A stretch of DNA of 64,000 bases, from assembly GCA_963663035.1 (NCBI GenBank), contig OY760074.1:960001-1024000 (forward strand), written 5' to 3'. Within the stretch, counting starts at the first letter, position 1. Each line of letters opens with the position of its first letter. Below, piece by piece: positions 1-64,000 of this stretch. A program made the position numbers and the translations under genes. A model generated the notes under the pieces. It saw only the letters and a list, made by a program, of their open reading frames with translations. It did not search any database and was not told where the DNA came from. The stretch is from Acidobacteriota bacterium (lineage in GTDB: Bacteria; Acidobacteriota; UBA6911; RPQK01; JADFOI01).

Positions 1-180
1 GAAGTGGCGGAAGGGCCGGCCTGACAAGGCGCGTGAGGGGTACCCGCCACGGGTCGGCGCCCGCAAACGTACTCTTGAGTACGTTGAGGAGCCGTGGGGT
101 ACCCGCTTGCGGGTCGTGCAACACAGTCAGGACGGATCATTGCGCCAATGCAGTAGATCGGGTGTGAGAAGTGCGGGTTA
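1..180. mobile_element. MITE-like element, right part (cut by window start)
   Basis: Shares GCCGGCCTGACAAGGCGCG and CGCAAACGTACTCTTGAGTACG with 15196-15375, and GGGGTACCCGCTTGCGGGTCG...GGTGTGAGAAGTGCGGG with 52099-52300. Confidence 0.75.
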
Positions 181-1121
181 GGGTTGCTGTGGTGGGCGTG
201 GGGGCTCTCGGGGAGCAGCATGCCCGAATCTACTCCGAACTTCCGGAAGCCGAGCTGGTGGCTGTGGTGGATATCGAGGAAGAGAAGGGCCGACAAGTCG
301 CCTCCCGCTGCAACTGTCGATCCTATCAACGATATGAGGATGTCCTCGACTCAGTAGAGGCGGTCAGTCTGGCTGTCCCAACCTCGGAGCACGCTCGAAT
401 TGGTGTGGAGTTTCTGAAACGAGATGTGCATGTTCTGGCCGAAAAGCCCATTGCTGAGGATCTGGAAGAGGCTGAGCTGCTCATCCAGGCGCAAAAAGAA
501 AGTGGCGCCTTGCTGCAGGTGGGTCACTCGGAACGATTCAACCCAGCCCTGAAGGCCGTGAAACCTTTCATTACCCAGCCCAAATTTTTTGAAGCCCACA
601 GGCTGGCTGTTTTTGTTCCTCGAAGCCTGGATGTGGATGTCATTCTGGATCTGATGATCCATGACCTGGATTTGATTCTCCATCTGGTGGACAGCCCGGT
701 CCGGGAAGTCAGGGCCGTGGGAATACCCGTCTTGACCCCTCGCATCGATATTGCCAATGCGCGCCTGGAGTTTGAAAATGGCTGTGTGGCCAACGTGACC
801 GCCAGTCGGGTATCCAGAGAGAGGATTCGGAAGCTCCGCTTTTTTCAGCCCTTCGAGTACGTGTCCATCGACTTTCTCAAGCTGGAAGTGGAGATGGTCA
901 GTCTTCTCGATGAAGCCCCGGGAAAGCAGATTGCCCAGAGGAATTTCGAGATTGATCCAGATGAGCCGCTCAAGCTGGAGCTGCAGGCATTCCTGGGTGC
1001 CATTCAGGGTCAGAAGCCCGTTGACGGAGAACCCGTCGCCTGCTCCGGGGAAGAGGGCATGCGTGCCCTGGCGCTGGCGCTGGAAGTGAAGAGCCGCGCG
1101 CAGAGCGCGCTGGTGGCGTAG
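171..1121 (+). CDS. Gfo/Idh/MocA family oxidoreductase
   Basis: N-terminal VAVVGVGALG Rossmann motif, EKP motif, DLMIHDLD. Confidence 0.9.
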   Translation: MRVRVAVVGVGALGEQHARIYSELPEAELVAVVDIEEEKGRQVASRCNCRSYQRYEDVLDSVEAVSLAVPTSEHARIGVEFLKRDVHVLAEKPIAEDLEEAELLIQAQKESGALLQVGHSERFNPALKAVKPFITQPKFFEAHRLAVFVPRSLDVDVILDLMIHDLDLILHLVDSPVREVRAVGIPVLTPRIDIANARLEFENGCVANVTASRVSRERIRKLRFFQPFEYVSIDFLKLEVEMVSLLDEAPGKQIAQRNFEIDPDEPLKLELQAFLGAIQGQKPVDGEPVACSGEEGMRALALALEVKSRAQSALVA

Positions 1122-2345
1122 ATGAAAGGCAAAAGAGCAGGGGGACAAAGGAGCAGTAGAAGGTCTTTCTTTCTTTCTTTCTCTCTCTCTTTCTTTCTCC
1201 TGGGTTGCGGTGGTGGCAAACGACCGCCAGCCCCGATCAGGACTGGCGGTGTAAGGCCTCCCTCATCGCCGCCACCAGACAGAACTCCGTCAAGAGTCGA
1301 TCAGGCTCCCGGCATCCGCGTTCTTCTGAAAGCCAGCTTTGGGTCAGCAGCCGTGGAGGGATCAGATTTGCCTTCGCTTCAGCGCATTCAGGCGGTGGGA
1401 GACCAGATCACCTTACGAGACGGAAGAGGCCTTGTTCTGCGCTTGGGCTCGGGCTTTCGTTTGAATCCCCGCAGGGGGAGTGTGTTGAGGCTGGATGGCG
1501 TTCCCTATCAGGGCGCCATCGAGGTGTTCGTCAATCCGCTGGGAACACCTGTGATCGTCAATGAGCTGAGCCTGGAGACCTACTTGCAGGGTGTGATACC
1601 CAACGAGTTGAGCTCCGCAGGAGGGGCCCAGCTGGAAGCCATAAAAGCACTCACCATTGCGGCCCGAACCTTCGCTTTCTATAGCCTCGGCCAGAATGCG
1701 CGTCGAGGATTTGACGTGTACTCGGACAACCGTTCTCAAGTCTACCGGGGGACCAGCAGTGAGCAGCCGCTCTCCAATCAAGCGATCGACCAGACACGGG
1801 GCACGATTGCCACCTATCAGAACAAGGCGATTGTGGCCTTTTACTCCTCGACCTGCGGTGGAACCACGGAGGACTATCAGGCGGCCTTTCAGGGAGCGCG
1901 TATTCCCTACCTGGAAGGTGGAGCAGCCTGCCCGGATAGCGCCAGCCCGAGTTCTACCTGGGAAGAGCACATTGAAGTTTCTCGAATCCAGAGGAATCTT
2001 GACCGGCTGACGGGTGTGGGAAGGTTAAGAGAACTGGTCTCGCTGCGAAAAGGTCAGTGGGGCCGGACCGTGGAAATGCGCTTTGTGGGAGACCAGGGCG
2101 AGAAAGTCTTGAAGGGCCTTGATATTCGTTCTGCTTTAGGGCTGAAAAGCAGTTGGATTCTGGCTCTGGAGCCTCGCCGTGATCACTCTGGTTATATCGT
2201 GGAAATCCATGCCCGGGGGAGAGGGTGGGGACACGGAGTGGGTCTGTGCCAGATGGGAACAGTTGAGCTGGCCCGGCAGGGGTGGGGTTTCGAACGGATT
2301 CTCAAGCATTACTACAAGGGAATCGACTTGACCCGTCGCTGGTAG
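1122..2345 (+). CDS. SpoIID/LytB domain lipoprotein (lytic transglycosylase-like)
   Basis: Lipobox LLGC; VNELSLETYLQGVIPNE, SQVY, YSSTCGG, GWGHGVGLCQ motifs. Confidence 0.9.
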   Translation: MKGKRAGGQRSSRRSFFLSFSLSFFLLGCGGGKRPPAPIRTGGVRPPSSPPPDRTPSRVDQAPGIRVLLKASFGSAAVEGSDLPSLQRIQAVGDQITLRDGRGLVLRLGSGFRLNPRRGSVLRLDGVPYQGAIEVFVNPLGTPVIVNELSLETYLQGVIPNELSSAGGAQLEAIKALTIAARTFAFYSLGQNARRGFDVYSDNRSQVYRGTSSEQPLSNQAIDQTRGTIATYQNKAIVAFYSSTCGGTTEDYQAAFQGARIPYLEGGAACPDSASPSSTWEEHIEVSRIQRNLDRLTGVGRLRELVSLRKGQWGRTVEMRFVGDQGEKVLKGLDIRSALGLKSSWILALEPRRDHSGYIVEIHARGRGWGHGVGLCQMGTVELARQGWGFERILKHYYKGIDLTRRW

Positions 2346-2383
2346 CTTCGTACTCCCTTTCATCATTACGGTAACGTTTGCGG

Positions 2384-3337
2384 ATGGGGCTTGCCAAGAG
2401 AGGGCTTCTCATTGCTATAGTCGGCCCAACCTCTTCGGGGAAGAGTGCACTGGCATTCAGATCCGCTCAAATCCTCAATGGCGAGATTGTCAACTGCGAT
2501 TCCGTGCAGATGTACCGGTCGATCGAGATCGGTTCCGCCAAGCCCGCCCAGGAACAAAGACGACAGGTTCCCCACCATCTGTATGATCTTTTGGATCCCG
2601 ACCAGTACTTTAGTGCCGGCCGCTATATGGTGGAGGCCAGAAGAGTCTGCCGGGAGATTGCCGATCGGGCCGGCATTCCGTTTGTTGTGGGAGGTACCGG
2701 ACTTTACCTTCGGGCGCTTCTGGAGGGAATGTTCAAGGGTCCTGGTCGTTCACAGGACATTCGAGAGCGTCTCCAGAAGATTGGCCGCCGTAAGGGATTG
2801 GACTTTTTATACCGTTTATTGTTGAAAAAGGATCCCCAGGCGGCGGAGCGGATTGAGCCCGGCGACAGCGTTCGTATTATCCGAAGTCTTGAGGTCTATC
2901 TGCTCACCGGGCGCCCTATCAGCCACTTGCAGCAGCAGCGGGAGCCTCTCGAGAACTTCTCCATCCTCAAGATTGGCTTGGAACTGCCGCGCCAGGATCT
3001 CTATGATAGAATCGACCGCCGCGTGAGCGAAATGTTTCGCCGCGGCTTGCTCGAGGAGGTCCAGGAGCTCCTGGACAAGGATTATAGTTCCGACTGTAAA
3101 GGATTTGAGACGCTCGGATATCGACACGCTCTGGCGCTGTTGAAGGGCGAGCTGAGCCAGGAGGAAGCCATCACAAGGACGCAGATCGATACTCGCCGCT
3201 ACGCCAAGCGCCAGCTGACCTGGCTTCGCCGAGAAGCCGAGGTGCATTGGATTCCAGGGCCGGGAGAAGATCTCTCCGCTCTGCAGCAGTTCTTGAAGCT
3301 GGTCGGGGCGAGGAGGCTAGCGGAGCCTGACTTATGA
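2384..3337 (+). CDS. miaA: tRNA dimethylallyltransferase
   Basis: [31 protein letters not shown]. Confidence 0.97.
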
Positions 3338-4782
3338 TGGAACTGGAACCCGTCATCGGCCTTGAAGTTCACGCTCAGCTGCTGACCAGAAGTAAGATCT
3401 TTTGTGCTTGCAGTACCCGCTTCGGCGCTCCTCCCAATTCCAATACCTGCCCGGTTTGTCTCGGTTTGCCGGGTGCACTCCCGGTGCTCAATCGCCAAGC
3501 AGTGGCCATGGCCGTCAAAGCTGGGTTGGCTTTGGGCTGTCAAATCACTCGAAAATCCATCTTTGCCCGTAAAAACTACTTTTATCCCGATCTGCCCAAA
3601 GGTTATCAGATCTCCCAGTACGATTTGCCGCTGGCCCAGGACGGCAAGATGGAAGTTCTCACCGGGAACGAAAAGAGAACTTTTGGCATTACCCGAGTGC
3701 ATCTGGAAGAGGATGCCGGGAAATCCATCCACAGATCCGGCCAAGACAGCTATGTCGACTTGAATCGAACAGGCGTTCCCTTGATCGAGATCGTCTCTGA
3801 GCCCGATTTCCGCTCCTCACAGGAGGCCTATGACTACCTGAACAATCTTCGTCGCACCTTGCTCTATCTGGGGATCTGTGACGGCAATATGGAAGAGGGA
3901 AGTCTTCGCTGTGACGCCAATGTCTCGGTGCGGCCGGCTGGCTCCTCGACCCTGGGAACGAAAACGGAAATTAAGAACCTGAACTCCTTTCGTTTTCTCC
4001 AGAAGGCTCTCGAGTACGAGATCGAAAGACAAGGGAAGGTGCTTGGCGAGGGTGGCCAAGTCGAGCAGCAAACCAGATTGTGGGACGAAGAAAATCAGAA
4101 GACCCTGCTGATGCGAAGCAAAGAAGAGGCCCATGATTACCGCTATTTCGCGGAGCCGGACCTGCTCCCGGTGGTGATTTCCCAGGAGTGGATCGAGGAA
4201 CTGAAGGGGGAAATTCCCGAGCTGCCCGAGACTCGGAGGCAGCGTTTCGTCAAAGAGTTCTCCCTCGCCGACGAGGAAGCCCTGCTCTTGACTCAAACGC
4301 GGCAATTTGCGGACTATTTTGAAAAGGCCGTCTCGACCTGCGATCAACCCAGAGCGATCTTTAACTGGATGCTGGGTGAACTGACGCGTCATCTCAAAAA
4401 GGATAATCGGGATATCACCCAGTGCCCGGTCAAGCCAGAAGATTTAGCCAACCTGATGGGTCTGATCGATCAAGGGGGGATCAGCGGAAAGATGGCCAAA
4501 CAGGTCTTCGAGGAGATGTATGAGACGGGAGAGGGTGCGGAGGCTATTATCTCCCAGGAAGGCCTTGAGCAGATCAGTGACGAGGATGAGTTAAATAGCA
4601 TCGTCAAGCGGGTCCTGGATTCCAATCCCGAGAAGGTCGAAGCCTACCGGGCGGGAAAGGAAGGGCTGTTAGGGTTTTTCATGGGACAGGTGATGAAGGA
4701 GACGCGCGGACAGGCCAATCCGCAAATGGTCAGTCAAATGCTGCAAGGCCAGCTGCAGTCACGGACGGGACAGAGTTTATGA
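3334..4782 (+). CDS. gatB: Asp/Glu-tRNA amidotransferase subunit B
   Basis: [42 protein letters not shown]. Confidence 0.98.
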
Positions 4783-5171
4783 AAAAGTCCAAGGACAAGA
4801 GGGAAGAGCAGGAAAAGAGAATCGCCGTCATCGAAGAGGTGGCGGATAATATCTATTCCATAAAATTCATCCTGCAGAGCATCGGTTACGACGTGACCTC
4901 TGTTTCCTCGCAAGATTCCTACCAGCCCATGCTGAAGGAGTTTCGGCCCGACCTGGTCATCCTCGACATGATGATTCCCGCTGGAGGAGGCTATGAGGTA
5001 ATCCGCCAGCTGCGTAAGAGCTCTCTCAAGAAGGTTCCCATCCTGGCCATCACCGCTGAGGCCATGGAGGGAACAGAGGAAGATGTCCACCAGGCCGGTG
5101 GGCAGGATACCCTCTGCAAACCCTACACCGTAAAAGATTTAAAAAAGAAGCTCAAAAAGTGGCTGGCCTAG
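4779..5171 (+). CDS. Single-domain response regulator (DivK/CheY-like)
   Basis: [23 protein letters not shown] receiver motifs. Confidence 0.88.
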
Positions 5172-5177
5172 CCGGCC

Positions 5178-5642
5178 CTACTCTGCCGCCTTGGATCGTT
5201 TGAGATAGCGGCTCAGGGCCAGGGCAGCGGGTCCAGCCAGCAGGCCGAATCCAGCCGACATGAGAACTCCGAAGGGAAAATTGGTGGCCGGAGTCAAGAT
5301 CAGTCCCTGTAGTGCCGTCACCCCTTCCCCCACTACGCCGCCTCCTTGAACACTGAAGCGGGGAGCACTCCAGCTGAAGAGGTAGGCCATGGAATAGGTC
5401 ACCAGGACCATCAGGCGAATCGAAACCGCATAGAGCGCGATCAGCTTGAGGAGGACCCGGTAGGGATGCTCCTCTCCGCTGCCTGCCAGGCGAACTGCCC
5501 AATAAACGGGAATCAGAAAAGAGAGCCAGGCCACACCCAGGATATTATTGATTGCATGGGGAGCGCCCATCTCCTCCAGAAAGATCCGCGCCCCCATGAC
5601 AACCACCGAAAAGATCAACGGCCACTTCAGTGTCTTTATCAT
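5178..5642 (-). CDS. Hypothetical membrane protein (~4 TM)
   Basis: Hydrophobic ORF; ATG at 5642 preceded by GAGGGA. Confidence 0.7.
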   Translation of the reverse strand: MIKTLKWPLIFSVVVMGARIFLEEMGAPHAINNILGVAWLSFLIPVYWAVRLAGSGEEHPYRVLLKLIALYAVSIRLMVLVTYSMAYLFSWSAPRFSVQGGGVVGEGVTALQGLILTPATNFPFGVLMSAGFGLLAGPAALALSRYLKRSKAAE

Positions 5643-5737
5643 GGTGTCCCTCAATCCTACATCAGAACGATGCAAAACACAGTGTTAGATTTTGAAAGTT
5701 TAGGATTTCTCTGAGTAACTCAGTATGATCCCTGGTT

Positions 5738-7186
5738 ATGCCGCACGACCTTCGCGATTGGCTCGATAGGATCCAGTCCCTTGACCTTCTCCGCAAAGTC
5801 CGCTCTGTTGACTGGGACCAGGAGGTGGGGGCCATAGCCGATCTCAATGTAAAGAGGAACAAATACACCCTCCTGTTTGACGAAATCAAGGATTCCCCCA
5901 AGGGCTTCAGAATTCTGACAGGAGCCCTCATAGACGCCATTAGGTTATCAGTGACGCTGGGCCTGCCCGAGACACTCACCAATCTGGAGCTGGTCCAGCA
6001 CCTGAGGGAGAAGCTCGCCTCTCAGAAGAAGAATCCAGAGGGAACTTCACCGAAATGGGTGAAGAATGCTCCCCTTTTCGAAAACGCCTGGGACGGGGAT
6101 GCGATTGACCTGTTCAGGTTTCCCTCGCCCAGGTGGTTTGAAGGCGATGGCGGGAGATACATGGGGACGGGAGATGCCGTGGTGACCCGCGATCCTGAGA
6201 CGGGATGGGTGAATGTGGGTTCCTACCGGATGATGCTGCAAGACAAAAAGACGCTGTCCCTCTTTTTGGAAGGTCCCCGCCACGCCAGATTCATGCTGCA
6301 GAAATACTGGGATCAGGGGGAACCGGCACCCATCGCAGTCTCCTTCGGGCACCATCCCCTCATCATGTTGTCTGCCGGCCTGGAGGTGCCCTCCGGTGTG
6401 AGTGAGTACAACACCGCGGGAGCCCTTATGGACACGCCCTATCCAGTCGTCAAGGGTCCCCTGACGGGACTTCCCCTGCCGGCCGACAGCGAAATCGCCA
6501 TCGAGGGTTATGTCTACCAGGAGCCCAGCAGCGAGGGCCCCTTCGGGGAGTTTCTGGGGTACTACTCCAGCGGAACGACCCAGAGCCCCACGGTCAAGGT
6601 GGAGGCGGTGTATCACCGCGATGACCCCATCATGCTCGGTGCCTGTGTGGGCAAACCCCCTCACGACACCATCTACTTCCGCTGTCCCATGAGGGCGGCC
6701 ATGATCTGGGACTTCCTGGAGCAGGCTGGCGTGGATGGGATCAAGGGCGTCTGGTGCCACGAGCCGGCCTATTCGCGAGCCTTCACGGTCGTCTCCCTCC
6801 AACAGATGTTTGCCGGCCATGCCAGGATGGCTGGATACCTGGCCTGCCAGTGCAAGCCGGGGAATGTCACGGGAAAATATGTGGTGGTGGTGGATGAGGA
6901 CATAGACCCGTCCAATCTTGACGACGTGGTGTGGGCCCTCTCCTCCCGCAGCGATCCCGCCACCGGAATCGCGACCATCGGGCAGAGTCTGGGAACGCCT
7001 CTGGACCCCATTGCCGATCACAGCCCGGATAAGGACATCCTCGAGTACACCAGCTCCAGAGCCATAATCTTCGCTGTCAAACCCTTCGGGAGATTGCTGA
7101 GAAATGAGTTCCCACGAGTGGTCGAGCCCAATCAAGAGGTCAAAGCCCGGATCCTCGAACAGTGGAGCGAAATCTTCTCCGATTGA
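5738..7186 (+). CDS. UbiD family prFMN-dependent decarboxylase
   Basis: DLRDWL start, NVGSYR, EGPFGEFLGYY, VVVVDEDIDP. Confidence 0.93.
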   Translation: MPHDLRDWLDRIQSLDLLRKVRSVDWDQEVGAIADLNVKRNKYTLLFDEIKDSPKGFRILTGALIDAIRLSVTLGLPETLTNLELVQHLREKLASQKKNPEGTSPKWVKNAPLFENAWDGDAIDLFRFPSPRWFEGDGGRYMGTGDAVVTRDPETGWVNVGSYRMMLQDKKTLSLFLEGPRHARFMLQKYWDQGEPAPIAVSFGHHPLIMLSAGLEVPSGVSEYNTAGALMDTPYPVVKGPLTGLPLPADSEIAIEGYVYQEPSSEGPFGEFLGYYSSGTTQSPTVKVEAVYHRDDPIMLGACVGKPPHDTIYFRCPMRAAMIWDFLEQAGVDGIKGVWCHEPAYSRAFTVVSLQQMFAGHARMAGYLACQCKPGNVTGKYVVVVDEDIDPSNLDDVVWALSSRSDPATGIATIGQSLGTPLDPIADHSPDKDILEYTSSRAIIFAVKPFGRLLRNEFPRVVEPNQEVKARILEQWSEIFSD

Positions 7187-7201
7187 GTGTGAATTTCCGA
7201 T

Positions 7202-7306
7202 CAGAGCCGTGGGCTTTAGCCCACGGGCCAGAACGTGGGAGGCACCTCAGGTGCCGAATCCAGAAATGTGTGGATTGAACGTGGGAGGCACCTCAGGTGC
7301 CGAATC
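7202..7306 (+). repeat. REP cluster: one CAGAGCCGTGGGCTTTAGCCCACGGGCC and two GTGGGAGGCACCTCAGGTGCCGAATC copies
   Basis: Palindromic units at 7202-7229, 7235-7260, 7281-7306 that recur elsewhere in the window. Confidence 0.85.
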
Positions 7307-7334
7307 TTTTAGTTCCCAGCTGTTTCCCGAATCC

Positions 7335-8288
7335 TCATTTCACGTGCAGCCTGGTAACGGTGATGCTGTCCATATTGCCCACCCAGATGTTGGAGCCATC
7401 GAAGGCTAGAGCCCGTGGTTCTGCTCCTACGGCGAATGTCCTCACATGTGCTCCATCACTGGCTCGAAGCTGGGTCACTGTATTCTCAGCGGAATTGGGA
7501 ATCCAGATGTGGCTCCCGTCAAAGACAACCTGGGATCGAGGCCTTTCTCCCACGGCAAACTTGCCCAGGGTTACTCCATCACTGACCCGTATCTTGACCA
7601 CGGCATTGCTGCGAAAGGTCCCCACCCAGATATGTTCTCCATCGAATATCAGCCCAACTGGGGTTTGTCCCACCGCAAAGGTTTCCAGGGTAGTCCCGTC
7701 ACTGGCCAGCTTTGTGACCGTATCGCTGTCTCGATTGGACACCCAGATATCTGTTCCATCAAAGGCCACTCCAACCGGTGCCTTTCCAACGCTAAATTTT
7801 CCCAGGGTTGCGCCATCACTGGCCCGCAGTTTGGTGACGGTGTTGCCAGCCCTTTGCGTCACCCAAATATTGGTCCCGTCGGAAAGGATGCCGAAGGGCT
7901 CGCTGTCAACCGTGAATGTGCCAAGGTTCGTCCCATCACGGGCGCGCAGCTTGGTTACCGTGCCGCCGTCTCGGCTTGCCACCCAGATGTTCTCTCCATC
8001 GAAGGCCAGCCCAATCGGTGCCTCGCCCACAGGAAATTCACCCACTACAGCCCCGTCGCTGGTGCGGATTTTCGATACCTTGTGAATTGCCGAATTGCTC
8101 ACCCAAATATAGGTCCCATCGAAAGTCATCCTGGCCGGCCGGGTTCCCACGGTGAAGTCTGTGCGTGCGTCCTGCTGTTGGGCGTGCAGGTAAGATCCAG
8201 AGAAGAGCCCTAGCACAATGAGAAAAAACGTGGGAATAGAATTAGTTACAGGAAATAATATAATGTAATACTTGAAGATATACCACAC
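7335..8288 (-). CDS. Secreted YVTN/YncE-like beta-propeller repeat protein (start uncertain)
   Basis: ~7 repeats of ~41 aa (FxVGxxPxGxxFDGxxIWVxN...TVTKLRASDG) after a hydrophobic signal ending LHA; GTG at 8288 is the first standard start codon downstream of the tRNA. Confidence 0.8.
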   Translation of the reverse strand: MWYIFKYYIILFPVTNSIPTFFLIVLGLFSGSYLHAQQQDARTDFTVGTRPARMTFDGTYIWVSNSAIHKVSKIRTSDGAVVGEFPVGEAPIGLAFDGENIWVASRDGGTVTKLRARDGTNLGTFTVDSEPFGILSDGTNIWVTQRAGNTVTKLRASDGATLGKFSVGKAPVGVAFDGTDIWVSNRDSDTVTKLASDGTTLETFAVGQTPVGLIFDGEHIWVGTFRSNAVVKIRVSDGVTLGKFAVGERPRSQVVFDGSHIWIPNSAENTVTQLRASDGAHVRTFAVGAEPRALAFDGSNIWVGNMDSITVTRLHVK

Positions 8289-8306
8289 CTCAAGTGCACG
8301 GAAGCC

Positions 8307-8393
8307 TGGTGCCGGAGGGGAGACTCGAACTCCCACGGGCCGAAGCCCACTGCGCCCTGAACGCAGCGCGTCTGCCAATTCCACCACTCCGGC
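8307..8393 (-). tRNA. tRNA-Leu (CAG)
   Basis: Reverse complement GCCGGAGTGGTGGAATTGGCAGACGCGCTGCGTTCAGGGCGCAGTGGGCTTCGGCCCGTGGGAGTTCGAGTCTCCCCTCCGGCACCA: 87 nt, long variable arm, TTCGA T-loop, CCA end. Confidence 0.97.
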
Positions 8394-8454
8394 ACTAAAA
8401 GCTGAGTCTACAACAACCATGCCAGAAATGTGAAGCGTCCCCTGACAGCTGACA

Positions 8455-8661
8455 GATTCGGCACCTGAGGTGCCTCCCACATTCTGGCCTGTTGGCCCGT
8501 GGGCTAAAGCCCACGGCTCTGTTAGGAAGTGGCGACGAATATTCAGGCCCGTAGGCTAAAGCCCACGGCTCTGTCTGATCCTCGTCAGCTCCGACAGAGT
8601 ATTGTAGCGGCCGCTCTATGAGCGGCCTCCGTCAGAGCCGCAGGCTTTAGCCTGCGGGCCC
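8455..8661. repeat. Composite REP cluster (three REP types)
   Basis: Inverted GTGGGAGG-type REP 8455-8480; GGCT(TT/AA)AGCC-type REPs 8494-8521, 8546-8573, 8633-8661; GTAG-type GTAGCGGCCGCTCTATGAGCGGCC 8604-8627. Confidence 0.85.
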
Positions 8662-8692
8662 TTATGGAAATACGTATTTTCTCCGAATCCAT

Positions 8693-9820
8693 TTATGTCA
8701 ATGGCTTTTCAGAAAAGGGCCCGCCCAGCCGTGCCCCCAGGAAAACTTGAGAGAGGGCGAAGAGCGCCAAAAAGCCGAGGGTGACCAGGAGATCCACCCA
8801 GCTAAAGGCCAGGCCGTTCTCAGGGGAGGGGACGACCAGCCAAAATCTCTCCAGCCAGATACCCACCACAGTGATCAGCGAGATGACAAAGATGGGCGCT
8901 GGCCGCTTCATGGGGCGAGTGAGCATGGCCGTGAAAGGAATCACAAAACACATGCTCAGGACCATCCAGGCCATCACTCCCCAGCCGCCTGTGGTTCGTA
9001 CCACCAGAAAACCCAGTTCCTCGGGTAGGTTGCCGTACCAGATGATGATGTACTGGGACCACAGCAGGTAGGTCCACAGGAGGGAGAAGCCCAACAGCAG
9101 CTTGCCCAGATCGTGGGCTGCGGCATCACTGAGCCATTCCTCAACACCCGTCCACCTGCGCCACAGAAAACTTGCCGCTGCTATGGCAGCAATCCCCAGG
9201 CACAGGTTTCCCATGAAAAAATAAGCCGGGAAAAGTGTGCTGACCCAGTAGGGATCCAGCGACATGACCAGATCGATCGTCACCAGACTGAAGACCAGTG
9301 CGTAAAGCACAATGGTCAAGACGGCCAGAGCAGACAGGGTGGCGGAGCTGGGAGATTCCTCCCTCCGGCTTTGCCGGGAGGCCAAAAGAAACTTGCCGCC
9401 CACTCCATAGAGCAGGACCAGAGCAATCCCATCCCGCAGTCCCAAAAAGGGAAGGCTGAACCAACCCGCTCGGGCCGCCGGTGGATCAGTGATCCAGGGA
9501 TAGAGAGATCCGGCTCCCGCCAGCACCAGCAGCAAATAGAGGAGCAGGGAGAGGGGGAGAAAGCAAGCAAAGCTTTCGGCAACCGTTCGTACCTGCCGAG
9601 CAGCCCAGCGTGCATTGGTGAGCTGGAAAATGGCCGAGAAAACGACACCCGAGATGGAGATTCCCGACCAGAACAAAAAATTAACCAGGAAGACCTTCCA
9701 GGTCTGGGTGGGACGCTCCACCACCCCGAAAGCAAAGGCCAGGGCCCCGACCACAGCCGCCCCCAGCAGCAGAGCTGTGGTTCTGTTGAGTTTGTTGAGG
9801 TTGGATGCAGCGTCTGTCAT
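8693..9820 (-). CDS. actF: Alternative complex III membrane subunit ActF-like
   Basis: ~10 TM; DLVMSLDPYWVSTLF, HDLGKLL, SQYIIIWYGNLPEE; operon position. Confidence 0.88.
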   Translation of the reverse strand: MTDAASNLNKLNRTTALLLGAAVVGALAFAFGVVERPTQTWKVFLVNFLFWSGISISGVVFSAIFQLTNARWAARQVRTVAESFACFLPLSLLLYLLLVLAGAGSLYPWITDPPAARAGWFSLPFLGLRDGIALVLLYGVGGKFLLASRQSRREESPSSATLSALAVLTIVLYALVFSLVTIDLVMSLDPYWVSTLFPAYFFMGNLCLGIAAIAAASFLWRRWTGVEEWLSDAAAHDLGKLLLGFSLLWTYLLWSQYIIIWYGNLPEELGFLVVRTTGGWGVMAWMVLSMCFVIPFTAMLTRPMKRPAPIFVISLITVVGIWLERFWLVVPSPENGLAFSWVDLLVTLGFLALFALSQVFLGARLGGPFSEKPLT

Positions 9821-10317
9821 GGGGCGGACTGCTCGAGAGTTCTCAAATAGGTGACGATTTGCCAGACTTGATCCGAAGTCAGGTCGGCGCCATAGCGCGG
9901 CATTAGTCTGACGCCGTTGCGAATGGTGCCATAGAACCAGCCGTCGGTATTTCCCTGCACAAAGGGGTTGGCCAGATCAGCGGGTGGAATGAACACTGCC
10001 GCAACCGGACCGTCACCCTTGCCCGTCTCCCCGTGACAGGGCATGCAGTAGCTGGCGAAGAGGGACTGTCCTTTTTCCACGTTGGATTCGCTTTGGGGCA
10101 GCGGGTTGCTGGGGTAAAGTTCCTCGAATTGGGAGCGGTCCCAGGAAAAGGCTCCGTTGACCGGAAGCGTCCCCTCCACAGGAGCCCGAGGGCCATGGTA
10201 AGGGGCCGGTGCCGGCTGTTGGACCATGTCCCTGTTCCAGGGCCAGCCGGTGGCATAAAGGGTGATCAGGACCGCAATGAGGGCCGCCAGAAGCGTCTTT
10301 TTTATCGTATTTCCCAT
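9817..10317 (-). CDS. actE: ACIII monoheme cytochrome c ActE-like
   Basis: Single CMPCH, DMVQQP motif, C-terminal MP. Confidence 0.85.
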   Translation of the reverse strand: MGNTIKKTLLAALIAVLITLYATGWPWNRDMVQQPAPAPYHGPRAPVEGTLPVNGAFSWDRSQFEELYPSNPLPQSESNVEKGQSLFASYCMPCHGETGKGDGPVAAVFIPPADLANPFVQGNTDGWFYGTIRNGVRLMPRYGADLTSDQVWQIVTYLRTLEQSAP

Positions 10318-10802
10318 TCCATGGCTCCCTTCTCTTTGAGAAACTCCATGACTTGCTCGGTCTCATCGGAGGGACACTCGATCCAGAGACCGAAATGGCC
10401 TTGACTGAAGCGAGGATCGTAAGGCACAGGTTTGCGGTAGCGCCCCCAGGCAGACCAGTAGAGAAATCCGCTCACCGTTCCCAGCGCACCCAGGAGAATC
10501 GTCAGTTCAAAGGCGATAATCAAAAATGGAGGAATCGAGATGAGTGGTTTGCCTCCCGTGATGAGCAGTGGCCACTGGGCGGTGGTCCAGATGGTGAGTG
10601 CCAGCCCGCCTATCCCACCGGTTACACCTCCCAACAGCGTCAGCCAGCGCACCGGGCTTTTTCCCGGCGCCGCGACTTCGATCAACTCCTCGTCAGGAGT
10701 GGGAGAAAAGGCCTCCAGTTCACCCAGATTCTTTGCCCTGGCCTCCCTCAGTGCCTTCAGGAGATCCTCCCTCTGTTCAAAGATGCCCAGAACTCCACTC
10801 AT
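10302..10802 (-). CDS. actD: ACIII subunit ActD (DUF3341-like)
   Basis: EAFSP, GGKP...FELTIL, YDPRFS. Confidence 0.88.
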   Translation of the reverse strand: MSGVLGIFEQREDLLKALREARAKNLGELEAFSPTPDEELIEVAAPGKSPVRWLTLLGGVTGGIGGLALTIWTTAQWPLLITGGKPLISIPPFLIIAFELTILLGALGTVSGFLYWSAWGRYRKPVPYDPRFSQGHFGLWIECPSDETEQVMEFLKEKGAMEWEIR

Positions 10803-12172
10803 TTGTGGCCCTCACTGGGAAGTCCATGCAGCATGCTTTCCTTGACTTCGGCTATGGGAATGGCGGGAAGGTGTCGGACGAAAAGAAGGAACCAGAGCCC
10901 AAACCAGGCAAAGCTGCCCGCCAGAATGCTCCACTCCACCCAGCTGGGACCGTAATCTGCCCAGGCCGTGACATTGTATTCTCGTGCCAGCGAACCGGCG
11001 ATGATGACGAAGCGCTCAGTCCACATTCCCACATTGATCAGGATCGAGATGGTAAACAGAAGCGCCGTGTTGCGGCGAGCTGAGGGGATGAAAAAGACCA
11101 GGGGAAGCAGGGAATTGCACAGCACCATGAGCCAGAACAGGGGAGCGTAATCGCCTACGGCTCGCGACATAAAGACGGTCTGTTCATAAGGATTTTCGCT
11201 ATACCAGGCAAAGAAGAATTCCATCAGGTAGGCATAGGAGACGATGAGTGAGGAGACGATAATCAGCTTGGCCAGGTTCTCCAGATGGCGAGGCGTGACA
11301 TAGTCCTCCAGATGCAAAATCTTCCGTGCCGGGATGATCAGCGTCAGGACCATGGCCAAGCCTGAGAAGATGGCGCCAGCAACAAAATAGGGGGCAAAGA
11401 TGGTGCTGTGCCAGCCGGGAACAATGGCTACGGCAAAGTCCCAGGACACCACACTGTGAACCGAGATGACCAGTGGCGTGGCCAGCGCGGCCATCAAAAG
11501 ATAAGCGCTGTTAAAGTGTTTCCACTCTCTGGCACTGCCCGACCACCCCAGACAGAAGATACTGAAAATACGTCGCTTCCAGCCCCGTGCATTGTCGCGC
11601 AGGACGGCCAGATCGGGAACCAGGCCCAGGTAAAAGAACAGGACACTGACAGTGAGGTAGGTGCTCACGGCAAACACATCCCACAGAAGGGGTGAGCGAA
11701 AGTTGACCCAGAGGCCGCGCTGGTTGGGGTAGGGAAGCAGCCAGTAGAATAACCAGGGGCGTCCCAGGTGGATAATGGGAAACAAGCCTGCCGTCATGAC
11801 GGCAAAGACCGTCATGGCTTCTGCAAAACGGGAGATGGATGCCCGCCAGCGGGCTCTAAAGAGAAAGAGAATGGCAGAGATCAGGGTTCCCGAGTGAGCG
11901 ATACCCACCCAGAAAACAAAGGTGGTGATGTAGGTCCCCCACATGACCGGGTGGCGCAGACCTGTCACGCCCAGGCCGCTGGAAACTTGCGTGGTCCAGG
12001 CCCAGAAACCCCATCCTATCCCCACAAGGCAGAGGAGCAGCGCAGCGAAATAAAGCCCTCCAGGGTGGAGTGTTCCCAGGATGTCGGAATTGACACGACC
12101 CAAGCTGTCTGGTGAGGGATCCGAAAGCGAGGGCTGATGTGAGGAATGGGGTGATGACATGAGGTCCTTCAC
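10799..12172 (-). CDS. actC: ACIII NrfD/PsrC-family quinol-interacting subunit ActC
   Basis: FVFWVGIAHSGTLISAIL, HLGRPW, SPLLWDVFAVSTY, SVHSVVSWDFA. Confidence 0.95.
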   Translation of the reverse strand: MKDLMSSPHSSHQPSLSDPSPDSLGRVNSDILGTLHPGGLYFAALLLCLVGIGWGFWAWTTQVSSGLGVTGLRHPVMWGTYITTFVFWVGIAHSGTLISAILFLFRARWRASISRFAEAMTVFAVMTAGLFPIIHLGRPWLFYWLLPYPNQRGLWVNFRSPLLWDVFAVSTYLTVSVLFFYLGLVPDLAVLRDNARGWKRRIFSIFCLGWSGSAREWKHFNSAYLLMAALATPLVISVHSVVSWDFAVAIVPGWHSTIFAPYFVAGAIFSGLAMVLTLIIPARKILHLEDYVTPRHLENLAKLIIVSSLIVSYAYLMEFFFAWYSENPYEQTVFMSRAVGDYAPLFWLMVLCNSLLPLVFFIPSARRNTALLFTISILINVGMWTERFVIIAGSLAREYNVTAWADYGPSWVEWSILAGSFAWFGLWFLLFVRHLPAIPIAEVKESMLHGLPSEGHK

Positions 12173-15100
12173 TACTCCTCGGTAAACGGCCTCTCAGGCA
12201 CCAGTTTCTTCAAATAGGTGACGGCCGGACGAGTGTTCAACCCCTCCAGCAGGTGATAGCCGCGGGGATCATCCACCCGTTGTGACAGGCGGCTCTCGGG
12301 GTCCTTCAGGTCCCCAAAGAGGATGGCCTCGGCCGGACAAGTCTGCGCACAGGCCGGGGTAATGTCTCCATCTCTGAGTTCCCGCTCTTCTCGACGGGCC
12401 CGGTTTTTCCCCACCTGGATGCGCTGAACGCAGAAGGTACACTTTTCCATCACACCGGCTGTGCGAACCGTGACATCGGGGTTGAGCTGCAGCTCCAAAG
12501 GCTCATCGAACTCATAGCTGCTCCAGTTGAAGCGACGCACTTTGTAGGGACAGTTATTGGAGCAGTAACGGGTTCCCACGCAGCGGGCGTAAACTTGAGC
12601 ATTTAACCCCTCGGGGTTGTGATAGGTGGCAAAAACGGGACAGACCGGTTCGCAGGGCGCGTTGTGGCAGTGCTGGCAAAGCGTGGGCAGCGAAGTCACC
12701 TGCGGCTGGACAGCGTCTGCCCCCGACAGGATGTTCTCCTGGGACGGATGCCTCTCAATGCGCAGCCAGGCCATCTCCCGTCCCTGGGCGCACCCCTGCT
12801 TGCCCACAATGGGGACGTTGTTCTCGGCATAGCAGGCCGCCACGCAGGCGTTGCAGCCCGTACAGGCGTCCAGGTCAATGGCCATGCCCCACTGGTGATC
12901 GGGGTGATCATGGGGGGGATAGAAATCGATCGGTTCATGGGCGGCCGAGGGTGAGTCAGAAGCCCCCAGCTCGCCGGGGCGGATGGTTTCAGCAAAAGCT
13001 TCATCCGGCTGGACTTGCAGCCTGATCAAAGAATCTCTGGGGTGGTCCTGGGGCCGTGCCTGCAGGGAAACCAGCTCATGTTTTTGTCCCGTCTTGGCCA
13101 GGCTGACCCGAAGGGAACGCCAAAGAACGGAGCCCGATTCGGGTTCAGCCTCAGGGGAGAGGAGCCGCATGGGATTGTCTCCTCTTCCGGAGGCATAGCG
13201 CAGATCCCCCGAGCGGCCCTGTCCCAGTGACATGGCCACCGTATCGGGTTGCAGGCCGGCAAAGAGATGGACAGCCACCGTCAGGCTGCCGTGAGGAGAG
13301 GTCACCGTGACCACATCTCCCTCCTCCAGACCCATCGGCAAGGCGGTTTCAGGATGAATCTCCAGCCAACCATCCCAGACCAGGTGGGTGACCGGATCGG
13401 GTATCTCCTGAAGCCATGGATTGTTGGCGCTGCGGCCGTCAAAAAGAGAAGTGGAAGGGTAGACTATGAGAGCAAGACCCCCACTGGGGCCTTCCAGGGT
13501 CTCTGGCTGAAAGCGGATCTGGCTGGAAAAATCCCGTAAAGTGGCCGTGACCGGCTCAACTTCCGAGAAGTGTCCGCCCTCTCTTAAGACATCGGGCCAG
13601 AACTCCTCCCAGGAGCGCCCTGCTGCCACCTGAGGCTGCACCGTGGACTCCCAATAGGCGTGAAGCCACTCGGAATAGTTGGAGTGCTCGAACTGGGGGG
13701 CCATCTCCTCAATCTTCTGAGCTGCGCTGAGCAGGACATCGCCGCTGGCCTTGCTGTCAAAGATCGGCTGCATGGCGGGTTGCTGAATCGTTAAAACTCC
13801 CGCTCGCGGAGTGAAGTCGCCCCAGCTCTCCAGAGAGTGATGATCGGGCAGAATGAGATCTGCCCGGGCTGTCGTTTCATCGGGAAGAGTGGAGAAACTG
13901 ACCACCAGGGGAACCTTCTCCAGGGCCTCGGCAAAGCCGCAGGCCTGGGGCAGCGTGAAAACGGGATTGGACTGGTGCACAAAAAGGACGTCGATCCTTC
14001 CCTGGTTCATGTCCTCGATGAGATCGAGGATTTCCTGATAGGTTGCCAGCTGATCGAAGGCTGAGGGAATTCCCAGGGTGAGTGTCTTTCCCAGGTTGCC
14101 TGCCAGGGCGTTGAGCAGCAGGACAGCCAGCTCCAGAGACACGGCCTCTTTTCCTGCGGCGCTCACTCCCCCGCCCAGGGCCAGGGAGGGCGAATCCCGG
14201 CAGAAACGCCGTGCCAGTTCCTGAACCGTCGAGACCTCCACGCCCGTGTCTGGCTGGGTCGCTTCCGGTGAGAACGGTGCAACCAACGACTCGATCCACC
14301 CCAGCTGTGACCCCATCTCGGGTGCGGATAGACCCTGATCCAGGATGGAGTGAATCAGGGAGAGGGCCAGCTGGACTTCAGTGCCGGCAGGGACGGGAAT
14401 CCACCAGTCGGCGTTGGAAGCGGTGAGTGAAAGTCGGGGAGCGATGTGAACGAAGTTGTCGGGACGTTCGCTGGGCCGGTTCTTACGCATCTGGCTAAAG
14501 TCGCCCGTCAACTCGACATTGGAGCGCCAGGTCTCCAGGAAGTCTGCCCCAAAGGAGAGCAGAAATTGGGCCTGGTCCAGATGATAGCTGGGAAGCTCGG
14601 AGCGATCGAAGGCGATTTGGACGGCCCGCCGCAGCGGCTCATATTGGAAGGTCTCATAGAAGAGAATGCGCTCGGAACCCAGGGCCTGCAGCCACTGGCG
14701 CGTCAGCTGTTCCATGGACCCGGTCAGGAGTTGGCCCATCCAGGCCACTCGCTGCTGGCTGCCGCTGGCCATGATCGGGCTGAGGTGGGAGATGAGCAGC
14801 TCTTCGGCCTGCTCCCAGTCAGTGGAGCGCAGCTCTCCGCTGTCGTCACGAAGGAGGGGGCCCCGAAAGCGGTCCGGATTGTAAAGAGACTGAACCGATG
14901 CCTGTCCCCGAATACAGAGCCGTCCCTTTCCCACGGGATGGCGGGGGTTGCCCTCGGCCTTGATCACGCGGCCCTCCCGAGTCTTGGCCAGCATGCCGCA
15001 TCCGGCCGGGCACTCGCGGCACTGGGTTGTGTAGTAGGCTGCCACACCGGGGACGATGTTGTCCGGAGAGACCAGGTAAGGCACCAGCTGTTCGGTCGGT

Positions 15101-15174
15101 GGGGAGCAGGCGTCCACCAGGGCGGCCGATCCACTGACTCCCACCACCTTCAGAAAATCTCGTCTCTTGATCAT
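12172..15174 (-). CDS. actB: ACIII ActB: molybdopterin-oxidoreductase-like domain fused to Fe-S domain, TAT lipoprotein
   Basis: RRDFLK and LVDAC; CRECPAGC...C; CTGCNACVAAC, CQHCHNAPCEPVCP, CVGTRYCSNNCP, CTFC...CAQTCP. Confidence 0.93.
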   Translation of the reverse strand: MIKRRDFLKVVGVSGSAALVDACSPPTEQLVPYLVSPDNIVPGVAAYYTTQCRECPAGCGMLAKTREGRVIKAEGNPRHPVGKGRLCIRGQASVQSLYNPDRFRGPLLRDDSGELRSTDWEQAEELLISHLSPIMASGSQQRVAWMGQLLTGSMEQLTRQWLQALGSERILFYETFQYEPLRRAVQIAFDRSELPSYHLDQAQFLLSFGADFLETWRSNVELTGDFSQMRKNRPSERPDNFVHIAPRLSLTASNADWWIPVPAGTEVQLALSLIHSILDQGLSAPEMGSQLGWIESLVAPFSPEATQPDTGVEVSTVQELARRFCRDSPSLALGGGVSAAGKEAVSLELAVLLLNALAGNLGKTLTLGIPSAFDQLATYQEILDLIEDMNQGRIDVLFVHQSNPVFTLPQACGFAEALEKVPLVVSFSTLPDETTARADLILPDHHSLESWGDFTPRAGVLTIQQPAMQPIFDSKASGDVLLSAAQKIEEMAPQFEHSNYSEWLHAYWESTVQPQVAAGRSWEEFWPDVLREGGHFSEVEPVTATLRDFSSQIRFQPETLEGPSGGLALIVYPSTSLFDGRSANNPWLQEIPDPVTHLVWDGWLEIHPETALPMGLEEGDVVTVTSPHGSLTVAVHLFAGLQPDTVAMSLGQGRSGDLRYASGRGDNPMRLLSPEAEPESGSVLWRSLRVSLAKTGQKHELVSLQARPQDHPRDSLIRLQVQPDEAFAETIRPGELGASDSPSAAHEPIDFYPPHDHPDHQWGMAIDLDACTGCNACVAACYAENNVPIVGKQGCAQGREMAWLRIERHPSQENILSGADAVQPQVTSLPTLCQHCHNAPCEPVCPVFATYHNPEGLNAQVYARCVGTRYCSNNCPYKVRRFNWSSYEFDEPLELQLNPDVTVRTAGVMEKCTFCVQRIQVGKNRARREERELRDGDITPACAQTCPAEAILFGDLKDPESRLSQRVDDPRGYHLLEGLNTRPAVTYLKKLVPERPFTEE

Positions 15175-15195
15175 ACCTGTGGTCTCAAATTCCGC

Positions 15196-15375
15196 TAGCC
15201 CGGATTATGCATAGGTTCTTGTCACGAAGCGACGAAAGCGCCGGCCTGACAAGGCGCGCGACGGAGGCCCCCGCAAACGTACTCTTGAGTACGTCGAGGA
15301 GGCTGACCGAGCGCAACGCTGGCAGGGCGGATGATCTCGTAGCTGCAGTAGAGAATTTATGCATAATACGGGCTA
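15196..15375. mobile_element. MITE-like element between actA and actB
   Basis: Terminal inverted repeats TAGCCCGGATTATGCATA / TATGCATAATACGGGCTA; internal homology to 1-180. Confidence 0.8.
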
Positions 15376-15879
15376 ATAATGGCAGCTGAGGCAATCCACT
15401 GATGCCTCCTGGCTGCGATGACAGTCCAGGCACCATCCCATTTCCAGATTCCTGTCGCGGGTGACTTTGGACATCGATTCTATGGCTCCGTGGCACTCCT
15501 GACACTGGACCTGTGCCCGCAGGTGGGCTTCATGATTGAAGTGTACGAAACGGGGCAGGGCGAAAACCTTCACCCAGGGGACAGGCTGGCCGTTTTGCCA
15601 GTAAGTGCGCAGCTTCTCAATTTCCGGACTCTCTCTGGCCACGATTAGGTGGCATCCCATACAACGCTCCACGGAGGGCACTCCGGCGAAAGGGGAGCGG
15701 TCGGCATAGGTGTGACAGTAGAGGCACTGGATCTGGTAGTCGCCGGCGTGAACCTGATGGTCAAAGGCGATGGGTTGATCGGGTGAATATTGCGGCTCTG
15801 CCTGAACCAGCCAAACTGCCGCTACCAGCAGGCTCAACAGCAAGACACCCAGGGCTGCCGTCCAAAGGTGTCTTCCCAT
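15373..15879 (-). CDS. actA: ACIII pentaheme cytochrome c ActA
   Basis: Five CxxCH (CLYCH, CMGCH, CQECH, CLDCH, CLSCH), N-terminal TM, GGAGAGG upstream of ATG 15879. Confidence 0.92.
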   Translation of the reverse strand: MGRHLWTAALGVLLLSLLVAAVWLVQAEPQYSPDQPIAFDHQVHAGDYQIQCLYCHTYADRSPFAGVPSVERCMGCHLIVARESPEIEKLRTYWQNGQPVPWVKVFALPRFVHFNHEAHLRAQVQCQECHGAIESMSKVTRDRNLEMGWCLDCHRSQEASVDCLSCHY

Positions 15880-16003
15880 AGCAAAGGTCCTCTCCCTGAG
15901 CGACAAGTCTTTAGTTATTGAAGATTATTGTCAAGGAACGGCGGTAGGATCTCCTACAACTTCTCTCCACTGGGTTATACTCTTCCAGACTGAAGCTCTG
16001 AAT

Positions 16004-18001
16004 ATGACAGCAAAGAAAGCGGAAAACATAGTGACCGGGCGCTTTGTCGCCCATCCGGATGGCTACGGCTTTGTCATCGCCGAAGATCCGCCACGTGAGC
16101 AGGATGTTTTCATCCCTCCCACCAAAACGGGGACGGCCATTGACGGGGACACGGTTCGTGTTCGTCTGGTTCCATCCAGCCGCCCTCGAAGAAAAAAGGG
16201 GGAGAGTTCTTCGGAAGGAGAGGTTTTTGCCATTGTGTCGCGGGCTCGAGAGGCCATCGTGGGAAAGCTCTTTCGCCAGCGTAAGGACATCTTCGTTACA
16301 CCCCTGGACGAGCGCTACCGCTATACGGTCCGTTTGGTGGATGAGCAAGCAAAGAAAGTTGCTGATGGAAAGATTGTGGCCGTCGCCATCGTGGCACAGC
16401 CCGGGCCGGACCAGCTTCCCCTGGGAAAGATCAGTGAGGTGCTGGGGGATCCTGATGATCCGGGGATCCAGTACAAGATTGTCTGCCATTCCCATGAAAT
16501 CCCTCTGAAGTTTCCCGCAAAAGTTTTACAGGAAGCGGAGGGAGCCCAGGAGCCGAATCCAGAAGAGATCAAGAAGAGAGTGGATTTTCGAAAACTGCCC
16601 ACCGTGACCATCGACGGCGAGACGGCACGTGATTTCGATGACGCTATCAGTATCGAGAAACTTGAAAACGGCCATTTTCTGCTGTGGGTTCATATCGCCG
16701 ATGTGTCCCACTATATACACACCGGCAGCGAACTGGATCGAGAGGCCTTGCTGCGTGGTACCTCGGTTTACTTTCCGGATCGGGCCATACCCATGCTTCC
16801 CGAGAAACTGTCCAACCAGCTGTGCAGCCTCAATCCCGGGGTTGACCGGCTCACCCTCTCCGCGGTGATGGAGGTCGATGAGAAAGGGAAAGTCTGCCAC
16901 CGGGAATTCTGCCGGTCGGTGATCCGCAGCAACGAGCGGATGACCTATACGGACGTCAGCAAGATCCTCATCGATCAGGATGAGACATTGAAAGGTCGCT
17001 ATCACGATCTTCTGGAAGGCTTTGGTTGGATGCTGGAGCTGTTCAAGATCCTCAGGGCGATGAGGGTGAGGAGGGGATCGCTCGATTTTGATCTTCCCGA
17101 GGCGGAGATTAAGTTTGATGACAATGGGGAAATTCTCGATATTGTCCGTTCAGAGCGGAACGAGGCCCATCGGATCATCGAAGAATTCATGCTGCTGGCC
17201 AACGAAACGGTTGCCCACCATCTGACTAAGCTTGAAATTCCTTTGATTTACCGGATCCATGAAGATCCCGATCCAACCAAGGTCGAGGCCTTCCTCGAGC
17301 TTGCCGTCCAGTTCGGGTATTCGTTGAAGCAAGATCGAGACGGTCGCTACCCCGTTCGAGCCTTTCAAAAGCTCACCCGCCAGCTCAGTGGCAAACCGGA
17401 GGCCCAGTTTCTTTCCTATTTAATGCTTCGCTCCTTTCAGCAAGCCCAGTATTCGGAAGTGAATCAGGGGCATTTCGGTCTGGCCGCTGCCCGTTACTGT
17501 CACTTCACCTCCCCGATTCGGCGCTATCCCGATCTCATCGTGCACCGCCTTTTGAAAATGGTCATCGCCCAACGGACTTCCAGCCGCAGTGCGGAGCAAC
17601 TCTACGGCCGCCTCCATGACATTGCCGGCCGTTCTTCGGCAAGAGAACGGAAGGCGGTTGAAGCGGAGCGGGAGATCATGCGCTGGTTAATGGCCAAATT
17701 CATGGCCGATCGGTTGGGAGAGGAATTCGATGCCTTTATCATCGGAGTGAAACGCAATGGCTTCTTCGTCGAACTGCTCCAGCATTTTGTGGAAGGCTTT
17801 GTTTCTGCAGAGACGATCTGGGATGACTTCTATGTCCTCAATGAACGCCACCACTGTCTGGTCGGGGAGAATACCAAGAAAGTCTACCGGATTGGCGACC
17901 GGCTGAGGGTCCGGCTGGATAAGGTGAGTCTCCACCGGCACCTGATCGACTTCTCGCCGGTTATTGCCGGGACGCCAAAGCAGCGAAAGCGGAAACGATG
18001 A
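16004..18001 (+). CDS. rnr: Ribonuclease R
   Basis: HPDGYGFV cold-shock domain, TIDGETARDFDDA, HFTSPIRRYPDL, S1 domain, basic tail. Confidence 0.97.
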   Translation: MTAKKAENIVTGRFVAHPDGYGFVIAEDPPREQDVFIPPTKTGTAIDGDTVRVRLVPSSRPRRKKGESSSEGEVFAIVSRAREAIVGKLFRQRKDIFVTPLDERYRYTVRLVDEQAKKVADGKIVAVAIVAQPGPDQLPLGKISEVLGDPDDPGIQYKIVCHSHEIPLKFPAKVLQEAEGAQEPNPEEIKKRVDFRKLPTVTIDGETARDFDDAISIEKLENGHFLLWVHIADVSHYIHTGSELDREALLRGTSVYFPDRAIPMLPEKLSNQLCSLNPGVDRLTLSAVMEVDEKGKVCHREFCRSVIRSNERMTYTDVSKILIDQDETLKGRYHDLLEGFGWMLELFKILRAMRVRRGSLDFDLPEAEIKFDDNGEILDIVRSERNEAHRIIEEFMLLANETVAHHLTKLEIPLIYRIHEDPDPTKVEAFLELAVQFGYSLKQDRDGRYPVRAFQKLTRQLSGKPEAQFLSYLMLRSFQQAQYSEVNQGHFGLAAARYCHFTSPIRRYPDLIVHRLLKMVIAQRTSSRSAEQLYGRLHDIAGRSSARERKAVEAEREIMRWLMAKFMADRLGEEFDAFIIGVKRNGFFVELLQHFVEGFVSAETIWDDFYVLNERHHCLVGENTKKVYRIGDRLRVRLDKVSLHRHLIDFSPVIAGTPKQRKRKR

Positions 18002-19361
18002 GTTCTTCCTGCTCTGGAAAGACGGTGCGCAAGTCCAGAATCAACTGATCAGCCTCTATCCGTGCCAGCACCGGGACTGGAGACTTCCTCAGGTGCTGCT
18101 CCAGGTCGTTCACGGAATGTTGCTTGGAGGTGATGGCCAGCAGATAGGTGGGGATCTCTTCTTCAGGCGCGGAGCCCCCGCCGATCAGAGAAAAGCCTGC
18201 TCGACCCTCGCTTTGAAAAATTTGGCTATCCAGAAGGTCCTTCAGGCGCAGGGCGCGTTTTTCAATCTCCTCCGCACTGGCGGAGAGCATGCGGTGAACG
18301 GGGATGAGCGTAGGATAGCTCCCCCTTTCGTATTGGGCCAGGGTCCACTGCAGGGCAGCGTAGGTCATCTTGTCGACACGGCAGGCCCGCATGAGAGGAT
18401 TGCGGCGAATGGCCTCAACCAGGTCGCTGTTACCCACCATGATGCCGGCCTGCGGGCCCCCCAAAAGCTTGTCGCCACTGAAGCAGACCAGGTCCGCACC
18501 CTCTCCCAGAACCGATTGAACCGAGGGTTCCTCCTGCAGGAAGGGATGGGATGAGGAAAAGAGAAGACCGCTGCCGGCATCCTCCACCAGGGGAATACCA
18601 CTCTCCTGAGCCAGCTCGGCCAGCTCCAGGAGTGTTGGACGGTGAGTAAATCCCACAATCTTGTAGTTGCTGGGGTGCACCCGCAGAATCAAGGCGGTAT
18701 CTTCATCAATGGCGTCGCGGTAATCCGAGATCCTGGTCTTGTTGGTGGTCCCCACTTCCTTCAAGATGGCGCCACTGCGCTCCATAATGGCGGGGATGCG
18801 GAAAGAGCCTCCAATCTCAACGAGTTCTCCACGAGAGACCAGGACCTTCTTTTCTCGGGCCAGGGTATTCAAGATCAGCAGAACCGCTGCTGCATTGTTG
18901 TTGCAGACGGTGGCTGCCTGACAGTCCAGCAGGCGGCAGATGCCCTCTTCAAAGTGAAGATCGCGATGTCCTCGCTGGCCGGCAGCGAGATCATATTCGA
19001 GATTGGAATACCCGGTTGCGATTTCCAGGATGGCCTGGGCTGCCTCAGGAGGCAGAGGAGCCCGCCCGATATTGGTGTGAAGGATGACACCGCTGGCATT
19101 GATGACTTTGCCCAGCGAGGGTGAAAGCCGTGCCTCGATTCTAGAGCGAAGAACGGAATCCAGCGATTCGATCCGTTCACTCAGGATTTCGTCAGAGAGT
19201 TGTCCATTTTGAATGCCGGTGCGCAGCTCTGCCAGATATTCCTGGATTCCATTTACCACAAGCTCTCGAGAATAGAGATCGATCAGGCCCTGAATGGAGT
19301 CCTTCTGCAAGATCTTGCTGACGGAGGGAAGCTGCTGCAGGATCTGACTTTCAGCGGACAC
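17961..19361 (-). CDS. selA: L-seryl-tRNA(Sec) selenium transferase
   Basis: VINASGVILHTNIGRA, NNNAAAV, SRGELVEIGGSFRIP, EVGTTNKT, FSGDKLLGGPQAG. Confidence 0.97.
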   Translation of the reverse strand: MSAESQILQQLPSVSKILQKDSIQGLIDLYSRELVVNGIQEYLAELRTGIQNGQLSDEILSERIESLDSVLRSRIEARLSPSLGKVINASGVILHTNIGRAPLPPEAAQAILEIATGYSNLEYDLAAGQRGHRDLHFEEGICRLLDCQAATVCNNNAAAVLLILNTLAREKKVLVSRGELVEIGGSFRIPAIMERSGAILKEVGTTNKTRISDYRDAIDEDTALILRVHPSNYKIVGFTHRPTLLELAELAQESGIPLVEDAGSGLLFSSSHPFLQEEPSVQSVLGEGADLVCFSGDKLLGGPQAGIMVGNSDLVEAIRRNPLMRACRVDKMTYAALQWTLAQYERGSYPTLIPVHRMLSASAEEIEKRALRLKDLLDSQIFQSEGRAGFSLIGGGSAPEEEIPTYLLAITSKQHSVNDLEQHLRKSPVPVLARIEADQLILDLRTVFPEQEELIVSAFAALASRQ

Positions 19362-19393
19362 CAGTTGATTATACAGGAAGGAGTCAGAGGAAA

Positions 19394-19451
19394 AGAATCC
19401 AGAATCCAGAATCCAGAAGATTCTCGGAACCTGGAATCTGGAACCTGGAAC
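19394..19451. repeat. Heptamer tandem repeats (AGAATCC)x3 and (GGAACCT/GGAATCT)x3-4
   Basis: Read directly from sequence. Confidence 0.8.
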
Positions 19452-19478
19452 GATGTATGCTTTAGCGGGGGTACGGTC

Positions 19479-19697
19479 ATGAAAAAATGGAGCGCTCAAA
19501 CGGTTCGGTTGGATAGGTTAGAGGATCATCTGAACCAACTGTCTGCTGACGGGTATGAGATTTATGGTCTCTATCCTGTCATGATGCCCATCGGGGGGGA
19601 TGCGAAGCTCACCACTTTCCTGGTAGCCGCCAGTAGAAGCGTGGACTACGTAGAAAAGGAAATCGCTCAAGTGGACACTGAAGCCACCAGACATTAG
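19479..19697 (+). CDS. Small hypothetical protein (DUF4177-like)
   Basis: 72 aa with LEDHLNQLSADGYEI pattern; GGGGG upstream. Confidence 0.6.
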   Translation: MKKWSAQTVRLDRLEDHLNQLSADGYEIYGLYPVMMPIGGDAKLTTFLVAASRSVDYVEKEIAQVDTEATRH

Positions 19698-19709
19698 GAC
19701 AGGCGACAC

Positions 19710-19775
19710 CTGACTGCTGACAACTGACAGCAGACCCTTGCACAGTAGTTTGAACCTGGAACTTGAAACTTGGAA
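19710..19775. repeat. Heptamer tandem repeats (CTGACxx)x3-4 and (GGAACTT-like)x3-4
   Basis: Read directly from sequence upstream of purH. Confidence 0.7.
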
Positions 19776-19814
19776 GGCGCGCGAAGCGCGCTCTGCGCGA
19801 ACAGGAACGTCTTT

Positions 19815-21374
19815 ATGAAAATCGAGACCGCATTGTTGAGTGTTTACGATAAAGAAGGGGTGGTCGAGCTGGCCGAGCGCCTGACGGAAATGAAGATCCA
19901 GATCCTCTCCACGGGAGGCACAGCGGGGGTTTTGAAGAAGGCTGGCATACCGGTGATTGCCGTCTCTGACTACACCGGGTCTCCCGAGATTTTGGATGGT
20001 CGGGTCAAAACGCTGCATCCTCGGATTCACGGGGGTATCCTGGCCCGTCATGGTGATTCCGCTCACCAGGCTGTCCTCCAGGAAAACGAGATATCAGCCA
20101 TTGGCCTGGTGGTCGTGAACCTCTATCCCTTCAGCAAGACGATCGAAAGGGAAGGGGTGACCATGGAGGAGGCCATTGAGCAGATTGATATTGGAGGGCC
20201 CACCATGATTCGTGGCGCCGCCAAGAATCATAAATACACCACGGTGCTGGTGGACCCGTCCGATTATTTGGAAGTTCTGGCGGAGATGGGTGAGCAGGCC
20301 GGAGAAACCAAAGAAGCCACCCGCCGCCGCCTGGCCAGTAAAGCGTTTCATCATACAGCCGGCTATGATGCGGCCATTGCTGGTTACTTTGAGGACCAGC
20401 AGTCACCGACAGAGGCTTTGCCCACCACGATCAATCTGGCCTTGATGCAGAAAAGCTCTCTTCGCTACGGTGAGAACCCTCATCAGGCAGCAGGGCTTTA
20501 CCAGCCCTGGTTCTCGCCCAGCGCGGGCTTGGTGAGTGCCAAACAACACCAGGGAAAGGAACTGTCCTTCAATAACTACCTTGATCTGGAGTCTGCCTGG
20601 AATTTCTGCAGTGAATTTGAGGAGCCCTGCTGTGTCATTATCAAACACACCAACCCCTGCGGTGCAGCCCAGAGTTCCGAGCTGCCGGAGGCCTATGAAA
20701 AAGCGCTGGCCTGCGACCCCCTCTCTGCTTTTGGCTCGGTTGTGGCTTTTAACCGCGAGGTCAATGGGGATACGGCCGAGCTGATGAGGTCGCTTTTCAT
20801 TGAAGCGGTGATCGCCCCTGGATTTCATGGGGATGCTCTGGAACTCTTTTCCAAGAAGAAGAATCTCCGCGTCATGGAGATGGGAGAAAATGCCCTTCAG
20901 CGGGATCCGGCGGGAAAATGGTTCGATTTCAAGAAGATCTCGGGAGGGTTTCTGGTCCAGAACAAGGACCTCTATTACATGAAGAGAGGGGAACTCAAGA
21001 CGGTGACAGAGCGCGCCCCGACAGACGATGAAACCGATGACCTGCTCTTCGCCTGGGTGGTCTCGAAGCACGTGAAATCGAATGCCATCGTCTACGCGCG
21101 CGGCGGACAGACGGTTGGAATTGGCGCCGGCCAGATGAGCCGGGTGGATTCCGTTCGCCTGGGGGCGGAAAAGGCCCAGCTGAGCCTGGAAAATAGTGTG
21201 CTGGCCAGCGACGGGTTCTTCCCTTTCCGCGACGCCATCGACGAGGCCGCCGGGGCCGGTGTGAAAGCAGTCATTCAGCCGGGAGGATCCATCCGAGACG
21301 AAGAAGCCATCGCTGCAGCCAATGAGCACGGCATGGCGATGGTCTTTACGGGCATCCGCCACTTCAAGCACTGA
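19815..21374 (+). CDS. purH: Bifunctional AICAR transformylase/IMP cyclohydrolase
   Basis: [37 protein letters not shown]. Confidence 0.98.
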
Positions 21375-21390
21375 TCTCTGGGAGAGGACC

Positions 21391-22164
21391 ATGATACTAG
21401 CCATCGATATCGGAAATTCGCACTTGGTCTTGGGCATTTTTGACCGCGATCGACTCGCCCACTCGTGGAGAGTGGTGACGCGCACAGATCAGACCTATGA
21501 CGAGTGCGCTGTGATGTGCACCAATCTGTTTGGACTCAAGGGGATCTTTGCTCAGGACATTGAGGGCATGATCATCTGCTCGGTGGTTCCGCCGCTGAAC
21601 GAGGCCTATGAGTTGCTGGGCAAGAGATACTTCTCCCTGGACGCGCTGTTTGTCGACACCACCCAGCAGAGCCTGATGCCCATTTCTGGCTATCAGCCTC
21701 CATCGGACGTGGGTGCTGATCGCATCGTCAATGCTGTGGCCGCCTTTGACAAGGTGGGCGGGCCTGTCATTGTGGTGGATTTTGGGACCGCCACGACTTT
21801 TGATGCCATCTCTGAAAAAGGGGAATACCTGGGCGGAATCATTGCTCCCGGGCTGGGCATCTCTGCGGAGGCGCTGGTCAGCCGGGCCTCCAAACTGCCT
21901 CCCATCGAGATCAAGAAGCCCCCTCAGGTGATCGGAGACTCCACGGTGACCAGTATGCAGTCAGGGCTGTACTTTGGTTACCTTGGCCTGGTGGAGGGGA
22001 TTCTCGGCAAGATGAAGGAGGAGTTGGGAGAGGTCCAGGTGGTGGCTACCGGAGGTCTGGCCGCCCTTGTGGCTGCCGATTCGGAGGCGATAGACCGCGT
22101 AGAGGAAAACCTGATCCTCTATGGATTGAATATCTTTTATAGAGATATGAGAAAAGAGGGTTGA
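21391..22164 (+). CDS. coaX: Type III pantothenate kinase
   Basis: [27 protein letters not shown]. Confidence 0.96.
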
Positions 22165-22865
22165 ATAATTATTTCAACTACTTCACAGAAGTTGAGGAGC
22201 ATTTCGCCAGGAAGCGGGGCAAGGGCTTGCTGGTTTCCCCACTGGACTGGTGCCTGATTGAACTGTGGAGAGACAGTGGTATTCCTCTGCACATCGTCCT
22301 GCGGGGGATTGAAAGAAGCTTCGAATCGGTAGAAAAAAGACAAAAAAAAGCCCCCAACACTCTCTTTTACTGTCACCAGGCGATTCTTGAAGCCTTCGAA
22401 GAATACAATCAAGCCATGCTGGGTACTTCTCCCCAAGCCGGGGAAGCTGAGGCCGCATCAGTCTCGTCTGCAGATCCCGCCCAACTCGAAGCTGTCTTGA
22501 GTTATCTTCAAGAACTCGAAAATTTTCTGAAGGCGAAATCCAGTGAGGTGTTTGAAAGGTCCAGTGGACGGGTTTCCGCTTTGAAATCGGAACTTCTCTC
22601 TGCTCAGTCCGCCGATTTTCGGGCGCTGGATCGCGACCTCGTTCAAATTGGAGTCCTGCTGGCTGAGGCTCTGAAAGAGGAGTTGGGTTCAGAGAAGGTC
22701 AAGGAGCTACGCGGGGAGGTGAGACAAGAGATGAGGATTTACCGCAAGCGCCTCTCCAAGGAAATGTACCAGCGTCTGGAGAACTCTTACCTGGATCGCA
22801 AGATCCTGGCTTTTCACGGTCTCCCGGAATTCAGCCTGCTGGGCGTGGAGATGGCGGAAGAGTAG
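22161..22865 (+). CDS. Conserved hypothetical protein coupled to coaX
   Basis: TTG start overlaps coaX stop; NYFNYFTEVEEHF...SPLDW. Confidence 0.75.
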   Translation: MNNYFNYFTEVEEHFARKRGKGLLVSPLDWCLIELWRDSGIPLHIVLRGIERSFESVEKRQKKAPNTLFYCHQAILEAFEEYNQAMLGTSPQAGEAEAASVSSADPAQLEAVLSYLQELENFLKAKSSEVFERSSGRVSALKSELLSAQSADFRALDRDLVQIGVLLAEALKEELGSEKVKELRGEVRQEMRIYRKRLSKEMYQRLENSYLDRKILAFHGLPEFSLLGVEMAEE

Positions 22866-22889
22866 CAGTTCAAGTTCCAGGGGAACCAG

Positions 22890-23366
22890 ATGGTAGAGTT
22901 CGTCAACGAAAACTTTTTCACGATCTGGTTGATCTTCGCGGCCTGGCCTGTCGGCCTCTTCAGCTGGCTTCTCTGGCGTCGCCATCAGCGGGGTTCCATC
23001 TTTCCAGAGGTACCGCCAGAGCAGATTCGTTTTAAGGAGAGCTTCGCCTCGGGTCGATCACATAAGAATTGGCGCACGCGTATGGGTTCTGCCGCAAATT
23101 GCTTGAAGATTACGGTAACGGACGAAGAACTTTGGGTAGTGCCGGTTTTCCCTTTCTCCGCCCTTGCGAAATACTCTGATCTGGAGCATCGTGTTCGGAA
23201 AGAGGACATAACCCAGGTGACGGAACGGCGGCAACTTTTCATCCGCTCGTTCCTGATCGATTTCCTGGATCAGGATGGTCAGAGTCATCGAATACAGATT
23301 CATCCCAGGCGGTGGCGCCAATTCAAGGAGGCACTGGGCAATGTGGGAGAAGGTGAGGGACAGTAA
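22890..23366 (+). CDS. Hypothetical protein with N-terminal TM
   Basis: 158-aa ORF filling the gap. Confidence 0.65.
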   Translation: MVEFVNENFFTIWLIFAAWPVGLFSWLLWRRHQRGSIFPEVPPEQIRFKESFASGRSHKNWRTRMGSAANCLKITVTDEELWVVPVFPFSALAKYSDLEHRVRKEDITQVTERRQLFIRSFLIDFLDQDGQSHRIQIHPRRWRQFKEALGNVGEGEGQ

Positions 23367-23418
23367 TCTTTTCTGTGCCCTCGTGTTAGCCACGGTAACG
23401 TGGCTTCCCTCCACCGCG

Positions 23419-23970
23419 TCATTCACTCACTCGCTTGATTAACCGGTTGGATGGTTCCTGTGCGGGGTCGACGACTTTGCGAGAGGCCTCGATCCCCGTC
23501 GCGGGGAGTTTCTCCGCGTCGATCAAGCCGACCTGCGCGAGTACGGAGGCTTGGTCCCAGTAGATGCGCTCACCGGCGATCTTGCCGTCTTTAAACTGCA
23601 CAACCACGATGACGGCAACTTCGACCCGTTTGCCCGTCGGCGGTACGCCGGGAAGAATCCACGGCATTTCGATCGTGTGGGTAAACTGGTGAATCAGTTC
23701 GTCCACTACGCGGTCATCTCCAACCGTGCGAGCGATTGGTATGGTTTCGATGTCCGGTGGATGGCCGGGGAGGAAATAAGTGCTGTAGAAGTGGTGGACT
23801 TCACTGGAGCCAACGCCACCTGTCATTACGGGGACATGATTGACGAAGGGCTCCGACGTCATTGTCGCCATCGTCGCGTTGATACTCTTCTCCTCGAACT
23901 CGGCCGCCATGTGCTGCTCCCATACCTCGACCATCGCCTGCTGTTCCGGAGTAAGGTGACGACTATTCAT
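23419..23970 (-). CDS. SnoaL-like ester cyclase family protein
   Basis: PFVNHVPVMTGG, FTHTIEMPWILPGVPPTGK, ERIYWDQASVL; GGAGG RBS. Confidence 0.9.
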   Translation of the reverse strand: MNSRHLTPEQQAMVEVWEQHMAAEFEEKSINATMATMTSEPFVNHVPVMTGGVGSSEVHHFYSTYFLPGHPPDIETIPIARTVGDDRVVDELIHQFTHTIEMPWILPGVPPTGKRVEVAVIVVVQFKDGKIAGERIYWDQASVLAQVGLIDAEKLPATGIEASRKVVDPAQEPSNRLIKRVSE

Positions 23971-23992
23971 GGTTTCTCGAGCCTCCCTCGTG

Positions 23993-24186
23993 TTAGCCAG
24001 CCCCTTCAAGAGTGCGTTCAAGAATGAGGCTGGCATGGCCATTCTTGCTGAAAACCTCGTCACCGCGATACTCAACGATGGTGCGAAAACCGAGCTTTAT
24101 CCAAGCGCGCAAGTCGGCCAGTTTTTCAGGTACACTTGAAGCCAAACAGCTCGGTACTTTCCAAGACCTTCAAGTTCTCTGGCGAA
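23993..24186 (-). pseudogene. C-terminal remnant of a GNAT-like acetyltransferase (frameshifted)
   Basis: FARELEGLGKYRAVWLQVYLKNWP / LRAWIKLGFRTIVEYRGD...LILERTLEGAG* across a 1-nt shift near 24113. Confidence 0.65.
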
Positions 24187-25102
24187 CCTTCTCGCGGGAA
24201 GGGTTTCCACTGTACTCCGTGTAATTACCCGGTTTTCCTCCCGCTTCGAGAATCGCATCCATGCTGGTGAGAGAAGCACCGCCGCCGCTGGCCAGTACGG
24301 CGATATTTCCGTCGAACTCGAGAAAAGTTTTCCCGGCCACGCCACGATGATCGTGATAGTCGATCTTGCGTGCTTCGAGAGCACCTTCACTGAGCAGGCT
24401 CAGATCTTCGGCATCGGTGACATCGGAGAAAACCCTCTGGCGGGACACAGCGCTGTCATCAATGGTGATCTTGGCGTCTCCGGCAAAGAGCATGCCTTCA
24501 GGAGTCTTGATGATGGGATTGATTTCCAGTAAGCGACAGTCATAGCGTCTGAAGCATGTATAGGCTTTGCTGATAAAAGAAGCAAGCTGGAGGATCTCAC
24601 GTTTGCTGAATCCTGCAGCTTTCACCAGCTCACGCGCCTGAAAGCTGTGCAATCCCTCCAGGGCGGAGACATGGATGCTGTGCGGCCTTTCCTCGTCTTC
24701 AACGTTTATCCCTCCGCTTCGCGAGAAAAGAACCATGGGCTTCCGCTCCCGGGTGTCGTAGAGGATCGAGAGATAATATTCCTCCTGAATGTCCAGTTCT
24801 TTCTCGATGAGCAGGGTGGTAATCGGCACATCGTTCCACTCCATTTGGTAGAGTGTATCGATTTGCTGGAGAGATTTCTCGTAATTGTCGGCTTCAACGA
24901 TGAGCCCTTTCTTCTTTCGTCCGCTGGTGGCCACTTGAGCTTTCAGAATCACATGACCGTGGTGCTCAAAGAAAAATTCATTGTAACGTTCCGTGTGATA
25001 GGAAAGGTTGATGTAGCTCTTGTTGTTGGTGACAATACCCCGGGGTATCCTGATTCCGCAGGACCGTAGGAGTTCTTTTCCCTTGTATTCAAGAAGTTGC
25101 AT
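24170..25102 (-). pseudogene. Truncated ATP-citrate lyase beta / succinyl-CoA-synthetase-beta-like ATP-grasp protein
   Basis: LLEYKGKEL, EINP, DAK, ASGGGAS, NYTEYSGNP; ends shortly after the last motif. Confidence 0.75.
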
Positions 25103-25157
25103 GGGCTGTTCCGGCTAGATGATAAGACGAAATTCAGTAGGAAAGCAATGCGCTGGA

Positions 25158-26156
25158 TCAACGGTGCAAAGACGAAAAAGTCCGACCGACCAATTTCCCC
25201 TTCGCCTGATTTGACTCCATGTAGGAATGGGCCTCAGCCAGTTGATCCAGCTCGAAAACTCGATCAAGCGTCACCCGAAGTCGACCATCTTCAACTGCCC
25301 TCACGACCTTGTTGAGTGCCTCGGTGGCGCCGGCCGCATCCACGGCATCGCTCTGGAAGGTGGTGAGTCGCACCGTTGACGGTATGTCTGCCATGGGCTC
25401 GAACTTCTCCAGGGTCCAGGCGTTTCCCAAGATCCCCGTGTTGCACACCACCCCCTTGGGAGCTGCTGCCTGTAGAGAGTCGAGCAGCGTGGTGGTCCCT
25501 ACAAGCTCCAGCACATGAGAAACTCCTTCGGGTACCAGCGCCCGGACTTCTGGAGCAATGGACCCGCTGTCGATGACCACATGATCGGCGCCGTTTGCCT
25601 CCAGGGCAGAGCGCTTGCTCTCGCTCCGCGTGGTCGCGATGACTCGGGCACCCAGGCTCTTGGCGAGAGTGCATGCCGCCATGCCGACCGATGATGAGCC
25701 GCCGCGGATAAAGAGAGTATCGTCTTCGCTGACTTCTAAGGCGTCCACCAGCGACCCCCAGGCAGTGAGGAACGTTTCCGGGAGGGCGGCCAGCGTTGCC
25801 CAGTCGAGAGTGCTCTCGATGGGTATGACCTGAGACTCCGGTACCAGGGTGTATTCTGCGTAGCTGCCGTCAAAGGCCCTGCCCATGCCGCCCATGACAG
25901 CGGCGACTTTGCTCCCGGGCTGAAAGTCGGAGCCTGCTCCAGCTGACTCAACCATCCCGACGCACTCGATCCCGAGGATGCGGGGAAACTCGACTGCGGA
26001 CCCGGAGTGGCCCTGGCGAGTGAACATCTCGGAACGGTTGAGGCCAAACGCCATCACCCGGATCAGGACCCACCCGTCACGAACATCCGGCTTCGGCACC
26101 TCGGTCAGGGTTAAGACTTCGGGGGGACCCGGCTCACTGACTACAATTGCCTTCAT
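25158..26156 (-). CDS. Medium-chain dehydrogenase / quinone oxidoreductase-like protein
   Basis: AFGLNRSE, GIECVG, GSYAEY, RGGSSSVG, AKGKLV. Confidence 0.92.
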   Translation of the reverse strand: MKAIVVSEPGPPEVLTLTEVPKPDVRDGWVLIRVMAFGLNRSEMFTRQGHSGSAVEFPRILGIECVGMVESAGAGSDFQPGSKVAAVMGGMGRAFDGSYAEYTLVPESQVIPIESTLDWATLAALPETFLTAWGSLVDALEVSEDDTLFIRGGSSSVGMAACTLAKSLGARVIATTRSESKRSALEANGADHVVIDSGSIAPEVRALVPEGVSHVLELVGTTTLLDSLQAAAPKGVVCNTGILGNAWTLEKFEPMADIPSTVRLTTFQSDAVDAAGATEALNKVVRAVEDGRLRVTLDRVFELDQLAEAHSYMESNQAKGKLVGRTFSSLHR

Positions 26157-26172
26157 TTTTCACCCAATGGAC

Positions 26173-26832
26173 TCACGGATCAGGGGCATACCGGGGGTAA
26201 TGGCTACGATACCCGAGCAGCCGAGCGATAGGGCCAATGACCCAGTAGAGGGCCCGCTGGAGCGCCACCGGGGGTCCCCCCAACCAGGAATCATATGCTG
26301 GGCTGAAGCGCGACATTTGCAGAAGGGCGCGAGGGAGTAAGCCGTTCTCCGGTGCGGCATCGAAAAAGCCGTAGGCTTGTGCAAGAAAGATGCCGAACCG
26401 ATCGGGCAGGGCGTACTCCGGCGTGAGAGGGCCCGAAACAATGGCTTCCTCTTGGGTCGGGTTGAACGGCTTATGAACGACTCCCGGCGCAACCAGGAAC
26501 TCCTCCCCGGCATGCAGGTGAACGACTTCGCCATCGGCGAGGACAGCCACTGTTCCGCGCTGCACGCGGAAGCGCTCGGCAAAAGTCGTGTGTACGTGAA
26601 GAGGCGGACCAGGCGCATGTGGGTGAAGGGTTAGCTCCGACCAGATCAGACCCGGCTGGTGCCGCATGATTCGCTGCGTGAACCCTTCGGATTTGCTGTG
26701 GAAGACTTGCCCAAACTTTGGAACGAACTCCGATCCAGCTTCGGGCTCAGGGAACACAACACGATCCAACAAAGGCCCGACCACAAGGAGAAGAACGAGG
26801 ATGCTCGCCAGACCTGAAAAAAAGTACAGCAA
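26173..26832 (-). CDS. Cupin domain protein with N-terminal TM
   Basis: PPLHVHTTFAERF...PGVVH. Confidence 0.82.
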   Translation of the reverse strand: MLYFFSGLASILVLLLVVGPLLDRVVFPEPEAGSEFVPKFGQVFHSKSEGFTQRIMRHQPGLIWSELTLHPHAPGPPLHVHTTFAERFRVQRGTVAVLADGEVVHLHAGEEFLVAPGVVHKPFNPTQEEAIVSGPLTPEYALPDRFGIFLAQAYGFFDAAPENGLLPRALLQMSRFSPAYDSWLGGPPVALQRALYWVIGPIARLLGYRSHYPRYAPDP

Positions 26833-26889
26833 ATCCTCACCTCCACGAGATGAGGACAGTCATCTTGTCTGCTCCTTCGTTAGGCTGCT

Positions 26890-27306
26890 TCATTGGTTCA
26901 CCACGAGGCATCCCGCCATCATATCGTGGAGACCCTGCTTCTTTTCAGTAAACGCCACCATGGTGAAACCCACCAGGAGGATAACGGTAGAGATGATCTT
27001 TCCGAAATATCGTCCTGCCGCCTTTCCGAAGCCAATCGGGTTTCCTTCCAAGTCGGTCACTTTGATTCCAAGGGCCATCTTTCCGAGTGTTGCTTGGGTT
27101 GGGGAGGACTCCATGACGCAAAAGTAGAGCCATCCGATGAAGAAACCGAGGATGTTTCCGATAACTTCCAGCACTTCAGGGTCATCGACGCCGCCCAAGA
27201 CCAGGATGATGCCGAACATGAATCCAATCGCAAAACTGCCAATCATGGTGATGATAGTGTCAATGATGAAAGCTGCGAATCTCTTCCAAAACCCTGCGTA
27301 GCTCAT
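26890..27306 (-). CDS. RDD family membrane protein
   Basis: YAGFWKRFAAFIID, QATLGK, KQGLHD. Confidence 0.93.
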   Translation of the reverse strand: MSYAGFWKRFAAFIIDTIITMIGSFAIGFMFGIILVLGGVDDPEVLEVIGNILGFFIGWLYFCVMESSPTQATLGKMALGIKVTDLEGNPIGFGKAAGRYFGKIISTVILLVGFTMVAFTEKKQGLHDMMAGCLVVNQ

Positions 27307-27517
27307 TGTTGTCTCCCTTTTGTGTTGCCGAACAATGTCTGTGCTGGTCAACATAATATCCAAAGTTTCCGCATAAGATGCAAGCAGAAATCGGCGCAGC
27401 AGGAAATGCGGACCGAAGGGGGAATGCATGGACGCAGGGTGGAAGGTTGGAGGCAGGAGAGGTGGCTCAGGCAAAGGATCTACCAGAACCACCTGACTCA
27501 CTCACGAAACCACGAAC

Positions 27518-27907
27518 TCAGAGCACATCCTGGGTTCCAGAGCGGAAATAGAACACGTAGATAAAGCCGCCTGGAAACTCTCTGGTCTTCGTATAGTCAA
27601 CCACAATATCGATGTCCGGCTTGTGTTGGAATCTGTAGACTCGGACGTTCTCCGCTTGAACACTGAATTGTCTGGCCTGACCCAACTCGACCACTTGCTG
27701 GACAATGGATTGAGTGTCCTGTTGACTGATCTCCGAGCGACTGACCAGATCGAGCAGTCCCTCCTGAAAGGTTCCCTGTGCCGCGTAAATGGGAAGAATG
27801 ATGTAACCCAGGTAACCCAGAATGGCAAAAAGCATAGACATCACTATGAAATTTGAAGTTTTCTCTCTGCGTTTTTTTCGTCGTAGAGCGACTAAAGCAT
27901 GCGCCAT
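27518..27907 (-). CDS. Hypothetical membrane-anchored protein (DUF4845-like)
   Basis: Basic N-terminus, one TM ending ILPIY; GGAAAGGA upstream. Confidence 0.6.
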   Translation of the reverse strand: MAHALVALRRKKRREKTSNFIVMSMLFAILGYLGYIILPIYAAQGTFQEGLLDLVSRSEISQQDTQSIVQQVVELGQARQFSVQAENVRVYRFQHKPDIDIVVDYTKTREFPGGFIYVFYFRSGTQDVL

Positions 27908-28055
27908 TGGCTGTCCTTTCCTTGAGAAGTGATTAATTGTTTATGATTCTGACTCTATCGGAAAAATTAGACAGTGATACTCGTCACTGACCGCATGGCC
28001 GGTGGCGAAAAGCTTGCGATGGGGGACTCACAGAAGAGGGGGACAGGCGCCTGCT

Positions 28056-28331
28056 TTACTCGATTTCGCTGATCAAGGTGAAGAGCTCCTCGCGGGTGAA
28101 CTTATTGAGTGCGACGATGCGGGCTTCCGGGCGAAACTGCGGCGGCACCTGCTGCATCGCTCCCTCCCGACTGTCGACATCGGCGATTACCCAGGCGGAA
28201 TGTATGCCATCTTTGCAGCCCCAGTCCGCGTGGGTAAAGAAGTGGGCTCCGTATTTCTCGATCGCTTCAATCGCTCTTACGCAGGCGGCGTGCTCATCAT
28301 CATGTGTCAACTCGATCAAATATCGAGGCAT
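28056..28331 (-). CDS. Small hypothetical protein
   Basis: MPRYLIELTH...WGCKDGIH, 91 aa, GGGG RBS. Confidence 0.7.
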   Translation of the reverse strand: MPRYLIELTHDDEHAACVRAIEAIEKYGAHFFTHADWGCKDGIHSAWVIADVDSREGAMQQVPPQFRPEARIVALNKFTREELFTLISEIE

Positions 28332-28409
28332 GGGTTCAGCCCCTTTTTCTAAAGCTCTTGCAGAATGAAAAATCAAAACCTATCAAGTTTCCAACCTTGA
28401 ATCAACGGT

Positions 28410-30797
28410 TCATTGCACGACGGTCAACTCTTTCAGCTCGACTTCTCGAAACCTTTTTTCTTGCATGGAGTAATGAGACACCTGCCACTGCAATCCGTCG
28501 GTCTCAATTCTGAGAGTGCCCCACTGTGGGGTTTCCATGACTGGAATGCCAGCTTCCCGGAAGCGTCTGAGAGTCTCACTCGATGGGTGTCCAAAGAGGT
28601 TCTTTCGTCCCGCTGAGATGATCGCCAGGCGGGGTTGAGTTCTTTCCAACAATTGCTGTGAGTTGCTGGTTCGAGCTCCGTGGTGGGCGGCTTTCAAGAC
28701 GGTCACTGGGCCCAGTTTAGAGGCCAAATAGTACTCAGCGGCCTGCTCGATGTCTCCGGTAAACAGCATTTTAAAATCCTTGTACTGCAGCAGTACCACC
28801 AGAGAGCTGTCGTTGGTCTCCCAATGGTTCCCCATAGGACCTTGAGCCGGCGGATGGAGCACCAGGTGCTCGACGCCTGCAATGGAAAAACTGTCTCCCT
28901 CCTGAAGCTGGCGTCGAGGTGGTCCGTCTTGCCTGTTGGGAAAGTCGTGGAAGAACAGGCGGCCGATAGGGAAGGCTTGCTGGATGAAGTCGTACCCCTG
29001 AATGTGGTCGGAGTGGGGATGGGTGAGCAGAACATAGTTCAACCTCTGCGATTTTTCCTGCCAAAGGTAGCGGGAAACCAGGCGTTCTCCTACAAACTGG
29101 TTGGTCTCTTCAGGAGAATAGAACAAGCCTCCCGTGTCAATGAGTGCGTCCGTACCGTTGGGGTACCGAATATGAAGACTCTCTCCCTGGCCCACGTCAA
29201 GCATGGTGACAAAAAGCTTCCCTTGAGGGTGGAATGCCGGTTGTTGAAGCATCAGCCAGAGCCATACAGGAGTGAACAAGGCCACGACCTTGGTTTTTCC
29301 TGGAAGCAAATAGAAAGCGGATAGAAATAGCAGAAAGTAAAGCATGATCTCAAGAGGCTCAGGCTGGCGCACAAAGGTGACCCAGCTCAAGTGTTCCAGG
29401 CTCGTCATCAGGTGGAGTATGCACTCGGCATAGCTACCCAGCAGCTGAGCAAAAATGGGACCAGTAGGCAGCCAAAAGGTCAAAAAGAGTACAAGGCAGG
29501 CGGGAACAAGAAGTGTGAAAAATGGAACCAAAACAAGGTTGGCAAACCATTGCGTCCAGACCCATCGATTGGTGTAGTACAGGCTCACCGGGAGTGTCAG
29601 GAGCTGGATCAAACTGCCGCACAGGAGCAGGCTGAGGAGGTAAGCTGCAACCTTCCCCGAAGGACACAGAAAGAAAACGCTCAATTTTCGGGGCCAGAAG
29701 TTGAACTTTTCTTCGAGAAAAAATCGAACGCTGCGGCGCAGCCTCGTAGAGTTGTCTCGATCAACCAGGAGCCGCTGTGTAAATGCATCTTGAAAGCCTC
29801 GGGAGAGGCTTTGAATTTGAAGCTGATAGGGGAGTACAAACAGCCCTATCGTGGAAAGACACAGGAAGGAAAACTGAAAACCCGAAGAAAAAAGAGCAGC
29901 TGGAGACACTGCTAGCAAGATCAAGGCTGAGATGCCCAAAGCGTTGAGAAACTGCCGGGACAGACCGAAGCCAAGAAGCAGATAAAAAAGGGTCATCATG
30001 ATCCCGGCTCGTACGGCTGGAAGGCCTGCTCCAACCAGGATCACGTAAGTCCATAGTCCTGCCATAGTGAGAATTCGCCCAGGTAGCCCACAGCGACGAA
30101 AGCACCAATGGAGGAAAAGGACGATGATAGACACGTGGAAGCCAGAGACGACAAATAGATGGTAAATTCCTAATGTTTTAAGAAGGTTAGTATCTTTCTC
30201 TCCAAGTGTCTTACTCTGTCCCAGGAAGACGCTGAGAACCAACTTGAGTTGGGTGGTCTTGAAGGATTTCTGAAGAAAATCGTGAAAGCTTTGGACATAT
30301 CCAAAAAGGGGACGCAACAGGCGTCCACTTGGATGGTAACCTCTTCGTTCCACCTGCCGTGGCGACTTCAGGCGGACCCTGTGGAGGATTCCCCGGGTCC
30401 AGAGTACCTGGCGGAAGTCAGCCACTCCCGGAATCGCATAGTAAGGAGGGTCTTCCAGAAAGCTGTTGAAGCCGAGAATCTCACCGTATCCGAGAGGGGG
30501 ATCAAAATAGGTCTCGGGGGCCGAATTTGAAGAGGAGATATAGATCGCCAAGCGCCCAGGATACGAGATGAGTTCACCCTGTTGTTTGACCTGGAGGGGC
30601 CGAAGCTCCAGGTAAATGTGATCATCCAGGACCTGAGGCGGTTGGGAGATCCAGCCTTCGACCTCCGTCAGCCGATCGTCTTCGAGTCGGACTTGAGGCC
30701 GAATGACTTCGTAGCAACCCCCCAGGAGGGTACTTGCCACTGCGGCGATAACGAAACAGGGATTAAAAAGGCAGAAGGTCTTTAAGCGGTGAAGCAC
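28410..30797 (-). CDS. comEC: DNA internalization competence protein ComEC/Rec2
   Basis: HLFVVSGFHV, FQFSF, LDVGQG, THPHSDH, HHGA, N.FGHP. Confidence 0.95.
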   Translation of the reverse strand: MLHRLKTFCLFNPCFVIAAVASTLLGGCYEVIRPQVRLEDDRLTEVEGWISQPPQVLDDHIYLELRPLQVKQQGELISYPGRLAIYISSSNSAPETYFDPPLGYGEILGFNSFLEDPPYYAIPGVADFRQVLWTRGILHRVRLKSPRQVERRGYHPSGRLLRPLFGYVQSFHDFLQKSFKTTQLKLVLSVFLGQSKTLGEKDTNLLKTLGIYHLFVVSGFHVSIIVLFLHWCFRRCGLPGRILTMAGLWTYVILVGAGLPAVRAGIMMTLFYLLLGFGLSRQFLNALGISALILLAVSPAALFSSGFQFSFLCLSTIGLFVLPYQLQIQSLSRGFQDAFTQRLLVDRDNSTRLRRSVRFFLEEKFNFWPRKLSVFFLCPSGKVAAYLLSLLLCGSLIQLLTLPVSLYYTNRWVWTQWFANLVLVPFFTLLVPACLVLFLTFWLPTGPIFAQLLGSYAECILHLMTSLEHLSWVTFVRQPEPLEIMLYFLLFLSAFYLLPGKTKVVALFTPVWLWLMLQQPAFHPQGKLFVTMLDVGQGESLHIRYPNGTDALIDTGGLFYSPEETNQFVGERLVSRYLWQEKSQRLNYVLLTHPHSDHIQGYDFIQQAFPIGRLFFHDFPNRQDGPPRRQLQEGDSFSIAGVEHLVLHPPAQGPMGNHWETNDSSLVVLLQYKDFKMLFTGDIEQAAEYYLASKLGPVTVLKAAHHGARTSNSQQLLERTQPRLAIISAGRKNLFGHPSSETLRRFREAGIPVMETPQWGTLRIETDGLQWQVSHYSMQEKRFREVELKELTVVQ

Positions 30798-30951
30798 GTC
30801 TTTAGATCCCTCATCCCACAGCTCACGGATCCGAATCTCAGGACTCTTCGGCTACAACGCTGCAACACGACAAAGTACGAAGAATTCTTTCTGAATGAGA
30901 AACTGACCTAAGAGACTCTCATCCGTTTGGTTAGAGGGTAGACGGCTCAGG

Positions 30952-30978
30952 AAAGTCAGACCCGCAGTCTGACTTTTT
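30952..30978 (+). terminator. Hairpin followed by T-run upstream of the Rhs gene
   Basis: AAAGTCAGAC-CCGCA-GTCTGACTTTTT. Confidence 0.45.
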
Positions 30979-31098
30979 ACCAAGGGACCTCGTGACTTTG
31001 AAGAAATAACGAGTTCGTGATGATCAGCCTAATGGATTGATTCTAAATTAGTTGCCTTAATTTATTGAGCCCTTTCAATAATTGGCCTCCTGATTGCA

Positions 31099-38194
<7,096 letters not shown>

Positions 38195-38211
38195 GATAAC
38201 GGACGGGTAGA

Positions 38212-38601
38212 ATGCACTTCATCATGACGCACTTGGTGTTGATAGCGATGTGTTTCTGGATCAGTTCAGGTGTTGCGTTGTTTTGGTGGCTCTGTTTGAA
38301 TCAGCCAAAGCCGATACTGCGAAGATATCCAAGAACAATCTTGATCCAAATGAGCCTGCCATTCTTACGCAATCGTTGGAGGGACATTGACCCCAATGAC
38401 GTCGAACATTTAAACACCTTTAGAAAAAGGCTGTTCGTTCGTGTAGTGTTGCTATTCGTCATTCCCACCTTTCTCGTTTTCCTATGTGTACGTCTGAACA
38501 TTATTTACCTACACAACATATCGACTGAGGTGGACATGAGGTCCGAGGAGATCGATAGAAAGGTTGAGGAATTCTTAAGGGACAGGCCGGATGACGAATG
38601 A
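38212..38601 (+). CDS. Putative immunity protein 1 (2 TM)
   Basis: Directly after the Rhs tip, low GC, YPR...LPF motif shared with paralogs. Confidence 0.75.
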   Translation: MHFIMTHLVLIAMCFWISSGVALFWWLCLNQPKPILRRYPRTILIQMSLPFLRNRWRDIDPNDVEHLNTFRKRLFVRVVLLFVIPTFLVFLCVRLNIIYLHNISTEVDMRSEEIDRKVEEFLRDRPDDE

Positions 38602-38971
38602 AGTACGGGTAGACTGTCCCCACATTTCGCCCCAAGAATTAGCCCGTGAGGGAGGTGTAGGAACTGGAGTTAACGCCACCATAGGACTGGCTTGTGGGGC
38701 TGCGATAATCTTGGCGCTCCTCTTGTGAACCCAAAGGAGAGATAGGGAATGGGTATTAATGCTTTCACCCTGCCTTACTATGTACTTTTTCTAGCTATGA
38801 TGATGATTATCATCAAGATTTATAGGAAAATGCCGTCCAAAGAAATTATAAAAAAATATCCACGGTCAACAATAGCCAAGAGTATCTGTCTGCCCTTCTT
38901 TGAGTCCTGGAAGAAAGATGTTGAACCGGACCACATTGACGTAATTGAAAGGTATGCGAGATCAGGCCGCG

Positions 38972-40351
38972 GAGCTACCCTCAAAAGGTGTGTAAATAGC
39001 ACAGGCGGTGATTATCCTTCCGGGTGAAAATAAAAACCCGGGCGGAAGAGCCCGAAAGGAAGGAGTCACACCGCCATGAGCAAGAAGAACATTGATCACA
39101 GTGTGGAGTCAAGAGTCTGCTTTGAACAGCTGGAAGAGTGGGTGCGAGAGCAGATCCAGTTTTACGTACAGGAACTGCTGGAGGATGAAGTGACACAGCT
39201 GCTGGGACGAAGAAAGAATGAGCGTCGCCGAGAAGTGGACGCCTCCGGTGGCTATCGCAACGGCTACGGCAAGGAGCGGCGACTGACGATGAGTTGCGGA
39301 ACGATCAAGCTGCGGCGTCCCCGAGTGCGGGATCTGGAAGAGCGTTTTGAGAGCCGGGTCTTGCCGCTGTTTGCCAAGCGAACGCGAGAGGTACGAGACT
39401 TGATTCCAGAACTCTATTTACATGGTCTGGCCGAGGGGGATTTCGATCTGGCCTTGAGAGGGCTTTTAGGGGAAGAAGCGCCGCTGTCCCCCAGCACCGT
39501 AGCCCGGTTGAAACAGAAGTGGCAGGGAGAAATGGAGGCCTGGCAGAGCCGTCGGCTGGATGATCTGGAAGTCGTGTATTTGTGGGCGGACGGCGTGTAC
39601 ATCAAAGCAGGGCTGGAGAAGGAGAAGGCCGTGATTCTGGTAGTGATCGCCGCTTTAAGTGATGGCACTAAAGTGGTGGTGTCCGTCAGTAGTGGTTATC
39701 GAGAATCGACCCAGAGCTGGTCCGAAGTGCTGCGGGATCTCAAAGAGCGGGGGATGAACCCACCCCGTCTGGTGATCGCTGACGGGCATCTGGGGATCTG
39801 GGGAGCGTTGCGCAACGTGTTCCCAGAAGCCGACGAGCAGAGATGCTGGAATCATCGCATCGTCAACTTGCTGGCCAAGATCCCCAAGAGTCGGCACAAA
39901 GCGGCCTTGTTGATGTTGCGGCAGATCCCTTATGCAGAAACACGGCAGGAAGCCGAGCGAGTCAAAGGACGATTCCAACATTGGTGTAGCAAGAGAGGCC
40001 TGGAGGCAGCGGCTGATCTGATCGACCAGGACTGGGAGCGGATGGTGACGTTTTACAACTATCCCAAACAGCAGTGGCAACATCTGCGGACTACCAACCC
40101 AGTGGAGTCTCCCTTCTCTGCTCTGCGACTGCGAACCGATGCTGCTCGAAGGTTCAAGAAAGTGGCCAACGCACGGGCTGTCATCTGGAAGATGCTGCTG
40201 GTCGCTGAGAAGAGATTTCGCCGTTTGAAGGCTCCCCACTTGATGAAGGATGTCTACCAAGGAGCCCAATATGTCAATGGAGTTCCAGTCAACCCAGTCA
40301 CCCAGGAGAAAGCCGCCTGATGTCTATTTACACACTTATTGACGGAACCTC
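38972..40351 (+). mobile_element. IS256 family insertion sequence
   Basis: IRs GAGCTACCCTCAAAAGGTGTGTAAATAG / CTATTTACACACTTATTGACGGAACCTC; 9-bp TSD CAGGCCGCG (38963-38971, 40352-40360). Confidence 0.95.
39076..40320 (+). CDS. IS256 family transposase
   Basis: YRNGY, WADG, IADG, QRCWNH, RTTNPVES. Confidence 0.96.
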   Translation: MSKKNIDHSVESRVCFEQLEEWVREQIQFYVQELLEDEVTQLLGRRKNERRREVDASGGYRNGYGKERRLTMSCGTIKLRRPRVRDLEERFESRVLPLFAKRTREVRDLIPELYLHGLAEGDFDLALRGLLGEEAPLSPSTVARLKQKWQGEMEAWQSRRLDDLEVVYLWADGVYIKAGLEKEKAVILVVIAALSDGTKVVVSVSSGYRESTQSWSEVLRDLKERGMNPPRLVIADGHLGIWGALRNVFPEADEQRCWNHRIVNLLAKIPKSRHKAALLMLRQIPYAETRQEAERVKGRFQHWCSKRGLEAAADLIDQDWERMVTFYNYPKQQWQHLRTTNPVESPFSALRLRTDAARRFKKVANARAVIWKMLLVAEKRFRRLKAPHLMKDVYQGAQYVNGVPVNPVTQEKAA

Positions 40352-40529
40352 CAGGCCGCGCTCTCATAGTTACTTTGCTTGTCTTTATTAGTATCTCCAG
40401 CATCATAAGATATCTACAGGTTGTGTACTTGTTGAGTGTTGTCGAAGGGTAGACTCTCCCTGCATTTTCGGAGGTAGTGTTGCCAGTCTCGTCTTTGCCT
40501 TTTGCTTTGTTCTCTAACTAAATTCAAGA

Positions 40530-40913
40530 ATGGATTGGCTAATGGCTGTTGTGCCGACACTTGTGTTTGTTCTTGTTTTCATTTGGTTGGTCCTGTCGGG
40601 GTTACACTTCTTGAAATGGAGGTCAAAGCACTCTCCGAAAAGCACTATGGCTAACTATCCAAGGCGCTCTATCTTCCAACTGATGCTATTTTTGCCGGTA
40701 AGTGGTTCGCCAACTATTGATTCCGATGACTACGATATCTTGACTGACTATAGAAGAAGAGTATGGATCCGTTATCTGGTCTTCGTTCTGATGCCGATTT
40801 TGATTATTGTTTTATGTGTGCGGATCCTGTCTCTTCGTATCGGCCAAACGGTAAACGAAATCCAAACGGATAGGCAGGAACTTGAACGTAGAATCGAAGA
40901 AAACACCCGTTAG
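40530..40913 (+). CDS. Putative immunity protein 3 (2 TM)
   Basis: Paralog of 38212-38601 (YPR, ID.DD..L..YRRR, P....LCVR, coiled-coil tail). Confidence 0.75.
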   Translation: MDWLMAVVPTLVFVLVFIWLVLSGLHFLKWRSKHSPKSTMANYPRRSIFQLMLFLPVSGSPTIDSDDYDILTDYRRRVWIRYLVFVLMPILIIVLCVRILSLRIGQTVNEIQTDRQELERRIEENTR

Positions 40914-41020
40914 GAAAAATGAGAGATCTAGGTTGGTACTTCCCCCACTTTTCCCCTTTTGGCGTCTAAGCTTGAGCAATTCTTGTTGCCTTTAACCCTC
41001 GTAAGATTTAGGATCGAGCC

Positions 41021-42694
41021 ATGAAACGAGCACTTACCTTAATGGCGCCCTTATGGGTAATTTCTGTGCTGATTCTATGGGGCTGCAGCGGACTGAGAGG
41101 GGATGAGGTCTTGTCCGAGGAGCAATTGGCCTGCGAAGCCCTGTCCGAGATGCGGAACTTAACCATTACCCTGGCTCAACTGGTGGAAGCCACCGAGGAG
41201 ACACCCGAGTACTGCTACGTGAAAGGAACCATCTCTCCTGGCATCGTCTATCATGTCCAGCTGCCCTTACCTGAGAACTGGAACGAGCGACTTCTCAACA
41301 TTGGAGACGGCGGCAAGGACGGAGATCTGGATTTTGCCGATTATCGCCTGGCCCAAGGCTATGCCGTGGCCAACAGCAACATGGGACACGACAACGGCTC
41401 CGAACCGGGAGCATCCTTTGGCTTCAACAACCGCCAGGCGGAAATCGATTTCGGCTACCGCGCGGTGCATCTCACGGCCAATGCTTCCAAGACTGTCGTG
41501 GACGCCTATTACGACAGGGATCCCGAGTATTCGTACTTTGAAGGCTGTTCCACAGGCGGCCGCGAGGCTCTTATGGAAGCTCAGAGGTTTCCCTACGATT
41601 TTGATGGAATCGTGGCAGGAGCTCCCGCTCTCTTTTATCAGAGGGCCAATGCCAACCACGTCTGGATGTTACAGAGAGTATTCCGCAACAACCTGGCCGG
41701 AAATCTGGCCTATGACAAGGACGGCGATGGCACACCTGAGAGCTTCACCAAGCTGAACCTTTTGAGCGACACCATGTTGGCCAAGTGTGATGGAGTGGAC
41801 GGAATCAGTGACGGCGTAATTGACGACCCGTTGGCCTGTGATTTCAAGCCGGAGGTTGATCTGGCTGACAAGATGTGCCCAAACAACGTCAATGGGGATG
41901 CTTGTTTTACCACCGAACAGATACAAACCATAAAGGATATCTACGGCGGAGCACACGACAGCAGAGGCGACCTGGTGTACAAGGGCAAACCCTTGGGCAC
42001 GGAGACGGGCTGGGCTTTCGCTCTTTTCCCTCACGCAGGCAACTCCATGACACCTGCCCGGGTGGGCACGCCGCAGCGTCCTGGCACTGCCGGCGACCAC
42101 CTCAACTACCTCTTCTATGAAAATGACCCAGGGACCACCATGCCGAAGTTCACGGACCTCTCCCAGGTCCCAAACAAGACGAGACAACCTCCTGAGTATG
42201 CGTGGTGGGAATTCAATGTCGATGACGTCACCAACGGCAAGGCGGATCTGATGATCTCGATCACCGAGGCCAAGGATCCTGATTTGAGCCGTTTTTTGCT
42301 CAAGCAAGACGGCAAGCTGATCATTTACCACGGGTGGAGGGACTCCCTGGCCAATCCCGAACCCACGCTGGACTATTACAAGGACGTCGTGGCCACGACC
42401 TTCAGCGGCGACCTCAACGCTGCTGTGGAGAAGACGCGGCTCTTTATGATTCCTGGAATGGGCCATTGTGCCGGTGGCCCGGGACCGAATACCTGGGAAA
42501 GGCTGGCACCACTGGTGGATTGGGTGGAAAACGGTAACCCACCTGATGCTCTGGTCGCCACCCATAGCACCGATGGAGTGGTAGACAACGAGCGGCCTAT
42601 TTGCCCCTACCCCCAACGGGCTGTTTTCACGGGTCCCGCTGGCGGGGAGAACGATTCTGCCAACTGGGTGGCAAGTAATTTTACCTGTCGGTGA
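41021..42694 (+). CDS. Tannase/feruloyl esterase family lipoprotein
   Basis: GCSTGGRE, DFDGIVAGAP, YHGW.D, PGMGHC; lipobox LWGC. Confidence 0.93.
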   Translation: MKRALTLMAPLWVISVLILWGCSGLRGDEVLSEEQLACEALSEMRNLTITLAQLVEATEETPEYCYVKGTISPGIVYHVQLPLPENWNERLLNIGDGGKDGDLDFADYRLAQGYAVANSNMGHDNGSEPGASFGFNNRQAEIDFGYRAVHLTANASKTVVDAYYDRDPEYSYFEGCSTGGREALMEAQRFPYDFDGIVAGAPALFYQRANANHVWMLQRVFRNNLAGNLAYDKDGDGTPESFTKLNLLSDTMLAKCDGVDGISDGVIDDPLACDFKPEVDLADKMCPNNVNGDACFTTEQIQTIKDIYGGAHDSRGDLVYKGKPLGTETGWAFALFPHAGNSMTPARVGTPQRPGTAGDHLNYLFYENDPGTTMPKFTDLSQVPNKTRQPPEYAWWEFNVDDVTNGKADLMISITEAKDPDLSRFLLKQDGKLIIYHGWRDSLANPEPTLDYYKDVVATTFSGDLNAAVEKTRLFMIPGMGHCAGGPGPNTWERLAPLVDWVENGNPPDALVATHSTDGVVDNERPICPYPQRAVFTGPAGGENDSANWVASNFTCR

Positions 42695-42698
42695 GTCT

Positions 42699-42755
42699 TA
42701 GCCCGGATTATTCATCAATTCGCTACTGCAGCTACGAAAGCATCCGCCCTGCCAG
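42699..42755 (-). mobile_element. Solo end of the 15196-type MITE
   Basis: TAGCCCGGATTATTCATCAATTCGCTACTGCAGCTACGAAAGCATCCGCCCTGCCAG resembles the reverse complement of 15319-15375. Confidence 0.7.
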
Positions 42756-42782
42756 TGAAGTGTCGGACAAAACGGGTCCTTA

Positions 42783-43697
42783 TTACCCTTTCCCTTTGAC
42801 TCTAGTGGCTTTACCTGGTGAGACAATTATTTCATCGATCAGAGCGTACTTGTTCTTGCGGTTTGCGTAAAAGGTCCAGAGATCCTCGCGTTCAACATCG
42901 TTGAGCACCGTCACAAGCGTTCTTCCTTGGGGGTCTTCGTCCAACCCACGGTCTATCTTTATGACGCCAACGTCGGTCAGCACCAATCGGGAATGAAGGT
43001 CCAGGGAATCATTCTCATCCTCCCATAAAACGAACTTGATTTCACTGTGTTGGGGAAGATGTCTCGAAAACCTCTGCTCGCATTCCTTCCTGAACCACTC
43101 ACCTTCTGCTTTTGCCCTCAAATGATATTCGAATCGAGACAAGGTTCTACCCTTTTCGGCACAAAGCAGGAAGTGGCCAAGTGGGCGAGTCCATTTCGCT
43201 CGCGAAGGGTCAAAGTAAGGATCGACCAAAATAACTTCCGTGCTGCTTTCGAGCAGCAGTTGACAGCATTCAGCAAGATCCTCTGCTGTTCTCTGAATCT
43301 GTCCGCCTCTACCGATCCTGATCAAAGGGTGCGTCTCCTCCACATCAGTTGGAGAGATGACATATTTCCTTTTAGTCTTACTCTCGTCGGCGATGATCGC
43401 TTGAAACGGCTTACGCAAATGCTCATCAAGTGCATTTTTCAGCCAGGCAACATCGAAGTTGAACGACCTTCCAGACTCCACAAGTTTCTGGCGCCTAAAT
43501 TGACGCAACCTCAGAGCGATTTTCTTCCTCTCGACATCTCCCAAATCTCTACAGGCTTTCAACACCTCGTCTTCCCATTTCTCTGGAAAGCGTGAGATGA
43601 GACGCCCGTGTTCAAAGCCAAACCGGTTAGTGATGTCTTTAAAGACTTCCCAACTACCCAATGCAGCGGGTTCGAGGGCATATTCACGAAAGATCAA
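42783..43697 (-). CDS. Hypothetical protein with PLD/MIT_C-like motif
   Basis: LVDPYF and LHSRLVLTDVGVIKIDRGLD; start overlaps ATPase stop. Confidence 0.75.
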   Translation of the reverse strand: MIFREYALEPAALGSWEVFKDITNRFGFEHGRLISRFPEKWEDEVLKACRDLGDVERKKIALRLRQFRRQKLVESGRSFNFDVAWLKNALDEHLRKPFQAIIADESKTKRKYVISPTDVEETHPLIRIGRGGQIQRTAEDLAECCQLLLESSTEVILVDPYFDPSRAKWTRPLGHFLLCAEKGRTLSRFEYHLRAKAEGEWFRKECEQRFSRHLPQHSEIKFVLWEDENDSLDLHSRLVLTDVGVIKIDRGLDEDPQGRTLVTVLNDVEREDLWTFYANRKNKYALIDEIIVSPGKATRVKGKG

Positions 43698-45394
43698 AAC
43701 AGCTCCTCCTCGCGCTCTTCAAAGAACCCACGCGGCCAGCGATCGATGAATTCGCCGGTCTTGTCGATCCTCAGCGGGGAAACATGGACCACCCCGTCAG
43801 CGGACTCCATAAAAATCACACTGACCTGATCGGGCGTGAGGGGTTGAACGTCCTTCGGTAGCTTATCCTCGCTGGTCTCGCGGATCCTACGGAGGAGCCT
43901 CAGCATGAGGTGTTCACTGTGAGTCTCCAATAAGAAGAGGTTATCGCCTGTCTGGATCTGAGCGATGAATAGGTCAGCCAGCTTTGATTGCAGTGCTGGG
44001 TGAATGTGCAATTCAGGCTGCTCGACCGTGACAATCTGGTCTTTGGATAATAAAGCTGCAATAACGACCGGGATCAACTGGGACGCACCCGTTCCCACGT
44101 CTCGTGGATTGAGGTCGCGGCCCGTCGTAGATTTTCTCAGCACCACGCGTGCCCGCTCGGGCATCTCGTGAATGCATTCCTCAATCTCAGGGGGATCTGT
44201 TACAGCCTCCGCGTCCAGCTTGGAGATTTGGGAAGACTCAAGCTCTCTGAAACGTCGGACGATGATTTTATAGCCCGTGTCTAGCCGATCTGCATCCTCT
44301 AACCATTGATTGATTTCAGCTTCTTTTTCTGGTGTTACTGTGAACAGTTCCTCCCACACACTGAGGCCAGAGTGTAGGCCAAATGCTGAAACGGGCTCGT
44401 CTTGCTCCAGAACCCTCGGAGGGCGAGCGCGGAGGGGGCCAAGGTACCGCAAAGACCGGAGAAGGTGTTCCACCATGGCTCCAGGCCGTAAGATGCATCG
44501 GCTCAAGATGTCATCGTACCCGTCCTTGAGCTGATAGCGGTCGTCACCATCCAGGTGTTCAGCGTCTCCTTTCTCGACCTCTTCTTCGCTGTCAATCTTT
44601 TTTTCACCGGCTGCTACGGCTTGTTCCCAGTCCGGAAGAGCACCCGCGCATCGTGTAAAAATATGGCCGGCACTCGGTGGGCCTGGAGGGTTGCCGGACC
44701 AGTGCCAGTGAGAGATGTCTTCAAGCATGAAATTCGAAAGCTCGTGAAATAGGTTGGGCGATTTCGAAGACCTCCCCTTACGGAAGATATGATGCTGGGT
44801 GTTGAAAACCGTGTCGAGGACATAGGGCTTCAGGTTCATATACCAACGTAGGAACTGGTCTTGGTCCACATCCTTGTACTGTTGGATGCGCCTAGAGGGA
44901 CCTACGTCGGAAAGCTTGGAGAAAAATTCTTCGTTCAACTCCACTCGGCAGGAGGCAAAATAGGGAATCGATAGAATCGGATCCCAGCAGACCGAAACTG
45001 AGACCGATGCGCGTTGCACCTTGGCCAAGCAGTCTAGACAGCGTTCTGTCAATCCGACGTGTTGAACTGTTCTGTGCTCAAAGGGAACATCACCAGACAG
45101 ACCAACCTTTTCAAGATCGATTTCCACAGTGACTGTAATGGGGAGTGAGAGATCGTAGTTGTGCACCATGTTCTGGAAGCCACCCAGATCGAGCGGCTCA
45201 TCGAAGATCGTCACTTGATGCGGATTCGGATTGTGGTTCACGAAGATTTCCCGTGCGTAGAGAAGAGCTTCCATTACGGTGCTCTTTCCGGCGCTGTTGG
45301 GACCGAACAGAAGCGTGATCGGTTTGAGCTCAATACGTACAGGGTCGCCGATCGCCTTGAAATTCTGGATGGTAAGAGCTCTCAGAGTTGCCAA
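43694..45394 (-). CDS. ABC-type ATPase with DUF3696-like C-terminus
   Basis: GPNSAGKS, VGTGASQ, VEQPELHIHP, ETHSEH, GEFIDRWPRGFFEE. Confidence 0.9.
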   Translation of the reverse strand: MATLRALTIQNFKAIGDPVRIELKPITLLFGPNSAGKSTVMEALLYAREIFVNHNPNPHQVTIFDEPLDLGGFQNMVHNYDLSLPITVTVEIDLEKVGLSGDVPFEHRTVQHVGLTERCLDCLAKVQRASVSVSVCWDPILSIPYFASCRVELNEEFFSKLSDVGPSRRIQQYKDVDQDQFLRWYMNLKPYVLDTVFNTQHHIFRKGRSSKSPNLFHELSNFMLEDISHWHWSGNPPGPPSAGHIFTRCAGALPDWEQAVAAGEKKIDSEEEVEKGDAEHLDGDDRYQLKDGYDDILSRCILRPGAMVEHLLRSLRYLGPLRARPPRVLEQDEPVSAFGLHSGLSVWEELFTVTPEKEAEINQWLEDADRLDTGYKIIVRRFRELESSQISKLDAEAVTDPPEIEECIHEMPERARVVLRKSTTGRDLNPRDVGTGASQLIPVVIAALLSKDQIVTVEQPELHIHPALQSKLADLFIAQIQTGDNLFLLETHSEHLMLRLLRRIRETSEDKLPKDVQPLTPDQVSVIFMESADGVVHVSPLRIDKTGEFIDRWPRGFFEEREEELF

Positions 45395-45562
45395 AGTACG
45401 TTCGTTTCGAATCTAGATCTGATAGCCGCGTGCCCAGTCGGCATCGCTGAAGAATAGGCCCGAACTCGTCAACCAAGACGCATCATTCGGTGAAACAGGT
45501 GAAATCTGCACAAACATTAACCTTTATACTCGCCCGGTCAAATCTTTCAAAGAATCCTCCGG

Positions 45563-46408
45563 CTAGAAGGACGGATCACCAGCGGTGGCGGCTCGGTCCT
45601 CCGCCGTGTAGCGGATGTAACCCGACTCGTCGGCGAAGAGGAAATAGCGGCCCCCCAAGATTCCGTGGACAACAGGGTTGGCGTTAACGGTGAAAGTGGA
45701 ACCGTCTTCACCCGTAGTGGTGGTAAAGGTATACCCGTGCTGGGTACCCGATGCCAGTAGGCCGTCAATCGCCTGCGATTCCTCCAGGGTGGCCAAATCT
45801 GGAGCGTAGTCTCCCCCAGGCGTGGTCGCCGAGTAGGTCAATTGGGCGACGACCAGATCTCTCACCGCGCTGATCGCCGAAGATTCATTGGACACGCACC
45901 GATCACTGATGAAGTCCACAAATTCCTCCGGGTTACGATATCTGGAGTGCAATACCGTCATCTTCGGCATCGGTTGTTCGTCGGACCCATAGAAGCGTGT
46001 CTCCACAATGTTGTCTGCTGCATCATAGTGCCACTCAATGATGGCAGCGCCTAACTCCCCCAGTTCTTTTAGAGTGCCATCGGTACCAAAGAACCTTTGT
46101 TCAACGAGATTCTTTCGCCCATCATACTTGGAGCGAAACCTGGCAATCCCCTTTAGCGTCAGCAACTGCTCATCTATGCCAACGCACCTGTACTCTATTT
46201 CATTTCCATAGTCGTCGAATTGGTCCTGAGCACCTTCACAGTCATCCACGAACCCCTTTAACTGTGCGTTGGTATCCAGGGTTTGTATCTCCTTTTCATT
46301 GGACACGACTCTGTAATAGTTGGCCGCTCCTGGTGCGGCTTCTGTACGACTTCCCAGGAGAAGCAGTGTTGCGATCGTGATTGAAAGTGACAAGACGGAA
46401 TTCCTCAT
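45563..46408 (-). CDS. Exported protein: YD-like repeats plus pilin-like C-terminal domain
   Basis: Signal peptide; FDDYGN, YDGRKN, YDAADN; NESSAISAVR...GYTF...FADESGYIRY. Confidence 0.7.
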   Translation of the reverse strand: MRNSVLSLSITIATLLLLGSRTEAAPGAANYYRVVSNEKEIQTLDTNAQLKGFVDDCEGAQDQFDDYGNEIEYRCVGIDEQLLTLKGIARFRSKYDGRKNLVEQRFFGTDGTLKELGELGAAIIEWHYDAADNIVETRFYGSDEQPMPKMTVLHSRYRNPEEFVDFISDRCVSNESSAISAVRDLVVAQLTYSATTPGGDYAPDLATLEESQAIDGLLASGTQHGYTFTTTTGEDGSTFTVNANPVVHGILGGRYFLFADESGYIRYTAEDRAATAGDPSF

Positions 46409-46683
46409 GGTTCTTCGTTTCCTTACAGGTTTTTCGGTAGATGCATCTAACGTGCCAATTTTCTTGACTCCCTTCTCCAGGTGCCTGCAGATTGCACATA
46501 ACTATCTATGGACCAATGAGTTAGACATTTTTTTGAGGGTGTGTCCGGGCTCAGGAGCACCCGATTCTTCCCAGCCTATGTCAATACTGGTTCACAGATG
46601 TCAATCCAGCTGCTTTACGAAACGCTCACCAGGAAGGGAGACATTACGGTAGATTGTCTCCTGTGTTTGCTAGCGTCCTAAGC

Positions 46684-47439
46684 ATGAAGGTGTATTTTCA
46701 ATTCGGTTTGTCGCTCTCCATGCTTTTAAACACGGCTCTGGAGGTGAATGCGCAATCGGACGGCACCCCGGTGCTCCCTAAGGAGATTGAGGAATACACC
46801 CTTGAATTTGAGAGAATTCAATCGTTGGATCGTCTTGAGCGGAACATCGAAGTTCTCTATCGAAAGGGAATCGTTGCCGGAAAGAGCCTTTTGTCCCCCG
46901 TCGAGATATCGGACTTGTATCTGCTGGAGAGGCTTAGCCAGGAACAGCTAAGAGCCGTGAGTCGCGCGCTTCCGGGCATCTTTCTGACTCGTGAAGAGGT
47001 TTTGCAGGCGAGACCCGACGCCAAGAGCTATCTTGAGTTTGCATTAAAGTGGGGCGGCCGCGCGGACATCGCGTACTTCTCAACTCTCCAAATTGCCTAC
47101 CCCAGCCCGGGCTGGCCACTGTATATTGAACCTCAGACTGATTACGGAGGATGTCGGCGGCTCGGCTCATTTGTCTTTTCCGAGCTCTATGGGATGTGGC
47201 GCGCGTTCCAAAGCCGATTTCCCGATCGTTACAAACAAGAGGTGGGAGAAGAGTTGGCAGATCTAGAAGAAAACCTCCTCCACCCGGGGGCCTGTGAGGG
47301 CCCCAGGGAAGTAGCGGAAGCGTACCGTGAGTTCATCCGCTCTTTTCCCGATGAGCCCGTCTCTAATGAAATTCGGTTACGTATCTCTGAGATTGAAAAC
47401 GGCACTTCCAATCTCAGATTCAACTTAAGTTTGCCGTGA
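46684..47439 (+). CDS. Exported hypothetical protein
   Basis: Signal-like N-terminus ending VNA; YIEPQTDYGGC. Confidence 0.7.
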   Translation: MKVYFQFGLSLSMLLNTALEVNAQSDGTPVLPKEIEEYTLEFERIQSLDRLERNIEVLYRKGIVAGKSLLSPVEISDLYLLERLSQEQLRAVSRALPGIFLTREEVLQARPDAKSYLEFALKWGGRADIAYFSTLQIAYPSPGWPLYIEPQTDYGGCRRLGSFVFSELYGMWRAFQSRFPDRYKQEVGEELADLEENLLHPGACEGPREVAEAYREFIRSFPDEPVSNEIRLRISEIENGTSNLRFNLSLP

Positions 47440-47484
47440 CGCTCTGGCCCGGTCTGCCCCGCTGATAGTTGCTTCAAGTCACTA

Positions 47485-48843
47485 TTGAAAATGTTGGGAA
47501 AAGAAGTTCGACAGACTCTTGTATTGGCAGGCCCGCTCATTCTGGCGCAGCTTGCCCAGATGTCCTCGTCTTTTGTGGATACCATCATGGTTGGTCGGCT
47601 GGGCAGTCAAGAGCTGGCTGGAGTGGCAGTGGGCGGTGCCGTGTACTTTCCTGTGGTCCTCATCGGCCTGGGAGTCCTGATGGCGGTCGGCCCCATGGTC
47701 TCGCACAGCTACGGCGCTGGTGACGAGGTTGCCATTGGCCGCTCCGTGCGCCAGGGTCTCTGGCTGGGGACGCTGCTGATCATTCCCACCTCTCTGGTGA
47801 TATGGAATGGACCCTCGCTGTTAGCCTGGATGGGCCAGGAGGAAAGCACCGTCCTTTTGGCCGAAGAATACCTCCATGCGATTATCTGGGGCCTCCCTCC
47901 GCTTCTCTGGTTCGGAGTTCTGCGTTACTTTCTGGAAGGCCTCTCTCGCCCGCTGGTGATCATGTTGATCACCAGCGGTGCTGTGATGCTCAACGTGATC
48001 GCTAATTACGTTCTTATGTACGGGAAGCTGGGATTTCCAGCACTGGGGTTAGCGGGCTGCGGCTGGGCAAGCGCGCTCGTTTACTGGAGTATGTTCCTGG
48101 TTATGGTTTTCGTCATTGGCAACAGCCAAGCACTTAGATCCTATGGAGTCTTTTCTCGCCTGGGTAAACCGGACTGGCACCATTTTCTGGAAATTTTCCG
48201 AATCGGTTGGCCCATCGGGGTGACCCTTGGTCTTGAAGTGGGTCTTTTTTCCTTCACGGCCCTCTTGATAGGACTCTTCGGTACCACCATGCTGGCTGCC
48301 CATCAGATCGCGACACAATGTGCGTCCTATGCTTTCATGGTCCCACTCGGTCTTTCCTTGGCGGTTTCAGTGCGAGTGGGCCAGGCCACTGGTCGGAGGG
48401 ATTTTCAGGGAGCCCGCCGCGCCGGCTATGTGGGTATGTGGCTCGGTTCCAGTTTCATGATGATCAGCGCCATCTGCTTTTGGGCATTTCCAAGGTCCAT
48501 CATTTCACTGTTTCTGGACGTCCAAAGCACCCTCAACACGGAAGTTGTGCTCCAGGCGACTGTCCTGCTGAGCATAGCCGCTGTCTTTCAGATCTTCGAC
48601 GGTCTCCAGGTTACGGCTGCCGGCGCCTTGAGGGGCCTGAAGGATACGCGAACACCCATGCTGGTCGCCGTAATCTCTTACTGGTGTGTGGGTTTGACCA
48701 GCGGCTATGTGTTGGGCTTTCAACTGGGCTTTGAGGGCGTGGGGTTGTGGTGGGGACTGGTCATTGGACTCACCATGGCTGCTCTTTTGTTGTCCTGGCG
48801 TTTCAACAGGAAGATCAAGGGTCTTCTTGTCTCAGCCGGCTGA
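47485..48843 (+). CDS. MATE family efflux transporter (NorM-like)
   Basis: FVDTIMVGRLG, LAAHQIA, FQIFDGLQV...GALRGLKDTR. Confidence 0.95.
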   Translation: MKMLGKEVRQTLVLAGPLILAQLAQMSSSFVDTIMVGRLGSQELAGVAVGGAVYFPVVLIGLGVLMAVGPMVSHSYGAGDEVAIGRSVRQGLWLGTLLIIPTSLVIWNGPSLLAWMGQEESTVLLAEEYLHAIIWGLPPLLWFGVLRYFLEGLSRPLVIMLITSGAVMLNVIANYVLMYGKLGFPALGLAGCGWASALVYWSMFLVMVFVIGNSQALRSYGVFSRLGKPDWHHFLEIFRIGWPIGVTLGLEVGLFSFTALLIGLFGTTMLAAHQIATQCASYAFMVPLGLSLAVSVRVGQATGRRDFQGARRAGYVGMWLGSSFMMISAICFWAFPRSIISLFLDVQSTLNTEVVLQATVLLSIAAVFQIFDGLQVTAAGALRGLKDTRTPMLVAVISYWCVGLTSGYVLGFQLGFEGVGLWWGLVIGLTMAALLLSWRFNRKIKGLLVSAG

Positions 48844-48926
48844 TCTCACCCAGCTGAGAAGGGCGTGCTACAATGGCCACCAAATTCCAAGGATGGTCCC
48901 AAGATCCGGTGCACTGGAGGTGTTCA

Positions 48927-49325
48927 ATGCCGATCGAAATTCCCGAGCCAATCAAGCAGTTCCTGAGTTTAAAAGCCTACGGTCATGTGGTCACGCGTAA
49001 TGCAGACGGCAGCCCGCAAGTGAGCATGGTCTGGATGGACGTCGATGGGAACGAAGTTCTCTTTAACACCGCGGAGGAAAGAGTCAAGCCGCGAAACCTG
49101 CGCCGCGACCCCCGCATTATCATCTCCGTCCAGAATCCCAACGACTCGCAGGTTTACGCCCTCTTCCACGGAAGTGCGACGGTGACCGAGGAAGGAGCGG
49201 ATGAGCACATTGACAAGCTGACCAAGCGTTTTCTGGGAATGGACGAGTATCCCTTCCGAGCGCCGGGCGAGCAGCGATTGATCGTTCGGACCCAGGTTGA
49301 TCGCATCGGGGGGTTTGGGACCTAG
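48927..49325 (+). CDS. PPOX-class F420/FMN-binding oxidoreductase
   Basis: TRNADGSPQVSMVW, KPRNLRRDPR; GGAGG RBS. Confidence 0.88.
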   Translation: MPIEIPEPIKQFLSLKAYGHVVTRNADGSPQVSMVWMDVDGNEVLFNTAEERVKPRNLRRDPRIIISVQNPNDSQVYALFHGSATVTEEGADEHIDKLTKRFLGMDEYPFRAPGEQRLIVRTQVDRIGGFGT

Positions 49326-49331
49326 AAAAAG

Positions 49332-50771
49332 ATGACAAGCCTGGCTCGAAAGTCTCTATTCGTTCTGGCAGGTATCGTAGTTGTGGTGGTCTTGGGGGCC
49401 GGCATTTTCCTGTTGACCTTCGATGCCGATCAATACTGCGGATATATCCTGGAGCCTCTCAGCCAGACGTTGGGAAGGCCTGTGGAGGCCGCGGGTCTTG
49501 AGCTGGGTCTGTTCCCATTGAGCTTAACCCTCAACGACATCCGAGTAGCCAAGAGCGCCGATATGAGCGGGGAAGACCTCTTGAGCGCCCAGGCCGTGGA
49601 AGTCCAGGTCACTCTCTCATCGCTTTTGAGTGGTGCCCCGGTGGTGAGCGGCCAGATCAGTCTCTCGGATGCTACGGTGCAGCCCGATGGTTGGAGTCGT
49701 CCTTTCACCATCCAGCAAGCCGATCTGGAATTCGGTCCCGATCAGGTGGAGCTGCAGAATCTGCAGGTGACGATAGCGGGGGGGACGCTTGAAGGCTTTC
49801 TGCGGGTGAACGATTGGGACGCTCCCAAGGTTGTCTTTGAGTTGAGCGGGGATTATTTTGACGTGACCGAGTTACAGAACTCGATGGGCTACTCCCAGGA
49901 ACCTTCTGGAAGGGGAGCCGGGGAAGCGGGTCAAGGGATGACCTGGTTCAACAAGGTGACTGGGGAAGGACAGTTGAAGCTGGGCCAACTCAAACACGGA
50001 ACTCTGATACTCGAGCCCTTTGAAGCAGCCGTCCAAATCGCGGAAGGACAGGTGATCTGTGAACCCATCAGCTTTGGCCTCTATGGCGGAACGGGCAGTG
50101 GTCGATTGCAAATCGACCTTTCCAAATCCGAGCCGTCCAGCACATTCAGCGTTGAACTGGAGAAGGTCGATGCCAACCAGATGCTCTCCGCCAACACCGA
50201 GTCCAAAGACAGGCTGTTTGGGAATTTGCATGCCTCCCTCGAGCTGGCTGCCAGTGGTGGTGAGCGAGACAGGATCTTTCAGACAGCCAACGGCCAGGGA
50301 ACGCTTCAGCTCACCGAGGGGGGGCTGGGTGCGCTGAACCTGGGGAAGGAGTTGGCCGACCTCAATAGTCTGGTGGGCTTGCCCTTCACCGAGACGGGTA
50401 CCCAACTGGAAGAGTTCTTTACCACGTTTTCGGTCGAGGACGGCTGGATCCGCACCGAGGATCTTCTGATCAGGACACCGAAGTTGGCCATGGGCGCTGT
50501 GGGGAGGTTGAGTCTCAGCGGAGAACTCGACTTCGAGGCCTCAGCGGCCTTCACTCCTGAAGCCAGCCAGCAGCTGTCCAACCCCCTGGCGAGCCTGTTT
50601 AGCAGTCTCTTCACCGATCAATACAACCGAATCGTGATTCCCTTTGACATCCAGGGCAACTTCAAGCAACCGCAGTTCAAGTTGGATGCGGGCCGCCTGG
50701 CCATGATTCGGCTCGGTGTCTTTTTGACCAAACCTCCGGAACCTGCCCAGGAGGAGACGACCCCGGAATAA
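49332..50771 (+). CDS. AsmA family protein
   Basis: N-terminal TM then FDADQY; LYGG; C-terminal IPFDIQGNFKQP. Confidence 0.85.
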   Translation: MTSLARKSLFVLAGIVVVVVLGAGIFLLTFDADQYCGYILEPLSQTLGRPVEAAGLELGLFPLSLTLNDIRVAKSADMSGEDLLSAQAVEVQVTLSSLLSGAPVVSGQISLSDATVQPDGWSRPFTIQQADLEFGPDQVELQNLQVTIAGGTLEGFLRVNDWDAPKVVFELSGDYFDVTELQNSMGYSQEPSGRGAGEAGQGMTWFNKVTGEGQLKLGQLKHGTLILEPFEAAVQIAEGQVICEPISFGLYGGTGSGRLQIDLSKSEPSSTFSVELEKVDANQMLSANTESKDRLFGNLHASLELAASGGERDRIFQTANGQGTLQLTEGGLGALNLGKELADLNSLVGLPFTETGTQLEEFFTTFSVEDGWIRTEDLLIRTPKLAMGAVGRLSLSGELDFEASAAFTPEASQQLSNPLASLFSSLFTDQYNRIVIPFDIQGNFKQPQFKLDAGRLAMIRLGVFLTKPPEPAQEETTPE

Positions 50772-50775
50772 GGCT

Positions 50776-51108
50776 ATGAAACACCAGATCGGACCCTTTC
50801 TTATCCTGATGGTGCTGGTGGCTGCTTGCCAGAGTTCCACCAGCCCACCCTCAGAGCTCAGGGTCGGTTTGAGCAAGGCCGAAGTGCTCGAGTTGCTGGG
50901 CCAACCCGGGGTGAGAGGCACCCTGGTCAAGCAAACCGAATCCATCTGGGGACCACAGGAGGAGTGGTGGGATCAGGTTGAGATGGGGGCTTCCCTTGAA
51001 ACCTGGTCATACCTCTATCCCGGAGAGGGAACTCAGTTCGTCTATTTCCTGGACGAGTCGGATACCGTGTCCTTCACGGCCTATACTCCAGAGGGGGTTG
51101 TCTATTGA
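50776..51108 (+). CDS. Small lipoprotein (SmpA/BamE-like)
   Basis: Lipobox VAAC; LRVGLSKAEVLELLGQP...ETWSY. Confidence 0.7.
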   Translation: MKHQIGPFLILMVLVAACQSSTSPPSELRVGLSKAEVLELLGQPGVRGTLVKQTESIWGPQEEWWDQVEMGASLETWSYLYPGEGTQFVYFLDESDTVSFTAYTPEGVVY

Positions 51109-52070
51109 CCGGTCCCCTCTGAACCGGTCCAGTGGTATTGTTTCCTGTGGTAAATTTCGCCGACGGTCTGGGTGCAGATGACTTTAATGGTGCGGAATGT
51201 TTTGTCGGAGAGGGCGGGAGGTCGAAAGGTCAGAATATACTGGCTTTTCAATTCCTCGGCCACTTGCAGGTAACTGCTCCTGAGATCTTCCAGCTTTTCT
51301 GGGAAGAAAACTCTACCGCCGGTAGCCTCGGCTAACTGAGAGAGGGAGATTTCTTTTTCTCGAAAATAAAGCTCAATAAAGTCCGACTCCTCGTGGAGTA
51401 CGTTTTTCATCACCTGATTGAGAAAGTCCACTCGCTCGCTGGTTTTAACCTTGGGTTGGACCAGGCGCGTGCGGCTCACGATGTAAAGTGAGATGTTGGA
51501 TTCAATGAGATAGTTCAGGACATCATCGGATGTGGACCGGCTTTCATTATCGAGTCCGTCAGTGAGAAGGATGATGACCCTTTTCCCGGGCAGGTCAACC
51601 AGTCTTTCACGGGCTGTAGAAAGCAGTGCATCGTAGAGCGCCGTTCGATAGCCACGCTCCAGGTGTTTGAGTGACTTTCGCACCTCTTCCCGGTCATTGG
51701 TCCAATCCTGCAGCAATTCCAGCTGGTCGGAAAAGGAAATAATGGCAATTCTGTCCTCTCTGCCGAAGGCTTGGGCAAACTGCAGGGCGGCCTCGCGGAT
51801 CTCTTCCAGCTCTTCCCGAAGACTGCTGCTGACATCCAGCAGAAGGGTGACATGGATGGCTGTTTTGTCGAGAAGGAAGTTCTGGATGGGCCGCGGCTCA
51901 TCCTCATCCAGAAGGATGAACTGCTCTCGAGTCAGGTTGGTGAGAACCCGACCCTTGGCGTCCAGGACACTGACGGGAACCTTGATGTAGTCGGCCCGGA
52001 CTTTGAATGAAGGTGTGTCTTGAGCAAGAAGCAGGGGACAGCAGAGAAAAATCCAGGCCAGGCGGCGCAT
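51102..52070 (-). CDS. VWA domain protein
   Basis: LLLDVSSS, TALYDA, LLTDGLD, LAEATGG, ELKSQY; signal peptide. Confidence 0.92.
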   Translation of the reverse strand: MRRLAWIFLCCPLLLAQDTPSFKVRADYIKVPVSVLDAKGRVLTNLTREQFILLDEDEPRPIQNFLLDKTAIHVTLLLDVSSSLREELEEIREAALQFAQAFGREDRIAIISFSDQLELLQDWTNDREEVRKSLKHLERGYRTALYDALLSTARERLVDLPGKRVIILLTDGLDNESRSTSDDVLNYLIESNISLYIVSRTRLVQPKVKTSERVDFLNQVMKNVLHEESDFIELYFREKEISLSQLAEATGGRVFFPEKLEDLRSSYLQVAEELKSQYILTFRPPALSDKTFRTIKVICTQTVGEIYHRKQYHWTGSEGTGQ

Positions 52071-52098
52071 GACCCCATTATAGTACCAAGACCATCCC

Positions 52099-52300
52099 AA
52101 GCCCACACTTCTCACACCAGGTCGTCGCGAAGCGGCGAAAGGACCGGAAAACAGAGCCGTGGGCTTTAGCCCACGGGCCCGCAGGCTAAAGCCTGCGGCT
52201 CCGACTGGCGCGCGAGGGGTACCCGCTTGCGGGTCGCGCAACGCAGTCAGGTCGTATCATTGCGCCGATGCAGTAGACCTGGTGTGAGAAGTGCGGGCTA
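52099..52300. mobile_element. MITE-like element with an internal REP doublet (52152-52202)
   Basis: TIRs AGCCCACACTTCTCACACCAGGTC / GACCTGGTGTGAGAAGTGCGGGCT; homologous to 1-180. Confidence 0.8.
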
Positions 52301-52316
52301 AACGAGGGGCGAAGGG

Positions 52317-53792
52317 CTACGGTTTCCATCTGAGCTGGGGAGAGCGGGCGGCCCGCACTTCGTCCAGGCGGGTCAGCTTGGCCGTGGTTGGGGCACTGGT
52401 GACCAAGTCGGGGTCGTCCCTGGCCTCACGGCTGATGGCAATCATGGCCTCAATGAAAGCATCCAATTCCTCTTTGCTGTGGCTCTCGGTGGGCTCGATC
52501 ATGAGCGCTCCCTGGACGATCAAAGGGAAATAAGTGGTGGGGGGATGGAAGCCGTAGTCGATTAATCTTTTGGCGATGTCCAGTGTCGTCACGCCCGTTT
52601 TGTTCTGCCTCTTGTCCGAGAAAACGACCTCGTGCAGGATGGGGGTGTCATAGGGAAGATCGTAGTATCCCTCCAGCCGCCGCCGAATGTAGTTGGCGCT
52701 CAGGACGGCCATTCCGCTCAATTCCTTCAGTCCTTCTCGACCACAGCTGAGGATGTAGCAAAGAGCCCGCACCGCCATCCCGAAATTGCCATAAAAAGCA
52801 TGGACACGGCCGATGCTGGCGGGCTCATCGGAGTTGAGTCGATACTGCCCTCCCTCCTGCTCCACCCGGGGCACCGGCAAGTAGGGTGAAAGATCTTTCT
52901 TGCAGGCCACCGGACCGCTGCCTGGCCCGCCCCCGCCGTGAGGGGTGGAAAGCGTCTTGTGGAGGTTGAGGTGAAGCACATCGATTCCCATCTCGCCCGG
53001 CCGAGCATAGCCCATCAAGGCGTTCAAATTGGCGCCGTCCATATAAATGAGTCCACCCTGGTGGTGGACAACCTGGGCGATCTCCTCGATCTGTGTTTCA
53101 AAAATCCCCATGGTATTGGGGTTGGTCAGCATCAGACAGGCCACCTCTTCTGTCATTTTCTCCTTCAGCACCTCAACGTCGATCCTGCCCTCTGCATTTG
53201 AGGGGATGGAGATCACCTCATAGCCAGCCAGGACGGCGCTGGCCGGATTGGTTCCGTGGGCCGAGTCGGGAATCAGGACAAATCGACGAGGGTCCCCCTG
53301 GCGGGAAAGATGACAGGCGCGGATCATTAAGATGCCCGTGAACTCGGCCTGAGCCCCTCCTGCAGGCTGCAGACTCACCGCGTCCATGGCGGTCAGTTCC
53401 TTCAGGGTTTCCTGGAGCCTGAAGAGAATCTCCAGGTTGCCCTGACTGTGCTGATCCCCTTGAAGCGGATGGGTCAAGGCGATATCGGAGAGGCGAGCAA
53501 CTCGTTCGTTGAGCTTGGGGTTGTACTTCATGCTGCAGGAGCCCAGTGGGTACATCCCCAGGTCGATGTGGTAGTTCCAGGTGGAGAGCCGGGTGTAATG
53601 GCGTATCAACTCGACCTCGCTGACCTCGGGAAAACCCTGGACCTCCTGGCGCAGATATTTGGAATCCAGGATTTCCTCCACCGGGACATCCTCAACATCC
53701 AGGGGAGGAAGAGTGTAGGCGGCTTTCCCGGGGCCTGATTTGTCAAAAATCAGCGGCTCGTTCAGGTTAAAGGTAACGGATGTTCGTTTCAC
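52317..53792 (-). CDS. gcvPB: Glycine dehydrogenase subunit 2
   Basis: YPLGSCSMKYNP, SAHGTNPAS, HLNLHKT..TPHGGGGPG, IEPTES. Confidence 0.97.
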   Translation of the reverse strand: MKRTSVTFNLNEPLIFDKSGPGKAAYTLPPLDVEDVPVEEILDSKYLRQEVQGFPEVSEVELIRHYTRLSTWNYHIDLGMYPLGSCSMKYNPKLNERVARLSDIALTHPLQGDQHSQGNLEILFRLQETLKELTAMDAVSLQPAGGAQAEFTGILMIRACHLSRQGDPRRFVLIPDSAHGTNPASAVLAGYEVISIPSNAEGRIDVEVLKEKMTEEVACLMLTNPNTMGIFETQIEEIAQVVHHQGGLIYMDGANLNALMGYARPGEMGIDVLHLNLHKTLSTPHGGGGPGSGPVACKKDLSPYLPVPRVEQEGGQYRLNSDEPASIGRVHAFYGNFGMAVRALCYILSCGREGLKELSGMAVLSANYIRRRLEGYYDLPYDTPILHEVVFSDKRQNKTGVTTLDIAKRLIDYGFHPPTTYFPLIVQGALMIEPTESHSKEELDAFIEAMIAISREARDDPDLVTSAPTTAKLTRLDEVRAARSPQLRWKP

Positions 53793-55132
53793 AGCGGGAC
53801 TTCTACACCTTTCAAGATTTCCGCAAAGCGTTGTATTTTTTCGAGACTGTTCTGCTCGGTCACGCAGACCAGCATCTGGTTGGACCGCTCAGGAAAATAT
53901 CTCCCCAGGGGAAGGCCCCCGATGATCCCCTCGCCGGCGAGTCGGCGATTGATCTCCTCGGGATCCTCAGCGCAGTCCACCACCATTTCGTTGAAAGTGG
54001 CTCCGGAAAAAGCCAGGGAATCACCCAGTAATTTCCGCAAAGAGAAAGCCTTCTTGAGATTCTGCTCGGCTAGCTCTCGGATCCCACCCTTACCCAGAGT
54101 GGTGAGGAAAACGGCAGCAATCAAGGCACACAGGCCTTGATTGGTACAGATATTGGAGGTCGCCTTCTGGCGGCGGATGTGTTGCTCTCGAGTGGCCAGC
54201 GTCAGGACGAAGCCTGGCCGCCCCAGACTGTCGACGGTTTGACCCACCAGCCGGCCCGGCATTTGGCGCTTGTACTTGTCCTTGGTGGCAAAGAGACCCA
54301 GATAGGGTCCTCCAAATCCCAGAGGGATGCCCAGGGATTGCCCCTCTCCCACCACGATGTCTGCACCCAGTTCCCCCGGAGGTTTGAGAAGTCCCATTGA
54401 GAGGGCCTCGGTCACCACGACGATGGACAGAGCGCCTGCCCTCTCGCACAGACGACTTGCGGCCTCCACTTCATCCAGGACTCCAAAGAAGTTGGGGGAC
54501 TGAATCACCACGGCAGCATGATCCTCACTCAGGAGCTGCTCCAGACTTTCCAAGCAAATGCATCCCGATTCCGTGAAAGGGAGGTCCTCTATCTGGATAT
54601 CCAGGTTGGCGGTATAGGTTTCCAGGACTCTCCGGTACTCCGGGTGCACGCTTTGGGGGATCAGTATCTTCTGTCGCTTGGTCGTGCGAACGGCCATGAG
54701 CACACCCTCGGCCAGCGCGCTGCTTCCGTCATAGAGGCTGGCGTTGGCAACTTCCATTCCGGTGAGCTGACAGATGAGTGTTTGAAACTCAAAGGTGGCT
54801 TGCAGCGTTCCCTGGCTGATCTCGGGTTGGTAAGGGGTATAGCAGGTGTAGAACTCGGCTCGCGAAATGACCGAGTCAATCAGGGTGGGGAGAAAGTGAT
54901 TGTAGGCTCCCGCTCCCAGAAAGTACTCGAAGTTTTCGGCGGAGGCGTTTTTCTGGCCCAGGGCCCGAAAATACTTGAGGATGTCGGTCTCGGAAGCAGC
55001 CTCCGGAATGTCGAGGGTCTCCCTGAGCCTCAGATTCTCAGGAATCGTCCCAAAGAGATCTTCCACGCGATCCACTCCGGTGACTTGCAGCATCAACCGC
55101 TTTTCTTCCGGTGTGATCGAAACGTAGCGCAT
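53789..55132 (-). CDS. gcvPA: Glycine dehydrogenase subunit 1
   Basis: YTPYQPEISQG, NASLYDG, TREQHIRRQKATSNICTNQ. Confidence 0.97.
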   Translation of the reverse strand: MRYVSITPEEKRLMLQVTGVDRVEDLFGTIPENLRLRETLDIPEAASETDILKYFRALGQKNASAENFEYFLGAGAYNHFLPTLIDSVISRAEFYTCYTPYQPEISQGTLQATFEFQTLICQLTGMEVANASLYDGSSALAEGVLMAVRTTKRQKILIPQSVHPEYRRVLETYTANLDIQIEDLPFTESGCICLESLEQLLSEDHAAVVIQSPNFFGVLDEVEAASRLCERAGALSIVVVTEALSMGLLKPPGELGADIVVGEGQSLGIPLGFGGPYLGLFATKDKYKRQMPGRLVGQTVDSLGRPGFVLTLATREQHIRRQKATSNICTNQGLCALIAAVFLTTLGKGGIRELAEQNLKKAFSLRKLLGDSLAFSGATFNEMVVDCAEDPEEINRRLAGEGIIGGLPLGRYFPERSNQMLVCVTEQNSLEKIQRFAEILKGVEVPL

Positions 55133-55135
55133 CGA

Positions 55136-55528
55136 CTACTCCTGTGACTCGTCCTGGACATATTGCGAGTACGCCTGGGAAGACATGAGCCCCTTCAGTT
55201 CGGTCGGGTCTTCCAGACGGGTGCGAATGATCCAACCCTCACCGTAAGGATCGTCATTCACTCGCTGGGGGGAGTCCACCAACGCTTGGTTGATCTCCAC
55301 AATCTCCCCGGAAACCGGCATGTAGATCTCCGAGACCGCCTTGACGGACTCCACGGTGCCAAACGGATCGGTAGCGCTAAAGGTTGCACCCACCTCCGGC
55401 AGTTCAACGAATACCACGTCTCCCAGCTCGGCCTGAGCGTAATCCGTGATTCCAATGGTGACGATGTCATCTTCCCGCAGGACCCACTCGTGTTCATGGC
55501 TGTACAAAAGTTCATCTGGAGCGTTCAT
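55136..55528 (-). CDS. gcvH: Glycine cleavage system H protein
   Basis: GITDYAQAELGDVVFV, VESVKAVS, NDDPYGEGW. Confidence 0.98.
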   Translation of the reverse strand: MNAPDELLYSHEHEWVLREDDIVTIGITDYAQAELGDVVFVELPEVGATFSATDPFGTVESVKAVSEIYMPVSGEIVEINQALVDSPQRVNDDPYGEGWIIRTRLEDPTELKGLMSSQAYSQYVQDESQE

Positions 55529-55739
55529 CTGTCTCCCTCCTCGTGCTTTCCTCTCAGGAGAGCATCCAACATGTCAAAAGTGTCAATTCTTTTATCCCAA
55601 GTGGAGATTGGAATCAACTCAGAAGACCGGGGTCATCATATCAACAAGCCATACCTTTTTGGACAGATTGATCCCATGCTGCACTGCATGTTAGATTGCA
55701 TGATCCTGGACACGAACGTTCTCCAGCGATAAACAGAGC

Positions 55740-56168
55740 ATGAAAGTCGAAGAAGCTACCGAAGTTACTGCAGAATTAGTCGAAGCTTTCAGCCAGCTCA
55801 CCGGCCAGCTGAGCCGCTCGGCTCCGCCGCCCGGAGAGCAGCAGCTTGGGGAGATCGTCAGCTCCACTGCCACCCGCCTGCTGGTGGCAAGAGTCGATGG
55901 AGCGATCGTGGGAAGCCTGACCCTGGCCTTGTTCCGGATTCCTACGGGTGTGCGGGCGTGGATTGAAGATGTGGTCGTGGATGAGTCCGTTCGTGGACGG
56001 GGAATTGGAGAAGCGCTGAATCGAGAAGCCTTGAGAATAGCCAAGGATCATGGTGCCAGGAGCGTGGACTTGACGTCTCGGCCTAGCCGGGAAGCGGCCA
56101 ACCGCTTATACCAGCGCTTGGGTTTCAAGGCACGAGAGACCAACGTCTACAGATATTCGTTTGAGTGA
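55740..56168 (+). CDS. GNAT family acetyltransferase
   Basis: IEDVVVDESVRGRGIG, ANRLYQRLGF. Confidence 0.93.
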   Translation: MKVEEATEVTAELVEAFSQLTGQLSRSAPPPGEQQLGEIVSSTATRLLVARVDGAIVGSLTLALFRIPTGVRAWIEDVVVDESVRGRGIGEALNREALRIAKDHGARSVDLTSRPSREAANRLYQRLGFKARETNVYRYSFE

Positions 56169-56193
56169 AGCGGTTGCTGCAGATAGAGGGTGA

Positions 56194-57363
56194 ATGAAGA
56201 AACCGATTCCGGTTCAGACTTGTTTGCTGGCCTTGGCGCTTTCGACGTTCGCGCTGGGAGTACAAATCTCCCCAGGTTCCTTTTCCTATCAGTATGTCGG
56301 CCTGCGTTTCCCGGCACCGACCGGTTGGTACCTGGCAACCGACAGTGAGGTCTCCCAAGGTCTCCAGGAAGGCGCCCAGATCGTGGGAGTGGACAGTCCG
56401 CAAATCCAGGCCGTCGTGGAGCAAATGCCTGGTAAGGTCCTCGTATGGGTTTCAGAACAGCCTCCAGGCAGCGATTTTGAGGGTATCAATCGCAATATCC
56501 TCGTTGCTGCCATTGACGTACGAGGTCACCGCGATGAGTTTGCCAGCGGAGCTGACTTCCTGAAAGCGGGTTCTCAAGTGATGAAGGAGTCACTGCCAGA
56601 GGCAGAGATCTCAGAAATCTCCGTACAGCGGTTGGGCGGTGAGGACTTCCATAAACTTGAGCTTCTCCTTCCAGCGGAGGAGCTGACGATACATCAATGG
56701 CAGCTGGCGCGGATCCACAATGATTATCTGGTTATCCTGAATGTGAGCGCGGAAAGCCCCAGCGGCATCGAAGAACTCTTTCAAATATCGGATGGGTTGA
56801 GCTTCTTTGAGGTTTCTCAGGAGGTTGACAGTAGCGCCGAAGGCCAATCATTCAGAAACCAGGCAGCCATTGTGTTTCCTCCTTCCTCGGGCGGCAATCT
56901 GCTCAGGACTTGGGGAATCGTACTCATGGTCCTGGGAGTCATCTGGTACCTCACGTCACTTGGCGGATCAAAAAAGGAGGAAAGTCTTATGTCCCACAAA
57001 GGAAAGGTACAGCTTACCGTCATCTTCACGGCCACTCCCGACCTGGTCGAGCAGGGTGATCAGATTTTTGAGAGCCACGCCCAGTGGATGGAGGAATCAC
57101 ACCATCGCGAGGGTGACAAGGCCCTTCTGCGATACAACGTCTCCAAGGGAGCGGAGTTGTCCAACCCCCTGGACCCGTCATCCGCACCGACCGGCAACAC
57201 CTCCTTCGTCCTGATGGAAGTGTACGAGAGCCAGGCCGGCATGGATGACCACTGGAAGCAGGGCACTGAGAACTGGGCGGACTTTTCCAACTTCGGAGCC
57301 TGGGCCAGCCAATGTCAGGTGACGACGCTGCACGGGTCGCCGGTCATCCATTCGCTCTGGTAA
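56194..57363 (+). CDS. Apparent in-frame fusion: exported/TM hypothetical protein plus a 124-aa domain with its own start at 56989
   Basis: Signal peptide, TM near residue 250, then AAGGAGG-N8-ATG internal start. Confidence 0.65.
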   Translation: MKKPIPVQTCLLALALSTFALGVQISPGSFSYQYVGLRFPAPTGWYLATDSEVSQGLQEGAQIVGVDSPQIQAVVEQMPGKVLVWVSEQPPGSDFEGINRNILVAAIDVRGHRDEFASGADFLKAGSQVMKESLPEAEISEISVQRLGGEDFHKLELLLPAEELTIHQWQLARIHNDYLVILNVSAESPSGIEELFQISDGLSFFEVSQEVDSSAEGQSFRNQAAIVFPPSSGGNLLRTWGIVLMVLGVIWYLTSLGGSKKEESLMSHKGKVQLTVIFTATPDLVEQGDQIFESHAQWMEESHHREGDKALLRYNVSKGAELSNPLDPSSAPTGNTSFVLMEVYESQAGMDDHWKQGTENWADFSNFGAWASQCQVTTLHGSPVIHSLW

Positions 57364-57370
57364 CCCGCGG

Positions 57371-60072
57371 CTAGTTCGAAGGCACCAGGCGCTTGAGTTC
57401 CTCAAACCAGTTGAGGACGACGTTGAGCTGTGGTGCTTCGACTTCCTGTGATTCTTCCTGAACCATGAGAAAGCGCTGGCCGTCGGCTGAGACGTCATAT
57501 TGGGCAGTGGTCGGTGAACTAGACCTTCTGTAGGGTCCCTCGAAGAGTTGCCGGGGTGTGCCCGTGCGGAAGGAGGGCTGTGTCGTAATCTCTACGGCCA
57601 TCATCCCATCTCCGCTGCGATAGAAGAGTTCGTCCCCACTGTGAGCCCACTTGGTTTCTCGACCCCCATCGGTTGAAATCTGCCACTTCGCTTCCTGAAG
57701 GTTAGGGAAGGGCCGAACGTAGACTTCGTTGCGACCTGACTCATTGGAGGCATAGGCGAGATACCGCCCGTCTGGCGAGAACTGAGCATCGAATTCAACC
57801 GCAGGTGTTTGAAGGACCGGTCGAGCTTGCTGCGGGTCATCCAGTGGCAATAGCCACACATCCTGAGCGGTCGTTGGATCCGCATGCAAGAAAGCCAGCA
57901 ATTTACCGTCGGGGGAGAAAGAGTGAGGGAGCTGAATTTCAGGTCTTGCTAAAAGCAGCTCCTCTTTTCCGCTGCCGTCCACCGGGATCCAGTACAGATC
58001 ATACGGTTCCGCCCGGTTGGAGGCATACACCACCCGCTTGCCGTCAGGGGCCCAGAGAGGCCAGCCGTCGTTTCCTTCAAAGGTCAGGCGGTTGAAGGTC
58101 TTGTCGATCAGATCGTAGATCCACAGGCTGGGCTGAAGCGCACCCAGCTTGACGAGCAGCTGACGACCATCTGGCGAAAGCCGCGGATATTCATAAGGGC
58201 CTGGAGGCAGGTCCAACGGCTCGGCCTCTCCCTCTCGATTCACCCAGACCAACGATCTCGCGGTGCTGCGGAGACCCCCTGGGAGGTACACCAGGGTTCC
58301 CAGACGGGAAACGCTCCACCCTGCTGTGTCGCCCCTGATTGTCACAACGCCTTCAACGATGGGTACAGGAGTTCCGGTCAACTCCAGCCGCTCCGCGTCA
58401 AAGGGGACCGCCATGAGTGTTCCCGCCATCCTGGGCTGGACATAAAGCAGATGCCCGCTGGATACGTAGCGGGCCTGGCTGCCTCCTTCTATCAGGACCC
58501 TCCGCTCGCCCGTTTGCAACGACTGGGCCACGATCTGGACGTCTTGATAAGTGGCGCCGTAGGCTGTAAAAAGCACCACCTCTCCACCCGGAAGGAGGTG
58601 GGGTAAACGGTGACTGGTCTCCCCTTTGTCAGAATCCAACGTGGTGATGGGTTGGGGCGTCCCTCCCTCGGCTGAGACCTGCGAAAGACCCGTACCCCGT
58701 GCGTCGGGGGTAAACACGATGGTACCGTTTTCCCCCCAACTTCCCCCTCGACCCCCGGTAGCATCGGACAGGACCACCGGCAGTCCACCGCTGGTGGAAA
58801 CTTTCTTCAGCTTGCCCCCGGCAAAAACCCCACCCATCGCCCATCGGGCGAGAAGAAAGGACGATTGGCGTCTTCTGTGTCGGGAACGACTTTGGTCTCT
58901 AGGCTCTCCATAGCCCGCAAATAAAGCTGCCTGACTCCACTTCCCTGACTGGTGAAAGCGAGGTGACTTCCGTCTGGTGAGAGAACCAGACTCTCCGCTG
59001 ACGGCCGTAAACCGGTTGGCAGCGGCAGCACAAACCGAGCTATCGAGCCAGTCGCCGTGTCGGGTGCGGGTGCGAGAGTCCAGATGGCAAGGCTTGCCAT
59101 GATGGCTCCCACCAACAGGGCAGCCACCAGGGGGAGGGTGGGGCGCCAGCCCCGTCGGGCCGGGATCGCCGTGGCGGGAGTGAGAGCCTTTAGGATCTCA
59201 CCCGTGAACTCCTGGGAGTCTCCGCCTTCCGCGATCAGCTCTGCCAGGTCCGTCCTCACTTCATGGACGAGCTGATAACGCTGATCCGGGTCCTTGGCCA
59301 GCATCTTTTTGACGGTGTGCTGAAGGAGGACGGGGATGTCCTCTCTGTAGCGAGTCAGAGGGGGAGGAGTTTCACCCAAAATGGCATGGGCCGTTTCCAT
59401 GGCCAAACCCTTCTTTAGGGGATTCACCCCGCTGAGCATCTCATAAAGCACCAGACCAAAGGAGAAGATATCGGATCGAAGATCGACCTGTTCACCACGC
59501 ACCTGCTCAGGGGACATGTAGGGAATCGTCCCTAGACTGGCACCCTCCCGAGTCAGGGCGGTGGTGATCTCCTGCTTCTCCTGACCCTCGACCGGACTCA
59601 CTCGCTTGGCCAGGCCGAAGTCCATCATTTTCACGTGGCGTTCAGAGGTGAGCATGATGTTGGACGGTTTCAAGTCTCGATGGACGATGCCTTGCCTGTG
59701 TGCCCCTTCCAGAGCCTCGGCGATCTCCACTGCCATCTCTAGCGCATCCTTTAAAGGTAGCGGACCTTCCAGCAGTCGCTCGCCCAGGGTCTGTCCCTGG
59801 ATGTACTCCATGGCGATGAAGGATCTGTTATCCGCTTCTTGAACCTCGTAGATCTTGCAGATAAAGGGGTGGTCCAGAGCGGCCGCTGACTTGGCTTCCC
59901 GCAGAAAGCGCTTTCTAGCAGTGGAGTCCTGCTGCAGCTCCTGGGGCAGGAATTTCAGCGCCACTTTGCGATCCAGCCTCGTATCCTGAGCCAGGAAGAC
60001 CTCTCCCATGCCGCCTTCTCCGATCTTTTTCAGGATCTTGTAGTGAGATATCGTCTCTCCGACCAATGGCAT
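57371..60072 (-). pseudogene. Ser/Thr protein kinase with TolB/PD40 repeats, frameshifted at 58823-58827
   Basis: GEGGMGEV, HRDLKPSN, DFG, YMSPEQ; SPDG repeats; WVGF/FAGGKLKKV broken at a T5 run. Confidence 0.88.
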
Positions 60073-60147
60073 CTCCCCTTCAAGTGTGGGTGCGAGTTGC
60101 TTCAAATAGTAGGACTTTTAGAAAGGATTCGCAAGCACAGCTCAGGC

Positions 60148-61233
60148 TTAGCGATTGTAAAAGGGTGTCTCCACCACCTTGGCCTGGAGGAGTTTGCCCC
60201 GAATGTCCACCTGGAACTGCTGGCCGGGCTGGGCATACTCCACCGGCAGATAGACTAACCCCACACTTTTGTTCAGGGAAGGGGCAAAGCCTCCACTGGT
60301 GACCTCAGCCACCCTCTGGTCCCCGACTGAAACCGGGAAGTGATCGCGGGCAATTCCCCGGTCCACCATCTCAAAACCGACCAGCCTGCGATGGTGCCCT
60401 TCTTCCTTGAGCTTGACCAGGGCTTCCTGACCAATGAACTCTCCTTTGCTGAGTTTGACAATCCAGCCCAGACCCGCCTCCCAGGGGTTGGTGGTCTCAT
60501 TGATCTCGTGCCCGTAAAGGCAATAGGCCACTTCCAATCGCAGGGTGTTGCGGGCAGCCAAGCCAGCCGCCGTGATTTGGAAGCGCTGTCCCACCTGAAA
60601 CAGCCGCTCCCAGATGGGTTGGGCCGCCTCCACCGGGATGTAGATTTCAAAGCCGTCCTCCCCGGTGTAGCCCGTTCTCGAGATGAGGGCTCGTGCGCCG
60701 TGCACCTTCCCGTGGGTGAACCAGTAGTATTGAAGAGAGGAGAGGTCCACCTCGGTGAGCTGCTGGAGCACGGTTTCGGCCTGGGGTCCCTGGATGGCCA
60801 GCTGGACATAGGAATCGCTGCTGTCCAGGATGTCCACCTGCCCCTGTTTGTGTTTCCGAACCCATTGGAAATCCTTGTCCTTGTTGGCTGCGTTAACGCA
60901 AATGAAAATGTGTTCCGCATTGATCCGGTAAAGGACAATGTCGTCGATGAAAGTTCCTTCCGGATAAAGAAATGCCGAGTACTGGGCCTGGCCGTCAGCC
61001 AGACGGGAGATATCATTGCTGGTGAGTTTTTGGGCCATGGCAAGGGCGTCCTTGCCCACCATCTCGATCTCACCCATGTGGCTGACGTCAAAGACCCCTA
61101 CCCCTTGCCGGACCGAGAAATGTTCCTTGAGCGCGCTTCCATAGTGCACGGGCATCTCCCAACCGGCGAAGTCCACCATTCGCCCTCCGCATTCTCTGTG
61201 AGCCGCGTTCAAAGGAGTTTTTTTCAAGCTCAT
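60148..61233 (-). CDS. gcvT: Glycine cleavage aminomethyltransferase
   Basis: FAGWEMP, FDVSHMG, SRTGYTGEDGFE, RNTLRLE. Confidence 0.97.
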   Translation of the reverse strand: MSLKKTPLNAAHRECGGRMVDFAGWEMPVHYGSALKEHFSVRQGVGVFDVSHMGEIEMVGKDALAMAQKLTSNDISRLADGQAQYSAFLYPEGTFIDDIVLYRINAEHIFICVNAANKDKDFQWVRKHKQGQVDILDSSDSYVQLAIQGPQAETVLQQLTEVDLSSLQYYWFTHGKVHGARALISRTGYTGEDGFEIYIPVEAAQPIWERLFQVGQRFQITAAGLAARNTLRLEVAYCLYGHEINETTNPWEAGLGWIVKLSKGEFIGQEALVKLKEEGHHRRLVGFEMVDRGIARDHFPVSVGDQRVAEVTSGGFAPSLNKSVGLVYLPVEYAQPGQQFQVDIRGKLLQAKVVETPFYNR

Positions 61234-61258
61234 CCCAACGAATCCTGCCGGTGTACCT

Positions 61259-62572
61259 CTACTTTTCTCCCCTCCGAATGGCCCTGGCGCGGTGTTCCAG
61301 CTCATCGGCCTCCGCATTACGGTCCAGTCTGCTCAACAAGTCGGCATAGTTTTCCAGGATTGTGGCTACGTCTGGATGTTCCAGCCCTAGCGCTTTCTCC
61401 CAGATGGCCAGCGATCGCCGGTAGAATGGCTCCGCCTCGGCATACTTGCCCTGGGCCTGATAGAGCATCGCCAAGTTGTTGAGGCTCCTTGCGACATTCG
61501 GGTGCTCCGGGCCCAGAACCTTTTCCCAGACACTCAATGCCCTCTTGTAAAGCGGCTCCACTTCACCGTATTTACCCTGGTCGTAGTACAGTAATCCCAA
61601 GTTATTCAGGCTCGCTGCCACACTGGGATGCTCCGGTCCCAGCGCCTTCTCCAGAATGGCCAAGGAGTGCTGGTACAAGACCTCCGCCTTGGCATAGTCG
61701 CCCTGCTGGCGGTGGATCTCTGCCAGGTTGTTGAGATTCCTGGCTACATTGGGATGCTCTGGGCCCAGGGCCTTCTCCAGGATGTCCAAAGAGCGCTGGT
61801 ACAGGGGCAGCGCCTCGGCATTCTTGCCCTGCTCGTGGTGAAGCTCGGCCAGGTTATTGAGACTTCTTGCTAAATCGGGATGGTCCGGCCCCAGGGCCTT
61901 CTCCACGATGGCCAAGGAGCGCTGGTACAAGGGCTGCGCCTCGGCAAACCTGCCCTGGTCCTTGTAGAGCAAGGCCAGGTTGTTGAGGTTCCTCGCTACA
62001 TCGGGATGGTCCGGCCCCAGCGTCTTCTCCCAGATGGCCAGAGAGCGTCTAAACAACGGCTCCGCGTCTGCATAGTTGCCCTGCCTGCGGTGGATCTCTG
62101 CCAGGTTGTTGAGGTTCGTACCCACATGAGCATCCTCCGGCCCCAGGGCCTTCTCCAGGATGGCCAGAGCGCGCTGGTATAGCGCCTCCGCTTCGGCATA
62201 CAGGCCCTGCTCCTTATGGAGCAAGCCCAGGTTGTTGAGGCTCATTGCCACGTCGGGATGCTCCGCTCCCAGCGCCTTCTCTCGGATGGCGAGGGCCCGG
62301 CGACTGGCTGGTTCCGCTTCGGCATACCTGCCCTGGGCTCGGTATAGCTCAGCCAGGTTGTTGAGGCAGAGTGCGAGGCGGGGGTCTGGGTCTGGGAAGC
62401 TTTCAGCTTCCTTGAGCGCAGCTAAGTACAACTCCTCGGCCTCAGCGTAACGGGCTTGCTCATAGGCCCCCAGTCCTGCCTTATTGTATTTCTCCCAGAG
62501 TGCCTCCTGGGCAGCGGCACCAAGCGGACTGAGCGCTGCCAGTAACAGGGCGCCAATCACTCTGACTGCCAT
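61259..62572 (-). CDS. Exported TPR protein with 42-aa kinesin-light-chain-type repeats
   Basis: ~9 copies of LNNLAxLyxxQGxYAEAExLYxRxLAIxEKALGPxHP; signal peptide. Confidence 0.93.
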   Translation of the reverse strand: MAVRVIGALLLAALSPLGAAAQEALWEKYNKAGLGAYEQARYAEAEELYLAALKEAESFPDPDPRLALCLNNLAELYRAQGRYAEAEPASRRALAIREKALGAEHPDVAMSLNNLGLLHKEQGLYAEAEALYQRALAILEKALGPEDAHVGTNLNNLAEIHRRQGNYADAEPLFRRSLAIWEKTLGPDHPDVARNLNNLALLYKDQGRFAEAQPLYQRSLAIVEKALGPDHPDLARSLNNLAELHHEQGKNAEALPLYQRSLDILEKALGPEHPNVARNLNNLAEIHRQQGDYAKAEVLYQHSLAILEKALGPEHPSVAASLNNLGLLYYDQGKYGEVEPLYKRALSVWEKVLGPEHPNVARSLNNLAMLYQAQGKYAEAEPFYRRSLAIWEKALGLEHPDVATILENYADLLSRLDRNAEADELEHRARAIRRGEK

Positions 62573-62612
62573 CGAATACCTACCCCAGAATCCTGCTATA
62601 GTTGTGTCCGAG

Positions 62613-63506
62613 ATGACCGGTTCGCTGGGCTCGGCAAAGATTTTGATGACGTTGATGATTCTCATAGGAGCATCAGGTTTTTCTGTTGGGCAGGTGCCTT
62701 CAGGAACGCGCCACTACTTCTATCTTTCTGACCAGCGCATCATTACCCTCGAACTGGTCAATGAGCAAAAAGCAATTTTAAACTATATCAGCCTGGGTGA
62801 CGCGTTTGAGATTATTCAGGCGCCTGGGCTGCTGATTTTCGATTCAGAAGGTCATCCCTTTCCCGGACACCTCATCGAAGTGGAGGAGGCCGCCGATCCC
62901 AACGACAGATTCAAGGTGACTGAACTCGCCCAGCCCCGCAGCTATGCAGGCTACAGCATCTGGGGAGATTTCCGTTTGCAAACGCCCGTCGAGGAGGCCT
63001 ATTTCCAGGTCGGCTCTCGTATCGTGAAGCTCGAGCCTCTCTTGGAGGAGGATTTCGAATGGCTGGCAGGCAAAATCGGAGACCTGGATCTTTCCATGGA
63101 GGACGGAAAACAGATGGTGCTACGGGCGGGCTTCCTTCAGGGGCACGGTACGCTTTACACCAGCGGAGCACCGGAGTTGGAGGAAATTGAGGGCCACTTT
63201 CCAGATCTGGAGCTTTTGCAGCCGGTGCTCATTTCCGGTCCCCGACCCCTGCTTCCTTCTTCATTTAGCGATCTGCCCGACCCCGTCCTCGTCGTGCTGA
63301 GCGCCAGAGTGAGCCGCTCGGGAGGCCTGACCGAGCTGCAGGTTGCTCAGGGTGTCGCGCCCCGCTTGGATGAGCTTGCTCTCCAGACAGTGCAAAACTC
63401 CTGGACTTTCTTGCCGGCCATTTCGAAAGGGAAAGTTGCCGCTGCCCGGCTGACCTTCAATGTGGTCTTCCGCAGGGGCGGGCCGGAGGCTCGCCCAAGC
63501 CGTTAG
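62613..63506 (+). CDS. Exported protein with TonB C-terminal-like domain
   Basis: C-terminal LDELALQTVQNSWTFLPAISKGK. Confidence 0.7.
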   Translation: MTGSLGSAKILMTLMILIGASGFSVGQVPSGTRHYFYLSDQRIITLELVNEQKAILNYISLGDAFEIIQAPGLLIFDSEGHPFPGHLIEVEEAADPNDRFKVTELAQPRSYAGYSIWGDFRLQTPVEEAYFQVGSRIVKLEPLLEEDFEWLAGKIGDLDLSMEDGKQMVLRAGFLQGHGTLYTSGAPELEEIEGHFPDLELLQPVLISGPRPLLPSSFSDLPDPVLVVLSARVSRSGGLTELQVAQGVAPRLDELALQTVQNSWTFLPAISKGKVAAARLTFNVVFRRGGPEARPSR

Positions 63507-63526
63507 GAATGCACAGTTCCGACACT

Positions 63527-63603
63527 CAGGCCCGTGGGCTAAAGCCCACGGCTCTGTTTGAGCCTTGTCAGTTCTGTCAGAGCCACAGGCTTCAGCCTGC
63601 GGG
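63527..63603. repeat. REP doublet (inverted pair)
   Basis: GGCCCGTGGGCTAAAGCCCACGGCTCTG, spacer, CAGAGCCACAGGCTTCAGCCTGCGGG. Confidence 0.85.
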
Positions 63604-64000
63604 CTATCCCGGCAGATTCTGAAAATATCGCTCGATTGCCTTGACCAGATCCGGGATGGAGGATCTCTCAGCTTGAACCACGATCTCTAAACCATACTCC
63701 CTGGCCGTGGCTGCTGTGATGGGCCCAATCGCTGCGTAGTGGAACTGTTTCAGATCCTCAACCTCCTGGGCGAGAGCCGTAAAATGATTCACCGTTGAGG
63801 AACTCGTGAAAGTGATCAGATCGGGAGGTTGTTGGTCTAACAGCTCCGCCATCCTTGAGCGGCTCTCCTCGGGCACTACGGTGTCATAGATCTCAATCAG
63901 GTTGACCTGGGCGCCCTGTTCCCGGAGTGACTGGGGGAGAAGCTCACGAGCCTTGCTGGCTCGGGGAAGCAGTATCCGCAGGTCCTGGATACTCCCGCTG
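63604..64000 (-). CDS. hemD: Uroporphyrinogen-III synthase, 3' part (runs off window)
   Basis: ILLPRA, ITFTSSSTV, AAIGPITA. Confidence 0.88.
   Translation of the reverse strand, partial: SGSIQDLRILLPRASKARELLPQSLREQGAQVNLIEIYDTVVPEESRSRMAELLDQQPPDLITFTSSSTVNHFTALAQEVEDLKQFHYAAIGPITAATAREYGLEIVVQAERSSIPDLVKAIERYFQNLPG

Follow-up and report, generated by a model that had tools for sequence, protein, structure and literature searches.

A stack of immunity genes downstream of a frameshifted Rhs toxin gene in an uncultured member of the Acidobacteriota, with remnants of a dispersed palindrome at its joints

Introduction

Which strains survive an encounter with armed relatives is decided by poly-immunity arrays, but how these arrays come about is mostly inferred. 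A chromosomal Rhs polymorphic-toxin locus of an uncultured Acidobacteriota bacterium, which lies in the 64,000-nt stretch of DNA analysed here (the window), raises the question of how three immunity genes came to stand in a row behind one toxin gene with the same short motif at both internal junctions. An earlier note on this DNA had proposed that the genes were captured from related toxin alleles at a specific sequence, each carrying along only the last 15–30 codons of its toxin. We found that the locus is probably a pared-down version of a toxin–immunity stack of known type and not a dedicated capture site. Its modules a, b and c are likely to belong to one small, unnamed family of membrane toxins and to have accumulated as one toxin end after another was displaced.

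Results

The Rhs gene and its toxin domain

The gene that heads the locus belongs to the Rhs/YD-repeat polymorphic toxins, having RHS/YD repeats, a core domain and a variable C-terminus (Table 1). The 991-aa ORF of its C-terminal part matched Pfam RHS_repeat (PF05593, 1.3e-77, with 10 stretches), Laminin_G_3 (2.7e-28) and TIGR01643 (8.5e-48), and the Rhs-associated core (TIGR03696, 2.6e-26) was found at residues 808–884; this domain shuts the shell and precedes the variable toxin. Homology of the core to five related loci (L018–L022) stopped at 37778; beyond this point the toxin domain of the window, CTa, and that of the relatives, CTc, were collinear with three aligned Cys and 24% identity over 106 residues (E 0.001). 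GC content was 43.5–47% over the toxin end and the array versus 52–59% in the surroundings. When the window was searched with the 2480-aa Rhs protein of L021 by tblastn, the match ran in frame 1 to about 35004 and then in frame 2, and the 19-nt sequence that is present in two copies here was single-copy in L021 and L022. The locus is decaying, as the broken reading frame of the Rhs gene and an IS256-family element inside imm2 show, and with the primary Rhs frameshifted it may have lost toxin delivery.

Table 1. Features of the Rhs locus, in positions of the window
Feature	Position	Strand	Description
Rhs N-terminal part	31099..35121	+	Ig-like domains (Big_9) and first RHS repeats; Pfam RHS_repeat 3.8e-20
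19-nt direct repeat	34960..35022	+	copies at 34960-34978 and 35004-35022; shifts the Rhs reading frame
Rhs C-terminal part	35219..38194	+	LamG, RHS repeats, Rhs-associated core, then CTa
CTa	37871..38194	+	107-residue toxin domain after the core; hydrophobic N- and C-terminal stretches, three Cys
imm1	38212..38601	+	two-helix membrane protein by hydropathy and paralogy; presumed immunity to CTa
J1	38596..38631	+	repeat centre and right arm; contains imm1 stop codon
First stub (tip')	38636..38728	+	30 codons and stop, ending 20 nt before imm2; putative CTb remnant
imm2, 5' part	38749..38971	+	by paralogy; ortholog P0004
IS256-family insertion sequence	38972..40351	+	1380 bp, inside imm2; Transposase_mut 1e-59
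imm2, 3' part	40361..40452	+	second membrane helix and stop
J2	40433..40469	+	repeat right arm; contains imm2 stop codon, abuts second stub
Second stub (tip'')	40467..40517	+	last 16 codons and stop of toxin CTc
imm3	40530..40913	+	immunity paralog; orthologs adjoin CTc in relatives
J3	40904..40957	+	decayed repeat centre and right arm at imm3 stop; synteny break

No sequence match to CTa was found in Pfam, NCBIfam or PDB, and its structure model (pLDDT 58) was too poor to serve as a search query. An ortholog that is 74% identical (P0116) sits on a different Rhs protein with an L018-like core. A search for toxin relatives with the 991-aa ORF region returned only the region itself, and a toxin profile found four proteins at E≤1 among 8000 scored candidates, none of them a CTb. 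Hydropathy analysis revealed two hydrophobic stretches each in the toxins and in the immunity proteins. Each C-terminal domain and the product of the next gene would form a putative toxin/immunity pair in which the latter neutralises the former, and we infer that the membrane is where the toxins act and where the two-helix immunity proteins counter them. Rfam gave no match at E≤1 over 37500–41500. A scan for promoters and terminators gave no excess over shuffled sequences.

Three paralogous immunity genes

The three divergent paralogs recognised earlier proved real in pairwise BLASTP comparisons (imm1–imm3, 2.4e-16; imm1–imm2, 3.9e-07; imm2–imm3, 0.008); their mutual identity was only about 25–29%. 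The [RKN]YPR, LP and acidic-turn motifs ascribed to all three were visible in the alignments, and the conserved loop of the family read KYP[RK] ... PF ... W ... D ... YR.R. Among 1.84 billion proteins the family had 98 representatives at E≤1e-3, including orthologs of all three paralogs (P0003, P0004 and P0002). These orthologs were 74–85% identical to their respective paralogs (imm1 and P0003, 74%); P0003 and P0004 lie on contigs of 984 and 620 nt, too short to show the genomic neighbourhood of these imm1 and imm2 orthologs.

Neither the three proteins nor 16 relatives matched any Pfam family above the cut-off, and protein clusters of the family yielded no name. Imm17, a family in which WxW and R lie between two transmembrane helices (Zhang et al. 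2012, PMC3482391), was rejected as an identity for imm1–imm3 on the same Pfam result and on the conserved loop. An AlphaFold2 model of imm1 (pLDDT 90.4) gave no Foldseek match at E≤1; with VIA-align it reached Z scores up to 8.0, against generic helical hairpins, and ESM Atlas scores for the family went up to 0.85, which we treat as leads only. When 401 genomes of the phylum were searched with the immunity profile, convincing matches were found solely in the window's own genome; marginal ones in two others (E 0.004–0.01) lay inside long ORFs and were taken as chance. Among 15 genomes of the family, two were positive, the window's own and one other (G403). Divergent alignments offered no conserved stretch that could serve to find related loci.

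Reading across the excised insertion sequence restored a 104-residue imm2 paralog. The element conforms to the IS256 family in transposase type (NF033543, 287.5 bits with the cut-off at 150), inverted ends and an 8–9 bp target duplication, here 9 bp at 38963–38971 and 40352–40360. A 1387-nt contig of run X4 covered exactly the span of this element; cover of the stretch by runs was judged from contigs only, uncovered parts counting as no evidence.

Toxin remnants between the immunity genes

Of the three modules, a is CTa with imm1, joined to the Rhs core. The remains of module c are the last 16 toxin codons and imm3, and its source could be read directly in relatives. In all five recovered loci (L018–L022) the 3' end of CTc directly precedes the imm3 ortholog; four of them extend into the Rhs core, and in L018 CTc stands at the end of a single open frame of at least 2630 aa. 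This bears out, for module c, the proposal that the immunity genes came from related toxin alleles with a tiny toxin tail. Here imm3 is an orphan whose orthologs are paired with an intact effector elsewhere, and the effector's 3' remnant lies upstream of it. An HMM built from six toxin C-terminal domains gave the second stub 14.9 bits, a score equalled by none of 1000 shuffles, which upholds the earlier alignment of this start-less frame with the Rhs C-terminus.

The homology of module c to L018–L022 begins exactly at 40467 and ends at 40920, and over these 454 nt identity was 90.3–91.2%, whereas the adjoining Rhs core (37359–37778) was 70–76% identical (70.7–75.7%) to the same relatives. At the protein level imm3 was 83–88% identical to its orthologs in the five loci, with a dN/dS of 0.37 against L018, and synonymous divergence was 0.19 for imm3 versus 1.74 for the core end. 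By these sequence comparisons module c is a recent lateral arrival relative to the Rhs core. In a contig of run X7 matching likewise ended at 40467, despite 110 further letters.

Module b is more conjectural, the first stub before imm2 being read as the end of a toxin CTb. What marks it as a toxin remnant is its position and a hydrophobic, Cys-containing tail. Both start-less frames exist as they had been written down, but the claimed alignment of the first one with the Rhs C-terminus was at chance level, since 412–513 of 1000 shuffles scored equally well against the toxin HMM, and MAFFT placed this stub on the toxins' N-terminal hydrophobic stretch. No relative of the stub, such as a full toxin with the same end, was found at E≤10 among 176 scored candidates of 80–2000 aa. 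The G-x10-C pattern is literally present in all three ends, but its spacing carries no weight in the first stub because five G occur in the 13 residues ahead of the Cys. The statement that only the last 15–30 toxin codons were kept agrees with the 16 codons of the second stub; the first stub is a toxin remnant by position only.

The first stub could instead be spacer DNA or part of a small 45-codon membrane-protein gene starting from an ATG at 38591, a reading that we regard as possible rather than probable. Such an ATG-started ORF with one hydrophobic stretch exists, overlapping the imm1 stop, and it would suit both the dissimilarity of the stub to the toxin profile and the lack of database relatives noted above. 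On the other hand, its first 13 codons consist of the end of imm1 and repeat-derived DNA, the gap between the stub's stop and imm2 resembles those between toxin stops and imm1 (17 nt) and imm3 (12 nt), and the stub shares its layout with the proven second stub. We keep the putative CTb remnant as our reading of the first stub.

A dispersed palindrome at the junctions

The motif reported at 38607–38627 and 40447–40467 was present at both positions, and the 21-nt sequence was enriched in the window, with two matches against 0.05 expected and none of 100 shuffles reaching two. It turned out to be the right arm of a palindromic extragenic repeat of about 76 nt that is dispersed over the genome in 12 full palindromes together with short and half or lone forms. 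Of the full or short copies, 15 of 16 lay between ORFs. J1 aligned locally to a full copy with a score of 57 (0 of 500 shuffles) and agreed with the commonest arm at 20 of 21 positions; J2 scored 32 (2 of 500) with 17 of 21 positions. The imperfect inverted repeat that had been noticed after imm3 and related to the motif also held up, J3 scoring 32, reached by 0 of 500 shuffles. Each immunity gene is trailed by a remnant of the repeat centre and right arm, and at J1 and J2 a stub is fused straight onto the arm's outer end. A 12-nt match just past the Rhs stop (J0) was scored as well by 21 of 500 shuffles.

These observations could also arise if the repeat had nothing to do with the trimming, ordinary displacement and deletions having made the array and repeat copies having landed later behind the immunity genes. 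We consider this unlikely, though several features fit it. At other sites, too, the repeat sits outside genes, frequently no more than about 20 nt from a stop codon; two further lone right arms trail unrelated same-strand genes, 9 and 11 nt past their stops; and the junction remnants are decayed, J1, J2 and J3 folding no better than shuffles (z 0.44, 0.0 and 1.27). Against it, the arm's outer end and the toxin remnant at J2 meet at 40467, the very position from which the full toxin is matched, and overlap there by 3 nt (TTC). J1 has the same layout, and two independent later insertions would each have to coincide with the end point of a deletion. The causal role of the repeat is nevertheless circumstantial, as the repeat may favour the 3' ends of genes and may have landed after the array had formed. 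The locus of the relatives holds no repeat copy, including at the break point of the CTc–imm3 module; repeat-like sequence after their imm3 was within the range of chance, with 58 and 45 of 500 shuffles scoring as well. Nor was a repeat copy found near genome position 903.3 kb, where the rearrangement has its other end.

Much less probable is a dedicated, sequence-specific system, integron-like or HUH-driven, that inserts immunity cassettes at the motif. Its appeal lies in the motif occurring at the two internal junctions with one orientation and in the reading frame of the stubs, in the related sequence that closes the array, and in the rAID-1 arrays of Bacteroidales, in which immunity genes occur with repetitive intergenic sequences and an XerD-type recombinase (bioRxiv 10.1101/471110). 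However, at up to one mismatch a 14-mer of the motif had 32 matches in the genome, compared with two for a reversed control, and 30 of the 32 lay outside the locus, as arms of the extragenic palindrome beside unrelated genes. The earlier note had itself set its capture idea against a motif that is common outside such loci, and this is what the search returned; since the motif occurs genome-wide as an arm of an extragenic palindrome and is not proper to Rhs loci, the array is very probably not a dedicated capture site. In related genomes, which it had proposed to scan for the motif, 3 of 30 contained it. The linked recombinase or HUH transposase that it had suggested looking for was also missing: a Pfam scan of window positions 14–56 kb, run on ORFs of at least 110 aa after overlapped ones had been dropped, gave no recombinase, integrase, Xer or HUH gene. 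The genome has two Y1 transposase genes (PF01797), one flanked by a different repeat and the other by none, and the break point of the CTc–imm3 module in relatives bears no motif. An integron- or rAID-1-like cassette array would have an adjacent tyrosine recombinase and recombination-site repeats of its own, and these searches found neither. The palindrome was also rejected as a MITE of an IS1380-family element of roughly 30 copies, their ends being unrelated (alignment scores 12–16).

Finally, tandem duplication and divergence in place, which three tandem paralogs with a repeated junction sequence might call to mind, can hardly be right, given the low identity among the paralogs, the far closer ortholog that each has in other organisms, and a module c that matches a toxin-attached module elsewhere at 91% identity and is so much less diverged at synonymous sites than the flanking core.

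Discussion

How might a displaced toxin have been cut away so close to the end of a repeat? In the mechanism that we propose, the incoming module would have paired homologously within the Rhs core on one side, and its right side would have been closed by an illegitimate or repeat-assisted joint. That joint would have fallen at the end of the repeat trailing an immunity gene, the repeat being a bystander element turned into a joint and not a dedicated recombination site. A stronger version, in which the dispersed palindrome, with a copy behind each immunity gene, is a working joint, acting as a fragile end or as a portable patch of homology that allows integrase-free stacking with the displaced toxin mostly cut away, is speculative and on present evidence improbable. 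If it were true, the locus would exemplify integrase-free, repeat-assisted collecting of immunity genes, coupled to a previously unnamed family in which small membrane toxins carried by Rhs are paired with two-helix immunity proteins; if the repeat is a bystander, it is an ordinary, decaying Rhs array. A break at the end of a dispersed palindrome offers a testable idea of illegitimate joints by which the toxin is lost while immunity is kept. The locus also adds a toxin/immunity family with no relative in Pfam, NCBIfam or PDB, from a poorly studied phylum.

The closest precedents are displacement arrays. The Rhs C-terminal displacement arrays of Jackson et al. (2009), whose "dissociated tips" are described as retaining a partial core, a core repeat and the whole tip (PMC2935791), resemble the present locus in that displaced modules lie behind an intact Rhs core, within a low-GC trough, and in that a tip displaced in one genome can be found attached in another. 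They differ from it, as far as that description goes, in the absence here of any core and in the few toxin codons kept, 16 in the second stub and probably about 30 in the first. The earlier observation that classical orphan Rhs modules usually keep part of the core while this array does not was confirmed, as a search of the genome with its own Rhs protein gave no Rhs core match in 38195–40954. Because the intact counterpart of module c is present in related genomes, the displaced one can be read down to the single base.

In the type VI secretion loci of Vibrio cholerae, an incoming module replaces the effector and the old immunity gene moves downstream, sometimes with the 3' end of its effector; homology-facilitated illegitimate recombination without an integrase was proposed (Kirchberger et al. 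2017, PMC5361080), and displacement has been described for Rhs as well (PMC2935791). The present locus is like those portrayed in that study in its orphan immunity genes from effector displacement and its 3' effector remnant, and unlike them in its carrier (Rhs instead of VgrG or other T6SS effectors), its phylum, its single immunity family and the dispersed palindromic repeat at every joint.

We infer that the array works as a homogeneous poly-immunity locus and that its bearer would be shielded from relatives that carry CTb or CTc; relatives armed with CTc exist (L018–L022). As outlined by Zhang et al. (2012), homogeneous polyimmunity loci are separate from regular toxin loci and often stand beside XerC/D (PMC3482391). 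The array shares with them tandem, same-strand, closely placed paralogous immunity genes with no intact toxin genes between, and departs from that outline in being attached to Rhs, in its toxin stubs, in having no recombinase nearby and in an immunity family that corresponds to no named Imm family in Pfam. The rAID-1 arrays of Bacteroidales, for which Ross et al. report a conserved XerD-family recombinase and array-specific repeats (bioRxiv 10.1101/471110), likewise have orphan immunity genes separated by repetitive intergenic sequences, but compared with that report the locus has no recombinase and a repeat that is genome-wide.

The repeat itself is best compared with REP/REPIN elements, characterised by Bertels and Rainey (2011) as short extragenic palindromes in many copies that form inverted doublets, with a long hairpin possible, and leave lone remnants (PMC3116915). 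Set beside that account, the present repeat is not found flanking a RAYT gene, has only about a dozen full copies and is patchy among relatives, occurring in 4 of 31 genomes including the window's own. It is nonetheless alike in being a short extragenic palindrome with many copies, inverted doublets and lone forms.

Organisation and state of the immunity array

The whole array sits downstream of a large Rhs gene and holds three presumed immunity genes (imm1, imm2 and imm3), two start-less frames (the first and second stubs) and repeat remnants at three junctions (J1 to J3). The GC content was 43.5-47% across the toxin end and the array, compared with 52-59% in the Rhs core, the insertion sequence (IS) and the flanks. 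The two open reading frames (ORFs) listed for the Rhs gene were found to be a single gene split over two frames. Two copies of a 19-nt direct repeat, with starts spaced 44 nt from each other, shift the frame; the related loci L021 and L022 have a single copy. Given this frameshift and the IS insertion within imm2, the array looks like a decaying locus in which the immunity genes outlast the weapon. A contig of sequencing run X2 joins the head of the IS to its tail across 3 nt; this could reflect a circular or tandem form of the element, or it could come from the assembly. The Rhs protein also contains a LamG (Laminin_G_3) domain where L021 and L022 have ~23 nt and the Rhs protein of the related locus L018 has a different Gly-rich insert of roughly 1000 residues; this region of the Rhs shell seems to tolerate domain insertions. 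Near the Rhs N-terminus lies a poly-D tract of ~30 Asp codons, with a shorter version in L018.

Features of the Rhs locus and scores of its junction sequences
Feature	Window position	Detail	Junction score	Shuffles reaching score
Rhs gene, listed ORFs	31099-35121; 35219-38194	one gene, two frames
Poly-D tract	31440-31560
19-nt direct repeat	34960-34978; 35004-35022
LamG domain	35124-35762
CTa toxin domain	37871-38194	last 107 residues, after Rhs-associated core domain (TIGR03696, residues 808-884)
J0		after Rhs stop; candidate match	24	21/500
imm1	38212-38601
J1, repeat remnant	38596-38631	significant	57	0/500
First stub	38636-38728	short open frame
imm2, 5' part	38749-38971
IS256-family IS	38972-40351	1380 bp; 9-bp target duplication; borders backed by a run X4 contig spanning exactly this interval
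imm2, 3' part	40361-40452
J2, repeat remnant	40433-40469	significant	32	2/500
Second stub	40467-40517
imm3	40530-40913
J3, repeat remnant	40904-40957	significant	32	0/500
Tannase-family gene	from 41021	unrelated
304-aa and 566-aa gene pair	42783-45394	- strand

For comparison of the paralogs, imm2 was reconstructed by removing the IS computationally at its coordinates. All three proteins could be aligned end to end, and BLASTP gave 2.4e-16 for imm1-imm3, 3.9e-07 for imm1-imm2 and 0.008 for imm2-imm3. Each contains two hydrophobic stretches, and the model of imm1 (pLDDT 90.4) has helices at residues 2-29 and 61-124 with short helices in between. At E<=1e-3, a profile of the three paralogs matched 98 cluster representatives in a search of 1.84 billion proteins; most are 90-130 residues long and have a conserved loop, KYP[RK] ... 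PF ... W ... D ... YR.R. No Pfam family scored above cut-off for imm1-3 or the relatives checked, and fold searches with the imm1 model returned generic helical matches only. Close orthologs of imm1, imm2 and imm3 are the database proteins P0003, P0004 and P0002, respectively (74% and 84% identity where measured), named by their sources only as "Acidobacteria bacterium" MAG proteins; the contigs carrying the imm1 and imm2 orthologs span just 984 and 620 nt.

Origin of the two stubs

The imm3 family recovered five related loci, and in all five the second-stub sequence precedes the imm3 ortholog. In L018 this sequence closes an uninterrupted frame of 2630 aa or more that encodes an Rhs protein. 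The final ~100 residues of this protein (CTc) match CTa in length and layout, and an alignment of the two domains over 106 residues (E 0.001) showed 24% identity and three aligned Cys. The second stub scored 14.9 bits against an HMM built from six toxin domains, a value reached by 0 of 1000 shuffles. Judged by its sequence, the second stub is a genuine toxin end (that of CTc), and the proposal of the earlier note that immunity genes had been captured with minimal toxin tails was borne out, the stub corresponding to the end of a full Rhs toxin in 5/5 loci. The relatives' nucleotide homology to the window starts exactly at 40467 and ends at 40920, with 90.3-91.2% identity, whereas identity falls to 70.7-75.7% in the neighbouring Rhs core (37359-37778). 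In one genome pair, imm3 showed a synonymous divergence of 0.19, compared with 1.74 at the core end; the dN/dS of imm3 was 0.37. Being far closer to the relatives than the core in both identity and synonymous divergence, module c (CTc end and imm3) moved, by these measures, between the lineages well after divergence of their Rhs cores. Furthermore, the database protein P0116 carries an ortholog of CTa, 74% identical, on an Rhs core resembling that of L018, which shows that toxin ends are exchanged on one scaffold.

The first stub scored about -0.5 bits against the same HMM, with 412-513 of 1000 shuffles equal or better, and MAFFT aligned it to the toxin's N-terminal hydrophobic stretch. No relatives were returned by a word-based search of proteins 80-2000 aa long. 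What the earlier note had described was largely real: the paralogs, the motif and the second tip stood, and the toxin alignment of the first tip did not. The stop of the first stub lies 20 nt upstream of imm2, placed like the other two toxin ends, and its tail is hydrophobic and contains Cys. The only points in favour of a putative toxin remnant here are this position, this tail and the analogy to the second stub.

The junction motif belongs to a dispersed palindromic repeat

Allowing at most 1 mismatch, the junction 14-mer had 32 matches in the 3.59-Mb genome, compared with 2 for a reversed control, and most were inverted pairs 42-43 nt apart. Twelve copies are almost perfect palindromes of ~76 nt; the repeat also occurs as a few short hairpins and as lone right arms. 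Of 16 full or short copies, 15 are intergenic with respect to ORFs of 100 aa or more; they are found whatever the orientation of the neighbouring genes, and often no more than ~20 nt from a stop codon. Two lone right arms are located 9 and 11 nt past unrelated same-strand genes. The junction motif is therefore one arm of a genome-wide palindrome with 30 of the 32 matches outside the locus, and not the dedicated capture site that had been proposed. Of 30 related genomes searched for the 18-mer core of the repeat, three contain it (G403, 20 matches; G410, 7; G421, 2). L018 belongs to G403, and its Rhs locus has no repeat copy. The suggested link to a recombinase or HUH transposase found no support: no recombinase gene is present within window 14-56 kb, and neither of the genome's two Y1-transposase genes is flanked by the junction repeat. 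Derivation of the repeat from a roughly 30-copy IS1380-family element was rejected because the element ends are unrelated to it. A Y1 (RAYT-like) transposase gene (genome contig C1:345684-347428) has another, GC-rich repeat on either side; the genome thus contains two or more extragenic repeat families that are unrelated to each other, besides the ~30 IS1380-family copies.

Junctions were scored by local alignment of one full repeat copy and compared with 500 shuffles. The match in each of J1, J2 and J3 extends from roughly the palindrome centre to the far end of its right arm and includes the stop codon of the preceding immunity gene; folding of these remnants was in no case better than that of shuffles. 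This far end of the arm directly meets the stub at J1 and J2, and at J2 arm and toxin overlap by TTC, at the base where full-toxin homology begins. At J3 the relatives' homology stops and a different gene follows, synteny breaking 7 nt past the imm3 stop (40920 onward). The gene found ~1 kb after imm3 in L018 and L021 lies ~97 kb away here, inverted (C1:902717-903330), and no repeat copy was seen at that site.

Proposed displacement of toxin ends

The array would work like the polyimmunity or orphan-immunity arrays outlined by Zhang et al. 2012 (PMC3482391), the orphan-immunity arrays outlined by Kirchberger et al. 2017 (PMC5361080) and the rAID-1 arrays outlined by Ross et al. (bioRxiv 10.1101/471110). 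However, it lacks the defining feature of classical dissociated Rhs tips, since it keeps no Rhs core, and those of integron-like or rAID-1 arrays, since recombinase and array-specific repeat are absent. Together, the observed facts fit successive displacement of toxin ends, as proposed in outline for Rhs (PMC2935791) and for Vibrio cholerae T6SS clusters (PMC5361080). An incoming module would pair with the conserved Rhs core and its right end would be joined illegitimately within the resident toxin gene, thereby pushing the old immunity gene downstream. What is unusual here is that nearly the entire displaced toxin is lost and that every joint lies at the end of the dispersed palindrome; a toxin stub so bounded was not found in a non-exhaustive literature search. 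The main rival is that the repeat landed later, unrelated to the trimming, but this requires two insertions precisely at the deletion end points. Under toxin-end displacement, the donor DNA may have terminated at a repeat trailing the donor's immunity gene. Alternatively, a palindrome may have landed in the resident toxin gene, whereupon repeat-to-repeat recombination and then loss of the left arm would have made the joint.

Neighbouring and distant elements

Beside the array, a gene pair encodes a 304-aa protein without family and a 566-aa AAA_15/AAA_21/DUF3696 ATPase, and looks like a defence-type module. Elsewhere in the genome (C1:387671-390930) a second Rhs-repeat fragment of 382 aa is flanked by two identical 346-aa transposase genes in inverted orientation, an arrangement that resembles a composite transposon.
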